Shown here: one piece after another, positions 1 through 13,397 of the stretch
How positions within the stretch are numbered: the first letter of the stretch is position 1
How the letters are laid out: every line of letters begins with the position of its first letter
Origin: a virus
Lineage: Duplodnaviria; Heunggongvirae; Uroviricota; Caudoviricetes
Length of the DNA: 13,397 nucleotides
Virus record (IMG/VR): IMGVR_UViG_2671180674_000013
Direction: 5' to 3' (one strand)
Notes under the pieces: generated by a model
The model's database searches: none
Seen by the model: only the letters and a program-made list of their open reading frames with translations
What the model was told of the DNA's origin: nothing
Translations under genes and position numbers: made by a program

Positions 1-378
1 ATGCAGATGAACCCCCAGAATACTCAACCGCAAATAATGAACTATGACCCGAATCTGACGTCGTGCGGACGCATGGCAAAACAAACCGTTCGATTAACTT
101 TCGGACTATGGGAATACCGCGAAACATTCGAAGTTACTGTCGGCGGCAATCTGACCGGACTGGATGTTATCAGTTGCGCTATTGAAAGCCTGTACGCAAC
201 GCTACCTTATGAAGAAGTCAGGGATAAGCGTACTGGGGAAACGGATATCATGGCCACCATTAATATTGGCGAACTGATATGCCAGGATGAAGACCTGTCC
301 GGAGAGCTCTGGCTTGCCGGGATGCTTGTCTCAGCAGAAATTATCAGTATTGAACCCGCTACAAACATACGACTCTGA
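1..378 (+). CDS. hypothetical protein (prophage accessory gene upstream of xis-int module)
   Basis: Open 125-codon frame from ATG at base 1 to TAA at 376-378. No family recognised by eye. The true start could lie upstream of the window. Confidence 0.4.
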   Translation: MQMNPQNTQPQIMNYDPNLTSCGRMAKQTVRLTFGLWEYRETFEVTVGGNLTGLDVISCAIESLYATLPYEEVRDKRTGETDIMATINIGELICQDEDLSGELWLAGMLVSAEIISIEPATNIRL

Positions 379-409
379 AGTTCTCACTATTCAGAGAGCA
401 GGAGAAAAA

Positions 410-652
410 ATGTTCGCTCTGATTAATCAAGGACAACTGTATACCGACAGTGCCGGTTACCCGGTAAAAATTGTTCGCTGCATAAACAACACCGTGTTGT
501 ACAGAAGAATGGACGGGCAAACACAATCGGTAAAAATGAACGATTTTAATGAATCGTTTGAACGGATCGATCACCAGGAATACCGACAAATTCTGGCAGA
601 AACAGAACAGGAAGCTCATCTGAAAAAATTACGTGCCATGAAAAGGAAGTAA
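410..652 (+). CDS. hypothetical small protein (80 aa)
   Basis: AGGAG at 400-404, 5-nt spacer, ATG at 410, stop TAA 650-652. The longer 287-start version in the ORF track overlaps the previous ORF and has no RBS. Confidence 0.4.
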   Translation: MFALINQGQLYTDSAGYPVKIVRCINNTVLYRRMDGQTQSVKMNDFNESFERIDHQEYRQILAETEQEAHLKKLRAMKRK

Positions 653-655
653 AGA

Positions 656-802
656 ATGAATAAAGCGTTTGAGCTATGGGTACGCCAGCGTTACGGCAAT
701 CGCTATGACCTGACGCGAGATGTTGACGGTTTCTACTGTCGCGAAATTGTGAGACGAATGTTTGAAGTGTGGTGCCACTGCCGTGGGCTGAATGTTGTGT
801 GA
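656..802 (+). CDS. hypothetical small Cys/His-containing protein (48 aa)
   Basis: AGGAAG at 644-649, 6-nt spacer, ATG 656, TGA 800-802. Below the ORF-track length cutoff, found by reading. It sits 4 nt after the previous stop, suggesting an operon. Contains C-x-x-x... and C-H-C residues. Confidence 0.3.
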   Translation: MNKAFELWVRQRYGNRYDLTRDVDGFYCREIVRRMFEVWCHCRGLNVV

Positions 803-810
803 GGTGATGT

Positions 811-1020
811 ATGGGACTGGATTGCGTGCCTATATCAACCTACTGCCGCGACGCGGGAGAAACGGTTGATGCCGTTAACAAACGGATACAAAGAGGAATC
901 TGGAAAGAAGGGATTCATGTATTAAAAGTCGACGGAGTTAAAGAACGTTGGGTCGACTTAATGGAGATTTCAAAATGGGCAAGAAAGAACAAGGATCATT
1001 ATCTCTCCCTAGAGGAGTAA
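811..1020 (+). CDS. excisionase-like small DNA-binding protein (Xis-like)
   Basis: 69-aa basic protein directly upstream of and overlapping the integrase start, the typical xis-int arrangement. GAGGTGA RBS lies 5 nt before ATG 811. Family assignment is by position and size, not by a recognised motif. Confidence 0.5.
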   Translation: MGLDCVPISTYCRDAGETVDAVNKRIQRGIWKEGIHVLKVDGVKERWVDLMEISKWARKNKDHYLSLEE

Positions 1021-2147
1021 CTATTCGCCAGCATAAAACTGGCAGCACCCTGGTTATCACTTTTACATATAAAGGGGTTCTGTGTCGGGAACCCCTCTCC
1101 AGAATGGAAGTAAATGCGCGCGGCGTGAAGTACGCCGAGCGTCTGCTGGGAGAAATAAAAAATCAGATTATCGATGGTACCTTCGAATATGCAAAATACT
1201 TCCCCAACTCCCAAAAGCTGGAGTTGTTCGGGGGAGTGAAAAAAAACAAAAATATAAAATCTTACCTGGATGAATACCTGATTATCTGCCAGAACCGTAA
1301 CCTGTCACCATCGACAATTAGAGGTTATGAAAAATGCCTGTCGGCGCTGTCAGCATTGCATAAATTTCATGTATCAGAACTGACACCTGCAGTACTAAAA
1401 AACTGGATCGCCAGCAGAAAAACAAAACTGAAAACTATCCGCAATAATCTTTCATTCCTGCGCAGCGCCATAGATGAAGCGGTGACCGATGGTTTGTTAA
1501 CAATAAATCCTGTCACGCTGGTCAGCGCCAGCCGGTATCACGTATTGGACAACACACCAGGCAGTGATGATTACGAGGTCGATCCTTTTACACCAGCGGA
1601 GACGGCAGCAATCTATGACGCCTGTCATTACCCGGAATGGCGAAATCTGTTTCGCTTTGCCTTTAATACCGGACTGCGCAGCTCAGAATTGTGCGCGTTG
1701 CGCTGGACAGATATAGACTTCATCGGCAACACTGCACATGTCCAGACTGCAAGCGTAGTCGGGGTAATCAAAAGCACCAAAACAAAAGCCGGCACTCGCA
1801 AAGTACAACTGAACAACGAAGCACTGGCAGCTCTTCAGGCACAAAAGCCCTACACGGCGCTAAAAAGCGACTTCATATTCAGCGATCCGAAAACTCGCGC
1901 TCCTTGGGCAAACGCAGATGCGATCCGCAAAAAAGCCTGGGTACCGACCCTTAAAAAGGCTGGAGTACGCTATCGCAATCCGTACCAGACACGCCACACG
2001 TTCGCCACTCGGCACATTAGCCAGGGTGTTAACCTGTTCTGGCTTGCTGGTCAGATGGGGCATAAAGGACCGGAAATGCTGTTCAGACATTACGGCTCTT
2101 ACCTTGCAGAATACGATGGAAAAACGGCGATTTCTGCAACCCCGTAA
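975..2147 (+). CDS. int: tyrosine recombinase / phage integrase (lambda-type, N-terminal arm-binding domain)
   Basis: N-terminus LSLPRGVTIRQHKTGSTLVITFTYKGVLCRE resembles the arm-binding domain of enterobacterial prophage integrases. C-terminus carries R...HTFATRH...LAGQMGH...RHYGSY, matching the tyrosine-recombinase R-H-R-Y box. Start placed at ATG 975 (GGAG at 963-966); the ORF track starts earlier at a TTG (948). Confidence 0.88.
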   Translation: MGKKEQGSLSLPRGVTIRQHKTGSTLVITFTYKGVLCREPLSRMEVNARGVKYAERLLGEIKNQIIDGTFEYAKYFPNSQKLELFGGVKKNKNIKSYLDEYLIICQNRNLSPSTIRGYEKCLSALSALHKFHVSELTPAVLKNWIASRKTKLKTIRNNLSFLRSAIDEAVTDGLLTINPVTLVSASRYHVLDNTPGSDDYEVDPFTPAETAAIYDACHYPEWRNLFRFAFNTGLRSSELCALRWTDIDFIGNTAHVQTASVVGVIKSTKTKAGTRKVQLNNEALAALQAQKPYTALKSDFIFSDPKTRAPWANADAIRKKAWVPTLKKAGVRYRNPYQTRHTFATRHISQGVNLFWLAGQMGHKGPEMLFRHYGSYLAEYDGKTAISATP

Positions 2148-2279
2148 CGGCAAAATTTTTCAAAATGTTGTACAGAATCAGGACGTTACCGGGACAACAA
2201 TATGTACGTAAAATGCACATAATGCCTTGCGTGAAAAAATAAATCGTTCGTATTCAATAAACTATGTGAATCCCGATCA

Positions 2280-2306
2280 CGGGTTCAACTCCCGCCAGCT
2301 CCACCA
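2280..2306 (+). other. attachment-site core: 27-nt copy of the 3' end of tmRNA gene ssrA (ends ...GCCAGCTCCACCA)
   Basis: CGGGTTCAACTCCCGCCAGCTCCACCA is identical to the 3' terminus of enterobacterial ssrA as I recall it. Sequence upstream of 2280 does not continue the ssrA match, so this is a displaced or partial 3' segment, not a full gene. Confidence 0.75.
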
Positions 2307-2341
2307 AATCATGATCCGGATACGTCCGGTGAAGTACAGAA

Positions 2342-2374
2342 AGCCCGCACGGCACAAGCCCTGCGGGCTTTTTT
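2342..2374 (+). terminator. rho-independent terminator (ssrA-type)
   Basis: Stem AGCCCGCA (2342-2349) pairs with TGCGGGCT (2362-2369), followed by a T-run 2369-2374. Confidence 0.7.
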
Positions 2375-2416
2375 GTGTCTGTCATTGTCCGAGAACATCC
2401 GGCTAAATCCAGAGAA

Positions 2417-2472
2417 AATTGGTACACGTTTAGGTACACGCTATACTGTGGTCCATTAAACGTGTACCAATT
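2417..2472 (+). promoter_or_regulatory. putative int promoter embedded in a 16-bp perfect inverted repeat (operator-like)
   Basis: AATTGGTACACGTTTA (2417-2432) and TAAACGTGTACCAATT (2457-2472) are exact reverse complements. A third GGTACACG copy is at 2433-2440. Between them lie a -35-like TTGGTA (2419-2424), a 17-bp spacer and a -10-like TATACT (2442-2447). The RBS GGAAGG (2475-2480) and ATG 2490 follow. Confidence 0.45.
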
Positions 2473-2489
2473 ATGGAAGGGATCCAGAC

Positions 2490-3680
2490 ATGGCGCGTAT
2501 CACACGCCCCCTCACTAACAATGAAATCCTTAAAGCCAAACCCCGTGAAAAAGACTTCACCCTTCATGATGGTGATGGCTTGTTCTTGCTCGTCAAAACC
2601 ACTGGTAAAAAACTCTGGCGCTTCCGTTATCAACGACCGGGAAGCAGCAGCCGCACAAATTTGAGTCTCGGCTCATATCCTGCCCTTACACTCGCAGCAG
2701 CTCGTCAGATACGCGACCAGCACTTAACCACGCTTGCGCAAGGTATGGATCCGCAGCAGCAACAAGAGCAGGCATCAGAACAACGTCAGATTGAGTTGGA
2801 TAGTATTTTCTCAACTGTGGCCGCCAACTGGTTCAAAATGAAGAGCAAAAGTGTCACTGAAGACTACGCTAAAGATATTTGGCGCTCTTTGGATAAGGAT
2901 GTGTTCCCTGCAATAGGCGCGATTCCTGTTCAGGAGATTAAGGCCAGAACGATAGTTGAAGCGTTGGAACCAATCAAAGCACGAGGTGCATTAGAAACTG
3001 TTCGTCGCTTGGTCCAGCGCATTAACGAAATAATGATTTACGCAGTTAACACAGGCCTGATTGATGCTAATCCGGCATCGGGTGTCGGAATGGCATTTGA
3101 GAAACCGAAAAAGCAAAACATGCCGACACTTCGACCAGAAGAATTGCCAAAGCTCATGCGCTCTTTGGTGATGTCGAATCTCTCAGTTTCGACCCGCTGT
3201 CTAATTGAATGGCAACTCCTGACGCTCGTGCGTCCATCTGAGGCTTCTGGCGCTCGGTGGGTAGAGATCGATCTTGATGCCAGGCTCTGGACAATTCCAG
3301 CAGAGCGGATGAAAGCAAATCGAGAGCATATCGTTCCTTTATCAACCCAGGCGTTAGAAATTTTGGAAGTAATGAAGCCTATTAGTGCTCATCGTGAACA
3401 TGTCTTCCCCAGTAGAAATGATCCCAAACAGCCAATGAATAGCCAGACGGCGAACGCTGCCTTAAAGCGGATTGGTTATGGTGGAAAGTTGGTTGCACAT
3501 GGTTTACGTTCAATTGCGAGTACAGCTATGAACGAGGCGGGATTCAATGCTGACGTCATTGAGTCTGCTCTAGCACACTCTGATAGAAATGAAGTTAGAA
3601 GAGCTTATAATCGTTCTACATATCTAGATAAAAAAATAATACTATTTAACTGGTGGGGTGCACAGGTCTATAAGAAGTAA
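2490..3680 (+). CDS. int: P4-family tyrosine integrase (CP4-57 IntA-like)
   Basis: 396 aa. N-terminal MARITRPLTNNEILKAKP...DGDGLFLLV...KLWRFRY and C-terminal HGLRSIASTAMNEAGF...ALAHSDRNEVRRAYNRSTYL match the conserved blocks of P4/CP4-57-type integrases as I remember them. It sits about 180 bp downstream of the ssrA 3' core, as intA does relative to ssrA in E. coli K-12. Confidence 0.9.
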   Translation: MARITRPLTNNEILKAKPREKDFTLHDGDGLFLLVKTTGKKLWRFRYQRPGSSSRTNLSLGSYPALTLAAARQIRDQHLTTLAQGMDPQQQQEQASEQRQIELDSIFSTVAANWFKMKSKSVTEDYAKDIWRSLDKDVFPAIGAIPVQEIKARTIVEALEPIKARGALETVRRLVQRINEIMIYAVNTGLIDANPASGVGMAFEKPKKQNMPTLRPEELPKLMRSLVMSNLSVSTRCLIEWQLLTLVRPSEASGARWVEIDLDARLWTIPAERMKANREHIVPLSTQALEILEVMKPISAHREHVFPSRNDPKQPMNSQTANAALKRIGYGGKLVAHGLRSIASTAMNEAGFNADVIESALAHSDRNEVRRAYNRSTYLDKKIILFNWWGAQVYKK

Positions 3681-3683
3681 ATA

Positions 3684-3705
3684 GAGCCTGCTGAAATGCA
3701 GGCTC
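3684..3705. terminator. bidirectional hairpin between convergent int and cargo gene
   Basis: GAGCCTGC (3684-3691) pairs with GCAGGCTC (3698-3705) around a 6-nt loop. It lies between the int stop (3680) and the minus-strand stop (3713), with T-rich flanks on both strands. Confidence 0.55.
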
Positions 3706-3712
3706 CACTTCT

Positions 3713-6349
3713 TTATTCAGTAAATATTACATCATCAATATTAAAAGACACTTTAAAATTAGGGTAGAGTTTCAATATTACCTTTTCGAAAATCTCATCA
3801 TCATCATTTAAATTTCTTGCTCTTGAATAAAGACGGTAATTATCTTTTGTTATTTGTTTAATTTCGATATGACAAGCATCATTACTATCAAAGCCTCTAA
3901 AGAAGGTAAAACTATCCAAACTTACAGCATAAATATTATTCAAGGCATTTTCGTCCTCAAAGAAGTAAGTTAACTTATAATCCTTATAAACTTCATAATT
4001 ATAGTTCTTAACTGAATTTTTATTCACAAATAATATATAATTACTCTTCTCTATATCAGCATCATTAAATTTTAAAAAACGCCCTCCTGCTTTGACACAA
4101 TTGAATAATTGCTGCTTATATATAGATATGATTCCATCTCCATATAGCCCAGCACTTGATAAATATGAAACATCATCAACCACGCCTAAAAACTCACGTT
4201 TTGATGGATAAAAAATTAGTTCACTTGTTTTATGGCATATAGGAAGCTTGGATAAATCAACATTTAATGTACTAACAAGCCATTTATTTAAATGTAAATT
4301 CACATCTATTTTAAAGCGTAATACAATGTTCTTATCCATTGTCGATTTTATAACTTTTCTCGTAACTTCTTTGCTCTTATACTCCAACATCATATCAAAT
4401 TTATCTTTAATTAAATCCACTTCCCTTTTCACTTCATTATTATCATACCCCATAGATGTTACCATTATATCTAATTCAGGAGACTCACACGCTTTAATTA
4501 GCAGGTGATAGTCGTTAGAACTAAATCCCACCACATCGACTAATTTACGCCAGTCGTACAAGTATCTCAGGTTAAACCCTCTACGTTTTACAGCCAAAAC
4601 CAATAATATAAAGACTAATGCTCTTATTGCATAGTGATATTCTGTAACAGTATAGGCCTCACCTTCCGGGAGATTTCTAATTCGTTGTTCATCTATACTT
4701 GCACGAATTCTTTCTTCATAAGAACCAAATAACATTCCATATAACTCAACTTCATCTGTATAATTAGAAAAGATAGCAAGATCGCTCCACAATTTGCTAG
4801 CATTAATTATCGCATCGATCTCCACGTCACTTTTATTGTCAGTTTGAATTGCGCTCCAACGCATCTGAAGAACAGTTAAAACAAACCGCTGAATTTTAAA
4901 TATAACAGAAATAATTTCGCTAGCATTTCTTTTTTCTAAATTCAAATACTTGACACTAAGATGCTTAGTTCCTGCATTAAAGTACTCCCCCCAAAACATT
5001 ATCGCACTGTAATCTAACTCATTGCATGCAGATTCAATCAACCCTTTAATGACTTCATAATAGTCTGCGTTATCATCGTGATAACTCAAATAACTATTCA
5101 AGGTATCTTCATGATTTTTGATAAAAGCATTAAAGTCATCTCTATTTAAAGAGAGTTTTGCTATCTGTATTATAAATTCTAACGCGGCAGTTTTCTTTCT
5201 AAGATTAACATTCAACTCAGAAAAATTATTCATTAACTCATCAATAGAATTTTTTTTCACATCCGAATTATTTAAATATTGATATGACAGTCCAAAAGCT
5301 ATATCAAAAGGATATGCTGAAACATCCCCATTAACTAAGCATGAAAAAACATTAATAGCATTTCTTATTGACTCTCTGTTATTTTCCAAAAGAGCACTAT
5401 ACAGATAGATGACAACCCCATTAATTAATTCATCATAATGATTAATCACTTTAAATTCATTATCTGTTATTAACACACCAACAATCAAAGAAGAAACTTT
5501 CTTTGATGATTTTTTATCCAAAATTTTTTTAGCCGTATAATTAACTTCTATAGTTTTGCTTCCACTACTATGCAGGTTAATATTTGGCACAATAATTTCA
5601 TATTCATCCAATAAACCTTTTATCTTCATTCCATTTAAAAAATTGTTTAGTTTATGGAATTTCTCTAAATCTATGTCAACAGTCAAAACATTATCACCCC
5701 CATATATCCCTATGCTATATGGTTGTTGCTTTTGCATTTTCATTTTGCCATAAGAATAATATCCATTTGGTAAATCTCTAACTAGATTTAAAATCTTATC
5801 ATGTAATTCAGAGTTAGCATCCTCTAACAAGGTATAACCCTTGACAAGACTTGAGCAGTGAGATTGTAAATACTCAACAGCGAAGTTCTTATTACGTGAC
5901 ATGTTAAATAATTTCAAGTATGTTTTAAAATACTTCAAAAGAAAATACATTGATAGTAATTGTGACACCACATACTGAGCAATACCACCACCAAAAACAA
6001 AAAAGAAGAATGAAATTATCAAGGTTGATATTGCATCAATACCAAACTGCACAAGGTTGATTTCATCCAGTATCTTTTTCCTAATATAACTTTCCAACGC
6101 ACGAGGTGAGGATTTATTAACAGCATCAACAGTCACACTCATAAAAGTTAATGACAACGCACTGATTGTACCGTGTATACCTAAGGAGACCCCCCAAGCA
6201 CTAAATATCCAATCAAACCCCAATTTTTTTAAATCACTAGAATTAGAAAACAACCACCACCACTCATTTTTACAAAAAAAAACAAGAATACATAAAGTAA
6301 AAAAAATAAAAAAACCAGAGATATAACAAAACAATCTTTTACCCATCAT
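3713..6349 (-). CDS. large membrane-anchored protein of unknown function; candidate anti-phage defence / abortive-infection effector
   Basis: 878-codon uninterrupted frame. Strongly AT-rich: a few sampled lines give roughly 20-32% G+C, against visibly GC-rich neighbours. The first ~145 residues contain 3-4 hydrophobic helices (LFCYISGFFIFFTLCILVFFC, FDWIFSAWGVSLGIHGTISALSLTFMSV, FGIDAISTLIISFFFFVFGGGIAQYVV). The remaining ~730 residues are hydrophilic and Asn/Lys/Tyr-rich with no canonical Walker A, HNH or PD-(D/E)xK motif seen by eye. AAGGA lies just upstream of the ATG. Confidence 0.8.
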   Translation of the reverse strand: MMGKRLFCYISGFFIFFTLCILVFFCKNEWWWLFSNSSDLKKLGFDWIFSAWGVSLGIHGTISALSLTFMSVTVDAVNKSSPRALESYIRKKILDEINLVQFGIDAISTLIISFFFFVFGGGIAQYVVSQLLSMYFLLKYFKTYLKLFNMSRNKNFAVEYLQSHCSSLVKGYTLLEDANSELHDKILNLVRDLPNGYYSYGKMKMQKQQPYSIGIYGGDNVLTVDIDLEKFHKLNNFLNGMKIKGLLDEYEIIVPNINLHSSGSKTIEVNYTAKKILDKKSSKKVSSLIVGVLITDNEFKVINHYDELINGVVIYLYSALLENNRESIRNAINVFSCLVNGDVSAYPFDIAFGLSYQYLNNSDVKKNSIDELMNNFSELNVNLRKKTAALEFIIQIAKLSLNRDDFNAFIKNHEDTLNSYLSYHDDNADYYEVIKGLIESACNELDYSAIMFWGEYFNAGTKHLSVKYLNLEKRNASEIISVIFKIQRFVLTVLQMRWSAIQTDNKSDVEIDAIINASKLWSDLAIFSNYTDEVELYGMLFGSYEERIRASIDEQRIRNLPEGEAYTVTEYHYAIRALVFILLVLAVKRRGFNLRYLYDWRKLVDVVGFSSNDYHLLIKACESPELDIMVTSMGYDNNEVKREVDLIKDKFDMMLEYKSKEVTRKVIKSTMDKNIVLRFKIDVNLHLNKWLVSTLNVDLSKLPICHKTSELIFYPSKREFLGVVDDVSYLSSAGLYGDGIISIYKQQLFNCVKAGGRFLKFNDADIEKSNYILFVNKNSVKNYNYEVYKDYKLTYFFEDENALNNIYAVSLDSFTFFRGFDSNDACHIEIKQITKDNYRLYSRARNLNDDDEIFEKVILKLYPNFKVSFNIDDVIFTE

Positions 6350-6457
6350 TCGTCCTTATGTTTTTTGGGTATTGTAAACCAAAGATAAAACCCTCTATGG
6401 TTTTGCATGCCCTGTATATTGATTTGTGTAAATTAGCTCATTACCAATTAGCGCGCA

Positions 6458-6476
6458 ATGCTCTCCCCGCCACGCC
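6458..6476 (-). other. cos-like site (P2/186/P4-type 19-nt cohesive-end sequence)
   Basis: The minus strand reads GGCGTGGCGGGGAGAGCAT. This matches the P2/186-family cohesive-end sequence as I recall it (P2 GGCGAGGCGGGGAAAGCAC, 16/19; a 186-type variant matches more closely). It lies about 170 bp downstream of the psu-like gene, where cos sits in P4. Confidence 0.5.
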
Positions 6477-6576
6477 TGCCCGCTTAAGAGGTCACTTTTA
6501 ATGCAGGTGCATGAACGGCCTCAGACCGCACCGGTACTGGTGTTGCGTGGGATAAAAAATACGGGGATTTGCATGC

Positions 6577-6610
6577 AAAGCCATGCACCTTATGGATGCA
6601 TGGCTTTTTT
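6577..6610 (+). terminator. terminator-like hairpin (canonical on + strand; may also act on the late operon)
   Basis: AAAGCCATGCA (6577-6587) pairs with TGCATGGCTTT (6597-6607) around a 9-nt loop, followed by TTTTTT to 6610 on the + strand. On the minus strand only 3 U follow the stem. Confidence 0.45.
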
Positions 6611-6648
6611 CGGGAAAAATAGCGGAATTTTCGGTTTTTTTTCGCGTG

Positions 6649-7215
6649 CTACCGTGCGGCCAGTTCTGCACGTCGGCGGGTGTAAATCAGGTTCTGTGCC
6701 GGGGTGAATTTCTGGCGATTATCATCCCGCGAAGCCGCATCAGGCCTGAATCCGATAGCCGTTAAAATATCGCTGTCCTGCACGGAATAATTAATTTTTT
6801 CACCTGCGGCCAGCCACACCGACAGGGCTTCACGCAGATAATCAACCGAGTGCTGCATGGCGCTCTGTTTTACTGCGGGAAGCTGTTCGTGATATCCCAT
6901 CAGCTCAGGTGCCAGCGTGGCGGCCAGCTCCGCGCCGTGCTGCTGCATAAAGTCATGGAGCCGGTTGCGGATACTGATGTGCTGCACCTCCTCATGTGAG
7001 CGGATATAGCGACCGGCGGCCTGATTAATTTCCCACTTTTTCACGTCGATATTGTCGCGCAAATCCTGCATTCTGAGCGGGATTTGTTCGTCACCGGCAA
7101 GGAGCTGTTCACGGTATTCCCGTTCAAGGTCTGCCAGTTCGGCTTTACGTTTCAGCCAGGTGTTTTTGTTCGTCTGACAGGCCTCAAAGGCCTGCTGTAT
7201 GGTCACAGTGGTCAC
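6649..7215 (-). CDS. psu: Psu-like protein (polarity suppression / capsid decoration), by position and size
   Basis: 188 aa, last gene of the minus-strand late operon, immediately before the cos-like site. P4 Psu is about 190 aa and occupies the same position (sid-delta-psu-cos). This is not a verified sequence match. Confidence 0.5.
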   Translation of the reverse strand: MTTVTIQQAFEACQTNKNTWLKRKAELADLEREYREQLLAGDEQIPLRMQDLRDNIDVKKWEINQAAGRYIRSHEEVQHISIRNRLHDFMQQHGAELAATLAPELMGYHEQLPAVKQSAMQHSVDYLREALSVWLAAGEKINYSVQDSDILTAIGFRPDAASRDDNRQKFTPAQNLIYTRRRAELAAR

Positions 7216-7230
7216 GTGTCTCTCTCCTGA

Positions 7231-7470
7231 TTAATGCCGGAACGGCGAGCTGTAGCAGCCCTGTACTTTACGCGGCGGCGGTGGCGTCACCGGGGCGGGG
7301 TCGGGTTTCTCCGGTGCGGCACGTATCACACCGTCAACCGACTCGATGGTGCGGAAAGTGGCCGAGCATTCGATATTGGTACACTGGTGATAACGCTGTT
7401 TGACGTTTTCCGACAGATAACGGCTGGTACGGACGTGCGCGGTATTTTTGCAGAACGGGCAGTGAAACAT
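7231..7470 (-). CDS. ogr: Ogr/Delta-family zinc-finger late transcriptional activator
   Basis: MFHCPFCKNTAHVRTSRYLSENVKQRYHQCTNIECSATFRTIESV carries the C-x2-C...C-x4-C spacing and the conserved RTSRY, RYHQC and CSATF blocks of P2 Ogr as I recall them. Single-domain, 79 aa. Confidence 0.85.
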   Translation of the reverse strand: MFHCPFCKNTAHVRTSRYLSENVKQRYHQCTNIECSATFRTIESVDGVIRAAPEKPDPAPVTPPPPRKVQGCYSSPFRH

Positions 7471-7473
7471 GAT

Positions 7474-8217
7474 TCAGCCCTCTGCCTGTTCGTGGGATTT
7501 TTCTGCCAGTTCAGCGGCAAGTTTCATCCGTCTGGCCGGGCTTCTTAACAGCGCCATATCAACCCCGGTTATGACCGGGCGATTCATGCCCGTTACGGAC
7601 AGGACCGGCTCCTGCTCCATATCAAAATGATACAGGGCTGACTGCATATTCAGGGCATCACCCAGCTCGCGGGTCACGGTCGCACGCGGCGAGGTATCTC
7701 CACTCATTTCCAGCGACCGTATACGCAACAGAAAGGCACGTAACAGTGCAGGATTGATACCGGTCAGCGCCTTCTTCCACTCGCTGTTGGCGTAGGTAGT
7801 GAACGCTTTTTCATGGGCGCTGATATAAGCCGTACCGGAGGAGCATGCGCCAAGCATGGCGTGGCTTTTGTCTTTCTCCAGCTCGGTAATCAGACCGGTG
7901 AACTCATCAGCCAGTTCGCGGCTGGCGATACGTTTGCTGTGTTCAGCTTTCAGTTCAGGAGTGAGGTTGCCGCGCAGAGTTCGAAAGCGGCTGCGCCAGT
8001 CCTGTTCGGCCTGTGCGCTTTCACTGAGGGCGGTCTGTCGTTCCTGCTCACAACGCTGAATGGAAGCCTCAATGTCGCTGAGTTTACCCATGCAGGCCGA
8101 GTGTGCGTCTTTTGCTTCGTTAAGTGCGGCCAGCGCACCGGCAATACGTTGTTCCGCGCCTTCATCCTGTTTACTGATAACGGTCTGCATGGCTTTGATA
8201 ATGAGTTCGGGTTTCAT
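7474..8217 (-). CDS. Sid-like protein (capsid size determination scaffold), by position
   Basis: First gene of the late operon, just upstream of the ogr/delta-like gene. Start placed at the ATG complementary to 8215-8217, which has GGAG 9 nt upstream and gives 247 aa (P4 Sid is about 244 aa). The ORF track extends it to 8283 without an RBS and into the putative promoter. Confidence 0.45.
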   Translation of the reverse strand: MKPELIIKAMQTVISKQDEGAEQRIAGALAALNEAKDAHSACMGKLSDIEASIQRCEQERQTALSESAQAEQDWRSRFRTLRGNLTPELKAEHSKRIASRELADEFTGLITELEKDKSHAMLGACSSGTAYISAHEKAFTTYANSEWKKALTGINPALLRAFLLRIRSLEMSGDTSPRATVTRELGDALNMQSALYHFDMEQEPVLSVTGMNRPVITGVDMALLRSPARRMKLAAELAEKSHEQAEG

Positions 8218-8289
8218 GTTCAGGTTCTCCGTATGTTCAACCTGAAATGATTCTGACGCCTCCTGCACAACAACACGATTCATTGCCGT

Positions 8290-8307
8290 TGTCAGAGTGC
8301 TGGCACA
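8290..8307. promoter_or_regulatory. TGT-N12-ACA dyad: candidate Ogr/Delta binding site of the late (Psid-like) promoter
   Basis: TGTCAGAGTGCTGGCACA at 8290-8307. The dyad centre is about 80 nt upstream of the proposed sid-like start, which would place it near -55 relative to a plausible transcription start, as in P2/P4 late promoters. Confidence 0.45.
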
Positions 8308-8385
8308 AACAGACCTTAAAATCAGGCTGGCCAGAGAAAGGTCGCAGGAAAACCTTACTCACCGTTTGTTTTTTTACTTATAACT

Positions 8386-8488
8386 ATTCACCACTGTTCA
8401 CCTTAAATAAAAAGATAAGTAATACAGTAAGTTAAATGGTGAACAGTTGAAGGTCTGACTGTTCACCGTCTGTTCACCACTGTTCACC
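8386..8488. repeat. iteron cluster of TGTTCACC octamers (P4 crr-like alpha-binding region)
   Basis: Perfect TGTTCACC at 8395-8402, 8460-8467, 8471-8478 and 8481-8488. Inverted copy GGTGAACA at 8438-8445. Degenerate ATTCACC at 8386-8392. Confidence 0.7.
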
Positions 8489-8570
8489 CTTCAGTTTTGC
8501 TCTGGCTATATCATTTAGACTTTATTACGATTGAAAACGAAGAATATATAACTAAAAGAGATATTAATTG

Positions 8571-8627
8571 CTGCATTGTAATGCAGTGATTTGCATATGT
8601 TTGCCAGCGTTTGCCTTTGTTTGCCAG
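8571..8627. promoter_or_regulatory. palindrome plus helically phased GTTTGCC repeats in the promoter region of the alpA-like operon
   Basis: Perfect 16-nt palindrome CTGCATTGTAATGCAG at 8571-8586. GTTTGCC at 8599, 8609 and 8619 (10-bp phasing), with TGTTTGCCAG repeated at 8598-8607 and 8618-8627. Confidence 0.4.
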
Positions 8628-8754
8628 AGCGAAAAGTCAATGTTTGTTTCCCCGAAAATCTCACATGACCTGAGGGAAAATATAAACATAATAAGGAGCT
8701 ACCCGAAGCCGGACGGACACGACCGGCACTGTATGGACTTTGTGAGGTAGCCCG

Positions 8755-9021
8755 ATGCACACCGCTTTTTCTTCCCCGTCTTCTGCCCCTGCCGCGCCGC
8801 TGATGCCGGTTTCTGATACCGTTCACGAGCGCTTTATCCGTCTGCCCGAAGTGATGCATCTGTGCGGCCTGTCCCGCTCGACCATTTACGACCTCATCAG
8901 CCGGGAAGCCTTCCCGAAACAAATCTCCCTCGGCGGAAAAAACGTGGCGTGGGCGCAGTCTGAAATCACTGCATGGATGGCGGATCGCATTGCCGAACGT
9001 AACCGGGGCTATGACGCATGA
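8755..9021 (+). CDS. alpA: AlpA-family phage transcriptional regulator (MerR-like HTH)
   Basis: The segment [47 protein letters not shown] matches the AlpA helix-turn-helix pattern (RLP.V....G.SR.TIY......FP.....G...V.W...EI..W). GAGG lies 8 nt before ATG 8755. Confidence 0.7.
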
Positions 9022-9148
9022 TGATGGCCGCTCAGCAAAAAGCCCCTTTTTCTGGCTTGCTTCTTTTCGCCGTTTCCAGGTATAGTTTTCCCGCTGTCGC
9101 AAAATCGGCAGCCGGGATTGGCGTCCCGTTTACAACATTGGCGACACC

Positions 9149-9171
9149 GGACGCGCCTTGCGTCTTTTTTT
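9149..9171 (+). terminator. short-stem intrinsic terminator in the leader downstream of the alpA-like gene
   Basis: GACGC (9150-9154) pairs with GCGTC (9160-9164) around a 5-nt loop, followed by seven T (9165-9171). The stem is only 5 bp, so it is weak or conditional. Confidence 0.35.
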
Positions 9172-9374
9172 GTGTCTATGCCTCAGCGCATCCATTTTTG
9201 ATCCAGAGATTTATCTGTCTATGGATCCTTCGTGTAATGGTGGCTCAGGCGGGGGCTTCTCACGAAGCGCCGGTTTCCAATGTTGCCGGTTACGCCAACC
9301 CCGTCTGGGCTACCACCAGTGAAATTGGCGTTTCCAGTGGTAGCAGTCACATGCAAACATTGGAGGTTGCCACT

Positions 9375-9569
9375 ATGGCTACGACCCTCACCCCGTCACA
9401 CCCGCAGTTTGTCTTTGTGTTTGCCGCCGTTCGTCGCGCAGACCGTAAACCCCGTATTTGCATGCTGCGCACCGTTGCCGGTGACGAGCACGCCGCACGC
9501 CTTTCCCTCGTTCGCGATTACATCCTCTCGTTCGCTGGCCGTCTGCCGGTTGCGGAGGTGCGCGCATGA
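9375..9569 (+). CDS. hypothetical small protein (64 aa)
   Basis: Strong GGAGG at 9362-9366, 8-nt spacer, ATG 9375. The longer 9018-start form in the ORF track has non-protein-like composition upstream of this ATG. Confidence 0.5.
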
Positions 9570-9793
9570 GACACACCACCATTACTGCCCGTGACCTCGA
9601 ATGTCTGGAGCATATGCGCAATGTCGGCCAGCTCGTCAGCGACCTGATGCAGGTGCAGGACTGCGCCACCGTTCGTCGTGACCCTGCGCAGCAGTTACAG
9701 CTCACCTCCGTGATTTACCTCATGACCGCCCAGCTCGACGGCGTGGTCGAACGCTGCAATCAGCAGTGGCTGACCGGGGAGGGTAACGTATGA
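9566..9793 (+). CDS. hypothetical protein (75 aa), translationally coupled
   Basis: ATGA start/stop overlap with the preceding ORF at 9566-9569; acidic, helical-looking sequence. Confidence 0.5.
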
Positions 9794-10110
9794 AAAAGCC
9801 ATTACCACCCGTATTACGCGCCGCGCTGTATCGTCGCGCCGTGGCCTGTGCATGGCTGACCCTGTGCGAACGCCAGCACCGCTACCCGCACCTCACCCTC
9901 GACGCGCTGGAAAGCGCCATTGCCGCCGAGCTGGAGGGCTTCTACCTGCGCCAGCACGGCGAGGAAAAAGGCCGTCAGATTGCCTGTGCCCTGCTCGAAG
10001 ATTTAATGGAAGCCGGACCACTGAAAGCCGCCCCGTCGCTGTCCTTTCTCGGGCTGGCCGTGATGGATGAACTCTGCGCCCGTCATATCACCGCACCGGC
10101 ACTGCACTGA
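9790..10110 (+). CDS. hypothetical protein (106 aa), translationally coupled
   Basis: ATGA overlap at 9790-9793. Directly precedes the primase gene, in the position of the P4 epsilon/accessory genes. Confidence 0.5.
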
Positions 10111-10121
10111 GGGAAAACACC

Positions 10122-12455
10122 ATGAAAATGAACGTAACGGACACCGTAAAACAGGCGTGCGGCCACTGGCCGCGCATTCTCCCTGCGCTGGGTGTGAAGG
10201 TGATTAAAAACCGCCATCAGTCCTGCCCGGTGTGCGGCGGCTCCGACCGCTTTCGCTTTGACGATAAAGAGGGGCGCGGGACGTGGTTCTGTAACCAGTG
10301 CGGCGCGGGAGACGGCCTGAAACTGGTAGAGAAAGTGTTCGGCATGACCCCGTCAGAGGCGGCCGGGAAGGTGAACGCCGTGACCGGCAACCTGCCGCCG
10401 GTTTCCCCGGAAGTGACTGCGGCCGCAGAGGCCGAAACTGTGGCCGACCGCAAAGCGGCGGCCGCGCTGGCCGTCAGGATCATGGAGAAAACCCGACCGG
10501 CCACCGGCAATGCCTACCTCACCCGCAAGGGTTTCCCCGACCGGGAATGTCTGACGCTCACCGTCATGCATAAAACCGGCGGCGTGACGTTCCGCGCCGG
10601 TGATGTGGTTGTCCCGCTGTATGAGGATACCGGCACACTGGTTAACCTTCAGCTTATCAATGCTGACGGTCTCAAGCGCACCCTGAAAGGCGGTCAGGTC
10701 AAAGGTGCATGCCATACCATTGAAGGGCAAAAACAGGCGGGAAAACGCCTGTGGATTGCGGAGGGTTATGCGACCGCGCTCACCGTGCATCACCTGACCG
10801 GGGAAACCGTCATGGTGGCGCTGTCCTCCGTGAACCTCCTTTCTCTGGCGAGCCTTACCCGTCAGAAGTCCCCGGCCTGTCAGATTGTGCTGGCCGCTGA
10901 CCGTGACCTGAACGGCGACGGCCAGAGCAAAGCCGCTGCGGCCGCAGATGCCTGTGAGGGCATTGTTGCCCTGCCGCCGGTGTTCGGTGACTGGAATGAT
11001 GCGTTTATGCAGAAAGGTGAAGAGGCCACGCGGAAAGCCATTTATGACGCCATCCGGCCACCGGCGCAAAGTCCGTTTGATACCATGAGCGAAGCGGAAT
11101 TTACCGCCATGAGCGCCAGCGACAAGGCCTTGCGGGTGCATGAGCATTACGGCGAAGCGCTGGCGGTGGATGCGAACGGCCAGCTCCTGTCCCGCTATGA
11201 AAACGGCATCTGGAAAAATATCCCTGCCGCCACTTTCTCACGGAATGTGGCTGACTTATTCCAGCGTCTGCGCGCCCCGTTCTCGTCCGGGAAAATTGCC
11301 TCGGTAGTGGAGACCCTGAAACTGATTATTCCGCAGCAGGATACACCGGCACGTCGTCTGATTGGCTTTCGCAACGGGGTACTCGATACCCAAAGCGGCG
11401 TATTCAGCCCGCACCATAAATCGCACTGGCTGCGCACGCTGTGCGACGTGGATTTTACCCCGCCGGTGGACGGGGAAACGCTGGAGACTCACGCGCCAAA
11501 CTTCTGGCGCTGGCTCGACCGTGCAGCCGGTAAAAACCCACAAAAACGCGACGTGATTCTGGCCGCGCTTTTTATGGTGCTGGCGAACCGTTACGACTGG
11601 CAGCTCTTTCTCGAAGTGACCGGTCCCGGCGGGAGTGGCAAAAGTATTCTGGCCGAAATCGCGACCCTGCTCGCCGGAGAGGATAACGCCACGTCGGCCG
11701 ACATCGACACGCTGGAAGACCCGCGCAAGCGAGCATCCCTGATTGGCTTCTCGCTAATCCGTCTGCCTGACCAGGAAAAATGGAGCGGTGACGGCGCAGG
11801 ACTCAAGGCAATCACCGGCGGCGATGCGGTCTCGGTTGACCCGAAATACCAGAACCCCTATTCCACGCATATTCCGGCTGTAATTCTGGCCGTGAACAAC
11901 AACCCGATGCGCTTCACCGACCGCAGCGGCGGCGTGTCGCGTCGCCGGGTGATTATTCACTTCCCGGAGCAGATTGCCCCGGAGGAACGCGACCCGCAGC
12001 TCAGGGATAAAATTGCGCGCGAGCTGGCCGTCATTGTGCGCCAGCTTATGCAGAAATTCAGCGACCCGATGACCGCGCGCACACTGCTCCAGTCGCAGCA
12101 GAACTCCGACGAGGCACTCAGCATCAAGCGCGATGCTGACCCGACGTTTGATTTTTGCGGCTATCTGGAAATGCTGCCGCAGACCAACGGGATGTTTATG
12201 GGGAATGCCAGCATCATCCCGCGTAATTATCGTAAATATCTCTATCACGCGTATCTGGCCTATATGGAGGCTAACGGCTACAGGAACGTGCTCAGCCTGA
12301 AAATGTTCGGGCTGGGGCTGCCCATGATGCTGAAAGAGTACGGCCTGAATTATGAGAAGCGGCACACCAAGCAGGGGATACAAACCAATCTGTCGCTGAA
12401 AGAGGAAAGCTACGGAGACTGGTTGCCGAAGTGCGATGACCCCACAGCAACATAA
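10122..12455 (+). CDS. P4 alpha-type bifunctional primase/helicase
   Basis: 777 aa, the same length as P4 alpha. N-terminal zinc-ribbon C-P-V-C-G-G...C-N-Q-C-G, a Toprim-like LWIAEGYATALTVH...AADRD segment, and a Walker A GPGGSGKS (from VTGPGGSGKSIL) in the C-terminal helicase half. GC-rich, with iterons following. Confidence 0.9.
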   Translation: MKMNVTDTVKQACGHWPRILPALGVKVIKNRHQSCPVCGGSDRFRFDDKEGRGTWFCNQCGAGDGLKLVEKVFGMTPSEAAGKVNAVTGNLPPVSPEVTAAAEAETVADRKAAAALAVRIMEKTRPATGNAYLTRKGFPDRECLTLTVMHKTGGVTFRAGDVVVPLYEDTGTLVNLQLINADGLKRTLKGGQVKGACHTIEGQKQAGKRLWIAEGYATALTVHHLTGETVMVALSSVNLLSLASLTRQKSPACQIVLAADRDLNGDGQSKAAAAADACEGIVALPPVFGDWNDAFMQKGEEATRKAIYDAIRPPAQSPFDTMSEAEFTAMSASDKALRVHEHYGEALAVDANGQLLSRYENGIWKNIPAATFSRNVADLFQRLRAPFSSGKIASVVETLKLIIPQQDTPARRLIGFRNGVLDTQSGVFSPHHKSHWLRTLCDVDFTPPVDGETLETHAPNFWRWLDRAAGKNPQKRDVILAALFMVLANRYDWQLFLEVTGPGGSGKSILAEIATLLAGEDNATSADIDTLEDPRKRASLIGFSLIRLPDQEKWSGDGAGLKAITGGDAVSVDPKYQNPYSTHIPAVILAVNNNPMRFTDRSGGVSRRRVIIHFPEQIAPEERDPQLRDKIARELAVIVRQLMQKFSDPMTARTLLQSQQNSDEALSIKRDADPTFDFCGYLEMLPQTNGMFMGNASIIPRNYRKYLYHAYLAYMEANGYRNVLSLKMFGLGLPMMLKEYGLNYEKRHTKQGIQTNLSLKEESYGDWLPKCDDPTAT

Positions 12456-12463
12456 CCTCACTC

Positions 12464-12490
12464 AGACCGGCATCAGCCGGTCTTTTCCTT
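12464..12490 (+). terminator. rho-independent terminator after the primase gene
   Basis: AGACCGG (12464-12470) pairs with CCGGTCT (12477-12483) around a 6-nt loop, followed by TTTTCCTTTC. Confidence 0.6.
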
Positions 12491-12507
12491 TCTGACCATT
12501 GCCACAG

Positions 12508-12792
12508 GGTGAACAATCCACTGTTCACCCTTCACCGTATATTCACCCTGTATCACCATGAAATTATTGATAAAAAACCAGAGGTGAACAGTGTGAATAG
12601 TAAAACCTGAAAAAACTTTTTATCCCTCCACCACATCGCCTGACCGGGCGCATCCAGAGCGAGAAAAAAACACAAAGGTGAAGAGTCGACTGTTCACTCT
12701 TCACCAACTCATCACCATTTATCTTTATGATTTAAAATAGAAAATAAGCATGGTGAACAGTGTGAACAGTTAAATGCAAAAAAACTTTTTTT
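12508..12792. repeat. iteron cluster of TGTTCACC/GGTGAACA octamers with A/T-tract elements (P4 ori-like)
   Basis: GGTGAACA at 12508-12515, 12583-12590 and 12752-12759. TGTTCACC at 12522-12529. Near-copies at 12531-12537, 12541-12548, 12677-12684, 12691-12698, 12700-12705 and 12761-12769. Inverted repeat GGTGAAGAGT (12677-12686) / ACTCTTCACC (12696-12705). A5-6CT5-7 tracts at 12609-12623 and 12776-12792. Confidence 0.7.
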
Positions 12793-12858
12793 GAGTATGA
12801 TGTAGCTCTCCATACTTTATGGAAAGATCCAAGTTAGCTGAAAGCCTCACCAAGACAG

Positions 12859-12877
12859 CACGTTAATTCGTAACGTG
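12859..12877. promoter_or_regulatory. inverted repeat (operator-like) just upstream of the terminal AT-rich ORF
   Basis: CACGTTA (12859-12865) and TAACGTG (12871-12877) flank a 5-nt spacer, about 20 nt before ATG 12897. Confidence 0.3.
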
Positions 12878-12896
12878 TTAAGCAAAAGGGAATTTT

Positions 12897-13397
12897 ATGG
12901 GGACTACTTTGCTTCAAGAAAACCATGAAAAAATTTTAAACATACTAAATGAAGCTAAAGATGTGGCGCTAAGGTATTACAAATTAACCAATAAGCCTCT
13001 CGGAATCACTGGAGAAATAGCTGAACATGAAGCTGCAACTCTTCTCGGGTTGTCACTATGTTCAGCACGTCAGTCCGGATACGATGCGACTGAGATTTTG
13101 GACGGGAAAGAATATAGAGTTCAAATCAAAGGTCGATATATGCCTGATCCTAAAAAAGTCTCTGCGAGAATTGGTGCTATTGATATATCTAAGCCATTTG
13201 ATTCTGTTCTTTTAGTTTTGCTTGATGAAAATTATGATGCTTTTGCCATGTATGAAGCATCACGAGATGTAGTAGTCGCAGCTCTTCAAGCTCCGGGGTC
13301 AAAGTCTAGAAATGAGCGAAATCAACTAGGCATAGCAAAATTCAAGTCCATTAGCCGTCTCCGCTGGAGCAAGGTTGCTGAACCTGAGATCCTTTAA
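12897..13397 (+). CDS. hypothetical protein (166 aa), AT-rich accessory gene at the alpha-proximal end of the element
   Basis: Complete frame from ATG 12897 to TAA 13395-13397, with an AGGGA-type RBS upstream. Composition is markedly more AT-rich than the adjacent primase gene. No family recognised. The spaced acidic/basic residues (GEIAEHE...GYDATE...RVQIKGR) are weakly reminiscent of a PD-(D/E)xK-like core, which is speculative. Confidence 0.6.
   Translation: MGTTLLQENHEKILNILNEAKDVALRYYKLTNKPLGITGEIAEHEAATLLGLSLCSARQSGYDATEILDGKEYRVQIKGRYMPDPKKVSARIGAIDISKPFDSVLLVLLDENYDAFAMYEASRDVVVAALQAPGSKSRNERNQLGIAKFKSISRLRWSKVAEPEIL

Follow-up and report, generated by a model that had tools for sequence, protein, structure and literature searches.

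The window analyzed here, by which we mean the whole stretch of 13,397 nt, carries two tyrosine integrase genes separated by a short piece of ssrA, the tmRNA gene. This arrangement raises the question of whether the locus is a single mobile element with two integrases or the point at which two elements meet at one integration site. An earlier note on this DNA, made from the sequence alone, proposed that two different elements share the site, with the exact 27-nt 3' terminus of ssrA lying between their integrase genes.

The ssrA fragment and the genes on either side

The ssrA piece occupies positions 2280-2306 on the plus strand (CGGGTTCAACTCCCGCCAGCTCCACCA) and matches nucleotides 337-363 of ssrA exactly over 27 nt, the reference being the 363-nt gene annotated in E. 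coli ETEC1732, C5, K-12, ATCC 25922 and others. This 27-mer is present in a single copy in the window, and a control with 200 shuffles gave 0 matches at three or fewer mismatches. The gene does not continue upstream of 2280, as the earlier note had said: the preceding 40 nt bear no likeness to ssrA, no full-length ssrA lies directly upstream, ARAGORN detected neither tRNA nor tmRNA genes in the window, and Rfam returned only a sub-threshold fragment match over 2267-2306 (15 bits, gathering score 47). We annotate 2280-2306 as a displaced ssrA 3' fragment, whose orientation relative to the prophage is that of ssrA in C5 and ETEC1732. An Rfam match to IsrM at 2297-2374 was rejected as an sRNA, since its 39.8 bits lie far below the gathering score of 376; it is a partial alignment to the model that runs across the ssrA end and the terminator behind it.

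Upstream of the fragment, the window contains the end of a lambda-like prophage. Its last small early-left genes (1-802, plus strand: DUF5406 at 1-378, DUF4222 at 410-652 and a 48-aa ORF at 656-802, assigned from Pfam and PHROG matches) are 100% identical to C5, and their order recurs in prophages of ETEC1732, C5, 2013C-3264 and cq9. They are followed by a gene for a 69-aa excisionase (xis, 811-1020, plus strand) that overlaps the start of the integrase gene by 46 nt. We identified Xis from PHROGs (phrog_2917 'excisionase', 2e-40), from its position and from the annotated excisionase of phage phiES15, to which it is 87% identical; searches of Pfam and NCBIfam gave no match. The integrase gene (975-2147, plus strand, 390 aa) is transcribed toward the att core, and we placed its start at the ATG at 975, as in RefSeq, where the mechanical ORF list starts at a TTG at 948. 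The product contains Arm-DNA-bind_2 (PF12167) and Phage_integrase domains (tyrosine recombinase catalytic domain PF00589, 70.7 bits), has the motifs 'TRHTFATRH' and, at the C-terminus, 'FRHYGSY', and is 87-89% identical to the integrases of phages phi467, LMessi, phiES15 and PhiR12, relative to which this uninterrupted 390-aa ORF is full length. Coordinates and strand of both ORFs agree with the earlier description of a xis-int pair transcribed toward the ssrA core. The label 'lambda-type' that came with that description holds for the layout and the kind of prophage but not for the protein families, as Int has an Arm-DNA-bind_2 domain and Xis is unlike lambda Xis.

Between this integrase gene and the fragment (2148-2279, plus strand) lies the P arm of the prophage attR. 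It shows 100% identity to C5 through 2279, and its homologue in the free phage LMessi is the DNA that separates int from attP. The sequence AAATGCAC at 2211, which recurs in the P' arm, is a candidate arm-type binding site. The prophage in the source genome could be a remnant.

Downstream of the fragment lies a P4-like satellite. Its left (P') arm (2307-2489, plus strand) is found unchanged 3' of intact ssrA in genomes with the satellite only (E2, L029-L034 and L037), and contains a small hairpin (2316-2329), a promoter-like site found by consensus scan (2419-2447) and repeats of GGTACACG at 2421 and 2433 on the plus strand and at 2461 on the minus strand; this repeat also occurs at the right end of the satellite in KMi029. 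An intrinsic terminator, made of a hairpin and a T-run, lies at about 2340-2374 (2356-2370 by consensus scan), and the fold of 2307-2380 has a free energy of -33.8 kcal/mol (z = -5.0). This terminator had been taken for that of ssrA; it is present, but it belongs to the satellite arm, since the same sequence lies 3' of ssrA wherever the satellite is alone. At the empty site of ATCC 25922, another flank with its own terminator is found downstream of ssrA. The terminator behind ssrA thus comes from whichever element sits there.

The satellite integrase gene (2490-3680, plus strand, 396 aa) is transcribed away from the core. Its product contains Arm-DNA-bind_3, Phage_int_M and Phage_integrase domains (PF00589, 114 bits), is full length relative to its homologues, scores 578.8 bits against NF007246 (cut-off 434) and is 60% identical to K-12 IntA. 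It is a member of the P4/CP4-57 (IntA) subfamily, in agreement with the P4-family integrase in the CP4-57 arrangement that had been proposed.

For the rest of the satellite (3713-13397) we used the RefSeq annotation of a 99.9% identical copy in E. coli E2 together with Pfam and Rfam. It comprises an AT-rich cargo ORF of 878 aa (3713-6349, minus strand); psu, a delta-like gene and a sid-like gene, named as in the RefSeq annotation of the E2 copy, with sid assigned only from its position and the RefSeq label 'capsid protein'; a CI/C4 RNA region (9080-9320) in which Rfam C4, isrK and c4-a1b1 score above their gathering scores (C4, 78.5 bits against 45); genes for an AlpA-type HTH protein, an Icd-like protein and DUF5375; the alpha primase (10122-12455); and a 166-aa ORF, the last of the window (12897-13397). 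Pfam searches with the identical satellite genes gave Psu, Ogr_Delta and the primase domains Zn_Ribbon_Prim, Toprim and D5_N. The core gene set of a P4-like satellite (int, psu, delta, sid, alpha primase and a CI-type immunity RNA) is therefore present. A further copy of the 27-nt core, sought in the window as a mark of the satellite's right end, was not found. The window ends before the right att site; in L030, whose copy is 100% identical, attR is located about 100 nt past the last ORF, with the satellite's own ssrA fragment at about 20990-21006.

Two elements that also occur apart

The two integrases are only 26% identical in an alignment of 159 residues and differ in their arm-binding domains, and the upstream integrase is not part of the P4-like element. 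Positions 1-2279 match, at 100% identity, the last part of a lambda-like prophage of some 48 kb in E. coli C5, where the order is intact ssrA, then the prophage with the same xis-int genes and core, then a different island of the CP4-57 IntA type. Positions 2280-13397 are 100% identical over 11,118 nt to GCA_012737795.1 (L030), where intact smpB-ssrA is followed by the satellite alone, attR and ypjA. Because one part of the window matches C5 and the other L030, the two haplotypes meet exactly at the 27-mer, which the alignment identifies as the sole sequence common to both. The same 27-mer is attP in the free phage LMessi, where it comes just after a related int, 88% identical, and precedes a P' arm that matches the sequence right after ssrA in ETEC1732 and C5, and the 26-nt attP annotated in the phiES15 record consists of 26 of these 27 nt. 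Given the haplotype break at the core and an attP of this sequence in a free phage, we conclude with high confidence that the window is the inner junction of a tandem array generated by two independent site-specific integrations at ssrA of an E. coli-type chromosome, in line with the tandem integration proposed in the earlier note. The 27-mer is the putative core of the prophage attR and of the satellite attL simultaneously.

The intact ssrA that the earlier note placed at the far end of the upstream element is seen there in C5 (about 48 kb away) and in ETEC1732, which carries both elements (about 41.6 kb away). By analogy with these relatives, we infer the same full array in the source genome, with both the intact ssrA and the right-hand att site of the satellite outside the window.

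All four occupancy states of the ssrA site exist among E. coli genomes: empty in ATCC 25922, satellite only in E2, MS8320, L029-L034 and L037 (the P4-like element alone at ssrA, for which the earlier note had suggested looking), prophage only in 2013C-3264, and both elements in ETEC1732/1734, cq9, L028 and L035. Among the matches listed, all genomes with this prophage end have the annotated ssrA joined directly to the P' arm. In the four satellites directly behind ssrA for which the locus extends past attR (L029, L030, L032 and L037), ypjA comes next, with no prophage, and ypjA likewise follows a related satellite in KMi029. A helper-satellite or 'piggy-back' relationship between the two elements was set aside, as they assort independently among genomes and P4-like satellites are known to use P2-type helpers, not lambdoid ones.

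A composite element, in which both integrases move as a unit, would place the two genes side by side as well, and two phage records, LN997803 (phi467) and OK490421 (Kp4866-6), each hold a homologue of the prophage integrase followed, in the same order, by an IntA-type integrase. In both records, however, the two int genes are separated by an ssrA core. The linear phi467 record begins inside tail genes and continues into non-phage genes, that of Kp4866-6 carries the mark UNVERIFIED, and both look like prophage regions cut too generously. The free phage LMessi, moreover, has int, attP and tail-fibre genes without a second integrase, and the halves of the window are found separately at 100% identity. 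We consider a composite element very improbable; the two records appear to merge two elements. A boundary set to the base by the 27-mer is mainly an annotation matter, one that prevents a prophage and a neighboring satellite from being reported as one element.

Alternatively, the junction could have been created in assembly or by homologous recombination, through joining at the short core repeat, and the elements would then not truly be adjacent in this order. Such a genome would have three copies of the 27-nt core, and the exact pairing at 100% identity was absent from the complete genomes and contigs that we searched. An exact-pattern scan of a one-genome-per-species collection gave no match to the junction sequence, and exact-protein look-ups with both integrases returned many E. 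coli contigs (listed in 164 and 249 blocks of the collection), none of which joins both 100%-identical halves. The same junction sequence and element order are, however, present in the finished chromosomes of ETEC1732, ETEC1734 and CP122609. In the closest genome with both elements, ETEC1732, the prophage part is 95.8% and the satellite part 99.9% identical. Assembly k-mers and reads are usually longer than 27 nt, which is also a very short length for RecA-dependent exchange. There is thus scarcely any likelihood that the junction arose in this way.

Order of arrival and consequences for excision

The sequence identities, the haplotype break, the attP of a free phage and the three other occupancy states are observed, whereas catalysis, crossover positions, arrival order and independent excision are inferred. 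On the chromosome, the intact ssrA would lie to the left, outside the window, followed in turn by some 40-50 kb of lambda-like prophage (with xis-int and the P arm last), the 27-nt copy and the satellite, which starts with its own arm, terminator and integrase. As the phage attP bears the same 27 nt as ssrA, Int-catalyzed recombination between attP and attB would restore ssrA in full at the ssrA-proximal end (attL) and leave the old 27-nt end at the int-proximal attR. The block of exact identity between the satellite's attL and attR (CCGCCAGC, window positions 2292-2299) places the predicted crossover of the satellite integrase inside the same 27 nt, and in this way the 27-mer would double as prophage attR core and satellite attL core. 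A degenerate ssrA end, 'ACTCCGCCAGC...ATCATGATTGG', is expected about 100 nt to the right of 13397.

The satellite was probably resident first, with the phage entering the intact ssrA copy afterward. In the reverse order, the phage would have lysogenized an empty ssrA and the satellite would then have entered the displaced 27-nt copy at the prophage attR. The 27-mer may suffice as attB for this, as it holds the whole identity-block region and a further 12 nt on the left side; either restored core may serve a second element (PMC7192596); and the same prophage occurs alone in 2013C-3264. The satellite, however, is found alone in 7 of 10 distinct contexts, more often than paired. In ETEC1732, the satellite is broken by IS elements and the prophage looks complete, which suggests that the satellite is the older resident. 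Furthermore, the prophage ends found beside a single satellite variant (99.9% identical) share only 95.8% identity with one another, a pattern consistent with phages having arrived more than once beside a satellite already in place. These observations are not decisive; they leave the reverse order as the less probable of the two, though one with a real chance of being correct.

In either order, both elements retain an integrase and arms of their own and should therefore still be able to excise singly, and we saw no sign in the sequence that excision of one depends on the other. In K-12, excision of CP4-57 deletes ssrA T357 and inactivates tmRNA (PMC10107115). This nucleotide is window position 2300. 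Right-end copies from satellites at least 99.9% identical to this one are defective at T357, reading GCCAGC followed by CCCACCA, CCACCA, CCA or CA, so excision of a lone satellite should damage ssrA. In the tandem, the satellite's left att site would be the displaced 27-nt fragment only; its excision would then spare the working ssrA and scar the prophage attR. Later excision of the prophage could carry the scar into ssrA, and tmRNA inactivation would depend on the order in which the elements leave. We offer only tentatively, and think it rather doubtful, the suggestion that prophage insertion uncouples satellite excision from tmRNA integrity. If it does, occupancy and element order at ssrA would decide whether satellite excision switches off trans-translation.

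Comparison with known systems

Phage lambda integrates between gal and bio, not at ssrA. The prophage in the window resembles it in that xis overlaps the start of int, both genes are read toward attP and they end the early-left operon of a lambdoid prophage. Lambda Int, however, has Arm-DNA-bind_1 (PF09003) where the prophage Int has Arm-DNA-bind_2, the two being 27% identical over 185 residues, and lambda Xis belongs to Exc (PF07825), with no significant similarity to the window's Xis. The lambda family models recognize lambda's own proteins and neither protein of the window.

A closer likeness is to the phiES15-type phages (Cronobacter phage phiES15 and Escherichia phages LMessi, PhiR12 and phi467), which share the layout xis, int, attP. 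With Int 87-89% and Xis 87% identical and 26-27 nt of the same ssrA 3' end in attP, the module in the window is of this type. In phiES15 and phi467, int is separated from attP by one or two additional ORFs, and the rest of the prophage is mosaic, with lambda-like structural genes in C5 and HK97-like ones in ETEC1732. phi467 carries stx.

The satellite side resembles CP4-57 of K-12, in which a same-family integrase, IntA, lies just 3' of the ssrA end and is transcribed away from it; CP4-57 also supplies a similar terminator, and its attR copy of the ssrA end is degenerate. It differs in gene content, as the element here carries the psu, delta, sid and alpha genes of a P4-like satellite in place of the CP4-57 gene set, and in that the satellite's left att site here is a 27-nt pseudo-fragment rather than a functional gene. 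P4 integrates in a tRNA-Leu gene, whereas the target here is ssrA. In gene content the element agrees with P4 and P4-like elements (PMC8628076), which have int, psu, delta, sid, CI-type RNA and alpha primase and, next to int, a slot whose cargo varies.

Tandem arrays at tRNA and tmRNA genes have been described before. That a second element may enter either restored core and so produce such arrays is stated in PMC7192596 with reference to Williams 2003 ('Traffic at the tmRNA gene'), a work that PMC3603311 also cites. Islander lists 125 tandems and finds the tmRNA gene to be the most strongly enriched of the targets (PMC4383910), and the differing integrases by which Islander/TIGER define a tandem are found here as well (26% identity over 159 residues). 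As in such arrays, two elements that are unrelated and have a tyrosine integrase each lie here on either side of a displaced 3' fragment of the target, which has the gene's own orientation, and the target is the tmRNA gene. The tandem in the window, which recurs in public genomes, does not differ in kind; reading it as such an array is correct but ordinary, the partners here being a prophage with a phiES15-type Int and a P4-like satellite.

The ssrA 3' end and the upstream integration module

The 27-nt sequence at 2280-2306 (+), CGGGTTCAACTCCCGCCAGCTCCACCA, exactly reproduces nt 337-363 of ssrA (363 nt) as annotated in several complete E. coli genomes. It occurs once in the window, and the exact ssrA 3' terminus claimed in the earlier note is thus borne out. 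A 25-mer taken from it, with up to 3 mismatches allowed, had no matches in 200 shuffles. Pairing of GCGGG with CCCGC is visible within the 27-mer and, on the usual arm assignment of the tRNA-like fold, the fragment begins at base 2 of the T stem and comprises the T loop (2284-2290), the 3' strand of the acceptor stem (2296-2302) and ACCA (2303-2306), with ssrA T357 at window 2300. As the earlier note also stated, ssrA does not continue upstream of 2280: the DNA on that side showed no relation to ssrA in sequence comparison, and ARAGORN found no tmRNA gene in the window. Rfam returned only a sub-threshold fragment hit. Separately, Salmonella IsrM gave a match far below threshold at 2297-2374 (+) (39.8 bits vs a gathering score of 376), covering the ssrA 3' fragment and the terminator supplied by the element; IsrM itself may have arisen from a displaced copy of the ssrA end of this kind.

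Upstream of the core, and transcribed towards it as had been proposed, lie a 69-aa Xis ORF (811-1020; PHROG 2917 "excisionase", 2e-40; 87% identity to the annotated excisionase of Cronobacter phage phiES15) and a 390-aa tyrosine integrase (975-2147; Arm-DNA-bind_2 and Phage_integrase), whose start overlaps the xis ORF. This integrase is 87-89% identical to those of phi467, LMessi, phiES15 and PhiR12. The phiES15 record has an annotated 26-nt attP of the same sequence as the 27-mer, and in the genome of the free phage LMessi int is followed by the same 27-mer and then by "cttttgatagg...", the sequence found directly after ssrA in E. coli ETEC1732 and C5. These sequence matches identify the upstream module as a genuine integration module of a phage that targets ssrA. 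The pattern is the textbook one, in which the 3' end of the gene to be targeted is part of attP; integration of the prophage would thereby rebuild ssrA at attL and shift the former ssrA end to attR. The description of this module as lambda-type holds for its layout, with overlapping xis and int genes directed towards attP, but not for its protein family: the lambda Int carries Arm-DNA-bind_1 and the lambda Xis is Pfam Exc, models that neither window protein matches, and window and lambda Int and Xis align poorly or not at all. As a side observation, the ssrA core also lies between a phiES15-type and an IntA-type integrase gene in two deposited "phage" records, phi467 (LN997803, 30140-34231) and Kp4866-6 (OK490421, 4454-4480), which appear to be prophage regions extracted for deposition together with the integrase of the neighbouring island; in phi467, which contains stxA and stxB, int is broken into two ORFs.

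The downstream satellite and its predicted crossover

The second integrase (396 aa, 2490-3680) is transcribed away from the core, as claimed, and has the P4/CP4-57 domain order (Arm-DNA-bind_3, Phage_int_M, Phage_integrase), an NF007246 match of 579 bits and 60% identity to K-12 IntA. At 26% identity over 159 residues, the prophage and satellite integrases are by this measure only distantly related. The interval from the core to the second int holds a strong hairpin with a T-run, the terminator (~2340-2374) that the earlier note had assigned to ssrA itself. This assignment fails, since 2307-2489 is found base for base behind intact ssrA wherever the satellite sits alone, making the stretch, terminator included, the satellite left arm. 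At the empty site of ATCC 25922, ssrA has a different flank (atcatgattggacgg...), which includes a separate terminator farther along, and the prophage puts a third hairpin resembling a terminator after the rebuilt gene. Within the left arm, GGTACACG repeats at 2421, 2433 and 2461, which recur at the satellite right end in KMi029, are candidate arm-type sites.

Right-end copies of the satellite align to ssrA over CCGCCAGC (window 2292-2299) and vary thereafter, which places the predicted satellite crossover inside the same 27-mer, 3' of where the prophage identity block starts. At the P4-family right att sites compared (L029-L033 and L037 ~20990-21010; L006 22960-22990; L011 13940-13960; L013 28155-28175), variation of the displaced ssrA end is confined to the seven bases TCCACCA, with conserved flanks on both sides. 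Satellites at least 99.9% identical have GCCAGC followed by CCCACCA, CCACCA, CCA or CA; K-12 has CCACCA after GCCAGC, KMi029 has CCCCA and cq9 CA, and MS8320 retains TCCACCA intact. This variation may indicate where the crossover or overlap lies, or may reflect repeated cycles of excision and integration. CP4-57 excision removes ssrA T357 and inactivates tmRNA (PMC10107115), and the right-end variants at the T357 position in K-12 and in the near-identical satellites are consistent with this deletion. The left site of the stacked satellite is only the displaced fragment, so by extension from the published CP4-57 work its excision may spare the working ssrA, a consequence of modest scope and one concrete form of the earlier note's suggestion that stacking may affect excision.

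Elsewhere in the satellite, 9080-9320 (+) is its P4/P1-type immunity RNA region, where the Rfam families c4-a1b1, isrK and C4 antisense RNA all match at scores that exceed the gathering score. The slot between int and psu, which holds restriction, retron, Drt3 or other defence genes in related satellites elsewhere, is occupied by an 878-aa ORF (3713-6349, -; 29-33% G+C) for which Pfam and PADLOC gave no convincing match (best, AbiEi at 1e-3). At the far end, a 166-aa ORF (12897-13397, +; RefSeq label DUF6998) matches PADLOC mREase_II, a Type II methyl-directed restriction enzyme, over its full length (1e-100). Several copies of a GGTGAACAGTGTGAACA-like motif, also seen in cq9, lie in non-coding 12490-12770 after the primase gene and may be replication-origin-type repeats.

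The two halves in other genomes

E. coli C5 matches window 1-2279 at 100% identity; there, intact ssrA is followed by a ~48 kb lambda-like prophage (Q antiterminator, terminase, portal, gpFI, G/T, J and lom genes) and the same xis-int and 27-mer, beyond which lies an island other than this satellite, carrying a CP4-57-type IntA. For window 2280-13397, a contig of GCA_012737795.1 gives 100% identity over 11,118 nt; in that contig the satellite directly adjoins intact smpB-ssrA, and on its far side come its own right att site and then ypjA. As the 27-mer is the only sequence common to these two haplotypes (alignment A1), the join between the halves is fixed at the att core to the nucleotide. Among complete genomes that carry both elements, the closest is ETEC1732 (95.8% identity in the prophage part, 99.9% in the satellite part), which contains the whole array: ssrA, a ~41.6 kb prophage, the 27-mer and a satellite broken by IS elements. 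The intact ssrA that had been presumed at the far end of the upstream element is thus seen in both C5 and ETEC1732.

Two side observations concern the prophages. An ompC-like porin gene adjoins the Q antiterminator gene in ETEC1732 (L001 8568-9665) and C5 (L014 8599-9702) and may be a lysogenic-conversion or superinfection-related gene. Upstream of the junction in GCA_030346625.1 (L028 253-2565, -, and 7514-9826, +), the early-left prophage region (with xis, DUF4222 and DUF5406 genes) occurs as two copies in inverted orientation, reflecting either a rearrangement or an assembly problem.

Occupancy of the site and probable order of arrival

The int end, P arm (phage DNA from int to core) and core of the prophage occur in 25 of 5,426 complete E. 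coli genomes. Among the matches listed, every carrier has in addition an annotated ssrA that runs straight into the P' arm, and more than half are followed by a P4-family island, not the native flank, as read from where matches stop; the island was verified in ETEC1732, cq9 and C5, and the native flank in 2013C-3264. A P4-family integrase follows the identical prophage Int in 4 of 10 distinct contexts, and the prophage precedes the identical satellite Int in 3 of 10. All four occupancy states (empty, satellite only, prophage only, both) were found, and the two elements assort independently. Because the prophage is the ssrA-adjacent member in every case seen, because ypjA and not a prophage follows satellites directly behind ssrA in all four loci running past attR (as it does the related KMi029 satellite), and because the ETEC1732 satellite shows IS decay, the likelier, though not proven, history is that the satellite was resident first and the phage entered the intact ssrA second.

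With a 300-nt junction probe, at least 80% of it aligned at ~87% identity or higher, ssrA joined to P'-arm-related sequence was found in 516 of the 5,426 genomes, far more than the 25 with this int end, and the P' arm seems to be common to several related types of prophage that target ssrA. The native flank of the empty site is also significantly similar to the P' arm of this phage family (L005 3028-3157 vs L008 4333-4462 and L014, - strand, below 40601; global alignment score 16 vs -11 ± 5 for shuffles), which points to either an old phage scar or the capture of host sequence as an attP arm.

Site-specific integration is well established to give rise to tandem arrays, so the ssrA stacking described here is a known kind of arrangement, correctly read, and annotated public genomes already contain it. 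Nakamura et al. refer to tandem integration via a common attB as the traditional view (PMC8112680). The E. coli/Salmonella tmRNA site holds almost all prophage genera as well as other mobile elements (Bobay et al., PMC3603311), and Islander lists 125 tandems and gives the tmRNA gene as the most enriched target (PMC4383910).

Follow-up and report, generated by a model that had tools for sequence, protein, structure and literature searches.

The 13,397-nucleotide window analysed here very probably holds an intact P4-type phage satellite of ~11.2 kb, running from about position 2282 to the window end. Its backbone is ordinary for the P4 type and the only unusual part is the membrane protein in its cargo slot. 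The identification is based on backbone homology and collinearity, the cos site, the iterons of ori and crr, the CI/C4 RNA, intact ORFs and the attachment sites. All backbone ORFs were full length in the ORF list of the window, and comparison with P4 found every P4 backbone gene present to be both homologous and collinear. A sequence-only reading had proposed a P4-like satellite prophage with conserved gene order. The genes it listed were recovered at or near where it had placed them, with homology to P4 well beyond chance, and the synteny was borne out, as gene order, cos, ori, crr and immunity RNA were all collinear with P4. Its description as nearly complete holds for the backbone only in part: sequence comparison found no homologues of P4 epsilon or orf151 in the window, and Delta has one Ogr-type finger where P4 has a tandem pair.

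Judged from its flanks, the satellite is integrated at the 3' end of E. coli ssrA. The attL core (2282..2306, plus strand) reproduces 25 nt of the ssrA (tmRNA) 3' end exactly and is the single exact match in the window, with 0 expected by chance. The tmRNA model matched partially at this core, and a complete tmRNA was not found in the window by ARAGORN. The attL sequence also occurs in strains E2 and KMi029, where it forms the 3' end of the annotated ssrA gene and is followed directly by the same integrase gene. The core also forms the junction with a lambdoid prophage, which lies immediately upstream and uses the same ssrA site. The left edge of the satellite is thus this ssrA copy and not position 2417, as first proposed, where arm-type repeats begin. 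These repeats, read from the sequence, take the form TTGGTACACG; two copies lie in direct orientation at 2419-2441 and a third is inverted at 2459-2470 (2419..2470, no strand assigned). By analogy with the annotated arm repeats of P4 attP, they would be the arm sites of the integrase, and the TTGGTACACGTTTAGGTACAC pair was found again beside attR in KMi029 and NCTC10973. On the right, the proposed end at 12792 is the end of crr, and the element runs on through a second cargo gene to attR beyond the window. Relatives, chiefly KMi029, place attR a predicted ~80-110 nt past the window end. KMi029 matches the window at 94.5% mean identity and at 100% over the last 605 bases. Both attR and arm repeats were seen in two relatives, and in K-12 this attR falls at the annotated right end of CP4-57.

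The first gene (2490..3680, plus strand) encodes an ssrA-specific tyrosine integrase of the IntA/CP4-57 type, as assigned by Pfam, NCBIfam and alignments. It has Arm-DNA-bind_3, Phage_int_M and Phage_integrase domains (Pfam), scores 579 bits against NCBIfam PRK09692, and is 36% identical to P4 Int (E=2e-86) and 60% to K-12 IntA of CP4-57.

The packaging and late genes follow P4 on the minus strand. The 19-nt cohesive-end sequence GGCGTGGCGGGGAGAGCAT (cos, 6458..6476) matches P4 cos, GGCGAGGCGGGGAAAGCAC, at 16/19 positions, a level reached in 1/200 shuffles. Its flank aligns collinearly with the P4 right end, and Rousset 2022 cloned a P4-like locus from Klebsiella that has the identical variant. 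Next is psu (6649..7215), encoding a 188-aa capsid decoration protein and Rho inhibitor, which matches Pfam Psu over its full length (1.1e-87) and P4 Psu at 63% identity. The adjacent delta gene (7231..7470) encodes a 79-aa activator of late genes with one Ogr-type zinc finger. It matches Pfam Ogr_Delta (8.5e-21), shows the CxxC...CxxxxC motif in translation and, whereas P4 Delta is a 166-aa tandem, aligns to each half of that protein. The external scaffold setting capsid size, sid (7474..8217; 247 aa), is 31% identical to P4 Sid over 212 residues (E=5e-27) and matches phrog_6165 (4e-79). Its start codon at 8217 was set by the P4 alignment, and relatives are annotated with the same start in RefSeq. 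The Psu and Sid assignments, formerly positional only, now have homology behind them, and the earlier call of an ogr/delta-like zinc-finger gene stands. Upstream of sid, a TGT-N12-ACA dyad (8290..8307, no strand assigned) lies at the same aligned position as in P4. By analogy with P2/P4 late promoters it is likely the Delta/Ogr box of the Psid promoter. The support for this is positional conservation, as the dyad count across the window was not above chance.

The plus-strand regulatory genes begin with alpA/vis (8755..9021), which encodes an 88-aa excisionase and regulator (Pfam Phage_AlpA, 3e-20) 70% identical to P4 orf88, as the AlpA-like label had anticipated. The immunity leader (9080..9170, plus strand) contains CI RNA targets of the a1/b1, seqA type, an isrK-like hairpin and an intrinsic terminator, with a terminator-like site at 9149-9165. 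Its Rfam matches, c4-a1b1 (48.5 bits) and isrK (75 bits), both exceed their gathering scores. The CI immunity RNA itself, of the C4 antisense RNA family (9233..9320, plus strand), matches RF01695 over its full length with 78.5 bits, above the gathering score of 45. Three small overlapping ORFs had been described here (9018-9569, 9566-9793 and 9790-10110). All are present on the plus strand, but the first largely overlies the CI RNA and its targets. This 183-codon frame matches Phage_ASH over residues 22-131 (Pfam, 8.9e-31) and phage_ICD_like over residues 131-178 (NCBIfam), and is 68% identical to the P4 'cI 137-aa' ORF. We infer that true coding is confined to the C-terminal residues ~131-178 (about 9408-9551), which would form an Icd-like cell-division inhibitor. 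The 'Ash' marker PF10554 matches this ORF overlying the CI RNA, while the P4 epsilon protein is PF25738. The second ORF, of 75 aa (phrog_10110, 1.7e-46), is typical of P4-like elements and showed no similarity to P4 epsilon or orf151, whose place it occupies. Its family is found in 61% of P4-like elements and is absent from P4 (PMC8628076). Relatives L003, L005, L006 and L007 have the same Ash-75 aa-DUF5375 order. The third is cnr/orf106, a copy-number regulator (Pfam DUF5375, 3.4e-65) 92% identical to P4 orf106.

Replication functions are equally close to P4. The alpha gene (10122..12455, plus strand) encodes a 777-aa primase-helicase and origin-binding protein 85% identical to P4 alpha over 775 residues. 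Its Pfam domains are Zn_Ribbon_Prim, Toprim_3, D5_N, DUF5906 and Pox_D5, and the translation shows the Walker A motif GPGGSGKS, confirming the alpha-type call. Nine copies of TGTTCACC are present in the window where chance would give 0.28, and they form two clusters, at 8395-8488 and 12508-12759. The first cluster, between sid and alpA, is ori (8384..8488, no strand assigned), with five exact type-I iterons that are predicted alpha binding sites. In P4 the annotated ori repeats lie collinearly and are nearly identical. The second lies in crr (12508..12790, no strand assigned), beyond the alpha terminator at 12464-12483. Here a repeat search and comparison with P4 found two direct repeats of ~114 nt (family D1; 12508-12621 and 12677-12790) with 71% identity and four exact iterons, where P4 has its 2 x 120-bp crr. 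Iterons had been reported after alpha; they are indeed there, but as crr, ori being the set between sid and alpA.

A life cycle can be proposed by analogy with P4 biology. CI RNA would pair with its leader targets and cause early termination of the left operon, maintaining lysogeny. During late expression of a P2-like helper, Psid and the late leftward promoter would be switched on by helper Ogr and satellite Delta. Excision of the satellite would be the work of Vis/AlpA and Int, and Alpha would replicate it by binding the iterons at ori and crr. Sid would force helper capsid protein into small capsids, Psu would decorate these and inhibit Rho, and the helper terminase would cut at cos and package the ~11-kb genome. 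As there is no P4 epsilon, epsilon-mediated derepression of a resident P2 prophage is not expected. The satellite probably needs a helper that infects or is induced, or else some epsilon analogue. A helper prophage, excision and packaging are all beyond what a 13-kb window can show.

Protection of the lysogen from other phages is the most likely role of the payloads in both variable slots. A second cargo gene, lying between crr and attR (12897..13397, plus strand), encodes a 166-aa modification-dependent restriction endonuclease of the BisI family (PD-QxK), assigned with PADLOC, Pfam and PDB. It matches PADLOC mREase_II PDLC03209 over its full length (9.8e-101), Pfam DUF6998 and the catalytic domain of Eco15I (PDB 8q5m, E=1e-4), with a QIK motif at residues 76-78 like that of Eco15I (PMC11347163). 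Its sequence is only weakly similar to the solved enzymes of the family, which includes Eco15I and NhoI (PMC11347163), and it lacks the C-terminal domain of Eco15I. The enzyme would be aimed at heavily m5C- or hm5C-modified DNA. NCTC10973 does not have this gene and its crr is followed directly by arm repeats and attR. In other strains the same backbone carries other cargo, including Drt3, retron St85, DUF4435/AAA and DUF4747. Such swapping matches the two hotspots described in the literature, one between int and psu and a minor one between primase and att (PMC9122126; PMC13586616).

The main-hotspot cargo (3713..6349, minus strand) is an 878-aa protein with ~4 N-terminal transmembrane helices followed by a helical-repeat middle section. 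Its ORF has ~30% GC against ~55% for the backbone. PADLOC, Pfam and NCBIfam were all silent on it, and whole-protein fold searches returned generic helical repeats only. The C-terminal domain is predicted to adopt an HK97 capsid-like fold, a match of moderate Z (<=7.0) without sequence support. Within the family, conservation is highest in the transmembrane domain (0.58-0.66 vs ~0.35 elsewhere). Seven of the eight members with readable neighbourhoods lie in the cos-adjacent hotspot of P4 or P2, and the eighth adjoins two tyrosine recombinase genes. The cargo protein represents P4 system #71 in the hotspot catalogue of Rousset et al. 2022 (7 occurrences, '4 TM'), and P2 system #27 of that study (131 occurrences, '3 TM') is a distant homologue with the same LGIHGT membrane motif. 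Both are listed there without Pfam domains or notes, the capsid-like domain is unmentioned, and the motif is absent from the table of systems tested for defence.

On its location and predicted structure, this cargo is a candidate single-gene anti-phage protein. It may act in abortive infection or exclusion, its variable helical and capsid-like C-terminal part recognising a phage component and its conserved 4-TM N-terminal domain serving as effector. It is rather unlikely that the protein instead serves the satellite or helper, or is a lysogenic-conversion membrane protein. The capsid-like domain could interfere with or redirect helper capsid assembly, as SaPI Ccm does, but membrane anchoring is at odds with a scaffold role, and the family is also found in the accessory hotspot of P2-like phages, which would gain nothing by sabotaging their own capsid. 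The cargo is also rare and patchy (3/5426 complete genomes) and AT-rich like other swapped hotspot cargo, and of eight previously untried hotspot genes put to the test, six were protective (PMC13586616). In the other three complete genomes with this cargo the satellite is IS-disrupted, indicating that the cargo may persist without satellite function.

Those disrupted copies bear on the element as a whole, which might be a decaying satellite that keeps its P4 genes but is no longer mobilisable, a domesticated defence island fixed at ssrA. The missing epsilon derepressor fits this, as does the tandem arrangement in which another prophage at the same att site locks the element in, and in K-12 the cryptic CP4-57 likewise occupies ssrA. 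We nonetheless consider it improbable, as no backbone ORF in the window is truncated and cos, ori, crr, CI RNA and arm repeats are conserved. Having the 75-aa ORF and no P4-type epsilon looks typical of the family, given the four like relatives and the frequency of this ORF. Far less plausible still is a CP4-57-type integrative island that merely shares integrase, AlpA and att site with satellites. The IntA-like integrase, the same ssrA attL and attR and the AlpA-family protein would suit such an island, but psu, delta, sid, alpha and cos are all in the window with strong P4 homology and none is annotated in CP4-57 of K-12, which disfavours this reading. The earlier label 'CP4-57-like' is therefore apt for integrase and att site but not for the rest of the element.

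The intact P4-type satellite is best placed by comparison with these known systems. The cryptic prophage CP4-57 of E. coli K-12 has the same ssrA att site, the same attR remnant (psaA) and an AlpA-family regulator but is 22 kb in size. P4 (NC_001609 / X51522) shares the order int, cargo, cos, psu-delta-sid, ori, vis(alpA), CI RNA/icd, cnr, alpha, crr and att, together with identical iterons and the same Rfam family of CI RNA. It differs in its distant integrase and in its location at leuX, P4's own attachment site, rather than ssrA. P4 also has epsilon and orf151 where the satellite has the 75-aa ORF, carries gop-beta-cII as cargo in place of the 878-aa TM protein, and has no endonuclease gene between crr and att. 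[quoted passage not shown] The canonical order, the size of ~11 kb, the 75-aa and Cnr families between Ash and Alpha, the main int-psu hotspot and the minor primase-att hotspot are all as here, with no essential difference.

Each backbone gene was compared with annotated P4 (NC_001609), and the window was divided by ORF listing, composition and family scans. The integrase gene (2490-3680, plus strand) encodes a protein with Pfam integrase domains and 36% identity to P4 Int (E=2e-86). On the minus strand, the psu product (6649-7215) is 63% identical to P4 Psu and matches PF07455 (1.1e-87), whilst delta (7231-7470) matches PF04606 Ogr_Delta (8.5e-21) and encodes a single finger alignable to both halves of the 166-aa tandem P4 Delta. 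The adjoining sid gene (7474-8217, minus strand) had no Pfam match but was recognised by BLASTP against P4 Sid (31% identity over 212 residues, E=5e-27) and by phrog_6165 (4e-79), with its start at 8217 (247 aa) set by the P4 alignment. The sequence-only reading had named Psu and Sid by position, and homology now confirms both. On the plus strand, vis/alpA (8755-9021) is 70% identical to P4 orf88 (PF05930, 3e-20) and cnr/orf106 (9790-10110) is 92% identical to its P4 counterpart. The 777-aa alpha protein (10122-12455, plus strand) is 85% identical to P4 alpha over 775 of 777 residues and has all primase-helicase domains, as the earlier description of an alpha-type primase/helicase required. 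The sid family phrog_6165 (window 7474-8283) is labelled 'polarity suppression Psu-like' in PHROGs, RefSeq names Sid 'capsid protein', and in the P4 RefSeq record sid and psu share one Psu-like product name. This naming in PHROGs and RefSeq could misdirect automated calls.

The cos site (6458-6476, minus strand) shares 16 of its 19 nt with the P4 19-mer, and the sequence flanking it can be aligned to the P4 right end. Rousset et al. cloned a P4-like locus from Klebsiella that has the identical cos variant. The iteron TGTTCACC occurs nine times in the window, against 0.28 copies expected by chance. Five copies fall between sid and alpA, in an intergenic stretch collinear with the annotated ori of P4, and the other four lie in two direct repeats of about 114 nt 3' of alpha (12508-12621 and 12677-12790). 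These repeats are the counterpart of P4 crr, not of P4 ori. Iterons had thus been correctly noticed, but the terminal set after alpha is crr and the ori lies between sid and alpA. A TGT-N12-ACA dyad at 8290-8307, aligned with the P4 dyad upstream of sid, is likely a Delta/Ogr box. With backbone genes, cos and iterons all matched to P4, the P4-like satellite prophage reading holds. By analogy with P4, alpha would replicate the element from ori and crr, Delta and Ogr would activate reciprocally, Sid and Psu would remodel the capsid, a P2-like helper would package the element at cos into small capsids and CI-RNA immunity would be maintained.

The region between alpA and alpha had been described as three small coupled ORFs. 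The first, of 183 codons (9018-9569), contains a C4-family antisense RNA corresponding to P4 CI RNA (9233-9320, 78.5 bits), the a1/b1 targets of CI RNA (9080-9132) and an isrK-like hairpin with terminator (9093-9170), all scoring above the Rfam gathering score. It also matches PF10554 Phage_ASH at residues 22-131 (8.9e-31) and NCBIfam 'Icd-like' at residues 131-178. The immunity RNAs inside this ORF and the positions of its Phage_ASH and Icd-like matches indicate that it is mostly RNA-coding, with a probable short Icd-like gene predicted at its end. The other two ORFs (9566-9793 and 9790-10110) are present as described. The former, of 75 aa, matches phrog_10110, has no Pfam family and is kept in the relatives examined. 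It is translationally coupled, overlapping the neighbouring ORF on either side by 4 nt. It occupies the position of P4 epsilon and orf151; a 75-aa family is reported from 61% of P4-like elements but is missing from P4 (PMC8628076).

We also checked for the P4 genes at this position. BLASTP and tblastn found no homologue of P4 epsilon (best E 2.5) or orf151 (best E 0.32) in the window. The P4 epsilon derepressor family is PF25738, distinct from Phage_ASH PF10554, which we assume to be the published Ash/'epsilon' satellite marker. Because Ash matches the ORF over the CI/C4 RNA and epsilon belongs to another family, papers equating the two may be scoring the immunity region (window 9018-9569, compared with 7888-8584 in P4). 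This widely used marker would thus report an ORF over the immunity RNA and not the P4 derepressor, which matters for inferring helper activation by satellites.

The left part of the window (1-2147) comes from a lambdoid prophage, of which it forms the right end, with DUF5406, DUF4222, an excisionase (811-1020) and a 399-aa integrase with an Arm-DNA-bind_2 domain (948-2147). E. coli ETEC1732 has the same arrangement, which continues leftwards to Rha, LexA-family repressor and Ash-family genes. At the satellite attL (2282-2306), 25 nt reproduce the ssrA 3' end exactly. Where strains lack the lambdoid prophage, the annotated ssrA gene ends in this sequence and the satellite integrase gene follows directly downstream. 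Tandem integration of the lambdoid prophage at this ssrA 3' end (window 1-2147 and 2150-2306) therefore makes the attL an ssrA fragment and not the ssrA gene, and ARAGORN found no complete tmRNA or tRNA in the window. The proposed ssrA attachment site is thus supported, with the gene itself outside the window, and from 2282 to its end the window is a P4-type satellite. The same tandem of lambdoid prophage and satellite at one ssrA 3' end is seen in ETEC1732 and ETEC1734. Just after the ssrA copy, in element-derived DNA, is a terminator hairpin (GCCCGCACGGCACAAGCCCTGCGGGCTTTTTT, 2344-2376) resembling the immunity-region terminator at 9145-9177 (33 nt, 76% identity); it may end ssrA transcription in lysogens. 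An IsrM match at this hairpin (39.8 bits; gathering score 376) and a mir-3473 match were both sub-threshold and were dismissed.

No second ssrA core was found within the window, so the attR was placed from relatives. For most related E. coli elements the match ends at 12792, where the sequence-only reading had ended the satellite. In strain KMi029, however, the match reaches the window end, the last 605 bases being 100% identical, and the element runs past the window. Past the matched stretch in KMi029, a pair of arm-type repeats (TTGGTACACGTTTAGGTACAC, which the window has too, at 2419-2441) precedes a degenerate ssrA repeat with the sequence CAGACTCCGCCAGCCCCCAATCATGATTGG. This ssrA repeat also closes the NCTC10973 element and coincides with the annotated CP4-57 right end (psaA) in K-12. 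The repeats in these three genomes would put the attR about 80-110 nt past the window, where we would expect TTGGTACACGTTTAGGTACAC arm repeats followed by CAGACTCCGCCAGCC(C)CCAATCATGATTGG and ypjA-side sequence. With the attR placed in this way from relatives, the element would measure about 11.2 kb, within the 5-20 kb range for att-bounded elements.

An attR beyond the window means that the gene at 12897-13397 (plus strand) belongs to the element. Its 166-aa product is matched at full length by PADLOC mREase_II (PDLC03209, 9.8e-101), carries Pfam DUF6998 and aligns with the catalytic domain of Eco15I (PDB 8q5m, E=1e-4). Residues 76-78 read QIK, similar to the PD-QxK site of Eco15I (PMC11347163). 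From these matches we read the product as a putative BisI-family endonuclease dependent on cytosine modification, for which cleavage of multiply m5C/hm5C-modified GCNGC would be expected; a literature search for DUF6998 returned nothing. Among 5426 complete E. coli genomes, only KMi029 has this DNA segment. NCTC10973 is without the gene and its crr is followed directly by the arm repeats, indicating that the position between crr and attR is a second variable slot. This slot matches the minor primase-att hotspot, which holds 7% of P4 defence systems (PMC13586616).

The main cargo is an 878-aa ORF (3713-6349, minus strand; GC about 30%) between int and psu. Eight members of its family have a readable neighbourhood. 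In P4-like elements, the window protein and two relatives, P0002 (63% identity) and P0004 (29%), are encoded between int and psu/delta, whilst four more (P0007, P0008, P0009 and P0010; 22-26% identity) occupy the P2 defence hotspot of P2-like prophages, flanked by gpA and the portal gene. The eighth, P0016, adjoins two tyrosine recombinase genes; a further relative outside the eight, P0003, comes from a contig of 3.1 kb and has no informative neighbour. The family is common to the P4 and P2 hotspots, but only at deep divergence. The distant homologues in the gpA-gpQ hotspot (22-26% identity) were seen in the P2-like prophages L009, L011, L012 and L014. The 878-aa protein is itself the representative of P4 system #71 of Rousset et al. 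2022 (7 occurrences, '4 TM'), and a homologue is P2 system #27 of that study (131 occurrences, '3 TM'). The LGIHGT motif of the family is missing from their table of tested systems and from the Vassallo 2022 supplements.

DNA related to the window was found by megablast in 1645 of 5426 complete E. coli genomes, and other cargo on the same backbone includes Drt3, retron St85, AAA+DUF4435 and DUF4747. The 878-aa cargo was present in three of the 5426, always in an IS-disrupted element: in E2 the satellite alpha is truncated by IS3, and in ETEC1732 and ETEC1734 sid is interrupted by an IS21-family element. The cargo gene is intact in all three and 99.9-100% identical. The cargo-bearing element in the window is thus the sole intact copy among those seen here.

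Searches with the 878-aa protein returned no significant family in Pfam, NCBIfam or PADLOC, and matches to AbiEi (E=0.0011) and AvrM_N (E=0.004) were set aside as noise. Only 26 relatives emerged when 1.84 billion cluster representatives were scanned exhaustively with HMMER, and word-indexed homology searches gave only two close ones. A PDB sequence-profile search, tblastn against 50,697 phage records and a literature search by accession number found nothing. Conservation in the family is 0.58-0.66 at residues 51-150, in the N-terminal membrane domain, versus about 0.35 elsewhere, and W47, W52, H59-G60-T61, G120, G122, Y126 and Y140 are invariant. An AF2 model built from a 21-sequence alignment was confident (pLDDT 82.9, pTM 0.65), and its C-terminal domain is possibly capsid-like. 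That domain had no capsid Pfam match even at E<=10, and profile-profile comparison with P2-type gpN was negative (hhalign, probability 0.3%). As the HK97-like fold has no sequence-level support, it is a lead and not a result.

It is conceivable, if rather unlikely, that the 878-aa cargo and its P2-hotspot relatives form an uncharacterised single-gene anti-phage system combining a membrane effector, helical repeats and a capsid-like decoy or sensor domain. The domain carrying the invariant residues would be a membrane-embedded effector, joined to a stretch of helical repeats and, at the C terminus, to an HK97-like domain resembling capsid proteins. The target of this last domain would be the invading phage's major capsid protein, for which it could serve as a decoy or as a co-assembly sensor. 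If true, this would parallel, in bacteria, capsid-derived restriction factors such as Fv1, and if the capsid-like domain does sense or poison the assembly of phage capsids, phages would be recognised in a new way. Rare, present in P4 and P2 hotspots alike and predicted to have a capsid-like domain, this membrane protein is a candidate worth pursuing.

[quoted passage not shown] Also present is a P2-type cos site (16/19 with a homologous flank), at which the helper terminase would package the element. A large share of E. coli genomes carry P4-like elements, whose hotspots have been described in detail. The element is thus a further member of a well-known kind, and the satellite itself is nothing new; its value is as an intact example in which each of the two known variable slots holds a payload. 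With CP4-57 it shares the ssrA att sites and a related integrase (IntA, 60% identical), and its attR remnant is the same as the CP4-57 right end. CP4-57, however, carries different genes (yfjH...ypjF) and no satellite morphogenesis module, and its K-12 annotation has only int and alpA in common with the window. P4 itself has epsilon (PF25738) and orf151, both of which the window element is without; the window element sits at ssrA and has an integrase only 36% identical to that of P4.

Follow-up and report, generated by a model that had tools for sequence, protein, structure and literature searches.

The integrase of phage lambda is hetero-bivalent: its N-terminal domain reads repeated arm sites (P1, P2 and P'1-P'3), some direct and some inverted, that flank the core on either side. 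Transcription of lambda int comes from pI and pL, without a promoter embedded in the arm, and the number and spacing of the sites differ from those of the locus described here. Satellite P4, whose record (NC_001609) annotates 12-nt 'attP arm sequence repeats', has almost the same arrangement as this locus. In P4, Int and Vis repress Pint, according to the part of PMC7286903 that cites Pierson & Kahn 1987 and Piazzolla et al. 2006, and an IHF site has been reported in the int regulatory region. For KplE1 (CPS-53), Panis et al. (2010, PMC2951348) describe an intS promoter that overlaps attL, with IntS and the excisionase TorI both acting as its repressors. In the same work, every integrase tested that is encoded downstream of a tRNA gene, in the same orientation, repressed its own gene (PMC2951348). 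Binding of arm sites by the integrase with repression of its own promoter is also described for PAI I536, as in P4 and KplE1.

The window, i.e., the whole stretch of 13,397 nt that we analysed, carries what is by its sequence a P4-like satellite prophage at the 3' end of ssrA. The int gene (2490-3680, on the plus strand, as are the attL core, the terminator, the TCCG boxes, the direct arm sites, the promoter hexamers and the Vis-like gene described below) encodes a 396-aa P4-type tyrosine integrase with the Pfam families PF13356, PF22022 and PF00589 (Arm-DNA-bind_3, Phage_int_M and Phage_integrase). Downstream of int we found psu, an Ash-family ORF, a DUF5375 gene and the gene of a 777-aa P4 alpha-type primase-helicase. 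The P4-family context, which had been proposed from the letters alone in a preliminary description of this locus, is thus strongly supported by psu, DUF5375, the alpha-type primase-helicase and the C4 RNA. No deposited phage record contained a close relative of the window Int: the best match was 58.7% identical, and intA of phage phi467 (annotated as a CP4-57 integrase) was about 50% identical.

The left boundary of the element is given by the attL core CGGGTTCAACTCCCGCCAGCTCCACCA (2280-2306), a duplicate of the final 27 nt of the tmRNA gene ssrA that closes with CCA at 2306. Nothing else in the window matches the ssrA 3' end, and ARAGORN found no whole tmRNA there. An ORF upstream (948-2147) encodes an integrase of a different family (Arm-DNA-bind_2), which is the last gene of a lambdoid prophage in ETEC1732. 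The satellite therefore lies in tandem behind another ssrA-inserted prophage, and with two unrelated elements in tandem at ssrA the attL core of the satellite is the duplicated 3' end and not the gene itself. In most E. coli genomes with the satellite, the int region comes directly after an intact ssrA. The core is followed by a strong intrinsic terminator (2340-2377, inverted repeat I2 and a T run) that is kept in all relatives; it is the element's supply for the truncated or duplicated ssrA end. The int gene has the same orientation as the target RNA gene and lies directly downstream of its end, with 183 nt between the CCA end (2306) and the int ATG (2490). Panis et al. (PMC2951348) give 80-170 nt as typical of attL.

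The space before int also contains a perfect inverted repeat. The left arm AATTGGTACACGTTTA (2417-2432) and the right arm TAAACGTGTACCAATT (2457-2472, minus strand) are exact reverse complements of 16 nt (100% complementary), separated by a gap of 24 nt. The preliminary description had the sequence and the coordinates of this repeat (2417-2472) exactly right, and the extra direct copy of GGTACACG that it placed between the arms is present (2433-2440). No other perfect inverted repeat with a gap of at most 60 nt is as long in the 13.4-kb window, the runner-up having an arm of 11 nt. In 300 dinucleotide-preserving shuffles of the whole window the longest arm measured 8-13 nt, and 16 nt was never reached. 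The exact 8-mer GGTACACG occurs three times in the window, each time within the 48 nt of 2421-2468, for an estimated chance expectation of about 0.4 occurrences on both strands.

The repeat can be resolved into arm-type sites. The first, P'1 (12-mer TTGGTACACGTT, 2419-2430, core GGTACACG at 2421-2428), starts 112 nt past the CCA end and shares the left arm with a -35-like hexamer, TTGGTA (2419-2424). P'2 (12-mer TAGGTACACGCT, 2431-2442, core at 2433-2440) is a direct copy 12 nt after P'1, in the promoter spacer. The inverted site (12-mer AACGTGTACCAA, 2459-2470, minus strand, core CGTGTACC at 2461-2468) belongs to the right arm, which ends 17 nt before the int ATG. Finally, GTGGTCC (2450-2456, minus strand) is a decayed inner inverted site, for which relatives have GTATACC or GTGTACC (alignment A1, see below). 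The order along the DNA is core (2280-2306), sites (2419-2470) and int ATG (2490), hence the sites lie between the att core and int. We conclude with good confidence that a satellite prophage at the ssrA 3' end has in this repeat the int-proximal (P') arm of its P4-type attachment site, with the GGTACACG units as the predicted arm-type sites of the Int N-domain, and that occupancy by Int would shut off the probable int promoter embedded among them. The repeat is not a stand-alone operator: its three sites (ancestrally four) belong to an array of five or six, the rest of which lies at the opposite end.

The geometry of P4, with distances measured on the int strand of its record, is nearly the same. 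P2 is 53 nt from the core in P4 and 54 nt in the window element; the core CCA end is 112 nt from P'1 in both; the P'1-P'2 period is 12 nt in both; and the distance from P'2 to the inverted site is 15 nt in P4 and 16 nt in the window element. The P arm consists of two direct repeats in both cases (in ours as read from near-identical relatives). The 20-nt core of P4 ends in a tRNA CCA, that of the window element in the tmRNA CCA. Both elements have the site flanks TTGG...CCAA, a -35-like TTGGnn inside P'1 with TAnnnT 17-18 nt later, and psu, DUF5375, the alpha primase, the C4 RNA and crr iterons. These likenesses contrast with Int proteins that are only 37% identical, with different targets (the leucine tRNA gene leuX in P4, ssrA here) and with different site cores (GGGGCA in P4, GTACACG here). 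The P4 inverted repeat (3926-3915) overlaps the int ATG, whereas the one described here ends 17 nt before it, and P4 has one more annotated repeat within int (3621-3632).

Two other integrative elements are comparable. CP4-57, a cryptic P4-like prophage of E. coli K-12, shares the ssrA target, the position of its intA after a terminator and the layout of the sites. It carries TAGGCCCA twice, 12 nt apart, and then an inverted TTGGGCCTA before the intA ATG (L093 806-860), but the motif is different and about 134 nt separate the ssrA CCA end from the first site, compared with 112 nt here. KplE1 (Panis et al. 2010, PMC2951348) also has int directly downstream of the target RNA gene, in the same orientation, and its promoter among P' arm-type sites. 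It differs by its integrase lineage, a TAAA-containing consensus, and a different arrangement with four P' and five TorI sites. Moreover, negative autoregulation by Int and the excisionase was demonstrated by experiment in KplE1, whereas here it is predicted from the sequence. The feature thus belongs to a known and already understood kind, the P' arm of a P4-type attP with an embedded, probably autoregulated, int promoter.

If the repeat is part of an attachment site, further arm sites should be present on the opposite side of the element. The window ends 3 nt short of the far end, and its last two letters (13396-13397, AA, plus strand) are the first two bases of the far-end 23-mer AATTGGTACACGTTTAGGTACAC. 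This 23-mer, which holds sites P1 and P2, is the same as the 23-mer at 2417-2439 and is seen beside attR in relatives. Inside the window we found neither the far-end sites nor attR, i.e., there was one ssrA-core match and no further exact copy of the motif. We read the right end from KMi029, MSB1_9D and CUVET21; in the closest E. coli right-end matches, ETEC1732 (L007) and strain E2 (L008), the element is broken by insertion sequences. KMi029 is 98.5% identical to positions 12300-13397 of the window and carries AATTGGTACACGTTTAGGTACAC directly after the stop codon of the last gene (L009 15097-15122), with the attR core 54 nt later. The far-end 23-mer is arranged in the same way in MSB1_9D (L010 11074-11099), and it also lies beside attR in Citrobacter (L017), Mixta (L019), Pantoea (L083) and Tatumella (L043). 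In CUVET21, which is of the GGTATAC type, the far-end pair consists of GGTATACG twice. The window element's own P1 and P2 would lie beyond 13397, with TTGGTACACGTTTAGGTACAC as the expected continuation, taken from the 98.5%-identical relative. The attR cores of two of these relatives are degenerate: KMi029 has TTCAGACTCCGCCAGCCCCCAATCATGAT (L009 15174-15200) and MSB1_9D has a further deletion (L010 11155-11175), in place of the ...CTCCCGCCAGCTCCACCAAATCATGAT of attL. Given these degenerate cores, the KMi029 and MSB1_9D copies may no longer be able to excise precisely.

We compared the int-upstream regions of related elements, starting with six diverged E. coli ssrA-to-int intergenic regions that are 76-96% identical (alignment A1). 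Five of the six had GGTATACG in place of the GGTACACG of the window, alike in copy 1, copy 2 and the inverted copy. Those relatives also keep the fourth, inner inverted copy (GTATACC) where the window lineage has GTGGTCC (2450-2456). An intact fourth copy was found in L002, L003, L005, L006, L020, L026, L037 and L083. Since the inner copy has decayed in the window lineage and since about 11-12 nt per site are common to the relatives, the perfection of the 16-nt repeat is specific to this lineage. The layout that had been described from the window alone is thus kept in relatives, with its 11-12 nt per site, but the perfect 16-nt symmetry is not. In about 40 relatives the core motif changed in all copies together (GGTACAC, GGTATAC, GGCCTAC, and others in more distant lineages). 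Relatives have GGTATACG or GGCCTACG throughout, down to the far-end pair in the case of CUVET21, and a Pectobacterium element of a tRNA-targeting lineage (L052, Int 53% identical) has TAGGCATA at both ends.

A wider survey covered 75 loci from other genera, with Int 37-94% identical. In 55 of them we found a direct pair with a spacing of 11-13 nt (almost always 12) at most 140 nt upstream of int, and these loci usually had one or two inverted copies ahead of the start codon. The sites of the surveyed lineages fall into about ten motifs (GGTACAC, GGTATAC, GGCCTAC, TAGGCATA, TAGTTATA, TAGTAGTA, TGTAACA, GGGGCAT, GGGGGCT and GTGAGTAG). In six loci (L024, L028, L030, L046, L047 and L064) the int frame stops after 18-99 codons while the upstream repeats are still recognisable; by their sequence, these appear to be decaying elements.

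This pattern of variation makes it barely credible that the repeat serves to bind a host protein such as IHF, Fis or a global regulator, or that it is a functionless palindrome of chance or relict origin. An IHF site is, to be sure, reported in the int regulatory region of P4. However, no exact IHF consensus was found in 2300-2420, and the motif differs between elements of a single host species: E. coli has both GGTACAC and GGTATAC types, and the occurrence of both classes in this host makes a host factor unlikely. Repetition of the motif at both ends of the element argues against a host factor and against chance alike, and a 16-nt arm was found in none of the shuffles.

If the sites are read by the integrase, the arm-binding domain of Int should vary with the motif. 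The Arm-DNA-bind_3 domain (PF13356) covers residues 8-94 of the window Int (about 2511-2771; E-value 2.3e-23). We used 34 full-length ssrA-type integrases to analyse covariation. Residues 1-95 of the window Int are 85-99% identical to those of the same motif class, but only 58-67% to those of other classes. For residues 100-385 the corresponding ranges are 85-93% and 73-90%. In the whole set, the mean identity of residues 1-95 was 82.8% within and 64.5% between classes, whereas that of the rest of the protein (100-385) was 84.2% within and 82.0% between classes. The covariation points to the N-terminal arm-binding domain of Int as the protein part that would bind the repeats. We also searched for a sharp recombination breakpoint behind the divergent N-domain and rejected it, as no near-identical block was found. 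Compared with GGTATAC-type relatives, the int DNA is 55-72% identical in the part for the N-domain, about 70-86% identical in most of what follows and 64-70% identical at the 3' end. With no near-identical block, a recent swap of modules cannot be claimed.

The same data bear on the other protein for which the repeat could be a target. The preliminary description named an operator or a recombinase arm-site pair, on which a bound dimer would repress or loop the int promoter, and Int and an AlpA-like protein as candidate binders. The element does encode an 88-aa homologue of Vis (8755-9021), which is 70% identical to P4 Vis (tblastn), and P4 Vis is reported to repress Pint in the part of PMC7286903 cited above. 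An operator for this Vis/AlpA-like excisionase, or for another small helix-turn-helix regulator whose dimer represses or activates int, is nevertheless very unlikely. The identity of Vis does not follow the class of the repeats, while that of the Int N-domain does: the Vis of L037 is 90% identical to that of the window, yet the L037 repeats are of the GGTATAC type, and P4, with its 70%-identical Vis, has GGGGGCA repeats. We thus rejected Vis as the binder of the repeats. Half-site centres about 40 nt apart, extra direct copies and copies at the far end do not fit a dimer operator, nor does the conservation of only about 11-12 nt of each arm. Of the two earlier proposals, the arm-site pair is strongly supported by the P4 geometry, the far-end copies and the covariation with the Int N-domain, and the dimer operator is not; of the two binders, Int stands, as its N-domain tracks the motif class, and the AlpA/Vis-like protein does not.

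The TCCG repeats, which do not depend on the class, fit Vis better. A candidate excisionase box (2315-2329) has two TCCGG exactly 10 nt apart beside the core and is invariant in alignment A1. A candidate second box (2388-2411), with TCCG, TCCG and TCCA in exact 10-nt phase directly 5' of the first arm site, is kept in both arm-motif classes. P4 has TCCA/TCCG/TCCA at a 10-nt phase beside its core and three TCCG in the same phase before P'1, i.e., in the same places as here. Calì et al. (2004) are said to have mapped two Vis boxes between core and int, which would make the TCCG repeats the better candidates for Vis. From these sequences, the TCCG boxes, and not the GGTACACG repeats, are the probable target of the Vis-like protein.

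The arm-type sites surround a predicted int promoter. A -10-like hexamer, TATACT (2442-2447), lies 17 nt after the -35-like TTGGTA (2419-2424), and this is the sole sigma-70-like match in 2150-2650, with 9 of the 12 positions. The scan score by itself is at chance level, as 0.9 matches are expected per shuffle. However, 38 of the 39 ssrA-type loci (31 of the 32 distinct sequences) have TAnnnT exactly 17 nt downstream of TTGGTA or TTGGCC, with variable inner bases (TATACT, TATAAT, TAAGAT, TAGGAT, TATCAT, TACGAT and others). A fixed TAnnnT with free inner bases is the pattern expected for a selected -10, which would place an int promoter inside the cluster of arm sites. Support for this putative promoter comes from conservation and not from the scan. 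Transcription would start near 2454. From this position of the promoter, the -35 falls in the left arm, the spacer holds the middle copy, and about +4 to +19 are taken up by the right arm. The overlap of the left arm with the -35-like hexamer and of the right arm with the leader had been recognised before, and both agree with our coordinates.

The position of the promoter also bears on the idea that the repeat works at the RNA level, as a hairpin in a read-through transcript or in the leader of int that would serve as attenuator, processing site or device of translational control. The DNA of 2417-2472 does fold, as RNA, to -27.5 kcal/mol (z-score -6), and where the left arm differs by C/T, the right arm shows the complementary G/A difference. 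Yet with a conserved promoter between the arms the int transcript would hold the right arm only, and the leader from about 2454 is unstructured (z-score -0.12), so that the hairpin is stable only when transcribed from upstream. The strong terminator at 2340-2377 stands upstream of it, no T run follows the right arm, and the stem does not include the ribosome-binding site. The middle direct copy and the copies at the far end, which are unable to pair in such a hairpin, show this base change too. Rfam gave no match at this locus. We consider a role as RNA hairpin very improbable.

With the repeat read as the P' arm, the following mechanism can be proposed. The Int N-domain would bind P'1, P'2 and the inverted site, plus P1 and P2 on the other arm. 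Arm-bound Int would bridge to the core at the ssrA CCA end, which would be bound by the catalytic body, and Int with the Vis-like excisionase, and probably IHF, would assemble the integration and excision complexes. Bound Int would cover the -35, the spacer and about +4 to +19, and should thereby keep RNA polymerase off and repress int. Occupancy by Int would then shut off int transcription, a negative autoregulation that would keep Int low and steady in the lysogen. That Int represses its own promoter is plausible by position and by the precedents of P4, KplE1 and PAI I536. In KplE1, mutations of single P' sites did not relieve repression (PMC2951348). The contribution of each site could, from this result, be small. 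As for the excisionase, in CP4-57, which also uses ssrA, expression of int is reportedly increased by AlpA (Kirby, Trempy and Gottesman 1994). The sign of the excisionase effect hence cannot be assumed.

Several other features of the element were recorded in the course of this analysis. Rfam models matched c4-a1b1 at 9080-9132, isrK at 9093-9170 and the C4 antisense RNA at 9233-9320, i.e., a P4-type RNA immunity system. These C4 immunity RNAs lie within an ORF (9018-9569) that is assigned to Ash by Pfam and is Icd-like in RefSeq. Clusters of TGTTCACC/GGTGAACA iterons occupy 12508-12768, the position of crr, and 8395-8488, the position of ori, and match the 'ori type 1 repeat' of the P4 record. 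P4-like satellites have been reported to carry variable antiviral systems in the int-psu interval (PMC9122126). In this interval the window has an ORF of 878 aa (3713-6349, minus strand) with no Pfam family and a weak match to AbiEi (E-value 1e-3). The E. coli relatives that we examined encode at the same position a restriction endonuclease, SIR2, DUF2326 with an ABC-three-component protein, or a HAD hydrolase. A 166-aa ORF at 12897-13397 (DUF6998 in RefSeq) matched along its entire length the PADLOC model mREase_II (E-value 1e-100), which stands for a type II methyl-directed restriction enzyme. With the crr-like iterons on one side and the far-end Int sites on the other, this ORF marks a second position for cargo, in addition to the int-psu hotspot.

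The classes of arm motif may have consequences for elements that compete for ssrA. Satellites of the GGTACAC, GGTATAC and GGCCTAC classes share the catalytic and core-binding body of Int and the target, but differ in the matched pair of arm sites and Int N-domain. They could be functionally orthogonal, with a single T/C position of the 8-nt core as the discriminating base and the arm module as the determinant of incompatibility. We put this forward as a tentative idea that we think is rather unlikely to hold as a whole. If it were true, different satellites could sit in tandem at ssrA without mutual excision or repression. A contig of Candidatus Pantoea borealis (DKJK01000011.1; L029 and L047) contains two ssrA-type int genes, 13.3 kb apart and in the same orientation. 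The upstream sites of one are of the GGTATAC type; those of the other are of the GGTACAC type, with the second direct site missing and the int ORF broken. Judging from these motifs, the contig holds tandem satellites of different arm classes.

Beyond annotation, the identification of this repeat has little significance. A widespread P4-like group inserted at ssrA keeps the attachment architecture of P4 almost to the nucleotide, despite an Int identity of 37%, another site sequence and another target. The arm sites, the core and the probable promoter of these elements are now located, which is useful to mobilise, stabilise or engineer satellites that carry defence systems. The covariation between the arm motif and the Int N-domain also provides a natural set of specificity variants, with which to study how arm-binding domains read DNA.

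Follow-up and report, generated by a model that had tools for sequence, protein, structure and literature searches.

The cargo gene of a P4-type satellite, located at 3713..6349 on the minus strand of a 13,397-nt stretch of viral DNA (the whole of which is referred to here as the window), is proposed to encode a single-polypeptide inner-membrane protein of an uncharacterised Enterobacterales family, acting against phages in inter-virus competition. We assign this reading a probability of roughly one half and regard the family as a strong candidate for a new single-gene phage-defence family. The evidence for a defence function includes residency in cargo hotspots, occurrence as the sole cargo, purifying selection, conservation of the transmembrane (TM) module, the lack of an enzymatic domain, confident AF2 models and a predicted HK97-like C-terminal fold.

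The slot holding the gene is bounded on one side by a P4-family tyrosine integrase gene (2490..3680, plus strand; Phage_integrase, Phage_int_M and Arm-DNA-bind_3) and on the other by the cos-like 19-mer GGCGTGGCGGGGAGAGCAT of a P4-type satellite (6458..6476, minus strand). Rousset et al. cloned a P4-like Klebsiella construct that has the same cos variant. Three P4 core genes follow on the minus strand: psu, for polarity suppression/capsid decoration (6649..7215; PF07455, E 1e-87), delta, encoding an Ogr/Delta zinc finger (7231..7470), and a sid-like gene (7474..8283). The delta and sid-like genes were conserved in loci L002, L006 and L007. The P4 left operon (alpA/vis, CI RNA region, ash/epsilon, DUF5375 and alpha) occupies 8755..12455 on the plus strand, with the CI RNA region (C4/isrK) at 9080..9320 and the alpha primase-helicase gene at its end (10122..12455). 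The P4 context of the original prediction is supported by these features, from int and cos to the left operon, and the cargo gene lies where Rousset et al. (2022) placed the cargo of P4 hotspots, between psu/cos and int. A search of the window for att direct repeats gave none.

The mechanical ORF list and the unbroken translation agreed with the predicted uninterrupted gene of 878 codons, which starts with ATG and encodes 878 amino acids. The second ATG, at 6346, would give a protein of 877 amino acids and may be the true start. An AAGGA Shine-Dalgarno sequence (6353..6357, minus strand) is located 3 nt before the ATG at 6349 and 6 nt before that at 6346, and the 110 nt upstream of the gene are conserved among the P4 alleles. 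Because a sigma-70 promoter scan gave scores no better than those of shuffled sequences, no promoter is claimed. Downstream, a GC-rich hairpin (3684..3705), terminator-like on both strands, separates the convergent int and cargo genes. The encoded protein is identical to WP_124064400.1, which carries the database label "hypothetical protein". The foreign composition noted beforehand was also evident, with a GC content of 0.28-0.35 (about 30%) in the cargo gene compared with 0.54-0.62 from psu through alpha.

The ORF is a real, intact gene, since its dN/dS was 0.28 against the 94% allele and 0.17 against the 63% allele. In all, dN/dS was 0.09-0.28, reflecting purifying selection. The extreme AT content and a few split copies of the family gene in databases might suggest AT-rich filler in which a long ORF arose by chance or an old gene is decaying. 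However, this dN/dS range, the full-length homologues that reach down to 15% identity with the invariant residues retained, and the confident AF2 models argue otherwise. In addition, stop codons are frequent in AT-rich DNA, and an open frame of 2.6 kb would not be expected by chance. The homologues and the dN/dS values effectively refute the non-functional reading.

The original prediction called the protein an orphan, which was wrong because it belongs to a family. A word-indexed homologue search was swamped by low-complexity words; even a 21-sequence profile brought up no more than two close clusters, and an exhaustive HMMER search was needed. Among 1.84 billion representatives, it identified 29 clusters at 50% identity, which form a small Enterobacterales family. 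Moreover, the window protein matches PHROG 18005 (E 1.4e-22) and PHROG 10073 (E 1.7e-5), both without an assigned function, and these were matched by 21/21 and 19/21 family members, respectively (best E 1.9e-105 and 3.3e-230). Searches of the INPHARED phage collection by tblastn gave no match for the P4 allele or the P2 allele; the family was observed only in prophages and satellites.

Recurrent residency in hotspots, a check set beforehand, was strongly borne out. Five divergent alleles (the window, L022, L002, L007 and L024) each stand alone in a P4 psu/delta-int slot, and at least 16 alleles each stand alone in a P2-like gpA-portal (tin/old) slot (loci L004, L005, L008-L013, L016-L021, L023 and L025-L027). 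One further member is found in a chromosomal island. In slots measuring 3.0-3.8 kb, no other substantial ORF accompanies the family gene. Small neighbouring ORFs in some P2 slots were considered as a conserved partner gene and rejected, being either backbone genes (ogr/delta-like) or unshared.

It is well established that the P4 and P2 slots harbour anti-phage systems, and P2 hotspots also hold partition systems and toxins (PMC9122126). The latter would suit a non-defence "moron" that alters host physiology or fitness (envelope, colonisation or stress), or serves the P2/P4 life cycle, and merely resides in a permissive slot. The lack of similarity to known defence proteins in PADLOC scans of the protein and 21 members, and the abundance of the P2 allele in STEC O103/O45 lineages (a cluster of 1,192 member sequences), are consistent with such a role. 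We nevertheless consider it unlikely, as the gene is the sole cargo of both hotspots in at least eight genera, at positions where other elements hold known defence systems. The base rate of defence among tested uncharacterised cargo of this slot is also high; in a 2026 study, six of eight randomly picked P4 loci of unassigned function gave protection. A life-cycle function in particular is improbable because the gene is present in less than 1% of elements.

Hydropathy and the positive-inside rule supported the predicted membrane anchoring. Four N-terminal TM helices were located by hydropathy (TM1, ~7-25; TM2, ~47-75; TM3, ~99-119; TM4, ~123-146), and the positive-inside rule applied to 38 family members gave an N-in, C-in topology. 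The Phobius call for this protein in Table S1B of Rousset et al. is likewise "4 TM" (PMC9122126). The membrane module (residues 1-160; 5870..6349, minus strand) showed a dN/dS of 0.04-0.15, and its TM2-TM4 part is the best-conserved portion across the family. Specifically, H59-G60-T61, A64 and F69 in TM2, L110 in TM3, and Y126 and Y140 in TM4 are invariant, as are G120 and G122 (GxG) in the periplasmic turn. The His-Gly-Thr triplet sits mid-membrane, and a Tyr/Ser stripe runs along TM4.

A cytoplasmic body of ~730 amino acids follows the membrane module. Its first part includes a small alpha/beta insert domain (residues 196-296; 5462..5764, minus strand), delimited by DSSP of the AF2 model, which has the lowest conservation (about 0.31); dN/dS reached 0.11-0.63 across residues 161-299. 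Next comes a large all-helical region (residues 300-695; 4265..5452, minus strand), defined from the AF2 model and conservation, in which R497, E510, W521, Y537 and F541 are invariant or nearly so. A structural search with this region returned only generic solenoid or helical-bundle matches. The C-terminal alpha/beta domain (residues 697-878; 3716..4261, minus strand) retains invariant K717 and Y807 and near-invariant R718, and together with the insert domain it is the fastest-evolving part of the protein. Consistent with the original prediction, scans of the window protein against Pfam, NCBIfam and PADLOC revealed no known catalytic or defence domain. PDB sequences likewise gave no significant match, with either the single sequence or the family profile. 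Walker A, HNH and HExxH motifs were sought in the protein and not found, nor were nuclease, NTPase, TIR or kinase domains, and Pfam and PADLOC scans detected no enzymatic domain in any of the 21 members searched (21/21).

An inner-membrane protein without a catalytic domain could act in superinfection exclusion, following the logic of T4 Imm and P22 SieA. It would block or divert injection of a competitor's genome while the cell survives, with the TM module engaging the inner-membrane entry route or, in a variant, the phage tape-measure or ejection proteins. The predicted localisation and conserved TM module would fit, and prophages and satellites, which encode the family, gain from shutting out competitors. 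Additionally, SNIPE demonstrates that single membrane-positioned proteins can act during injection (PMC13190303). However, classical Sie proteins are small, a conserved 730-residue body with a capsid-like domain would be superfluous for plugging an entry route, and no nuclease capable of degrading the incoming genome was detected. Exclusion at DNA entry is a minor possibility.

Models of residues 697-878 matched HK97-fold capsid proteins and encapsulins almost exclusively (two programs, two models), a moderate, model-based similarity. The C-terminal domain is accordingly predicted to adopt an HK97-like (capsid/encapsulin) fold, although at ~180 amino acids it is shorter than any complete HK97-fold protein. 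The predicted fold is like that of HK97 capsid proteins, encapsulins, SaPIbov5 Ccm and the cf-PICI capsid protein. Unlike these, the cargo domain forms part of a membrane protein, it shares no sequence similarity with capsid families, and nothing points to shell formation. Twenty C-terminal fragments gave no match to capsid Pfam families at E <= 10, and hhalign against the P2 gpN alignment gave a probability of 0.3-0.4%, the same as controls. Comparison of five family regions by hhalign with P2 gpN, Q, O, P, A and M and with P4 Sid, Psu and alpha gave probabilities of 2% or less throughout.

Known satellite products include capsid-fold proteins interfering with the capsids of the helper. The cargo protein might be imagined as a membrane-tethered capsid decoy, whose HK97-like domain assembles together with a competitor's major capsid or scaffolding proteins, or sequesters them, and poisons head assembly without membrane damage. 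This would extend the capsid manipulation practised by P4 (Sid and Psu) and other satellites (SaPI Ccm and PLE TcaP). We judge it quite improbable, considering that the fold similarity is moderate and model-based, that no sequence relation to P2 gpN was detected, and that the top conservation of the TM module would be left unexplained. Moreover, stoichiometric action needs high expression, which is unlikely because the gene is AT-rich and probably silenced.

For the preferred reading, a membrane-acting anti-phage protein, we envisage the following mechanism. The AT-rich composition suggests that the gene may be silenced by H-NS until needed. The variable cytoplasmic body would act as the sensor of a phage-made component, plausibly a capsid-assembly protein or assembling capsomers, a trigger suggested by the predicted HK97-like fold of the C-terminal domain. 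The effector role would fall to the conserved TM module, alone or upon oligomerisation, which would conduct ions or otherwise compromise the inner membrane and halt infection by an abortive-infection logic. That this module is the best-conserved part and carries polar invariant residues within the membrane, unlike the SNIPE anchor, suggests that it is more than a tether. A bolder and rather doubtful version, in which the family would be a novel type of one-protein immune device, supposes that a phage capsid-fold domain was captured and fused through the helical body to the four-TM module. Such a protein might sense assembling competitor heads and open a pore, or assemble into pentameric or hexameric capsomer-like rings that arrange the TM helices as a channel, with anciently diverged versions kept separately by P2 and P4.

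The original prediction also described the protein as undescribed, which was only partly correct. This exact protein is P4 system #71 of Rousset et al. (2022), with seven occurrences, "4 TM" and no Pfam domain, and a relative is their P2 system #27, with 131 occurrences and "3 TM" (PMC9122126, Tables S1B/S5B). The latter has the same sequence as the L012 protein and is a homologue of the window protein. In that catalogue, the two are separate, unlinked and unnamed "hypothetical" entries outside the evaluated constructs. A protein-motif search did not find the family motif in Table S2 of tested constructs, and k-mers of three alleles were absent from the synthesized fragments of the 2026 hotspot study. 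No experiment on the family or name for it was found in the literature searched, which included supplementary material of both hotspot studies (2022 and 2026). The family relationship, the topology, the conservation pattern and the capsid-like domain are new here, and two "hypothetical" entries are now joined into one family.

If active, the protein would represent a single-gene defence family that is new, shows no detectable relation to PADLOC 2.0 or Pfam systems, and is present in both members of the classic P2/P4 helper-satellite pair. The membrane module is better conserved than the remainder of the protein, and its invariant intramembrane His-Gly-Thr would be easy to mutate. The C-terminal domain is a possible case of a capsid fold recruited into an immune protein of cells or mobile genetic elements. 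That helper and satellite have inherited one cargo family separately since a deep divergence is relevant to a recent claim, by which P2 and P4 hardly ever exchange defences.

Several known systems were compared with the family. Kiwa consists of the four-TM KwaA and of KwaB (DUF4868), and a role in sensing membrane events has been proposed for it (PMC11785009); it is also found in P4 hotspots, as Rousset system 14 (PMC9122126). The cargo protein resembles Kiwa in coupling a four-TM inner-membrane part to a large cytoplasmic part in the same P4 slot, but does so in one polypeptide rather than two genes. Kiwa itself was rejected, as PADLOC gave no KwaA or KwaB match at E <= 0.01 in 21 members, Pfam scans gave no DUF4868, and the single-gene slot has no adjacent KwaB. 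Zorya was also rejected, with no PADLOC or Pfam match to the MotAB-like ZorA/ZorB stator and no ZorC, ZorD or ZorE partner genes. The AbiEi match (PADLOC E = 0.0011, 16 bits) was confined to one of 21 members and lacked an AbiEii partner gene; it was treated, like those to AvrM_N, iSTAND and Phytoreo_P8, as single-member noise. The 2026 systems Crouga, Bandua, Aernus, Toga, Reve and Hailong differ in domain content.

SNIPE is membrane-bound through one poorly conserved TM helix and has a periplasmic N-terminus, DUF4041 and a GIY-YIG nuclease (PMC13190303). In contrast, all four TM helices of the cargo protein are highly conserved and its N-terminus is cytoplasmic, and neither DUF4041 nor GIY-YIG was found in Pfam scans of 21 members, so SNIPE was rejected as a match. 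A further analogy is to TM effectors of abortive infection, including RexB, CBASS Cap15 and others, Pycsar PycTM, retron 2TM and P4 Gop, with which the cargo protein would share a conserved membrane-collapsing module; their sequence relation to it was compared through PADLOC and Pfam only. Gop (2 TM) holds the same slot in P4 itself. Pfam scans and slot ORFs gave no cyclase, CARF/SAVED domain or partner gene at the cargo slots. Those TM effectors are small and are triggered by a separate sensor or a nucleotide signal, whereas the cargo protein would fuse sensor and effector within 878 amino acids.

A single ATG-initiated ORF of 878 codons was found in the six-frame ORF list at 3713..6349 on the minus strand, with an unbroken translation. 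It is bordered on one side by the P4-family tyrosine integrase gene (2490-3680, plus strand; domains Arm-DNA-bind_3, Phage_int_M and Phage_integrase) and on the opposite side by the cos-like 19-mer GGCGTGGCGGGGAGAGCAT (6476-6458), and the same variant of this site is present in a P4-like construct from Klebsiella that Rousset et al. cloned. A GC-rich hairpin (3684-3705) lies between the convergent int and cargo genes. The remaining window holds a complete P4-type backbone, comprising psu, delta (Ogr/Delta), a sid-like gene, the C4/isrK CI-RNA region, alpA, ash, DUF5375 and the alpha primase-helicase gene, and the ORF occupies the position by which P4 hotspot cargo is defined. Its GC content is 0.28-0.35, whereas that of psu through alpha is 0.54-0.62. 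The original prediction of an uninterrupted, AT-rich gene filling the int-cos interval was therefore confirmed. The start codon is ambiguous, with an AAGGA Shine-Dalgarno sequence (6353-6357) located 3 nt before ATG 6349 and 6 nt before ATG 6346. Many database copies carry an 877-aa annotation that begins with MGKRL, so the second ATG, 6346, may be the real start.

Several other features were observed in the window. At positions 1-2147, DUF5406 (1-378), DUF4222 (287-652) and another tyrosine integrase, unrelated to the first (948-2147, plus strand), form the end of an adjacent lambdoid-type prophage. This prophage and the P4-like element stand in tandem, an arrangement that recurs in E. coli ETEC1732. 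C4 antisense RNA, isrK and c4-a1b1 scored above the Rfam gathering score at 9080-9320, the P4 CI immunity-RNA region, which overlaps the start of the listed ash ORF. A 33-nt terminator-like sequence upstream of int (2348-2380) recurs with 76% identity within the CI-RNA/isrK region (9145-9177). Past the alpha gene, a second AT-rich stretch (12500-13397, GC ~0.37) has an imperfect direct repeat of 114 nt (12508-12621 and 12677-12790, 71%) and a DUF6998 ORF (12897-13397) that runs off the window end. This stretch might mark the edge of the element or constitute another slot for variable cargo; only one of 5,426 complete E. coli genomes matched it in full, against 921 for the adjacent alpha end.

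The word-indexed homologue search returned only a 94% and a 63% allele of the cargo protein. An exhaustive HMMER scan of 1.84 billion representatives identified 29 clusters with E-values as low as 1e-175; about 20 of the clusters are full-length, at 860-960 aa. PHROG 18005 was matched by 21/21 aligned members and PHROG 10073 by 19/21; the window protein is a member of both, and both are annotated as function-unknown. Pfam or PADLOC domains were found in none of the 21 aligned members, and all public names are 'hypothetical' or 'uncharacterized'. The family is carried by Escherichia, Citrobacter, Kluyvera, Rahnella, Serratia, Edwardsiella, Pantoea and Enterobacter. Compared with the 94% allele, the cargo gene had a dN/dS of 0.28, and the remaining pairs gave 0.09-0.17, indicating that the gene is under purifying selection. 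Together with the 29-cluster family, these values exclude a non-functional ORF. In E. coli ETEC1732 (L001, 15900-22900), IS21- and IS3-family insertions destroyed the P4 backbone downstream of delta, yet int-cargo-psu-delta is still intact. Split or truncated copies of the cargo gene occur in other E. coli (209+602, 506 and 370 aa).

The strongest result was the location of the family. Homologue-bearing loci (L numbers) were classified from Pfam annotation, called-gene tables and tblastn searches for which the window supplied the P4 core proteins and L005 the P2 ones. Among P4-like satellites, five divergent alleles (100%, 94%, 63%, 33% and 27% identity) fill the psu/delta-int slot: that of the window, present in L001 and L006 too, and those of L022, L002, L007 and the Rahnella locus L024. 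A relative with ~15-19% global identity lies in the tin/old locus of P2-like phages, between replication gene A and portal gene Q, at no fewer than 16 loci (L004, L005, L008-L013, L016-L021, L023, L025/L026 from Serratia and L027 from Edwardsiella). The family gene is the sole substantial ORF in slots of 3.0-3.8 kb, whose GC content is always ~0.35 versus ~0.5 for the flanks. Homologues thus recur in defence hotspots, in line with the original prediction. In the neighbour-joining tree, all P4-borne alleles fell in one deep clade separate from all P2-borne alleles, so the two lineages diverged long ago; this split agrees with a 2026 report of no recent defence exchange between P2 and P4.

Small ORFs beside the family gene were rejected as a common partner, as they are either backbone genes or not shared. 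In several P2 slots a small conserved ORF is located between the cargo and portal genes (~80 aa and directly downstream of the family gene in L008, L009, L019 and L020; L023, 9056-9331; L027, 9838-10128). The annotated copies encode an Ogr/Delta-like zinc-finger activator and lie on the opposite strand, which makes this ORF a backbone gene rather than a partner. The single Pantoea allii copy (L003) is in an AT-rich chromosomal island adjoining an IS3 transposase. The variable region around it (5893-7005 and 14451-15699) includes, between cysS and folD, an AAA_21/AAA_15 ATPase that is OLD/AbiEii-like, as well as the IS3 transposase and a DUF3289/DUF943 pair, and may be a small defence or toxin island.

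Each of the two slots was defined by Rousset et al. 2022 (PMC9122126) as a hotspot for anti-phage systems. In that catalogue, WP_124064400, identical to the window protein, was entered as 'hypothetical' (Table S1A) and as P4 system #71 with no Pfam, 7 occurrences and '4 TM' (Table S1B). P2 system #27 (Table S5B; no Pfam, 131 occurrences, '3 TM') is identical in sequence to the protein of the P2-type locus L012 and homologous to the window protein. The family motif was absent from the table of evaluated constructs (PMC9122126), k-mers of three P4 alleles were absent from the full-length synthesized fragments of the 2026 follow-up, and the newly named systems of that study differ in domain content. 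No mention of the accession or the PHROGs was found in the papers searched. The family is therefore catalogued but unlinked and unnamed, and as far as we could find it has not appeared in any published test. The terms 'orphan' and 'undescribed' in the original prediction were too strong, since the locus stands in a published catalogue and the protein belongs to a 29-cluster family and two PHROGs. New here are the recognition that the P4 and P2 entries belong to a single deep family, the topology and conservation pattern of that family, and a predicted capsid-like domain. In the 2026 study, six of eight randomly chosen unknown P4 loci gave phage protection, which sets a high prior for defence. 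The defence interpretation, strengthened by the recurrent hotspot location, is plausible but unproven; one rival is an accessory function unrelated to defence.

The confident AF2 model built on the 21-sequence alignment (pLDDT 83.7, pTM 0.67) comprised a helical membrane domain (residues ~1-192), a small alpha/beta insert (196-296), a large all-helical region (300-695) and a C-terminal alpha/beta domain (~710-877). Hydropathy revealed four hydrophobic helices within residues 1-150, where three to four had been anticipated. The K+R count over 38 unique members was 4.8 at the N-terminus, 1.4 in loop 1, 3.6 in loop 2 and 0 in the TM3-TM4 turn, and the segment past TM4 is basic; this distribution points to an N-in, C-in topology of a membrane protein with a cytoplasmic body. 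The TM2-TM4 region was the most conserved (top-residue frequency 0.56-0.70 vs 0.30-0.45 elsewhere), with H59-G60-T61, A64, F69, L110, G120, G122, Y126 and Y140 invariant, conservation on every face of TM2 and a Tyr/Ser stripe on TM4. The body's only invariant or near-invariant residues were R497, E510, W521, Y537, F541, K717, R718 and Y807. The TM module is more constrained than the rest of the protein, with the lowest dN/dS (0.04-0.15); residues 161-299 had the highest (0.11-0.63), followed by the C-terminal domain (0.12-0.31). An enzymatic domain was absent: no Walker A, HNH or HExxH motif was present, and searches of Pfam, NCBIfam, PADLOC and PDB sequences gave nothing significant.

Structure searches with the full-length model returned solenoid/helical-bundle noise, except for phi29 capsid protein matches (Foldseek probability 0.99-1.0, E 7e-3 to 4e-2, ~240 columns). 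The capsid matches also included HK97 gp5, a P2-family capsid protein, a cf-PICI capsid protein and SaPIbov5 Ccm. Two programs agreed on the fold class for two predicted models, with moderate scores. No Pfam capsid family was matched at E <= 10, and hhalign against the P2 gpN alignment gave 0.3-0.4% probability, equal to negative controls. On balance, an HK97-like fold of the C-terminal domain is judged likelier than not; any relation to the HK97 superfamily would be at the fold level only, and descent from a capsid gene is not claimed. Such a domain might also make the protein a membrane-tethered capsid decoy that poisons assembly. We favour a fused sensor-effector: a phage product, plausibly of head assembly, would be recognised by the cytoplasmic surfaces that evolve faster, the capsid-like domain among them, and inner-membrane integrity would then be compromised by the conserved TM module. 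As a rival role, this module might exclude superinfecting phages at DNA entry without killing the cell. The protein makes a well-defined candidate that is cheap to test and has one surprising structural feature.

Among known systems, Kiwa, Zorya, SNIPE and AbiE did not fit, as a search for the domains or partner genes that define each of them found none. SNIPE, a membrane-bound GIY-YIG nuclease defence protein (PMC13190303), has a poorly conserved TM anchor and its activity lies in the nuclease, whereas the TM module of this family is highly conserved. This difference favours an active role of the membrane module in the present family.

Follow-up and report, generated by a model that had tools for sequence, protein, structure and literature searches.

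A P2/186/P4-type cos site, probably functional, at the edge of the cargo slot of a P4-like satellite integrated at ssrA in Escherichia coli

The window, which is the whole stretch of 13,397 nt of DNA analysed in this study, carries a P4-like satellite. The core genes of this element were identified by Pfam searches and by tblastn with P4 proteins, and the following features were assigned.

approximately 2280-12792: P4-like satellite of approximately 10.5 kb, in E. coli, integrated at ssrA (P4, 11.6 kb)
2267-2306, plus strand: 40-nt fragment of the 3' end of ssrA (tmRNA), the left attachment site (Rfam tmRNA partial match)
2490-3680, plus strand: P4-type tyrosine integrase (Pfam Arm-DNA-bind_3, Phage_int_M and Phage_integrase; 36% identical to P4 Int)
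3713-6349, minus strand: cargo gene of 878 aa with a hydrophobic N-terminus, in the cos-adjacent hotspot
6649-7215, minus strand: psu, polarity suppression/capsid decoration protein (Pfam Psu, E=1e-87; 63% to P4 Psu)
7231-7470, minus strand: delta, single-domain
7474-8283, minus strand: sid
8755-9021: alpA/vis
9018-9569: Ash/Icd region
9093-9320: isrK and C4-type CI immunity RNAs (Rfam C4, c4-a1b1 and isrK)
9790-10110: cnr-like ORF
10122-12455: alpha primase-helicase of 777 aa

The P4-like core set, namely, int, psu, delta, sid, alpA, alpha and the CI/C4 RNA, was present in P4 order, and, as judged from the sequence, the core genes and the immunity RNA are intact. In many E. coli genomes, sibling satellites lie directly downstream of an intact ssrA. 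Homology with these siblings spans the window from 2280 to approximately 12792, the right end being placed solely at the point where this homology stops. Exact-word search and local alignment detected no convincing right attachment repeat. The tRNA/tmRNA gene search of the window gave no match, and the ssrA fragment emerged via Rfam.

No helper phage was found within the window. To the left of the ssrA fragment lies the integrase end of a separate prophage, with a second tyrosine integrase (948-2147; Arm-DNA-bind_2) and small phage ORFs in 1-2147; the same arrangement in strain ETEC1732 is the end of a lambdoid-type prophage. Prophage and satellite are therefore arranged in tandem at ssrA. Gene context excluded the neighbouring lambdoid-type prophage, and any P2-like prophage, as the source of the site described below.

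Several other regions of the satellite were compared with P4. No epsilon homologue was found in the satellite, and the position of P4 epsilon is occupied by a 75-aa ORF (9566-9793, plus strand) without a family match. The ORF fits a published observation that a 75-aa protein, absent from P4 itself, is often present in P4-like satellites (PMC8628076). Downstream of alpha, at 12508-12790, two direct repeats of approximately 114 nt (71% identical), rich in GGTGAACAGTGTGAACAG, resemble the P4 crr region. The crr region consists of two 120-bp repeats that P4 needs as a cis element for its replication. Related GTTCACC motifs recur at 8384-8488, the location of the origin in P4.

Between the psu homologue and the 878-aa cargo ORF, where an earlier note on this DNA had placed a cos-like 19-mer, we identified the following elements.

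6458-6476, minus strand: cohesive-end sequence GGCGTGGCGGGGAGAGCAT, 19 nt, with its polarity assigned by analogy with the 186 cos annotation
6451-6505, minus strand: 55-bp cos core, composed of TGCATTAAAA, 19 more bases, the 19-mer and TGCGCGC
6506-6600, minus strand: extended psu-side arm of cos, with TGCA at 6508-6511, 6570-6577, 6584-6587 and 6597-6600
6577-6607: hairpin downstream of psu, overlapping two TGCA motifs and followed by a T run on the plus strand

Direct reading of the window gave ATGCTCTCCCCGCCACGCC on the plus strand at 6458-6476, the reverse complement of which is GGCGTGGCGGGGAGAGCAT, confirming the 19-mer reported for the minus strand. The minus-strand sequence is an exact fit to the P2/186/P4-type cos form GGCGNGGCGGGGANAGCAN (19 nt, G+C-rich), and a pattern search allowing up to 3 mismatches detected a single site in the 13.4-kb window. 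As references, we used the deposited genomes of P4 (NC_001609), P2 (NC_001895) and 186 (NC_001317), all of which begin at the left cohesive end. Bases 1-19 are annotated as cosL in the P2 record, and as 'cos; top strand cut at 5' end and bottom strand cut at 3' end' in the 186 record. The overhang is GGCGAGGCGGGGAAAGCAC in both P4 and P2, and GGCGTGGCGGGGAAAGCAT in 186. The resemblance to these cohesive ends, pointed out in the earlier note, held on alignment: the 19-mer was identical to the cohesive end of 186 at 18 of the 19 positions, with the sole difference, A to G, at position 14, and was 16/19 identical each to P2 cosL and to the left end of P4.

The genomic position also agreed with that of P4 cos. 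By blastn of a phage collection, window 6478-6699 was aligned to P4 bases 11401-11623 on the opposite strand. With P4 base 11623 opposite window 6478, the last P4 base corresponds to 6477, and P4 bases 1-19 occupy 6476-6458. The 19-mer therefore coincides base for base with the junction of the P4 genome ends (base 11624/base 1), at a distance from the psu stop to the cut site of 172 nt in the window versus 164 nt in P4. The assignment to the place of P4 cos was thus correct to the base.

We then analysed the sequences flanking the overhang, for which the ends of each reference genome were joined and aligned to the minus strand of the window. PMC5694545 names Ziermann and Calendar 1990 as the source of the 55-bp P2-family cos core. 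Over this core the window was identical to 186 at 48 of 55 positions, to P2 at 45 and to P4 at 43; a P2-like contig with the same 19-mer was identical at 52/55. Three blocks of the core are all kept in the window: (C)TGCATTAAAA, 20-29 nt upstream of the overhang, is common to the window, P2, 186 and P4; AAGCGGGC(A/G), directly upstream of the overhang, is common to the window and the references; and GCGCGC, directly downstream, is invariant, extending to TGCGCGC in all except P4. The minimal functional fragment of cos is reportedly larger than the 55-bp core.

For a wider comparison, we used 182 non-redundant cos regions from 83 satellites and 99 helpers (P2-like phages), with other overhang alleles added by a degenerate scan. 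With conservation of at least 90% as the threshold, 48 positions were conserved over the 182 regions and 102 among the 83 satellites, and the window matched every position of both sets. Compared with the majority sequence of the 99 helpers, it departed at two positions, 6494 and 6489. The conservation shared by helpers and satellites extended from approximately -124 to +25, counted from the first overhang base (window 6451-6600), and was strongly asymmetric, with only 7 bp past the overhang on the cargo side.

One feature of the psu-side arm is the repeated occurrence of TGCA, with a further copy at 6502-6505 within the 55-bp core. In an ungapped register, TGCA at offsets -111, -101, -35 and -29 was present in 90-100% of the 83 satellites and in 66-96% of the 99 helpers, and the same motifs were visible in a six-way alignment including P2, 186 and P4. 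In helpers and satellites alike, TGCA/TGCAT motifs are fixed at -124, -111, -101, -35 and -29, even where the intervening sequence is not conserved. We infer that the TGCA motifs may be terminase recognition elements, to which the small subunit could plausibly bind. The hairpin that follows psu in satellites also has two of the motifs in its stem. This hairpin, which is conserved after psu in P4, gave fold energies of -21.2 and -20.2 kcal/mol (z-scores, -3.1 and -3.9), and is probably a bidirectional terminator that insulates psu from the cargo slot. A consensus promoter/terminator scan detected no terminator at 6250-6750; the hairpin was probably missed owing to a bulge in the stem and to the location of the plus-strand U-run partly inside the stem.

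Based on an exact-match scan, we identified the 19-mer in 108 IMG/VR contigs, which were classed by tblastn with Psu, alpha, Int, P2 gpQ and P2 gpP as 83 satellites, 16 P2-like phages and 9 unclassed contigs. In nearly all of the 83 satellites, psu ends approximately 177-190 nt upstream of the 19-mer. In the 16 P2-like contigs, the portal gene lies downstream, in most cases at approximately 190-200 nt, as in P2, and in six of them at 1.8-2.9 kb. The 19-mer thus occupies the canonical genomic position of cos, after psu in satellites and before the portal gene in helpers.

Next, we examined, over loci L006-L229 and L246-L293, the allele at overhang position 14 (window 6463), which is G in the window and A in P2, 186 and P4. 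Among the matches listed from the degenerate scan, G14 was carried by 7 of 14 satellites versus none of 89 helpers (Fisher p = 1.7e-7), and T14 by 38 of the 89 helpers and none of the 14 satellites; the helpers among these matches carry A or T. The 16 P2-like IMG/VR contigs, however, do carry G14. In one-genome-per-species collections, the 19-mer followed by TGCGCGC was detected at 48 loci of approximately 40 Enterobacterales species, including 41 satellites and no helpers; at the remaining seven, a P4-type int lies downstream, without a psu match in the fetched stretch. Psu at the satellite loci was 43-98% identical to that of the window, and G14 is retained even where this identity is only approximately 45-50%. 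Among cultured P2-like phages, the four that matched best by blastn (pro483, GCS667, ENT90 and 613R3) carry A or T, but not G, at position 14, and a G14 helper contig from IMG/VR had no close counterpart in complete E. coli genomes; thus, no named helper with an identical overhang was found. Since G14 is missing from the sampled helpers, most potential helpers differ from the satellite at this position.

G14 is mainly a satellite allele, and shared descent among satellites is the simplest explanation for its spread. That G14 is a satellite-typical cos allele rather than an outcome of neutral drift appears unlikely, and a functional role for it is possible but unsupported. If functional, G14 could alter the competition of the satellite for helper terminases, or the breadth of its acceptance by them, and could lower annealing between satellite and helper DNA ends.

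On the cargo side of cos lies a variable slot, located between int and cos at approximately 3681-6450 and bounded at its other edge by the P4-type integrase. The slot had been delimited in the earlier note as 3681-6457; the edge at approximately 3681 was upheld, but the other edge had to be moved to approximately 6450, because the invariant TGCGCGC (6451-6457) belongs to the conserved cos and because sibling homology resumes at 6447-6451. In pairwise blastn against four siblings at ssrA, homology broke at 3617-3676 on the int side and at 6447-6451 on the cos side. These siblings carry four different cassettes, namely, an AAA ATPase with DUF4435, DRT3 (Drt3a/Drt3b), retron St85, and DUF4747 with a hypothetical gene, and all four carry the same cos. 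Unrelated cassettes therefore occupy the same slot of closely related satellites, as in a hotspot. The GC content was 27-35% across the slot versus 50-62% in the satellite core. As constraint reaches only 7 bp past the overhang towards the cargo, the right-hand boundary of the cargo (defence) slot is fixed by cos. The cos-adjacent defence hotspot of P4-like satellites has already been published (Rousset 2022, PMC9122126; PMC13586616).

A relative of the cargo gene was observed next to a different cos allele. The satellite L234 carries the overhang GGCGGGGCGGGGAGAGCAT (7872-7890) and a cargo homologue of 63% identity, and its sequence at 7898-7935 regains homology to window 6415-6450 2-4 nt past TGCGCGC, in AATGGTAATGAGCTAATTTA. 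The cargo module, with its upstream region, therefore directly abuts cos.

The 878-aa cargo protein gave no significant match in Pfam, NCBIfam, PADLOC or a PDB sequence-profile search. A word-indexed search of 5.8 billion proteins detected two related clusters, of 94% and 63% identity, and a full HMMER scan of 1.84 billion representatives detected 26 relatives, the full-length ones being 880-960 aa long and 21-35% identical. The family matches PHROGs 18005 and 10073, both of unknown function. We looked up six relatives, five of which had an informative neighbourhood, and all five were cos-adjacent: in the P4-like satellites L234 and L237 between psu or delta and int, and in the P2-like prophages L236, L238 and L239/L240 between the replication gene gpA and the portal gene. 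The sixth is on a short contig (L235) that starts with a cos 19-mer, approximately 100 nt before the gene. Invariant residues (W47, W52, H59-G60-T61, G120 and G122) cluster in the hydrophobic N-terminal domain. An AlphaFold model from an alignment of 19 sequences reached pLDDT 83.7 and pTM 0.67, an earlier model from three sequences (pLDDT 37) being unusable, and Foldseek searches of PDB and BFVD yielded no hit at E <= 0.001. Relationship to a P2-type capsid protein was considered and rejected, as hhalign of the cargo family against it was negative. On the basis of its location, the protein is a candidate for a new anti-phage protein common to both hotspots; of eight unknown P4 cargos assayed in another study, six gave protection (PMC13586616). 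We regard this small, uncharacterised and membrane-associated family as a lead only.

Taken together, these results indicate that 6458-6476 is very probably the genuine, functional cos of the P4-like satellite. The conservation of the 55-bp core and of approximately 100 bp more on the psu side supports the predicted packaging by a P2-type helper terminase, as does the presence of the identical 19-mer at the canonical cos position in most of the 16 P2-like contigs. A G+C-rich resemblance arising by chance and unrelated to packaging would draw on the shortness of the motif and on nothing beyond it. Against this, none of 200 dinucleotide-preserving shuffles contained a match within 3 mismatches, approximately 150 bp of flank is conserved in register with P2, 186 and P4, and the site occupies the same place in the genome as P4 cos. 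Judging from the shuffles, the flank conservation and the core identity, we rejected chance similarity as vanishingly improbable.

The site could instead be a cos by descent that has become an inactive relic, either left uncut by the available helpers on account of G14 or carried by an element unable to excise. The absence of G14 from characterised cos sites, from the 89 helpers among the matches listed and, with no helper among the 48 hits, from helpers in the species-genome collections would be consistent with such decay, as would the failure to find the right attachment site and the disruption of close copies of the satellite by insertion sequences in strains E2 and ETEC1732. The copy in the window, however, has int, psu, delta, sid, alpA, the CI RNA and alpha intact, and keeps all strongly conserved cos positions. 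Furthermore, G14 is retained in satellites of approximately 40 Enterobacterales species over the wide range of Psu identity noted above, which argues for purifying selection, and the identical 19-mer is found in sixteen P2-like contigs. Positions 5, 14 and 19 also vary naturally among working cos sites, and P4 can use 186 as a helper although their overhangs differ at positions 5 and 19. An inactive relic is, in our estimate, very unlikely. A further role of cos, additional to packaging rather than alternative to it, is that of a recombination anchor for the exchange of cargo modules, as proposed by Rousset et al. (PMC9122126). The breakpoints against the four siblings fall within 5 bp of each other at the outer edge of TGCGCGC, L234 regains homology just past this motif despite its different cos allele, and cargo relatives adjoin cos in both P4-like and P2-like elements. 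This evidence is correlative, however, and an equally sharp boundary is expected if the slot is the sole insertion-tolerant place and selection on cos is strong; we therefore consider the anchor role possible but somewhat doubtful.

With 6458-6476 taken as a functional cos, packaging of the satellite would follow the established P2/P4 pathway. A P2-like helper would activate the satellite, leading to its excision and to replication by its own alpha primase-helicase. The helper terminase (homologues of P2 gpM and gpP) would recognise approximately 150 bp, window 6451-6600 or thereabouts, mostly on the psu side, and would nick the minus strand at 6477|6476 and the plus strand, 19 bp away, at 6457|6458. 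Complementary 19-nt 5' overhangs would result, the polarity being taken by analogy with the 186 annotation. One genome would then be packed per small capsid, the size of which would be set by Sid, and the linear virion DNA is predicted to start with GGCGTGGCGGGGAGAGCAT, TGCGCGC and the cargo gene, and to end just past psu. Plasmids with P4 cos are packaged in trans (PMC2231350), indicating that cos is the key cis element. As the right attachment site was not found and a tandem prophage lies on the left, the satellite may be unable to excise.

The cos described here is an ordinary, already described feature of P4-like satellites, and, with both cos and the cos-adjacent hotspot published for these elements, the current understanding is unchanged. 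Its exact position nevertheless fixes the ends of the packaged satellite DNA, and its presence implies that a P2-like helper is probably still needed by the satellite and able to mobilise it. On the cos side, the slot boundary is now known to within a few bases (approximately 6450), which should aid the automatic extraction of hotspot cargo. The analysis also provides two modest leads, namely, the differing overhang alleles of satellites and helpers, and the cos-adjacent family of the 878-aa cargo protein.

Among known systems, the site is similar to P4 cos in lying approximately 165-172 nt after the psu stop and in facing a non-essential cargo region and int. The core layout (TGCATTAAAA, 19-mer and YGCGCGC) and the post-psu hairpin with TGCAT motifs are also the same. 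In contrast, three of the 19 overhang positions depart from P4 (A>T at 5, A>G at 14 and C>T at 19), as do 12 of the 55 core positions, and, while the P4 slot holds gop, beta and cII, that of the window holds one unrelated 878-aa gene. The closest characterised overhang is that of 186 cos (18/19; core, 48/55), which has the same flanking CA and TGCGCGC, but carries A instead of G at position 14 and is flanked by orf97 and the portal gene W in a complete phage rather than a satellite. As in P2 cos (cosL and cosR), the cohesive ends would be 5' and 19 nt long, with 45/55 identity in the core, and P2 shares the TGCA motifs on the side facing its hotspot genes old and tin. P2 differs at three overhang positions, its equivalent of the psu-side arm is more diverged, and it is without the CTGGCGCGG block common to P4, 186 and the G14 helpers.

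The slot corresponds to the hotspot of Rousset (PMC9122126; PMC13586616), a variable region, bounded by int and cos/psu, in which satellites that are otherwise alike carry different systems. A difference is that the cargo of the window matches no Pfam, NCBIfam or PADLOC defence family. Finally, phage lambda cos is likewise cut by terminase in a staggered, sequence-specific manner, which yields 5' cohesive ends and packaging in unit lengths. The lambda site, however, has a 12-nt overhang of unrelated sequence and a cosB/IHF architecture, and the packaging substrate is a concatemer in lambda but a circular monomer in P2 and P4.

Follow-up and report, generated by a model that had tools for sequence, protein, structure and literature searches.

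A putative Ogr/Delta activator site upstream of sid in a P4-like satellite prophage

What is the role of the TGT-N12-ACA dyad at positions 8290-8307 of this viral DNA? The plus strand of the window (the whole stretch of 13,397 nt analysed here) reads TGTCAGAGTGCTGGCACA over these 18 bases, that is TGT, 12 nucleotides and ACA, as the original prediction had it; read along the minus strand, towards sid, it is TGTGCCAGCACTCTGACA. The late promoters of phage P2 have TGT-N12-ACA in common and depend on Ogr (PMC3931495), and the P4 genes delta, psu and sid are trans-activated by Ogr, of which Delta is a homologue (PMC7552001, PMC8628076). Judged by its position and conservation, the dyad is very probably the upstream activator site of the late promoter, equivalent to Psid, of a P4-like satellite prophage.

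The window contains such a prophage in complete form. Satellites of this type are defined by seven core components (PMC8628076, PMC10085698), and all seven genes are present in P4 order: integrase, Psu, Delta, Sid, AlpA, Ash/epsilon and alpha primase. They are joined by P4-type cis elements, namely a cos-like site, ori and crr iterons (nine copies of TGTTCACC in the window, against 0.28 expected) and C4 immunity RNA:

2490-3680, plus strand: P4-type integrase gene (int), by Pfam
3713-6349, minus strand: 878-aa low-GC ORF (~30% GC), candidate cargo
6458-6476: cos-like site, 16 of 19 bases matching P2 cos
6649-7215, minus strand: psu, last gene of the operon (Pfam Psu, E = 1.1e-87)
7231-7470, minus strand: delta, a single-domain Ogr/Delta-family zinc-finger gene of 79 aa with the pattern CX2CX22CX4C (Pfam Ogr_Delta PF04606, E = 8.5e-21)
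7474-8217, minus strand: sid-like gene for capsid size, encoding 247 aa and leading the late operon (E = 2e-27 and 31% identity with P4 Sid)
8395-8488: ori iterons TGTTCACC, by iteron count
8755-9021, plus strand: alpA/vis, by Pfam
9018-9569: ash/epsilon, by Pfam
9080-9320: isrK, c4-a1b1 and C4 RNAs, by Rfam
10122-12455: alpha primase, by Pfam
12508-12759: crr iterons, by iteron search

A 99.8%-identical copy of positions 6600-8800 occurs in E. coli E2 (NZ_CP195953.1), with the same gene set next to ssrA, and close Sid homologues are found in Citrobacter, Salmonella, Kluyvera and Enterobacter. Outside the late operon, two further features of the element deserve mention. The 878-aa ORF, between integrase and cos, occupies the site of the gop-beta-cII cargo genes in P4, and the 1-kb windows around it have ~29–32% GC, as compared to 55–60% in the satellite core. 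It matched no significant Pfam family, gave a marginal AbiEi match in PADLOC (E = 1e-3) and is annotated as hypothetical in RefSeq; we regard it as a candidate cargo or defence gene. Directly left of the satellite's own integrase lies a second, unrelated tyrosine integrase of the Arm-DNA-bind_2 type (948-2147, plus strand), along with DUF5406/DUF4222 genes in positions 1-800, an arrangement that points to two tandem islands. The same satellite instead adjoins ssrA in E. coli E2; the window itself contains no tRNA or tmRNA gene.

As originally noted, the dyad is the only perfect TGT-N12-ACA match in the region 8284-8350. For these 67 nt we compute an expectation of ~0.013 perfect matches, so that the earlier estimate of about 0.1 proves roughly seven-fold too pessimistic. 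Over the whole window, however, there are two perfect matches versus 3.0 +/- 1.7 expected from shuffles (3.6 from base composition), and with one mismatch allowed there are 73 versus 63 expected. Since these counts are at chance level, the motif alone proves nothing, and motif counting was dropped as a line of evidence. The other perfect dyad, TGTCATTGTCCGAGAACA at 2380-2397 (plus strand), follows a terminator-like hairpin and precedes the P4-type integrase gene by ~100 nt. E. coli E2 has this dyad too, with one spacer change, and we treat it as a chance-level match.

It is thus position rather than occurrence that provides the main support, just as the original prediction had argued, and this positional support is strong. 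Between the ori iterons and the sid start codon, the window and P4 (X51522) can be aligned with a mean column identity of 84%, and the window dyad TGTGCCAGCACTCTGACA falls column for column on the P4 dyad TGTGTCAGGGCTGGCACA (X51522, 9493-9510) upstream of P4 sid. By this alignment, the 8290-8307 dyad is the positional orthologue of the one upstream of P4 sid. Scanning species-representative genomes with a Sid alignment yielded 56 loci, and all 25 from Enterobacteriaceae carry a perfect TGT-N12-ACA 81.5–83.5 nt upstream of the sid ATG. From these 25 loci plus P4, the window included, we aligned 24 distinct sequences over 156 columns. TGTG.CA and ACA are invariant in all 24, the central spacer positions show two to four states, and the dyad is the only place in the alignment where a fully invariant 3+N12+3 pattern occurs. 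With 33% of columns invariant, the probability that six given columns are all invariant is ~0.001. A scan of IMG/VR with P4 Sid retrieved 76 loci of P4's own clade, all of which carry the dyad with the spacer centre as the only variant base, although these relatives, being 93–100% identical, add little diversity. The family-wide alignment thus amounts to a phylogenetic footprint of the sid late promoter, in which the outer TGT and ACA triplets are the constrained bases.

Further invariant sequence upstream of sid extends beyond the TGT/ACA rule: besides TGTG.CA, it comprises GCAATGAA at ~ -40, GTTGT at ~ -26 and GACCT.T..CTGGC at ~ -82 to -105. The last of these belongs to a block, CCTGCGACCTTTCTCTGGCCAGCC (minus strand, 8348-8325), situated between the ori iterons and the dyad; its GACCT.T..CTGGC core is invariant in all 24 sequences including P4, and the block is as conserved as the dyad. 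Other kinds of constraint on the region were considered and rejected. A hairpin or terminator role for the dyad found no support, as the predicted fold of the 38-nt region has -2 kcal/mol and is worse than those of shuffles (z = +1.1), and no Rfam family overlapping 8200-8400 was found. Coding constraint on the small ORFs at 8247-8435 (plus strand) and 8237-8362 (minus strand) is ruled out because the family alignment contains indels of 1–4 nt between the dyad and the upstream block, which are not multiples of three.

What would the dyad control? From the dyad to sid, the following elements can be placed:

8290..8307, minus strand: putative activator-binding dyad TGTGCCAGCACTCTGACA (TGT-N12-ACA), centre 8298.5, ~ -55.5 from the predicted start
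8279..8286, minus strand: conserved promoter-region motif GCAATGAA, ~ -43 to -36, containing the ATG at 8283-8281
8252..8269, minus strand: second, imperfect dyad TGTGCAGGAGGCGTCAGA (TGT-N12-AGA, a one-mismatch match), centre ~ -17.5, overlapping the -10 hexamer
8250..8255, minus strand: -10-like hexamer CAGAAT (CACAAT in P4), 34 nt from the dyad end in the window and in P4
8243, minus strand: predicted start of transcription, an A 26 nt ahead of the sid ATG
8226..8230, minus strand: GGAGA, the Shine-Dalgarno sequence of the 8217 sid start, 8 nt upstream of the ATG

CAGAAT is identical in 23 of the 24 aligned sequences, P4 having CACAAT at the same distance. A sigma-70 scan found no promoter on the minus strand upstream of sid, and TCGTGT is the hexamer located 17 nt before CAGAAT; a -10-like element with no -35 consensus is the weak core expected of P2/P4 late promoters. 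The predicted start at 8243 follows the -10 hexamer at 7 nt and the dyad end (8290) at 47 nt, an offset equal to that of the annotated P2 PO and PP starts. Measured from this predicted start, the dyad would be centred near -55 as had been proposed, with its spacing to the -10 element as in P4 and its offset as in P2 PO and PP. In the alignment, the second dyad has its P4 counterpart in the perfect TGTCCGGTGTACGTCACA at 9531-9548, and GTTGT in its left half is the invariant element mentioned above. GCAATGAA is largely conserved across aligned sequences of both the Enterobacteriaceae and the Erwiniaceae; in the window it precedes CAGAAT by 23 nt, and a direct count gives the same distance for the Erwiniaceae locus L027.

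This anatomy bears on the start codon of sid, for which public annotations disagree, some giving a form of 247 aa and others one of 269 aa beginning at the ATG at 8283 (NCBI cluster P0003, with 641 member sequences, has a 269-aa representative). Because the 8283 ATG would lie at ~ -40, inside the conserved promoter motif GCAATGAA, and hence ~40 nt upstream of the predicted transcription start, we place the start of sid at 8217. In addition, the reading frame from the 8283 ATG into sid is open only in the near-identical subclade of the window, the closer full-length Sid homologues are mostly 247 aa long, the family alignment shows GGAGA or a close variant (GAGAG, GAGGA) at the Shine-Dalgarno position, and RefSeq PGAP annotates the 247-aa form in the 99.8%-identical element of E. 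coli E2. Together, this bears out the earlier proposal that translation begins at 8217 rather than 8283, and indicates that the 269-aa form is an over-extension.

A likely cognate activator is encoded within the same operon. The 79-aa protein of the Ogr/Delta family shares 43% and 39% identity with the two halves of P4 Delta, 61% with phage proteins annotated as Ogr, and 59% with PSP3 Pag over residues 1–49. Like the activators of the phiR73/PSP3 type, which are ~70–80 aa long, it has one CX2CX22CX4C zinc finger, and a single-domain Delta was found in every examined satellite of the window's Sid clade. We take the protein to resemble phiR73 Delta.

By analogy with P2/P4 biology, we infer protein binding, the transcription start and a dependence on the activator and on the alpha subunit of RNA polymerase. 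Ogr/Delta proteins recruit RNA polymerase through its alpha subunit, as the work of Christie and Calendar is reported to have shown. An Ogr/Delta-family zinc-finger activator, either the satellite's own 79-aa protein or an Ogr-type protein of a P2-like helper phage, would bind the TGT/ACA half-sites centred ~55 bp upstream of the start and recruit host RNA polymerase, via alpha, to a promoter that has the -10-like CAGAAT and no -35 element. When the helper is active, transcription would then run leftward from ~8243 through sid, delta and psu. As delta is part of the activated operon, activation, once triggered, might sustain itself by positive feedback.

Comparison with P4 underlines the likeness of the two promoters. 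Both Psid (X51522, 9493-9510) and the window have a perfect TGT-N12-ACA in an alignable region, 34 nt from the dyad to CA(G/C)AAT, a further TGT-N12 dyad that overlaps the -10 hexamer, an operon with the genes in the order sid, delta, psu, and a predicted leader of 26–27 nt. They differ, however, in the sequences of spacer and inner arms and in the second dyad, which ends in AGA in the window and in ACA in P4. Sid is only 31% identical between the two, and Delta has one zinc-finger domain (79 aa) in the window as compared to two (166 aa) in P4. The P4 genome contains five perfect dyads, three of them at expected late-promoter sites: at 9133 upstream of ORF88 (PLL), at 9493 upstream of sid, and at 9531 overlapping the sid -10 region. 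Julien and Calendar reportedly observed in 1995 that Delta leaves a footprint at ~ -55 on every P2/P4 late promoter, with a further one at ~ -18 on Psid and PLL. Among the results listed by our literature searches there was no paper with mapping data for the sid promoter, and the P4 records carry no transcription-start annotation; the old X02534 record offers only a '-10' guess from 1984, which overlaps the dyad.

The PLL dyad of P4 has a degenerate counterpart in the window, at the corresponding position upstream of alpA/vis:

8641..8658, plus strand: degenerate dyad TGTTTGTTTCCCCGAAAA (TGT-N12-AAA)

It has one mismatch and aligns with P4 TGTAAGACAGCCTGAACA, where the P4 dyad is perfect; a sigma-70-like ATGACC-16-CATAAT is found just downstream, at 8665-8692. 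The TGT-N12-AAA variant is common to three loci (L003, L007 and L012, the last two with single-base changes), and several other loci have TGT-N13-ACA-like sequences at the PLL position. Overall, the sid promoter is far better conserved than the architecture of PLL.

The P2 late promoters (PO, PP, PF and PV) likewise have no -35 element, and the left arm TGTG(T/C)CAG is common to the window dyad and PO; what they drive, however, are the structural and lysis genes of the helper, while the window promoter would serve satellite genes. The annotated starts in the RefSeq P2 record place the activator sites at -55.5 (PO, PP) and -57.5 (PF). None of the P2 activator sites (locus L059, NC_001895; 3057-3087, 10239-10266 and 17555-17583) contains a perfect TGT-N12-ACA: the PO/PP site TGTGTCAGTGATAAGCCA and the PF site TGTGCTGTCGATTAGCCA are both TGT-N12-CCA, and PV is TGT-N11-ACA. 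Conversely, the P2 genome has five perfect matches, all of them outside the annotated activator sites. As the P2 late promoters are themselves imperfect matches, the TGT/ACA rule only approximates what the proteins read.

These comparisons also allow other explanations to be weighed. A motif with six specified bases could have arisen upstream of sid without any function. In favour of this, the window has two perfect matches where about three are expected, and the genomes of P4 and P2 each have matches outside any annotated or expected late-promoter position. What such an accident would leave unexplained is the orthology of the site with the dyad upstream of P4 sid and the invariance of its six defining bases in 24 distinct sequences whose spacers and flanks vary; given this conservation, and a local expectation of only ~0.013, we exclude chance as extremely improbable. 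Might the dyad instead serve the replication origin, for example by being bound by the alpha primase-helicase or by some host factor? The rep_origin feature of the P4 record (9086-9809) spans it, and the iterons are only ~90 nt away. However, the iteron bound by alpha, TGTTCACC, differs in sequence and is absent from the dyad, and the same kind of motif occurs at the same distance from annotated starts at P2 late promoters, which have no ori function. Spacing between the dyad and the -10 hexamer is, moreover, fixed across the family, leaving an origin role very unlikely.

A third explanation accepts a functional late promoter but assigns it a shifted specificity, with activation mainly by a helper's Ogr-type protein or mainly by the satellite's own Delta, and not by both as in P4. 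In the window subclade, the inner right arm is CTCTGACA, differing at three positions from the family consensus CTGCCACA, and 20 other sequences have CTG(C/G)(C/T)ACA in its place; owing to these three deviations, affinity could differ. The satellite's Delta, for its part, has a single domain and is closer to phage proteins annotated as Ogr (61%) than to P4 Delta (~40%). Promoter preferences are said to differ among Ogr-family proteins, a finding attributed to Julien and Calendar in 1996. Against this, the outer half-sites—the only bases of the dyad invariant across the family—are intact, and we consider such a shift improbable, if less so than an origin role. The reading of the dyad as the activator site of a Psid-like late promoter is the one we retain.

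A variant of this architecture exists in the Erwiniaceae. The sid loci of Erwinia, Pantoea and Mixta (L027-L051) have no TGT-N12-ACA and instead share a clade-wide conserved TGT-N10-ACA, for example TGTTTGCTGAGCGACA, ~90–75 nt upstream of the sid ATG and ~4 bp further upstream than the N12 dyad. Its right end is 39 nt from the same CAGAAT, as compared to 34 nt for the N12 type, and its centre falls at ~ -59.5. The Delta zinc fingers also differ by clade, with KSSRYMSEQVKERY...CSCxFKT in Erwiniaceae versus RTSRYLSENVKQRY...CSATFRT. In the Erwinia P2-like phage ENT90, no perfect N10–N13 dyad was found upstream of the late genes. One might speculate that the N12 and N10 promoters and the differences in the Delta finger reflect co-evolved specificities, and that promoter architecture could determine which helper phages are exploitable; we regard this as unlikely.

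The accepted picture of P2/P4 late gene control is unchanged by these findings, and a dyad of this kind is ordinary and to be expected in a P4-like prophage, in this case an uncharacterised one. What the analysis adds is a marked control point for the late operon of a P4-like satellite found in E. coli, Citrobacter, Salmonella, Kluyvera and Enterobacter, and a sid start codon fixed at 8217 where public annotations disagree.

Follow-up and report, generated by a model that had tools for sequence, protein, structure and literature searches.

Replication of the satellite phage P4 is independent of the host proteins DnaA, DnaB and DnaG, and its mechanism is said to have been worked out in studies that appeared between 1987 and 1999. 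The minimal P4 origin, ori1 (also called ori), comprises 123 bp, and the type 2 repeats of the region lie outside it. The ori iterons occupy positions 9310-9413 of the P4 sequence X51522, inside a rep_origin feature of 9086-9809 between sid and vis/ORF88. The partner site crr (X51522 4291-4590) is located immediately 3' of the alpha gene and consists of two 120-bp direct repeats, each of which harbors iterons in the order - + + - -. Iteron origins of plasmids and of Gram-negative PICI satellites follow a shared logic, in which initiator iterons flank an AT-rich melting region; this layout of iterons and AT-rich region has been described for E. coli PICI origins (PMC6092414). P4 differs from these systems in its initiator alpha, which is a fusion of primase, SF3 helicase and winged helix, and in the distant second iteron site (crr) that is needed in cis. 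A protein-based survey of P4-like satellites leaves the cis-acting replication sites untreated (PMC8628076).

The window analyzed here is a stretch of 13,397 nucleotides of viral DNA (IMG/VR record IMGVR_UViG_2671180674_000013), in which a cluster of octamers is positioned between the divergent genes sid and alpA. Based on its homology, this cluster (8385-8488) is very probably the replication origin of a P4-like satellite prophage, equivalent to P4 ori. A blastn search with 8200-8760 against 50,697 phage records returned a match to P4 only (X51522 9026-9533), with 80.1% identity across two aligned pieces. The matched region lies beside ORF88 and is annotated as 'origin of DNA replication', with six features named 'ori type 1 repeat' and three named 'ori type 2 repeat'. 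Near identity with P4 extends from about 8335 to 8491 in a pairwise alignment, and the core is 85.6% identical to P4 ori over 160 bp. A single offset brings all six iteron slots of the window into register with the six ori iterons annotated in P4 (Table 1). Their spacing and orientation are identical to those of P4 (two direct copies, one inverted copy and three direct copies, + + / - / + + +), and five of the six are identical in sequence, the exception being slot 1 of the window with TATTCACC. The P4 spacer between the second and third iterons is likewise 35 bp long, has an AT content of 82.9% and shows almost the same sequence as the window's 8403-8437. With respect to duplex stability, only three non-overlapping 35-mers of the window are less stable than 8403-8437 (z = 2.4), and all three belong to the AT-rich cargo. 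Slot 3 makes perfect 10-nt inverted repeats with slots 2, 4 and 5; beyond the hairpins implied by these inverted iterons, the origin strand folds no better than expected (z = -2.1). No direct repeats of about 120 bp or other long direct repeats were found within 8250-8760. An open reading frame on the + strand (8247-8435) that overlaps the iterons has no family match and was taken as spurious. Origin function and binding of alpha at 8385-8488 are predicted by analogy with P4. The ori of a P4-like satellite is an ordinary and well-understood feature, which holds no surprise for the specialist.

Table 1. Coordinates of the features in the window (positions from the first nucleotide of the window; P4 positions refer to X51522).
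Feature	Position	Strand	Description
Integrase	2490-3680	+	
Cargo ORF	3713-6349	-	878 aa; AT-rich; without Pfam family; int-psu hotspot
psu	6649-7215	-	
delta	7231-7470	-	Single domain, 79 aa
sid	7474-8217	-	
sid-alpA intergenic gap	8218-8754		537 bp between divergent genes; same arrangement in P4
TGT-N12-ACA dyad, sid side	8290-8307		Aligns with P4 TGTGCCAGCCCTGACACA
Conserved ori core	8330-8493		Megablast-detectable in most E. coli P4-like elements; deeper core 8372-8489
Iteron slot 1	8385-8392	+	TATTCACC, one mismatch to TGTTCACC; aligns with P4 type 1 repeat 9406-9413
Iteron slot 2	8395-8402	+	TGTTCACC; aligns with P4 9396-9403
AT-rich spacer	8403-8437		35 bp, 85.7% AT; presumed DNA unwinding element
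Iteron slot 3	8438-8445	-	Inverted TGTTCACC; aligns with P4 9353-9360
Iteron slots 4, 5 and 6	8460-8488	+	TGTTCACC at 8460-8467, 8471-8478 and 8481-8488 (spacings 11 and 10 bp); align with P4 9331-9338, 9320-9327 and 9310-9317
Four TTTGC(C/A) units	8591-8630	+	10-bp spacing; slot of the three 'ori type 2 repeats' of P4
Putative sigma-70-like promoter upstream of alpA (PLL-like)	8665-8692	+	ATGACC-16-CATAAT; consensus match only
alpA/vis homologue	8755-9021	+	88 aa; first gene of the operon ending with alpha; Pfam Phage_AlpA, 3e-20
Ash/Icd-like ORF	9018-9569	+	
ORF	9566-9793	+	75 aa
Homologue of P4 ORF106	9790-10110	+	106 aa; Pfam DUF5375, 3.4e-65; 91.5% identical to P4 ORF106
alpha	10122-12455	+	Primase-helicase-origin-binding initiator, 777 aa; Pfam Zn_Ribbon_Prim, Toprim_3, D5_N, DUF5906, Pox_D5
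Hairpin and T-run after alpha	12465-12492	+	GACCGGC-ATCA-GCCGGTC-TTTTCCTTTC; P4 't-alpha' annotated at the aligned position
crr homologue	12508-12790		Two 114-nt direct repeats, each with five iteron slots (- + + - -)

The original prediction described four perfect direct octamers and one inverted copy within about 100 bp of the sid-alpA divergent region. An exact search located precisely these five copies of TGTTCACC (slots 2 to 6) within 94 bp, between the flanking genes named. A search allowing one mismatch added a sixth copy, slot 1, located 10 bp before the first perfect one; the start of the cluster, formerly placed at 8386, falls inside this copy. In the whole window nine perfect copies of TGTTCACC occur, compared with 0.28 expected from shuffled sequence (sd 0.50, maximum of two in 200 shuffles), so that the enrichment test proposed with the prediction came out positive. 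All nine fall into two clusters, 8395-8488 and 12508-12759, the latter with copies at 12508 (-), 12522 (+), 12583 (-) and 12752 (-). The distance between the clusters was given as about 4.1 kb and amounts to 4.02 kb from edge to edge and 4.2 kb from centre to centre. Inside the 8395-8488 cluster the density of copies is about 48 per kb, whereas isolated copies occur at 0.098 per kb in 998 kb of related loci and their flanks. An equal frequency of the octamer elsewhere, which had been named as an argument against the prediction, is not observed. The chromosomal flanks in two E. coli genomes contain no copy in 9.9 kb and three copies in 19.0 kb, respectively. A chance origin of the cluster was rejected on the basis of the shuffle counts and of the low density in related loci and flanks.

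Judged from its genes, the window contains a satellite prophage of the P4 type, which resides in an E. coli-type genome. The core genes int, psu, delta, sid, alpA and alpha are present in P4 order, in agreement with the criteria used for such satellites (PMC8628076). The genes alpha, cnr, alpA, sid, delta, psu and int are all intact, and epsilon was not identified in the window's element. Compared with P4, the element integrates at ssrA, encodes a single-domain Delta of 79 amino acids and possesses a Sid protein that is just 29% identical to that of P4. Near-identical or close relatives adjoin ssrA in the E. coli strains E2 and KMi029. The E2 element (L003, NZ_CP195953) is 99.7% identical to the window over 7400-9100; in this locus, at 11223-13328, the alpha gene is truncated by an IS3-family insertion, its ori iterons are intact, and no crr iterons were found in it. 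The left 2.3 kb of the window (1-2306) represent the integrase end of another prophage, with DUF4222, DUF5406 and a tyrosine recombinase (948-2147), followed by the last 27 nt of ssrA (2280-2306); no tRNA or tmRNA gene was found at this end, and the window contains no complete tmRNA gene. This arrangement suggests that two elements are inserted in tandem at ssrA. With k = 12, no direct repeat (att) was found that links the left junction to the right end of the window; on the right, the element probably extends past the window.

Several accessory features of the element were also recorded. The int-psu hotspot is where P4-like satellites carry defence systems, and the ORF of the window at this site (3713-6349) gives only a marginal PADLOC hit to AbiEi (1e-3) and also matches a PHROG without assigned function; it is a candidate for an uncharacterised defence gene. 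Another ORF (12897-13397, +) begins just past crr and reaches the last base of the window. Its whole length matches the PADLOC model 'Type II methyl-directed restriction enzyme' (1e-100), and the annotation of E. coli KMi029 lists it as DUF6998. Thus the element carries cargo beyond crr, where P4 has attP. Rfam models of the C4 antisense RNA (9233-9320), isrK (9093-9170) and the c4-a1b1 target (9080-9132, +) match inside the Ash/Icd-like ORF. The RNAs of 9080-9320 constitute an immunity system of the P4 CI-RNA type.

The replication proteins of the element are closely related to those of P4. The alpha protein is 85.2% identical to P4 alpha, and its winged-helix region (residues 671-770, nt 12132-12431) shares 94 of 100 residues with PDB 1KA8, the structure determined for the C-terminal domain of P4 alpha. 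The homologue of P4 ORF106 lies directly upstream of alpha and is presumably the copy-number regulator cnr, as we take ORF106 of P4 to be. The alpA/vis homologue shows 70.5% identity to P4 ORF88/Vis. As alpha, cnr, ori and crr were each found in the window, all four parts of the P4 oriI replicon are present and intact.

The origin was also compared among 80 loci with alpha relatives of 57-97% identity, with one genome per species. All loci with available flanks share one layout: a cluster spaced by 43, 22, 11 and 10 bp is located 1.64-2.58 kb upstream of alpha, and a downstream cluster is positioned 55-310 bp after the alpha stop. Homologues of the ori core were identified in 64 and homologues of crr in 65 of the 80 loci, and the 8372-8489 core was detected down to 57% alpha identity. 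This shows that Enterobacterales elements have maintained both the two-site layout (ori plus crr) and the precise arrangement of the iterons. When 59 distinct ori cores from this order were aligned, the iteron columns showed a conservation of 0.88-0.94 (0.90-0.94 for slots 4 to 6), compared with 0.50-0.67 in the flanks. The 35-bp spacer reaches a mean of 0.80 and the spacer between slots 3 and 4 a value of 0.68, and the alignment shows hardly any variation in length. The distance from the last iteron to the alpA start is 265-290 bp in nearly all loci. Among 5,426 complete E. coli genomes, 1,045 match 7400-9100 in a megablast search. Most of these matches cover only 8330-8493 at about 85% identity, and they are always chromosomal and always without annotation; this stretch is the sole part of the sid-alpA region that is still megablast-detectable in most E. 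coli P4-like elements. Few non-coding parts of P4-like satellites are as well conserved as the ori core. Within many diverged alpha genes (L036, L049-L057, L078, L081-L084), a single inverted TGTTCACC lies near nt 1766 of the coding region, a copy that is absent from the window and from P4.

A descendant of a P4-type origin could have become an inactive relic that no longer works in a cryptic, possibly domesticated prophage. The imperfect first iteron points in this direction, as do the alpha gene of the near-identical E2 element, which is cut by IS3, and the second crr repeat of the window, in which just one iteron is perfect. Deletion of any single iteron reportedly inactivates P4 oriI, and the weakened first iteron (TATTCACC) could therefore matter for origin activity. 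However, among 60 aligned origin sequences, counting those of the window and P4, 33 have TATTCACC or TATTCACT in slot 1, which is its commonest state; the imperfect slot 1 thus represents the usual condition among relatives and not decay. In the crr of P4 itself, TATTCACC is listed among the annotated type 1 repeats, and the same degenerate slots occur in that site. The intact set of alpha, cnr, alpA, sid, delta, psu and int also disagrees with a relic, and the conservation of the iteron columns far above that of the flanks in the 59 cores argues for continuing selection. It is therefore quite unlikely that the site is a relic.

Further evidence for a functional link between alpha and the octamers was obtained from the C-terminal domain of alpha (residues 671-777, window 12132-12452), which is mosaic among the loci L005-L084. 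Domain classes were scored among alphas whose helicase part is 88-99% identical to that of the window. Class A domains, which include those of P4 and of the window, are at least 94% identical to the window's domain, whereas class B domains share only 70-79% and are set apart from class A by a constant set of about 17 substitutions. The iteron variant TGTTCACT, which ends in T, occupies 4 of 78 ori slots in class A and 56 of 96 in class B, and the crr iterons shift with the domain class as the ori iterons do; these counts are without correction for shared ancestry, and crr physically adjoins the DNA that encodes the domain. In Pantoea and Erwinia elements the iteron reads YCTTCACC. The covariation of iteron and domain class fits a domain that reads the octamers at both ori and crr and is supportive of this function. 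Several class B elements match one crr repeat unit only, with a single perfect iteron there.

The sid-alpA gap contains other sites besides the iterons. On the sid side, the dyad of 8290-8307 is presumably a putative Delta/Ogr-type activator site of a Psid-like late promoter, which we assume from the late promoters of P2 and P4. An imperfect dyad (TGT-N12-AAA, 8641-8658) precedes the promoter-like site of 8665-8692 and aligns with a TGT-N12-ACA of P4. The four TTTGC(C/A) units include GTTTGCC at 8599, 8609 and 8619. At the aligned position P4 harbors its type 2 repeats (three copies of CTTTAAGTGG), which are spaced equally but differ in sequence. In the same slot 15 related elements carry four to six TTGCCA, TGGCCA or TTACCA units that are spaced alike, which leaves P4 as the outlier. 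The repeats of 8591-8630 were considered as binding sites of AlpA/Vis, but the motif is absent near the att region of both the window and P4, and the repeats do not follow the allele of the AlpA helix-turn-helix; this assignment was rejected as unsupported. About 200 bp between the iterons of the window and the alpA leader cannot be aligned with P4. The leader itself (8697-8754, +), which comprises about 60 nt before alpA, is nearly invariant in 16 aligned elements including P4. Within it a stem (GCTACC...GGTAGC) is possible, in overlap with the ribosome-binding site; the folding energy of the leader is not unusual (z = -1.3), and its sequence varies too little for a covariation test.

The position of the iterons between a Psid-like and a PLL-like promoter raises the question whether they act mainly as a transcriptional operator, bound by alpha or another protein, with a role in replication that is secondary or lost. 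The cluster is located about 80 bp from the dyad of 8290-8307 and about 180 bp upstream of the promoter-like site of alpA, and its distance to alpA is strikingly constant across relatives. The identical iteron set at crr, however, has no promoter context, and an iteron origin is typically built in this way, with iterons on both sides of an AT-rich segment (here 35 bp). Moreover, the iteron variants track the allele of the DNA-binding domain of alpha and not AlpA. A mainly regulatory role is thus very unlikely, although a regulatory side effect of alpha binding could coexist with the origin function of 8385-8488.

The second octamer cluster of the window, 12508-12790, is by homology the crr equivalent and the partner site of ori. 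The region of 12400-12900 matches P4 crr, whereas 8200-8760 matches P4 ori only. The direct repeats of the site (12508-12621 and 12677-12790) have a period of 169 and are 71% identical, and its ten iteron slots coincide with the ten annotated crr iterons of P4. Even the degenerate slots of P4 crr are matched, with TATTCACC, TCTTCACC and TGTTCACA as slots 3, 6 and 10, respectively; repeat 2 of the window has only one perfect iteron. The site follows directly after the alpha terminator, whereas the 8385-8488 cluster precedes the alpha start by 1.6 kb. According to a 2026 preprint that deals with P4 engineering, crr borders the non-essential gop-int region, on the alpha-distal side.

The original prediction had recognized alpha-type iterons and a two-site layout of ori and crr correctly, but assigned the crr label to 8386-8488 and thereby reversed the two sites. 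The octamer is common to P4 crr and the ori of the window, and presumably the same protein is bound at both. P4 crr lies immediately 3' of alpha and contains 120-bp direct repeats with iterons in the order - + + - -; 8385-8488 possesses none of these properties. The cluster is ori-like, since its homology, its position, its iteron order and its lack of long repeats are all unlike crr. It is extremely improbable that 8385-8488 is nevertheless a crr-like auxiliary site and the cluster downstream of alpha the true origin: the shared octamer, by which both sites would bind alpha, and the real two-site layout with its spacing of about 4 kb agree with such an exchange, but the match of 8200-8760 to P4 ori and not crr, the ori iteron pattern between sid and alpA without repeats of about 120 bp, the full set of crr features at 12508-12790 (position after the terminator, two 114-nt repeats, ten collinear slots) and the location of crr beside the non-essential int region in the 2026 preprint all contradict it.

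With the sites assigned as ori at 8385-8488 and crr at 12508-12790, the window differs from P4 in its distances. The origin lies 1.64-1.73 kb upstream of alpha, compared with 2.35-2.44 kb in P4, and ori and crr are 4.2 kb apart from centre to centre, compared with 4.9 kb. Both distances are shorter because the intervening operon is shorter than that of P4.

By analogy with P4, the element's own alpha would bind the six type I iterons of ori, which are spaced about one helical turn apart as two direct copies, the AT-rich spacer, one inverted copy and three direct copies, via its C-terminal winged-helix domain. It would also bind the ten crr slots, which are 4 kb off and just after the alpha gene, and the two sites would act together in cis, probably through a DNA loop. 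Next, the AT-rich spacer that separates iterons 2 and 3 would melt, and the helicase and primase of alpha could start bidirectional replication of the theta type without host DnaA or DnaG, with Cnr restraining initiation. Binding, looping, melting of the spacer and firing of the origin are thus steps that we infer from P4; the sequence of the window itself shows that their structural prerequisites are present.

The corrected map, with the origin at 8385-8488 and crr at 12508-12790, is of practical importance, as an assay built on the earlier labels would swap the sites. Because the layout and geometry are kept and the core is well conserved, the ori core is usable as a marker for P4-like satellites and for predicting whether the alpha of one satellite acts on the origin of another. 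P4-like satellites may, as a tentative idea that is possible but not favored, form replication-specificity groups in which the winged-helix domain of alpha and the iterons of ori and crr have changed together. Three candidate groups appear: TGTTCACC with the P4-type domain, to which the window belongs, TGTTCACT with the second allele, and YCTTCACC in Pantoea and Erwinia. If such groups exist, co-resident satellites, of which up to four occur per E. coli genome, could replicate independently of each other or cross-activate, depending on their class.

Follow-up and report, generated by a model that had tools for sequence, protein, structure and literature searches.

A very probable CI/C4-type RNA immunity region in a P4-like satellite prophage

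In the 13,397-nucleotide stretch of viral DNA analysed here (the window), the stop codon of an alpA-like gene is separated from a strong ribosome binding site (RBS) by a leader of about 350 nucleotides (9022-9374), which raises the question of whether this interval codes for a protein, for a regulatory RNA or for neither. An earlier note, made from the sequence alone, had raised the possibility of a P4-CI-like RNA switch with pairings of the seqA/seqB/seqC type, and had suggested that alternative pairings be folded and that covariation be analysed across homologous elements. Rfam matches, an alignment with P4, covariation among homologues and the satellite context all support this proposal, and we consider it very probable that a P4-like satellite prophage has its immunity region at 9018-9569 and that this region uses the CI/C4-RNA mechanism.

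Complementary words and RNA modules of the leader

All three mutually complementary words described in the earlier note were found at the coordinates given there, namely CAACATTGG at 9133-9141, its complement CCAATGTTG at 9277-9285, and AACATTGG(A) at 9356-9364, which extends to AACATTGGA, overlaps the GGAGG at 9362-9366 and precedes an ATG at 9375. The 8-mer AACATTGG and its complement are located at 9134, 9277 (minus strand) and 9356, with no other copies in the 13.4-kb window; the three occurrences span 231 nt, and 0.56 occurrences are expected in the window. At least three copies of the 8-mer were present in 5 of 200 shuffles, in agreement with the caution, voiced in the note, that a lone 9-mer complement pair is statistically weak. 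The significance of the triple by this single-sequence statistic alone is modest, and the figure speaks for the view that the words are chance repeats in a GC-rich intergenic region. A second complementary triple had been overlooked: TTGGCGT is found at 9118-9124 and 9325-9331, and ACGCCAA at 9292-9298 (in the longer form, ATTGGCGT at 9117-9124 and 9324-9331 with the complement at 9292-9299). In all, the leader has two complementary triples instead of the single one noted before.

A search of the whole window against Rfam at gathering thresholds gave exactly three matches, all within this region and on the plus strand, as are all features of the leader and of the gene following it that are described below. 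The highest score belongs to an antisense RNA gene of the C4/CI family at 9233-9320, which matches C4 (RF01695) over model positions 1-87 of 87 with 78.5 bits against a gathering threshold of 45; P4 itself scores 74.9 bits. The leader upstream of it matches isrK (RF01394; 9093-9170; 75 bits against 50). The third match, c4-a1b1 (RF03163, 'a1, b1 targets of C4 antisense RNA'; 9080-9132), lies barely above its threshold with 48.5 bits against 46.7. A tRNA/tmRNA scan of the window found none.

The C4-like RNA folds with -48 kcal/mol (z = -5.9), and its minimum-energy and centroid folds are identical, consisting of a long closing stem around two hairpins. Two elements of this fold are unpaired. 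One of them, b' (UCCAAUGUUG, 9276-9285), occupies the 10-nt loop of the second hairpin, is seqB-like and contains the middle word of the first triple, which in the C4 model, too, falls into the loop of the second hairpin. The other, a' (ACGCCAA, 9292-9298), lies in the single-stranded 8-nt joint. Targets for both elements are located on either side of the RNA gene. Upstream of it, a1 (UUGGCGU, 9118-9124) lies in the loop and 3' arm of a leader hairpin and is complementary to a', and b1 (CAACAUUGG, 9133-9141), the first word of the first triple, is complementary to b' and sits in the isrK model after hairpin 2 and before the terminator. Downstream, a2 (UUGGCGU, 9325-9331) is again complementary to a', and b2 (AACAUUGGA, 9356-9364), which is seqC-like and represents the third word, overlaps the Shine-Dalgarno sequence GGAGG (9362-9366), so that together they take up 9356-9366. 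The complementarity of a1:a', b1:b', a':a2 and b':b2 is exact in the window.

CI and C4 RNAs are listed as substrates of RNase P (PMC5499578), and the window RNA displays a candidate processing feature in the form of a tRNA-like stem followed by ACCA. Judging from the covariance model and from the way in which RNase P is reported to process CI and C4 RNAs, the mature RNA probably extends from about 9238 to 9318, which corresponds to about 80 nt comprising the closing stem and then ACCA. An alternative hairpin at 9309-9344, in which GCUACCAC (9309-9316) pairs with GUGGUAGC (9337-9344) and a2 is placed in the loop, competes with the closing stem of the C4-like RNA, of which GCUACCAC is the 3' arm. 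Only in read-through RNA that is still unprocessed can the hairpin form. It shows compensatory changes in the RNAalifold alignment (columns 262-269 with 290-297), with 20 sequences contributing at one pair.

Transcription of the leader is predicted to start at about 9093 from a putative constitutive promoter of PLE type (9057-9086), which was read from the sequence and from the P4 alignment. The -35 element TTGCTT (9057-9062) and the -10 element TATAGT (9081-9086) are separated by an 18-nt spacer. This promoter is kept in the alignment with P4, whose record X02534 annotates TATAGT as '-10 consensus', and the distance from TATAGT to the start of the isrK model is 7 nt in both P4 and the window. 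A simple promoter scan of the window did not list the TTGCTT-18-TATAGT site.

The leader module that follows (9093-9171), isrK-like in Rfam and equivalent to the seqA region in P4, was delimited by Rfam, folding and a terminator scan, and is composed of hairpin 1 (9093-9112), hairpin 2 (9113-9128) and an intrinsic terminator. The short terminator hairpin reported in the earlier note at 9150-9171 was recovered at 9149-9171 by pattern scan and by folding, with a stem at 9149-9165 and a T-run to 9171 directly after b1; in the RNAalifold alignment one pair of the stem switches from G-C to C-G in 10 homologues. This terminator corresponds to t1 of P4, and it is located between the promoter and the RNA gene, as P4-type immunity requires. 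A potential antiterminator, GCGUCC (9122-9127), which by eye looked complementary to the 5' arm of the terminator stem, was dropped because this complementarity is missing in P4.

Between the terminator and the C4-like RNA, folding revealed a spacer hairpin (9200-9227) with compensatory changes (RNAalifold columns 115-125 with 169-180), which may be part of the RNA processing context. The spacer is the most variable segment of the leader, and its length differences are mostly multiples of 3.

Covariation of the recognition words among homologous leaders

To collect homologous elements, the Kil-like protein was used as the query, which yielded 80 loci in IMG/VR and, in a genome set with one member per species, a further 21. 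The genomes included members of Kluyvera, Enterobacter, Raoultella, Kosakonia, Tatumella and Klebsiella as well as Buttiauxella, Edwardsiella, Serratia, Pantoea, Erwinia and Pectobacterium. Twenty of these genome loci, each in another Enterobacterales genome, were scanned, and every one had C4 and isrK matches above the gathering thresholds just upstream of the Kil homologue. The alignment used for the covariation analysis comprised 75 distinct leaders.

The upstream pairings (a1:a' and b1:b') were formed in 94.8% of the alignment cells, compared with 36-48% when the partner was slid by 1-3 columns, and the downstream pairings (b':b2 and a':a2) in 97.7%, compared with 35-47%. Changes on both sides were observed in 13 of 16 upstream pairs (score 0.751, shuffled mean 0.226) and in 12 of 16 downstream pairs (0.738, shuffled mean 0.220). 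None of 500 shuffles scored as high in either case; the shuffle control overstates the significance because the sequences are related, whereas the slid control keeps this relatedness and is equally clear. In the a helices, all seven positions were paired in 75 of 75 sequences, with up to three pair types per position. Both-side changes affected six of the seven pairs of a1:a' and seven of the nine pairs of b1:b'; a2:a', which was paired to 100% in the 75 sequences, likewise showed them in six of seven pairs. RNAalifold picked the long-range pairs a1:a' and b1:b' in the consensus without any hint. In the folding and covariation analyses that had been suggested, b' and a' were unpaired in the C4-like fold, the consensus fold contained the long-range pairs, and all six sites changed in concert in the 75 leaders.

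When duplex and cofold energies were calculated for the RNAs of the window and of P4 with cognate and with non-cognate targets, the cognate ones did not stand out, because GC-rich stem flanks pair promiscuously, and in-register pair counts were used instead. By these counts, the RNA of each of the 75 elements matched its own targets at 15 of 15 positions, while the mean for non-cognate targets was 10.25. Among the 75 leaders, the specificity words fall into 5 a' types and 13 b' types, which occur in 23 combinations. The combination of the window (CCAATGTT / ACGCCAA) recurs in a Raoultella locus and in an Enterobacter locus.

We regard the covariation as decisive support for the view that the complementary pattern did not arise by chance. 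It already refutes an origin as chance repeats, against which the Rfam and homology evidence also speaks, and the probability we assign to such an origin is practically nil.

A different question is whether the words serve in trans at all. In a purely cis-acting attenuator, alternative structures would form within one transcript without any trans-acting small RNA; the covariation fits pairing in cis within one read-through transcript equally well, and the minimum-energy fold of the full leader keeps all elements in one molecule. However, the studied members of the C4 family, C4 of P1/P7 and CI of P4, are processed trans-acting RNAs, and the very stable fold of the window RNA by itself, with both words displayed unpaired, is that of a kissing-loop antisense design. 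Moreover, concerted change at three sites over many classes fits selection for immunity specificity between competing elements. We therefore regard exclusive action in cis as highly unlikely and prefer a trans-acting antisense RNA.

The long reading frame, the kil-like gene and the satellite prophage

The RBS overlapped by b2 belongs to a kil-like gene of 64 aa (9375-9569), by family an Icd-like cell-division inhibitor (NCBIfam NF033153, phage_ICD_like, E = 7.7e-22), which aligns with the kil region of P4 and is the first translated gene of the operon ending in the alpha primase. Its GGAG and ATG are invariant in the 75 leaders. With a possible Rho entry site in mind, the C/G ratio of the first part of kil was determined; at 1.8-1.9 this stretch is only moderately C-rich and G-poor and stays below the 95th percentile of the window, 2.33.

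This gene forms the end of a much longer eta-like frame of 183 aa (9018-9569), whose MMM start overlaps the alpA stop and which crosses the promoter, both RNA modules and kil. It is annotated in RefSeq and matches Pfam Phage_ASH at aa 22-131 (8.9e-31). The counterpart in P4 has 199 codons, an MMM start overlapping the orf88 stop and a nested ATG after GGAGG; in P4, the long frame is known as eta and the nested gene as kil. Of 84 distinct loci, 82 keep the frame free of stops over at least 100 codons before the kil ATG; the two remaining frames do so in 0 and 2 loci. An in-frame ATG precedes that of kil by 115-149 codons in 77 loci, mostly in the context ATGATGATG at the alpA stop, and differences in length from leader to leader are mostly multiples of three.

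The entropy at codon positions 1/2/3 amounts to 0.21/0.20/0.63 in kil. Upstream of kil it is 0.42/0.31/0.27 in the isrK part, 0.70/0.83/0.79 in the spacer, 0.35/0.42/0.40 in the C4 part and 0.73/0.57/0.39 downstream of C4, and no excess at the third position was found in any segment of the first 119 codons. Since the codon-position signature is confined to kil, we conclude that the last 64 codons encode a real protein and that the first 119 are kept open, but not as protein. The eta frame is thus kept open across the family without amino-acid constraint, which explains the odd composition of the 183-aa frame that had been pointed out in the earlier note. The accompanying statement that the interval holds no convincing open reading frame stands for the first 119 codons, which lack a coding signature, but not for the frame as a whole, which is annotated, is open in nearly all loci and is coding in its last 64 codons. 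A conserved coding gene in the interval had been named as an argument against an RNA switch; what was found is an overlapping counterpart of P4 eta, a frame that exists alongside the RNA genes in P4 as well, conserved here only as an open frame, and this leaves the RNA switch unaffected.

Could the conservation nevertheless be that of a 183-aa protein, Ash or Eta, with the words as by-products of its coding? The RefSeq annotation, the Phage_ASH match and the frame being open in 82 of 84 loci would favour this explanation. The third-position excess, however, is absent upstream of kil, and the variable positions change as paired partners across three sites, which protein constraint does not predict. 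In addition, the Pfam family is named after an old P4 open reading frame, the 'put. ash gene', which lies over the CI RNA gene as placed by Rfam, and the 'Ash' family seems to be a translation of RNA genes. We consider a protein as the cause of the conservation extremely unlikely. That eta stays open without amino-acid constraint agrees with the P4 result, in which late transcripts are protected by translation itself and not by the product. In RefSeq, the record of identical sequence contains no RNA gene at this place and calls the whole 183-aa frame 'Icd-like protein'.

The RNA immunity region favoured here is embedded in a P4-like satellite prophage which extends from about 2280 to 12792 of the window. 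Pfam/NCBIfam matches and RefSeq names identify an integrase (2490-3680), psu, a delta-like regulator and a sid-like capsid gene, and an 878-aa gene lies in the psu-int hotspot. AlpA (8755-9021) directly precedes the immunity region, which is followed by a 75-aa open reading frame, a DUF5375 gene and the alpha primase-helicase (777 aa). The genes int, psu, delta, sid, alpA and alpha are present in conserved order and represent the SatelliteFinder-type core set; the core set of P4-like satellites has been described (PMC8628076). Iterons of the type TGTTCACC are clustered at 8395-8488 and at 12508-12759, the former where the P4 record annotates 'ori type 1' repeats. Positions 2280-11001 are 99.9% identical to E. 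coli strain E2, in which the element adjoins ssrA. The 75-aa frame after kil was considered as a candidate for P4 epsilon and rejected, as it shows no similarity, and no epsilon homologue was found. In a search before alpA for a delta/Ogr-type TGT-N12-ACA dyad of a PLL-like late promoter, the only dyad in the region was at 8290-8307, on the sid side, and the promoter scan yielded no more than a weak sigma-70-like site (8665-8692).

Proposed regulation and comparison with known immunity systems

By analogy with P4 and P1/P7, we propose that a PLE-like promoter drives the leader, which carries a1 and b1 ahead of the terminator, and that the C4-like RNA is cut from transcripts reading through it, the 5' end being generated by RNase P. 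The processed RNA would then act on new transcripts, both those of its own element and, in trans, those of an incoming element with matching specificity. By pairing with a1 and b1 it would raise termination at the leader terminator, so that the RNA would be autoregulated; in P4, termination at t1 is reportedly enhanced by pairing. Pairing with a2 and b2 would mask the RBS of kil, and the untranslated RNA would terminate before the replication genes, leaving the primase operon off and the element lysogenic and immune. A block of translation followed by termination is the case at timm and t4 of P4, and is said to occur in c4-icd-ant of P1 as well. Late-promoter transcripts from before alpA, in turn, would be translated throughout in the eta frame, and ribosome transit, not the sequence of Eta, would permit their escape; translation of the P4 eta region is said to prevent termination of transcripts from the upstream late promoter. 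The details of t1, t4, timm and eta/kil in P4 on which this analogy draws are those reportedly described for that phage.

The leader RNA (9093-9171), which carries a1 and b1, might also act in trans in the manner of IsrK, in addition to or instead of this scheme, either as a decoy titrating the C4-like RNA or as an activator opening the kil RBS on read-through transcripts. Its score of 75 bits on the isrK model points in this direction, and a short RNA that holds both target sites could bind the C4-like RNA. However, the documented role of seqA in P4 is that of a target for CI-dependent termination (PMC3632133, PMC4825925), and the helix that IsrK forms with the 3' end of orf45 in Gifsy-1 has no obvious counterpart in the window, because kil begins downstream of the RNA and does not overlap it. 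We consider such a layer unlikely, and repression by the C4-like RNA remains our preferred reading.

A doubtful extension is that P4-like satellites employ a two-RNA toggle, not a simple repressor, and that competing satellites use a combinatorial code of immunity. With its roughly 78 nt and both target words, the leader RNA could serve as a trans-acting decoy or activator against the C4-like RNA, by analogy with IsrK, and repression would be coupled to processing through the conserved hairpin at 9309-9344, which shows a2 only as long as the RNA is unprocessed. With regard to the code, the a and b words would behave as independently exchangeable modules; the idea arises from the 5 a types, 13 b types and 23 combinations, each of which needs concerted change at three sites. 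No catalogue of such a code was found in the satellite genomics paper.

Taken together, the region represents an already known type of system, the P4-type RNA immunity of the C4 family, which is detectable by routine Rfam annotation. Its importance lies mainly in correct annotation, as the region is fully accounted for by three Rfam families together with what is published on P4. In the survey, the 75 leaders show a very clean three-site covariation and many predicted heteroimmune classes among P4-like satellites; this typing of specificity classes is a minor addition, as is the eta frame that stays open without constraint.

P4 was the best match in a BLAST search against phage records, with 71.1% identity over window positions 8700-9560, and its sequence gives isrK and C4 Rfam matches in the same order. 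When the two are aligned, the alpA/orf88 stop, the ATGATGATG start, the TTGCYT -35 and TATAGT -10 elements, both leader hairpins, the terminator, the RNA, the GGAGG and the next gene correspond. The elements share order and spacing, the long MMM frame in which a gene of about 64-65 aa is nested, and the flanking genes. They differ in the recognition words, in all three copies of each (CCAAUGUU/ACGCCAA here, CCUGUGAA/UUCUCAC in P4), and between the window RNA and the P4 targets only 2 of 7 and 4 of 8 positions pair. Because the specificity words differ, the element is predicted to be heteroimmune to P4. Furthermore, the spacer between terminator and RNA is 45 nt shorter in the window, and kil is followed by a gene without relationship to P4 epsilon. 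IsrK and C4 are structural homologues of P4 seqA and CI RNA, respectively, and P4 CI RNA pairs with seqA and seqC, causing termination (PMC3632133, PMC4825925).

With immI of P1/P7 the region shares the RNA family (RF01695), the target family (RF03163, in one clan) and the two-word logic. In P1, the second target set overlaps the RBS of icd, the gene after the RNA, in an operon c4-icd-ant, just as b2 covers the RBS of the Icd-like kil here, and the block of icd translation in P1 is said to result in premature termination before ant. In contrast to P1/P7, where an antirepressor gene lies downstream, the operon controlled here is that of satellite replication (primase), and the window has in addition an overlapping eta-type frame and an isrK-type terminator between the first targets and the RNA.

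The IsrK - orf45 (STnc1160) - anrP region of the Salmonella prophage Gifsy-1 has a leader of the same family (RF01394). In Gifsy-1, a leaky intrinsic terminator allows read-through into the region yielding a stable downstream RNA, and IsrK binds Hfq and acts as a trans activator of orf45-anrP translation on its own read-through mRNA (PMC4825925). Here, repression of the P4/P1 type by the C4-like RNA is expected to be the main activity, and the downstream genes are different. Finally, the orf37 region of SfV, Stx phages, 118970_sal3 and Ayreon are 72-81% identical to window positions 9234-9387, which cover the RNA, a2/b2 and the RBS. These lambdoid and other temperate phages carry the module without the P4 satellite backbone, over or before genes annotated as antirepressor, Rha or 'immunity region'.

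Annotation of the long frame and its neighbours

The 183-aa frame at 9018-9569, which runs through the RNA modules of the immunity region and ends with kil, is matched at aa 22-131 (window 9081-9410) by the Pfam family PF10554, 'Phage_ASH'. This match corresponds to the translated isrK-spacer-C4 region, a stretch in which no coding signature was found among 31 homologues of the same length. PF10554 may largely represent translated RNA genes. The identical sequence in E. coli E2 (NZ_CP195953, 10019-10570 of that locus) carries no annotated ncRNA in RefSeq, where the whole 183-aa frame is named 'host cell division inhibitor Icd-like protein'; the Icd-like model matches the frame in its last 64 codons only. 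In two Pectobacterium loci (L023, 1466-1748; L024, 2224-2503), a 1-nt deletion immediately 5' of the kil ATG places the long upstream frame and kil out of register, and this frame, of ~123 codons, remains open in a phase other than that of kil.

Directly after kil, a 75-aa ORF on the plus strand (9566-9793) occupies the position of epsilon in P4. No similarity to P4 epsilon was detected, and searches of Pfam and NCBIfam with this ORF gave no family match.

Cargo and flanks of the satellite

The interval between int and psu is an anti-phage defence hotspot in P4-like satellites (PMC9122126). Here it holds an 878-aa ORF on the minus strand (3713-6349), which had no match in Pfam or NCBIfam and a weak match to AbiEi in PADLOC over aa 474-607 (E = 0.0011). 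Other E. coli strains carry Drt3, an AAA-ATPase with DUF4435, or other genes at the same site. We regard the 878-aa ORF as a candidate uncharacterised defence gene. Directly beyond the right end of the satellite, an ORF on the plus strand that is cut by the window end (12897-13397) matches 'Type II methyl-directed restriction enzyme' in PADLOC across all 166 aa (E = 9.8e-101).

Immediately to the left of the satellite, the flank (1-2280) encodes a second tyrosine integrase of 399 aa (948-2147, plus strand) with Arm-DNA-bind_2 and Phage_integrase domains. This satellite borders ssrA in E. coli E2, but a search of the window for tmRNA found none. Taken together, these observations suggest either that islands stand in tandem here or that the insertion context differs.

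Repeats, a late-promoter-like dyad and P4

Nine copies of the iteron TGTTCACC were counted against 0.28 expected. Five are clustered in the sid-alpA interval (8395-8488), placed as an ori would be; the other four lie 3' of the primase gene (12508-12759), where P4 has a second repeat cluster (crr). Three GTTTGCC repeats at 8599-8628 were noted by eye. A TGT-N12-ACA dyad (8290-8307), ~75-90 nt upstream of the RefSeq start of the sid-like capsid gene on the minus strand, has the pattern found in late promoters of P2 and P4 that are activated by delta/Ogr.

The C4-like module in temperate phages

The segment 9234-9387, comprising the C4-like RNA, its downstream target and the RBS, shows 72-81% identity to phage records (H4-H25), among them SfV, Stx-converting phages and Salmonella phage 118970_sal3. 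The matched regions are annotated as 'immunity region', antirepressor or Rha. Judged by this identity, the C4-like RNA/target/RBS module is common to satellites and full temperate phages.

Follow-up and report, generated by a model that had tools for sequence, protein, structure and literature searches.

The stretch of DNA analysed here, called the window, is 13,397 nucleotides (13.4 kb) long, and its genes were called from open reading frames and Pfam domains (Table 1). Judged by gene content, the source of the region at 12508-12792 is an integrated P4-like satellite prophage, in which the satellite's own integrase comes first and the genes for Cnr and for the alpha protein come directly before this region. 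From 6478 to 12791, the window is collinear with P4 11623-4291, in reverse orientation (BLASTN), and the P4-type immunity RNAs C4, isrK, and c4-a1b1 are recognized by Rfam at 9080-9320. A 99%-identical copy of the region at 12508-12792 is present in the chromosome of E. coli KMi029, where it adjoins ssrA.

Between ash and cnr, the window holds a 75-aa ORF (9566-9793, + strand), while P4 has no such ORF. It fits the description of a 75-aa family reported in 61% of P4-like elements (PMC8628076).

Table 1. Coordinates of the predicted genes, replication sites, and iterons in the window.
Feature	Position	Strand	Remarks
Integrase	2490-3680		satellite's own, first in gene order
Cargo gene, 878 aa, AT-rich	3713-6349	-	int-psu hotspot
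psu	6649-7215		followed by a small ORF at the delta position
ORF at the sid position	7474-8283
ori1 ortholog	8385-8488	+	six iterons, spacings 10/43/22/11/10, around a 35-bp AT-rich core
alpA/orf88	8755-9021
ash	9018-9569
cnr ortholog (P4 ORF106)	9790-10110	+	92% identity to P4 ORF106
alpha, primase-helicase-origin-binding protein, 777 aa	10122-12455	+	Pfam domains; 85% identity to P4 alpha
t-alpha, Rho-independent terminator with T-rich tail	12464-12483	+	terminator scan; aligns to P4 'talpha'
crr direct repeat 1	12508-12621	+	orthologous to P4 crr repeat 4471-4590
Iteron R1-1, perfect TGTTCACC	12508-12515	-	in register with a P4 'ori type 1 repeat'
Iteron R1-2, perfect TGTTCACC	12522-12529	+	followed by conserved half-copy CTTCACC, 12530-12536
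Iteron R1-3, TATTCACC, one mismatch	12540-12547	+
Iteron R1-4, perfect TGTTCACC	12583-12590	-
Iteron R1-5, TATTCACA, two mismatches	12592-12599	-	annotated P4 iteron position
A6-C-T5 tract, end of repeat 1	12610-12621		conserved in P4 and related satellites
Inter-repeat spacer	12622-12676		poorly conserved; 11 bp shorter than in P4
crr direct repeat 2	12677-12790	+	orthologous to P4 crr repeat 4291-4410
Iteron R2-1, TCTTCACC, one mismatch	12677-12684	-	variant shared with P4 repeat 2; left arm of inverted repeat
Iteron R2-2, TGTTCACT, one mismatch	12691-12698	+
Extra TCTTCACC copy	12698-12705	+	right arm of 10/10 inverted repeat
Iteron R2-3, TCATCACC, two mismatches	12709-12716	+	TATTCACC at this site in P4
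AT-rich segment between R2-3 and R2-4	12717-12746		lowest-stability 30-mer when the AT-rich cargo gene is set aside
Iteron R2-4, perfect TGTTCACC	12752-12759	-
Iteron R2-5, TGTTCACA, one mismatch	12761-12768	-
A7-C-T7 tract, end of repeat 2	12778-12792		P4 homology and conservation among relatives stop here

Iterons and direct repeats downstream of alpha

The octamer TGTTCACC is present in nine perfect copies in the window, against 0.28 expected; none of 200 shuffled sequences has as many as nine. Four of the nine lie in 12508-12792, and five in 8395-8488. When one mismatch is allowed, the 285 bp of the region hold nine copies in both orientations, four of them perfect and five with one mismatch (12540(+), 12677(-), 12691(+), 12698(+), and 12761(-)), compared with about 0.2 expected per 285 bp, a value obtained by scaling down the shuffle mean for the whole window, 9.8. 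Two more copies, each with two mismatches (12592-12599(-) and 12709-12716(+)) coincide with annotated P4 iteron positions. The preliminary description of this DNA had put the octamers, in both orientations, at four or more perfect copies and some six degenerate ones, which is accurate (four perfect, five one-mismatch, and two two-mismatch copies).

What that description overlooked is the higher-order direct-repeat structure that holds the octamers. Two direct repeats of about 114-120 bp were found de novo, which are 71% identical, start 169 bp apart, and are separated by a spacer of about 50 bp. Each repeat carries five iterons, oriented -,+,+,-,- and spaced by 14/18/43/9 bp; the ten in-register iterons comprise four perfect, four one-mismatch, and two two-mismatch copies. 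The 10/10 inverted repeat noticed earlier at 12677-12705 does exist, with 10-nt arms (12677-12686 and 12696-12705) that are 100% complementary and lie 9 nt apart, and it has a counterpart in repeat 1 (12506-12515 and 12522-12531). The internal palindrome is therefore real as an inverted repeat but is not a separate feature, as it consists of two facing iterons.

Both A-tract/T-tract junctions pointed out earlier are also present, at the ends of the two repeats, and P4 has conserved versions of both. Their proposed role as unwinding elements finds no support in a nearest-neighbour scan of duplex stability, where the minimum falls instead in the part of repeat 2 that separates iterons 3 and 4 (12717-12746; z = 2.55), a value comparable to that of the AT core at 8402-8431 in the other iteron cluster (z = 2.24). 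In-phase A-tracts would be expected to bend DNA more often than to melt. Nor can the tracts fold into terminator hairpins, as this would leave a loop of 1 nt.

Other types of function were sought in and around the array. No RNA family was detected in 12456-12900 (Rfam, gathering threshold), and no ORF of at least 50 aa lies inside 12530-12890. A promoter scan found no sigma-70-like site in 12300-13000, and the array is, therefore, unlikely to be the promoter of the downstream gene.

Correspondence with crr and ori1 of P4

The region at 12508-12792 is very probably a P4-type crr (cis replication region), orthologous to P4 crr and constituting the second predicted alpha-binding array of the satellite. 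In a distant BLASTN comparison of 12400-12900 with 50,697 phage records, only the three P4 records match, at X51522 4291-4691 (72.8% identity over 392 bp, E = 6e-51). In the window, 9790-12791 forms a single collinear alignment, at 81% identity, to P4 7304-4291, and the synteny of cnr, alpha, terminator, and crr is common to both. The P4 GenBank annotation places crr at 4291-4590, directly after the alpha terminator, and the origin at 9086-9809, about 4.7 kb from crr; the original alpha/crr record X05623 (crr 2733-3032) has the same annotated structure as X51522. The order found here, with the alpha stop at 12455, t-alpha at 12464-12483 as the upstream boundary, and the array from 12508, is the same as in P4. 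The P4 element was reportedly described in 1987.

At the level of the repeats, likeness to P4 crr extends to the position, which adjoins the alpha terminator on the side of att, and to the two direct repeats of about 120 bp, each with five type-I iterons spaced 14/18/43/9 in the same orientations and with A/T-tract ends. Pairwise alignment brings t-alpha, the two repeats, and the two A/T tracts into register, while the spacer alone diverges. The iterons of P4 stand at offsets 0, 14, 32, 75, and 84 in each repeat, and those of the window are found at the same offsets and on the same strands. The other traits of a crr are found as well: a short spacer between the repeats, TGTTCACC iterons identical to those of the origin and in both orientations, homology to P4 crr, a cognate alpha, and a partner ori1 several kb away. 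In a four-way alignment of the repeats, some bases specific to repeat 1 are common to the window and P4, and likewise for repeat 2 (e.g., GGTGAACAATCC versus GGTGAAGA-TCG). As each repeat resembles its own P4 counterpart, the duplication is older than the split between the window and P4, and both copies have been retained.

The two elements also differ. The spacer, about 60 bp long in P4, is 11 bp shorter in the window (169 versus 180 bp from start to start) and largely unrelated in sequence. Three of the ten window iterons are weaker, R1-5 and R2-3 having two mismatches and R2-2 reading TGTTCACT. Finally, a gene for a 166-aa methyl-directed restriction enzyme separates crr from the presumed attR in the window, whereas attP alone is found at this place in P4.

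Conservation was examined in related satellites. Using alpha as the query, a scan of one genome per species yielded 80 loci, with alpha identities of 57-97%. In most loci with an alpha identity of at least 84%, perfect octamers form one cluster at 55-330 bp past the stop codon of alpha and another about 4 kb upstream of it. When 22 contiguous and non-identical crr regions were aligned, among them those of the window and P4, iteron and A/T-tract columns proved to be conserved at 90-100%, versus about 50-80% for the spacer at 12622-12676; the satellites come from various enterobacterial species but are related lineages. Conservation collapses immediately past 12792, and the coordinates 12508-12792 therefore correspond to the conserved unit. 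Iterons 2 and 4 are 62 bp apart in almost all repeats, the internal spacing of a repeat being nearly invariant. The start-to-start distance of the crr repeats falls into two classes in the 22 satellites, 166-169 bp or 177-181 bp, which differ by about one helical turn and could reflect either a phasing constraint or a single ancestral indel.

These data bear on whether the region could be a decaying, non-functional duplication relic in a defective prophage, a reading that would account for the degeneracy of several iterons and for the many P4-like prophages that are not known to be active. It is improbable in the extreme, given that alpha, cnr, and ori1 are all intact, that the iteron columns are nearly invariant across the 22 satellites while the spacer drifts, and that both repeats have been orthologously retained since before the P4 split, with unchanged iteron spacing.

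The other iteron cluster of the window, at 8385-8488, lies upstream of crr, at a distance of 4.0 kb, compared to 4.7 kb in P4. It aligns without gaps and with 90% identity to P4 9298-9423, which holds the six annotated ori type-1 repeats. Its iteron spacings are the mirror image of those of P4 (10/11/22/43/10), and iterons 2 and 3 are separated by 35 bp of AT-rich DNA nearly identical to that of P4. By these sequence features, the origin proper of the satellite is ori1 at 8385-8488, not 12508-12792. The preliminary description had called the cluster at 8385-8488 crr-like, a label contradicted by this alignment, and had stated that a position after the primase/helicase gene matches P4 ori, which reverses the actual order, since the P4 element directly after the alpha terminator is crr. 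Because of the P4 alignments, the two labels have to be exchanged: 8385-8488 is ori1, and 12508-12792 is crr. Calling the latter an ori-like cluster holds insofar as it is a cis-acting replication element, an iteron array of an alpha-dependent replicon, but not in the sense of ori, as the region aligns to P4 crr.

It is accordingly very unlikely that 12508-12792 is itself the origin, with alpha melting the A/T tracts and replication starting there. Iterons in both orientations and AT-rich DNA, including the low-stability 30-mer at 12717-12746, would be compatible with such an origin, and a second replicon of P4 (oriII) reportedly relies on crr as well, in combination with an intragenic site in alpha. 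However, the named A/T tracts are not the lowest-stability DNA of the region, the region is orthologous to P4 crr and not to ori, and an intact ori1 ortholog, 90% identical, gap-free, and with P4 spacing and a 35-bp AT-rich core, is available at 8385-8488. In P4, moreover, initiation was reportedly mapped to ori.

The region at 12508-12792 shares with P4 ori1 (X51522 9310-9413, within rep_origin 9086-9809) the octamer, the predicted binding protein, and the extended iteron flanks (CCACTGTTCACCCTTCA). Whereas ori1 has six iterons at roughly helical spacing and a 35-bp AT-rich core, and is located between sid and alpA, 12508-12792 differs in arrangement and position and has no ori1 homology beyond the iterons. 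Homology to P4 9310-9413, the ori1 layout, and a location between sid and alpA/orf88 are all absent from it. A crr repeat as a paralog of the whole ori1 module was considered and rejected: local alignments between crr repeats and ori1 reach z = 7-9 versus shuffles, repeat 2 adding a weaker gapped match of 49 nt, and the strongest of them cover only the iterons and their immediate flanks.

No DnaA box (TTWTNCACA) or IHF (WATCAANNNNTTR) consensus is found in 12400-12900 or 8300-8700. A plasmid-type iteron origin dependent on host initiators would carry DnaA boxes and/or an IHF site beside its iterons, and the absence of such a consensus from both crr and ori1 fits a host-initiator-independent origin. 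Host DnaA is reportedly not needed for P4 replication.

Between ori1 and alpA, at 8590-8629, four tandem 10-bp repeats were also observed (TTTGCATATG, TTTGCCAGCG, TTTGCCTTTG, and TTTGCCAGAG). P4 has, at the same position, three 10-bp 'ori type 2 repeats' (CAYTTAAAGY), the sequence of which is unrelated. The repeats at 8590-8629 may be the site for a regulator of different specificity.

Proposed role of crr and its predicted dependence on alpha

The alpha protein of the satellite is intact and aligns with P4 alpha without gaps, and, over residues 671-770, it agrees in 94 of 100 amino acids with the solved origin-binding domain of P4 (PDB 1KA8). From this resemblance, alpha is predicted to be the ligand of the iterons. 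By analogy with P4, its C-terminal winged-helix domain would bind the crr iterons and the six ori1 iterons, and alpha molecules at crr and ori1 would interact and loop out the intervening 4.0 kb. Opening of ori1 by alpha would require such a bipartite complex in cis, and alpha would prime bidirectional theta replication from ori1, not from crr. The cnr ortholog, which we take to be a copy-number regulator acting through alpha, as in P4, would modulate alpha binding at both sites and so limit the copy number. For 12508-12792, we infer alpha binding, looping, and the cis requirement from the P4 GenBank annotation and the P4 literature. In P4, Cnr raises the DNA binding of alpha and limits the copy number. 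Alpha binding, looping, Cnr, and initiation at ori1 are reportedly treated in P4 studies by Flensburg & Calendar (1987), Ziegelin et al. (1993, 1995, and 1997), Tocchetti et al. (1999), and Yeo et al. (2002).

Iterons that are identical to those of the origin but lie 4 kb away, in an element with a cnr ortholog acting through alpha binding, could also serve mainly as a negative control, which would titrate alpha or 'handcuff' origins without being positively required. In plasmids such as P1, F, and RK2, additional iteron arrays classically act by handcuffing, and the auxiliary arrays P1 incA and F incC resemble crr in that their initiator-binding repeats are clustered away from the origin and pair with it via the initiator. 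Those arrays are, however, dispensable negative regulators, whereas P4 crr is positively required in cis; the initiator here is, in addition, a primase-helicase instead of a Rep protein, and the region has no DnaA-box or IHF consensus. Deletion of P4 crr abolishes replication and does not raise the copy number, and both GenBank records and papers on engineered phasmids call crr 'cis required', which leaves a mainly negative role with little probability, although both roles could coexist. In P4 phasmids, crr is presented as the 'cis required region for replication', 'essential for ... replication' (bioRxiv 10.64898/2026.03.30.715334).

Binding of the iterons by alpha can be looked at through co-variation. 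In 18 loci with a window-like C-terminal domain of alpha, TGTTCACC outnumbers TGTTCACT by 65 to 15 in crr and by 48 to 2 in ori, compared with 22 to 65 in crr and 36 to 43 in ori in 20 loci with a variant domain (EPD...QP.L...H..K.T), these loci being related by descent and representing fewer than 38 independent observations. Across the 80 loci, the last iteron base (C/T) shifts in parallel in crr and ori with the alpha domain type, as expected if one protein domain reads both sites. The association of two alpha winged-helix types with two iteron variants looks like co-evolution of initiator specificity. If alpha does read the iterons, a change of TGTTCACC to TGTTGTCC is predicted to abolish its binding.

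The region at 12508-12792 is an unannotated ortholog of a long-known element, and knowledge of P4 replication is left unchanged. It is matched in 921 of 5,426 complete E. coli genomes, and most of the matches listed have no feature under the match. A large survey of P4-like satellites mentions neither crr nor iterons (PMC8628076). As crr and ori1 are unannotated in bacterial genome records, the value of the assignment lies mainly in annotation. Correct labels for ori1 (8385-8488) and crr (12508-12792) fix the replicon map of the element, and they indicate, for the engineering of P4-like phasmids, which 285 bp must stay in cis.

Cargo beside crr and the probable attachment site

Downstream of crr, the gene at 12897-13397 (+ strand) encodes a 166-aa DUF6998 protein that matches, over its full length, the methyl-directed type II restriction enzyme model mREase_II of PADLOC (E = 1e-100). 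Lying outside the canonical int-psu hotspot, this gene fits the minor 'primase-att' defence hotspot that was already reported (PMC13586616). That study makes no mention of crr, and the relation of the hotspot to crr is thus not discussed in it.

In E. coli KMi029, the satellite has a copy of the 23-bp direct repeat AATTGGTACACGTTTAGGTACAC on either side (7188 and 16936 of locus L003), one near the integrase and the other right at the stop codon of the mREase_II gene. In the window, the left copy is at 2417-2439, and a second copy would start at about 13396, where the window end cuts it off. This repeat probably represents the att duplication, which would make the element about 11.0 kb long, reaching from near 2417 to the end of the window, and would place the mREase_II gene inside it.

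About 17 of the 80 related loci carry 0.7-3 kb of inserted cargo, which either separates crr from the alpha terminator or splits crr into its two halves; these halves can evidently be kilobases apart. Cargo downstream of alpha was recorded in L011, L060, L016, L017, L027, L033, L035, L036, and L039, as well as in L042, L046, L054, L056, L058, L065, L069, L071, and L075. Its domains include an OLD/AriA-like AAA_15 ATPase, PDC-S15, Mrr_cat (Mrr-type nuclease), TacA with a GNAT toxin, ParE, PIN_12, SIR2, and FRG, several of which are of defence or toxin-antitoxin types. The crr repeats might frame a cargo slot, with the 120-bp repeats offering homologous-recombination handles for cargo swapping, but this is rather unlikely. 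Should crr work with its halves kilobases apart, the repeats may double as cargo-swap handles at the 'primase-att' hotspot.

In the int-psu slot, the 878-aa cargo protein (3713-6349, - strand) is without a confident Pfam or PADLOC family, its weak best matches being AbiEi (E = 0.001) and AvrM_N (E = 0.004). The near-identical satellite of KMi029 has another cargo gene (about 480 aa) in this slot.

Upstream of the satellite, the window holds a second tyrosine integrase (399 aa, 948-2147). A 3' fragment of ssrA (tmRNA), ending in ...GGGTTCAACTCCCGCCAGCTCCACCA, is located at 2270-2306, just before the satellite; a complete tmRNA was not found by ARAGORN. Together, the second integrase and the ssrA fragment suggest tandem islands at the ssrA site.

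Follow-up and report, generated by a model that had tools for sequence, protein, structure and literature searches.

A putative Esp638I-type restriction endonuclease gene as defence cargo of a P4-like satellite integrated at ssrA

The window, by which we mean the whole 13,397-nt stretch of DNA that was analysed, holds a complete P4-like satellite with all P4 core genes, in which Pfam matched int, Psu, Ogr_Delta, AlpA, Ash and alpha domains. The left att copy (2280-2306, + strand) is identical over its 27 nt to the 3' end of ssrA, which encodes tmRNA. The P4-type tyrosine integrase gene of the satellite lies at 2490-3680 on the + strand (Pfam Arm-DNA-bind_3, Phage_int_M and Phage_integrase), and the classical hotspot between int and psu is occupied by an AT-rich ORF of 877 aa (3713-6349, - strand, G+C 30%). 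The psu and delta genes and an ORF in the sid position follow at 6649-8283 on the - strand; the product of the sid-position ORF, 268 aa long, has no Pfam match. AlpA, an Ash-family gene and DUF5375 are also among the satellite genes. Rfam placed the P4 immunity RNAs c4-a1b1, isrK and C4 antisense RNA at 9080-9320, inside the Ash-family ORF (9018-9569) or overlapping it, and this segment is the P4-type RNA immunity region. The alpha-type primase-helicase gene (10122-12455, + strand) encodes 777 aa with the Pfam domains Zn_Ribbon_Prim, Toprim_3, D5_N, DUF5906 and Pox_D5. The first 2306 nt of the window are the terminal part of another integrated element, in which a DUF5406 gene (1-378) and, at 948-2147, a gene for a tyrosine integrase (Arm-DNA-bind_2) are present. 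Two mobile elements thus stand in tandem at ssrA and share the att copy at 2280-2306.

Just past the alpha stop codon there is a terminator-like hairpin (12464-12483, + strand), followed at 12504-12770 by a crr-type iteron field that was delimited by repeat search and is not assigned to a strand. This field consists of GGTGAACAGTG/CACTGTTCACC and TGTTCACC/GGTGAACA repeats, in families designated D1, D2 and I1-I21, and includes a 114-nt direct duplication. We take it to correspond to P4 crr, the cis replication region. It forms the left boundary of a cargo slot, in which the earlier note had seen a complete 166-aa ORF of clearly lower G+C than the adjacent primase gene. Both observations were correct: the ORF runs on the + strand from an ATG at 12897 to a TAA at 13397, the final three bases of the window, and its G+C is 0.403 (GC3 0.29) vs 0.593 (GC3 0.71) for alpha. 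An E. coli element at ssrA (NCTC10973) that is otherwise collinear but lacks the gene has 61 nt in place of 604 nt, and we therefore set the bounds of the inserted cassette at 12793-13397. The first 104 nt of the cassette (12793-12896, + strand) are a leader, in which a Shine-Dalgarno-like AAGGGA (12886-12891) is separated by 5 nt from the ATG. A promoter scan returned 0 sigma-70 consensus sites upstream of the ORF, and Rfam found no RNA family within 12400-13397. The leader also contains the inverted repeat to which the same note had drawn attention, CACGTTA-ATTCG-TAACGTG at 12859-12877. The repeat exists, but we give it no weight and reject it as a regulatory element, because its arms are just 7 bp long, shuffling the 104-nt leader yields a comparable hairpin in 4.5% of cases, and its counterpart upstream of the Esp638I orthologue described below is degraded without compensatory changes.

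The window ends at the stop codon of the ORF, and the right att site was therefore placed from related loci. In 20 of these, conservation extends for about 95 nt 3' of the stop, up to and including ...GACTCCGCCAGC(C/T)C(C)ACCA, which duplicates the 3' end of ssrA. Past this att copy the flanks diverge, into ypjA, an invasin gene, another integrase gene or fljA-fljB-hin. As judged from these loci, attR would lie approximately 75-95 nt beyond the window end. Because both the att copy and the point of flank divergence follow the stop codon in the related loci, the ORF is placed inside the satellite, between the ori-like region (iterons at 12504-12770) and the right att site, as had been supposed, and the possibility that it is a chromosomal gene outside the element was rejected. 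A 21-mer, TTGGTACACGTTTAGGTACAC, stands next to int (2419-2439, + strand) and also directly after the ORF stop in related loci (for example, L001 15999-16019). An inverted GTGTACCAA occurs at 2463-2471, and TTGGTATACGCTTAGGTATAC, a variant of TTGGTACACGTTTAGGTACAC, is present in elements with other slot content. The TTGGTACACGTTTAGGTACAC and GTGTACCAA copies are probably integrase arm-type binding sites that flank the attP core.

We then considered the identity of the 166-aa protein. The PADLOC model PDLC03209, mREase_II ('Type II methyl-directed restriction enzyme'), matched residues 1-166 of 166 with an E value of 9.8e-101. DUF6998 was the sole Pfam match (E 6e-7), as a single domain spanning the protein, and NCBIfam gave no match. 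Among 2030 homologues, cluster P0021 was 89% identical to the window protein without gaps over 166/166 residues, 18 of which differ. P0021 is accession ABP61776, that is, Esp638I of Enterobacter sp. 638, a 166-aa enzyme listed with the specificity 'GCNNGC or RCNNGY (4-6 m5C)' (Xu et al. 2016, PMC4926085). The window protein itself has the same sequence as WP_001592532 (100% identity), a protein of E. coli KMi029 that was named among the Esp638I homologues in Suppl. Fig. S7 of the same study (PMC4926085). When sequences of PDB entries were searched with phmmer, the matches were Eco15I (E 1e-4) and NhoI, the two BisI-family enzymes that have been crystallised, and a 40-sequence profile raised these matches to 9e-6 for Eco15I and 3e-4 for NhoI. 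Matches to phage structural or housekeeping families, which had also been considered, did not appear. The 166-aa protein is thus very probably an Esp638I-type (BisI-family) modification-dependent endonuclease, a Type IIM restriction enzyme by family, carried as defence cargo by a P4-like satellite. Of the three roles proposed earlier, toxin, defence component or anti-defence factor, the 89% identity to Esp638I favours defence.

The catalytic residues expected of such an enzyme are present. The Esp638I family is described by the motif E-X19-22-D-X12-QxK, a Mrr-like PD-QxK site (PMC4926085), and the window protein fits it with E43-X19-D63-X12-Q76-I77-K78. In 40 homologues with identities as low as 55%, E43, D63, Q76, K78, D102, D110, E40, E45, R80, R123, R138, N139 and W157 are invariant. 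Mutational data are available for the related enzyme Pam7902I, in which the substitutions E39A, D59A, K74A, D98A and D106A each eliminate activity, while Q72A leaves part of it (PMC8281217). D-X12-QxK fixes the register between the two proteins, so that E39, D59, Q72, K74, D98 and D106 of Pam7902I map with an offset of +4 to E43, D63, Q76, K78, D102 and D110 of the window protein. In HMMER alignments with Eco15I and NhoI, E43 and D63 fall on AE and AD/WD, and QIK on QIK/QVK, and Eco15I became inactive when its residues at these positions were mutated (PMC11347163). Both enzymes also carry Asp at the positions aligned to D102 and D110. Judging from these alignments, E43, D63, Q76 and K78 form the predicted active site, an E-X19-D-X12-QxK variant of the PD-(D/E)XK site. 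The earlier note had picked three patches, GEIAEHE, GYDATE and RVQIKGR, as a weak hint of a small nuclease-like fold; these hold E43, D63 and Q76/K78, and because they align to the mutated residues of Pam7902I and Eco15I, the hint turned out to point at the putative active site itself. The alignments to Eco15I and NhoI, by sequence and by profile alike, end at about residue 122-126, so that the C-terminal (H/R)(V/I/T/M) methyl-pocket motif of these enzymes is left unaligned. The invariant R138-N139 lies in the region that corresponds to this motif, past the end of the alignments.

Structure prediction, which had been proposed as a check, agreed with this assignment. An AlphaFold2 model made from the 40-sequence alignment (pLDDT 89.5, pTM 0.85) shows one compact domain plus a long a0 helix (residues 2-31), with helix a1 at 38-50 and a b1-b2-b3 core at 53-81. 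The first 11 matches of this model in a Foldseek search of the PDB were chains of Eco15I and NhoI (E 4e-6 to 4e-4), followed by PvuII. The TM-scores were moderate, 0.45-0.53, which we attribute to the orientation of a0 and a divergent C-terminal part in the model. The crystal structures of BisI-family enzymes gave the same order of relatives, with PvuII next (PMC11347163). The protein also has the size and domain layout of the Esp638I subfamily, being 166 aa long (range 150-190 aa) and without a separate modification-sensor domain.

Esp638I (ABP61776 / WP_015960106) is the closest characterised enzyme. It is a biochemically characterised Type IIM member of the BisI family that needs at least four methylated cytosines (PMC4926085). 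It cuts the m5C-containing DNA of Xp12 and M.CviPI- or M.SssI-methylated plasmid at GCS^SGC, with RCN^NGY as the relaxed site, and leaves blunt ends, whereas unmodified pBR322 and GCNGC-methylated pBRFM are barely cut (PMC4926085). The two proteins share their length, the E-X19-D-X12-QxK motif and the slot between alpha and att (L019 = CP000653); they differ by the 18 substitutions, and the activity of the window protein is a prediction. Pam7902I, Pfl8569I and PaePS50I belong to the same subfamily (PMC8281217), and homologues from Pseudomonas share 55-62% identity with the window protein. All residues that Pam7902I requires are conserved in it, and Pam7902I cuts m5C DNA at GCS^SGC (PMC8281217); however, enzymes of this type are encoded on Pseudomonas genomic islands and megaplasmids rather than on P4-like satellites. 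BisI, NhoI and Eco15I (8q5m, 8q5n, 8q5o, 8rpx; PMC11347163) have the same single-domain PD-QxK fold with an a0 dimerisation helix, and in NhoI and Eco15I the AE, xD and QxK elements and the two downstream Asp residues align with the window protein. These three enzymes are more distant, with approximately 16-26% identity, and they cut GCNGC with 1-nt 5' overhangs, whereas Esp638I cuts GCNNGC with blunt ends; Eco15I has an extra C-terminal domain as well. EcoBLMcrX of E. coli B (PMC5487053) is likewise BisI-related, modification-dependent and encoded on a variable genomic island, and it restricts phage DNA containing hm5C or m5C. We rejected it as the closest E. coli enzyme because, by its description, it lies on a different island (thiM-mrp), belongs to another subfamily and has the specificity Rm5C|.

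We next analysed the slot between alpha and att in related elements. The loci comprised 14 listed places, together with E. coli KMi029 and five loci from genome scans, and the statistics on context come mainly from loci that encode the protein. The earlier note had suggested looking for recurrence next to P4-type alpha genes. At 14 of the 14 listed places of the exact protein and Esp638I, the gene stands after a P4 alpha gene and before an att copy, while the hotspot cargo and the chromosomal flanks differ. Likewise, the gene follows P4 alpha in every enterobacterial locus of the lineage for which upstream sequence is available, except a truncated Kluyvera contig and a Buttiauxella remnant. 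Where the Esp638I-type gene is alone in the slot, about 440 nt separate it from alpha. Other elements have a different content: E. coli 3PT carries a 231-aa ORF (L028 2946-3641), Pantoea ananatis carries a 439-aa ORF (L021 6416-7735) together with an Esp638I-type gene, and Enterobacter sp. 638 and Lelliottia carry a minus-strand ORF of 167-181 aa in addition to the gene (L019 9016-9561; L015 9017-9520). In Enterobacter sp. 638 this extra ORF, of 181 aa, lies between alpha and the gene, a difference from the window. The 231-aa, 439-aa and 167-181-aa ORFs have no Pfam or PADLOC match and are possibly further defence cargo.

Because its content varies among related elements, the alpha-att slot is a second, small cargo position of the P4-type element. 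The earlier note had read it in this way, and such a position has already been reported: a minor P4 defence hotspot between the primase gene and att holds 7% of P4 defence systems (NAR 2026, PMC13586616). The window gene sits in this minor hotspot, with the difference that its divergence tracks that of alpha instead of reflecting free swapping. Esp638I, BisI and mREase are unmentioned in the main texts of both studies (Rousset et al. 2022, PMC9122126; PMC13586616). The prototype Esp638I gene itself (CP000653, L019) lies in the alpha-att slot of a P4-like satellite, whose hotspot between int and psu, its main one, holds an OLD-type nuclease, compared with the 877-aa ORF in the window. We did not find this satellite context of Esp638I stated in the literature searched, including PMC4926085, PMC8281217 and PMC11347163. 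The enzyme family and the exact protein, listed in 2016, were thus already known and PADLOC covers the full length; the satellite context of the Esp638I subfamily is a small addition.

In an assembly collection, 5234 indexed blocks contain the exact protein, which occurs in Salmonella, Klebsiella, Citrobacter, Escherichia and Kluyvera. Among complete E. coli genomes, the ORF was found in 1 of 5426 and the alpha/crr type of the window in 921. The identities of gene and alpha to the window copies fall in step (100%/96-100%, 96%/96%, 89%/86% and 70%/69%), and in the elements where they run parallel, psu and the main-hotspot cargo vary freely. These data suggest long co-inheritance of the Esp638I-type gene with the replication module in an ssrA-integrating lineage. 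In a Buttiauxella metagenome-assembled genome (L004 8870-10600), ssrA is followed by the 3' tail of alpha, crr-like iterons, a gene 78% identical to that of the window and an att copy, with no other satellite genes, which looks like a case in which the defence gene was domesticated and outlived the satellite. Outside these elements, Proteus has a homologue of 65-66% identity adjoining a Type I R-M system, and in Pseudomonas homologues of 52-58% identity are carried by islands and megaplasmids. All plasmid matches were below 60% identity and came from Pseudomonas, rhizobial and Burkholderia replicons. No relatives of the 166-aa protein were found in deposited phage genomes. We consider it possible, at somewhat less than even chances, that the Esp638I-type enzyme is a long-term co-inherited module of one ssrA-integrating P4-like lineage, not freely swapped cargo, and that it outlives satellite decay as a domesticated gene.

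The mechanism that we propose is built on the characterised relatives. The protein would be a small, single-domain, Mg2+-dependent PD-(D/E)XK endonuclease, an orthologue of Esp638I, and would form a homodimer through its long N-terminal helix, by analogy with NhoI and Eco15I. The dimer would clamp double-stranded DNA, sense several 5-methyl (or 5-hydroxymethyl) cytosines in a short pseudo-palindrome without base flipping, and then cleave the two strands within this pseudo-palindrome. With Esp638I, at 89% identity, as the model, the recognition sequence would be GCS^SGC / RCN^NGY containing four or more modified cytosines, cut to blunt ends. The enzyme would work without a partner methyltransferase, and at the loci examined no adjacent methyltransferase gene was found, the neighbours being the alpha gene and the att site. 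Sparsely methylated host DNA would be a poor substrate; methylation of the Dcm type is not expected to be attacked, because at least four modified cytosines are needed per site. Expressed in the lysogen, as we infer, the 604-nt cassette between crr and attR would most likely shield it from phages or entering DNA whose cytosines are densely modified. The lack of a consensus promoter upstream and the terminator-like hairpin after alpha count against such expression. Dense cytosine modification is not known from P2 or P4 DNA, and the satellite and its unmodified P2-type helper would benefit from the protection of the lysogen. The physiological targets of the BisI family have been described as an open question (PMC11347163).

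The specificity of the window protein may differ from that of Esp638I, given 18 substitutions in 166 residues and a family whose specificity shifts easily (GCNGC vs GCNNGC). One could thus imagine an enzyme of the same fold and family with altered or relaxed specificity, one that recognises another modified motif, nicks, or cuts unmodified DNA, and that would act as a toxin or an abortive-infection effector. There are precedents, since some BisI-family homologues, Bce1273I and Bth171I, cut unmodified DNA (PMC4926085) and KpnW2I nicks it (PMC8281217), and the 18 differing positions leave room for such a change. However, the window protein is 89% identical to Esp638I and retains every family-invariant residue, and activity on unmodified DNA is hard to square with the spread of the gene in Salmonella, Klebsiella, Citrobacter and E. 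coli without an adjacent methylase or antitoxin gene. We therefore regard this explanation as unlikely and prefer a modification-dependent enzyme of the Esp638I type.

The gene is also under purifying selection: dN/dS of the ORF was 0.106 against the Esp638I gene (dS 0.60, dN 0.064) and 0.13 against the Citrobacter portucalensis copy. This bears on the suggestion that the ORF is a decaying or silent passenger with no current function, which would be in keeping with the lack of a recognisable sigma-70 promoter and the truncated copies in databases, such as members of 112-144 aa. A dN/dS of 0.11 over a dS of 0.60, the intact frame, the invariance of the catalytic residues across genera and the retention of the gene after satellite loss in the Buttiauxella remnant all speak against decay, and the passenger explanation is very improbable. 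That the product serves the life cycle of the satellite, acting on helper or satellite DNA in replication, excision or packaging, would suit a gene directly between crr and the att arm sites whose divergence tracks that of alpha, but it is hardly credible because most related P4-like elements lack the gene (921 E. coli genomes with the alpha/crr type, one with the ORF), the collinear NCTC10973 element has 61 nt instead, homologues occur off satellites beside the Proteus Type I R-M system and on Pseudomonas islands and megaplasmids, and P2 and P4 DNA is not known to be densely cytosine-modified.

An Esp638I-type defence enzyme thus being the preferred interpretation, a protein that is annotated as 'DUF6998 / hypothetical protein' in many Salmonella, Klebsiella, Citrobacter and E. 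coli assemblies gains a testable function, that of a 5-methylcytosine-dependent, Esp638I-type enzyme, and prototype Esp638I is placed on P4-like satellites. The catalogue of satellite-borne defence is enlarged, with no new mechanism. A modest use would be the prediction of strains that reject heavily C5-methylated DNA or cytosine-modified phages. If it is true that the enzyme restricts cytosine-modified phages in vivo, the defence targets of the BisI family could be studied with these satellites in a natural genetic system.

The closest relatives of the window element are those at L007 and L014, in which alpha and psu are 100% identical to the window copies. Both carry, next to the gene in the sid position, an IS21-family insertion (rve + IstB; 2217-4519) that is absent from the window. 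The 877-aa ORF between int and psu (3713-6349, - strand) matches no Pfam family and has in PADLOC just a weak AbiEi match (E 1e-3). It recurs in E. coli ETEC1732/1734, in strain E2 and at loci L007 and L014, and is an uncharacterised candidate defence gene.
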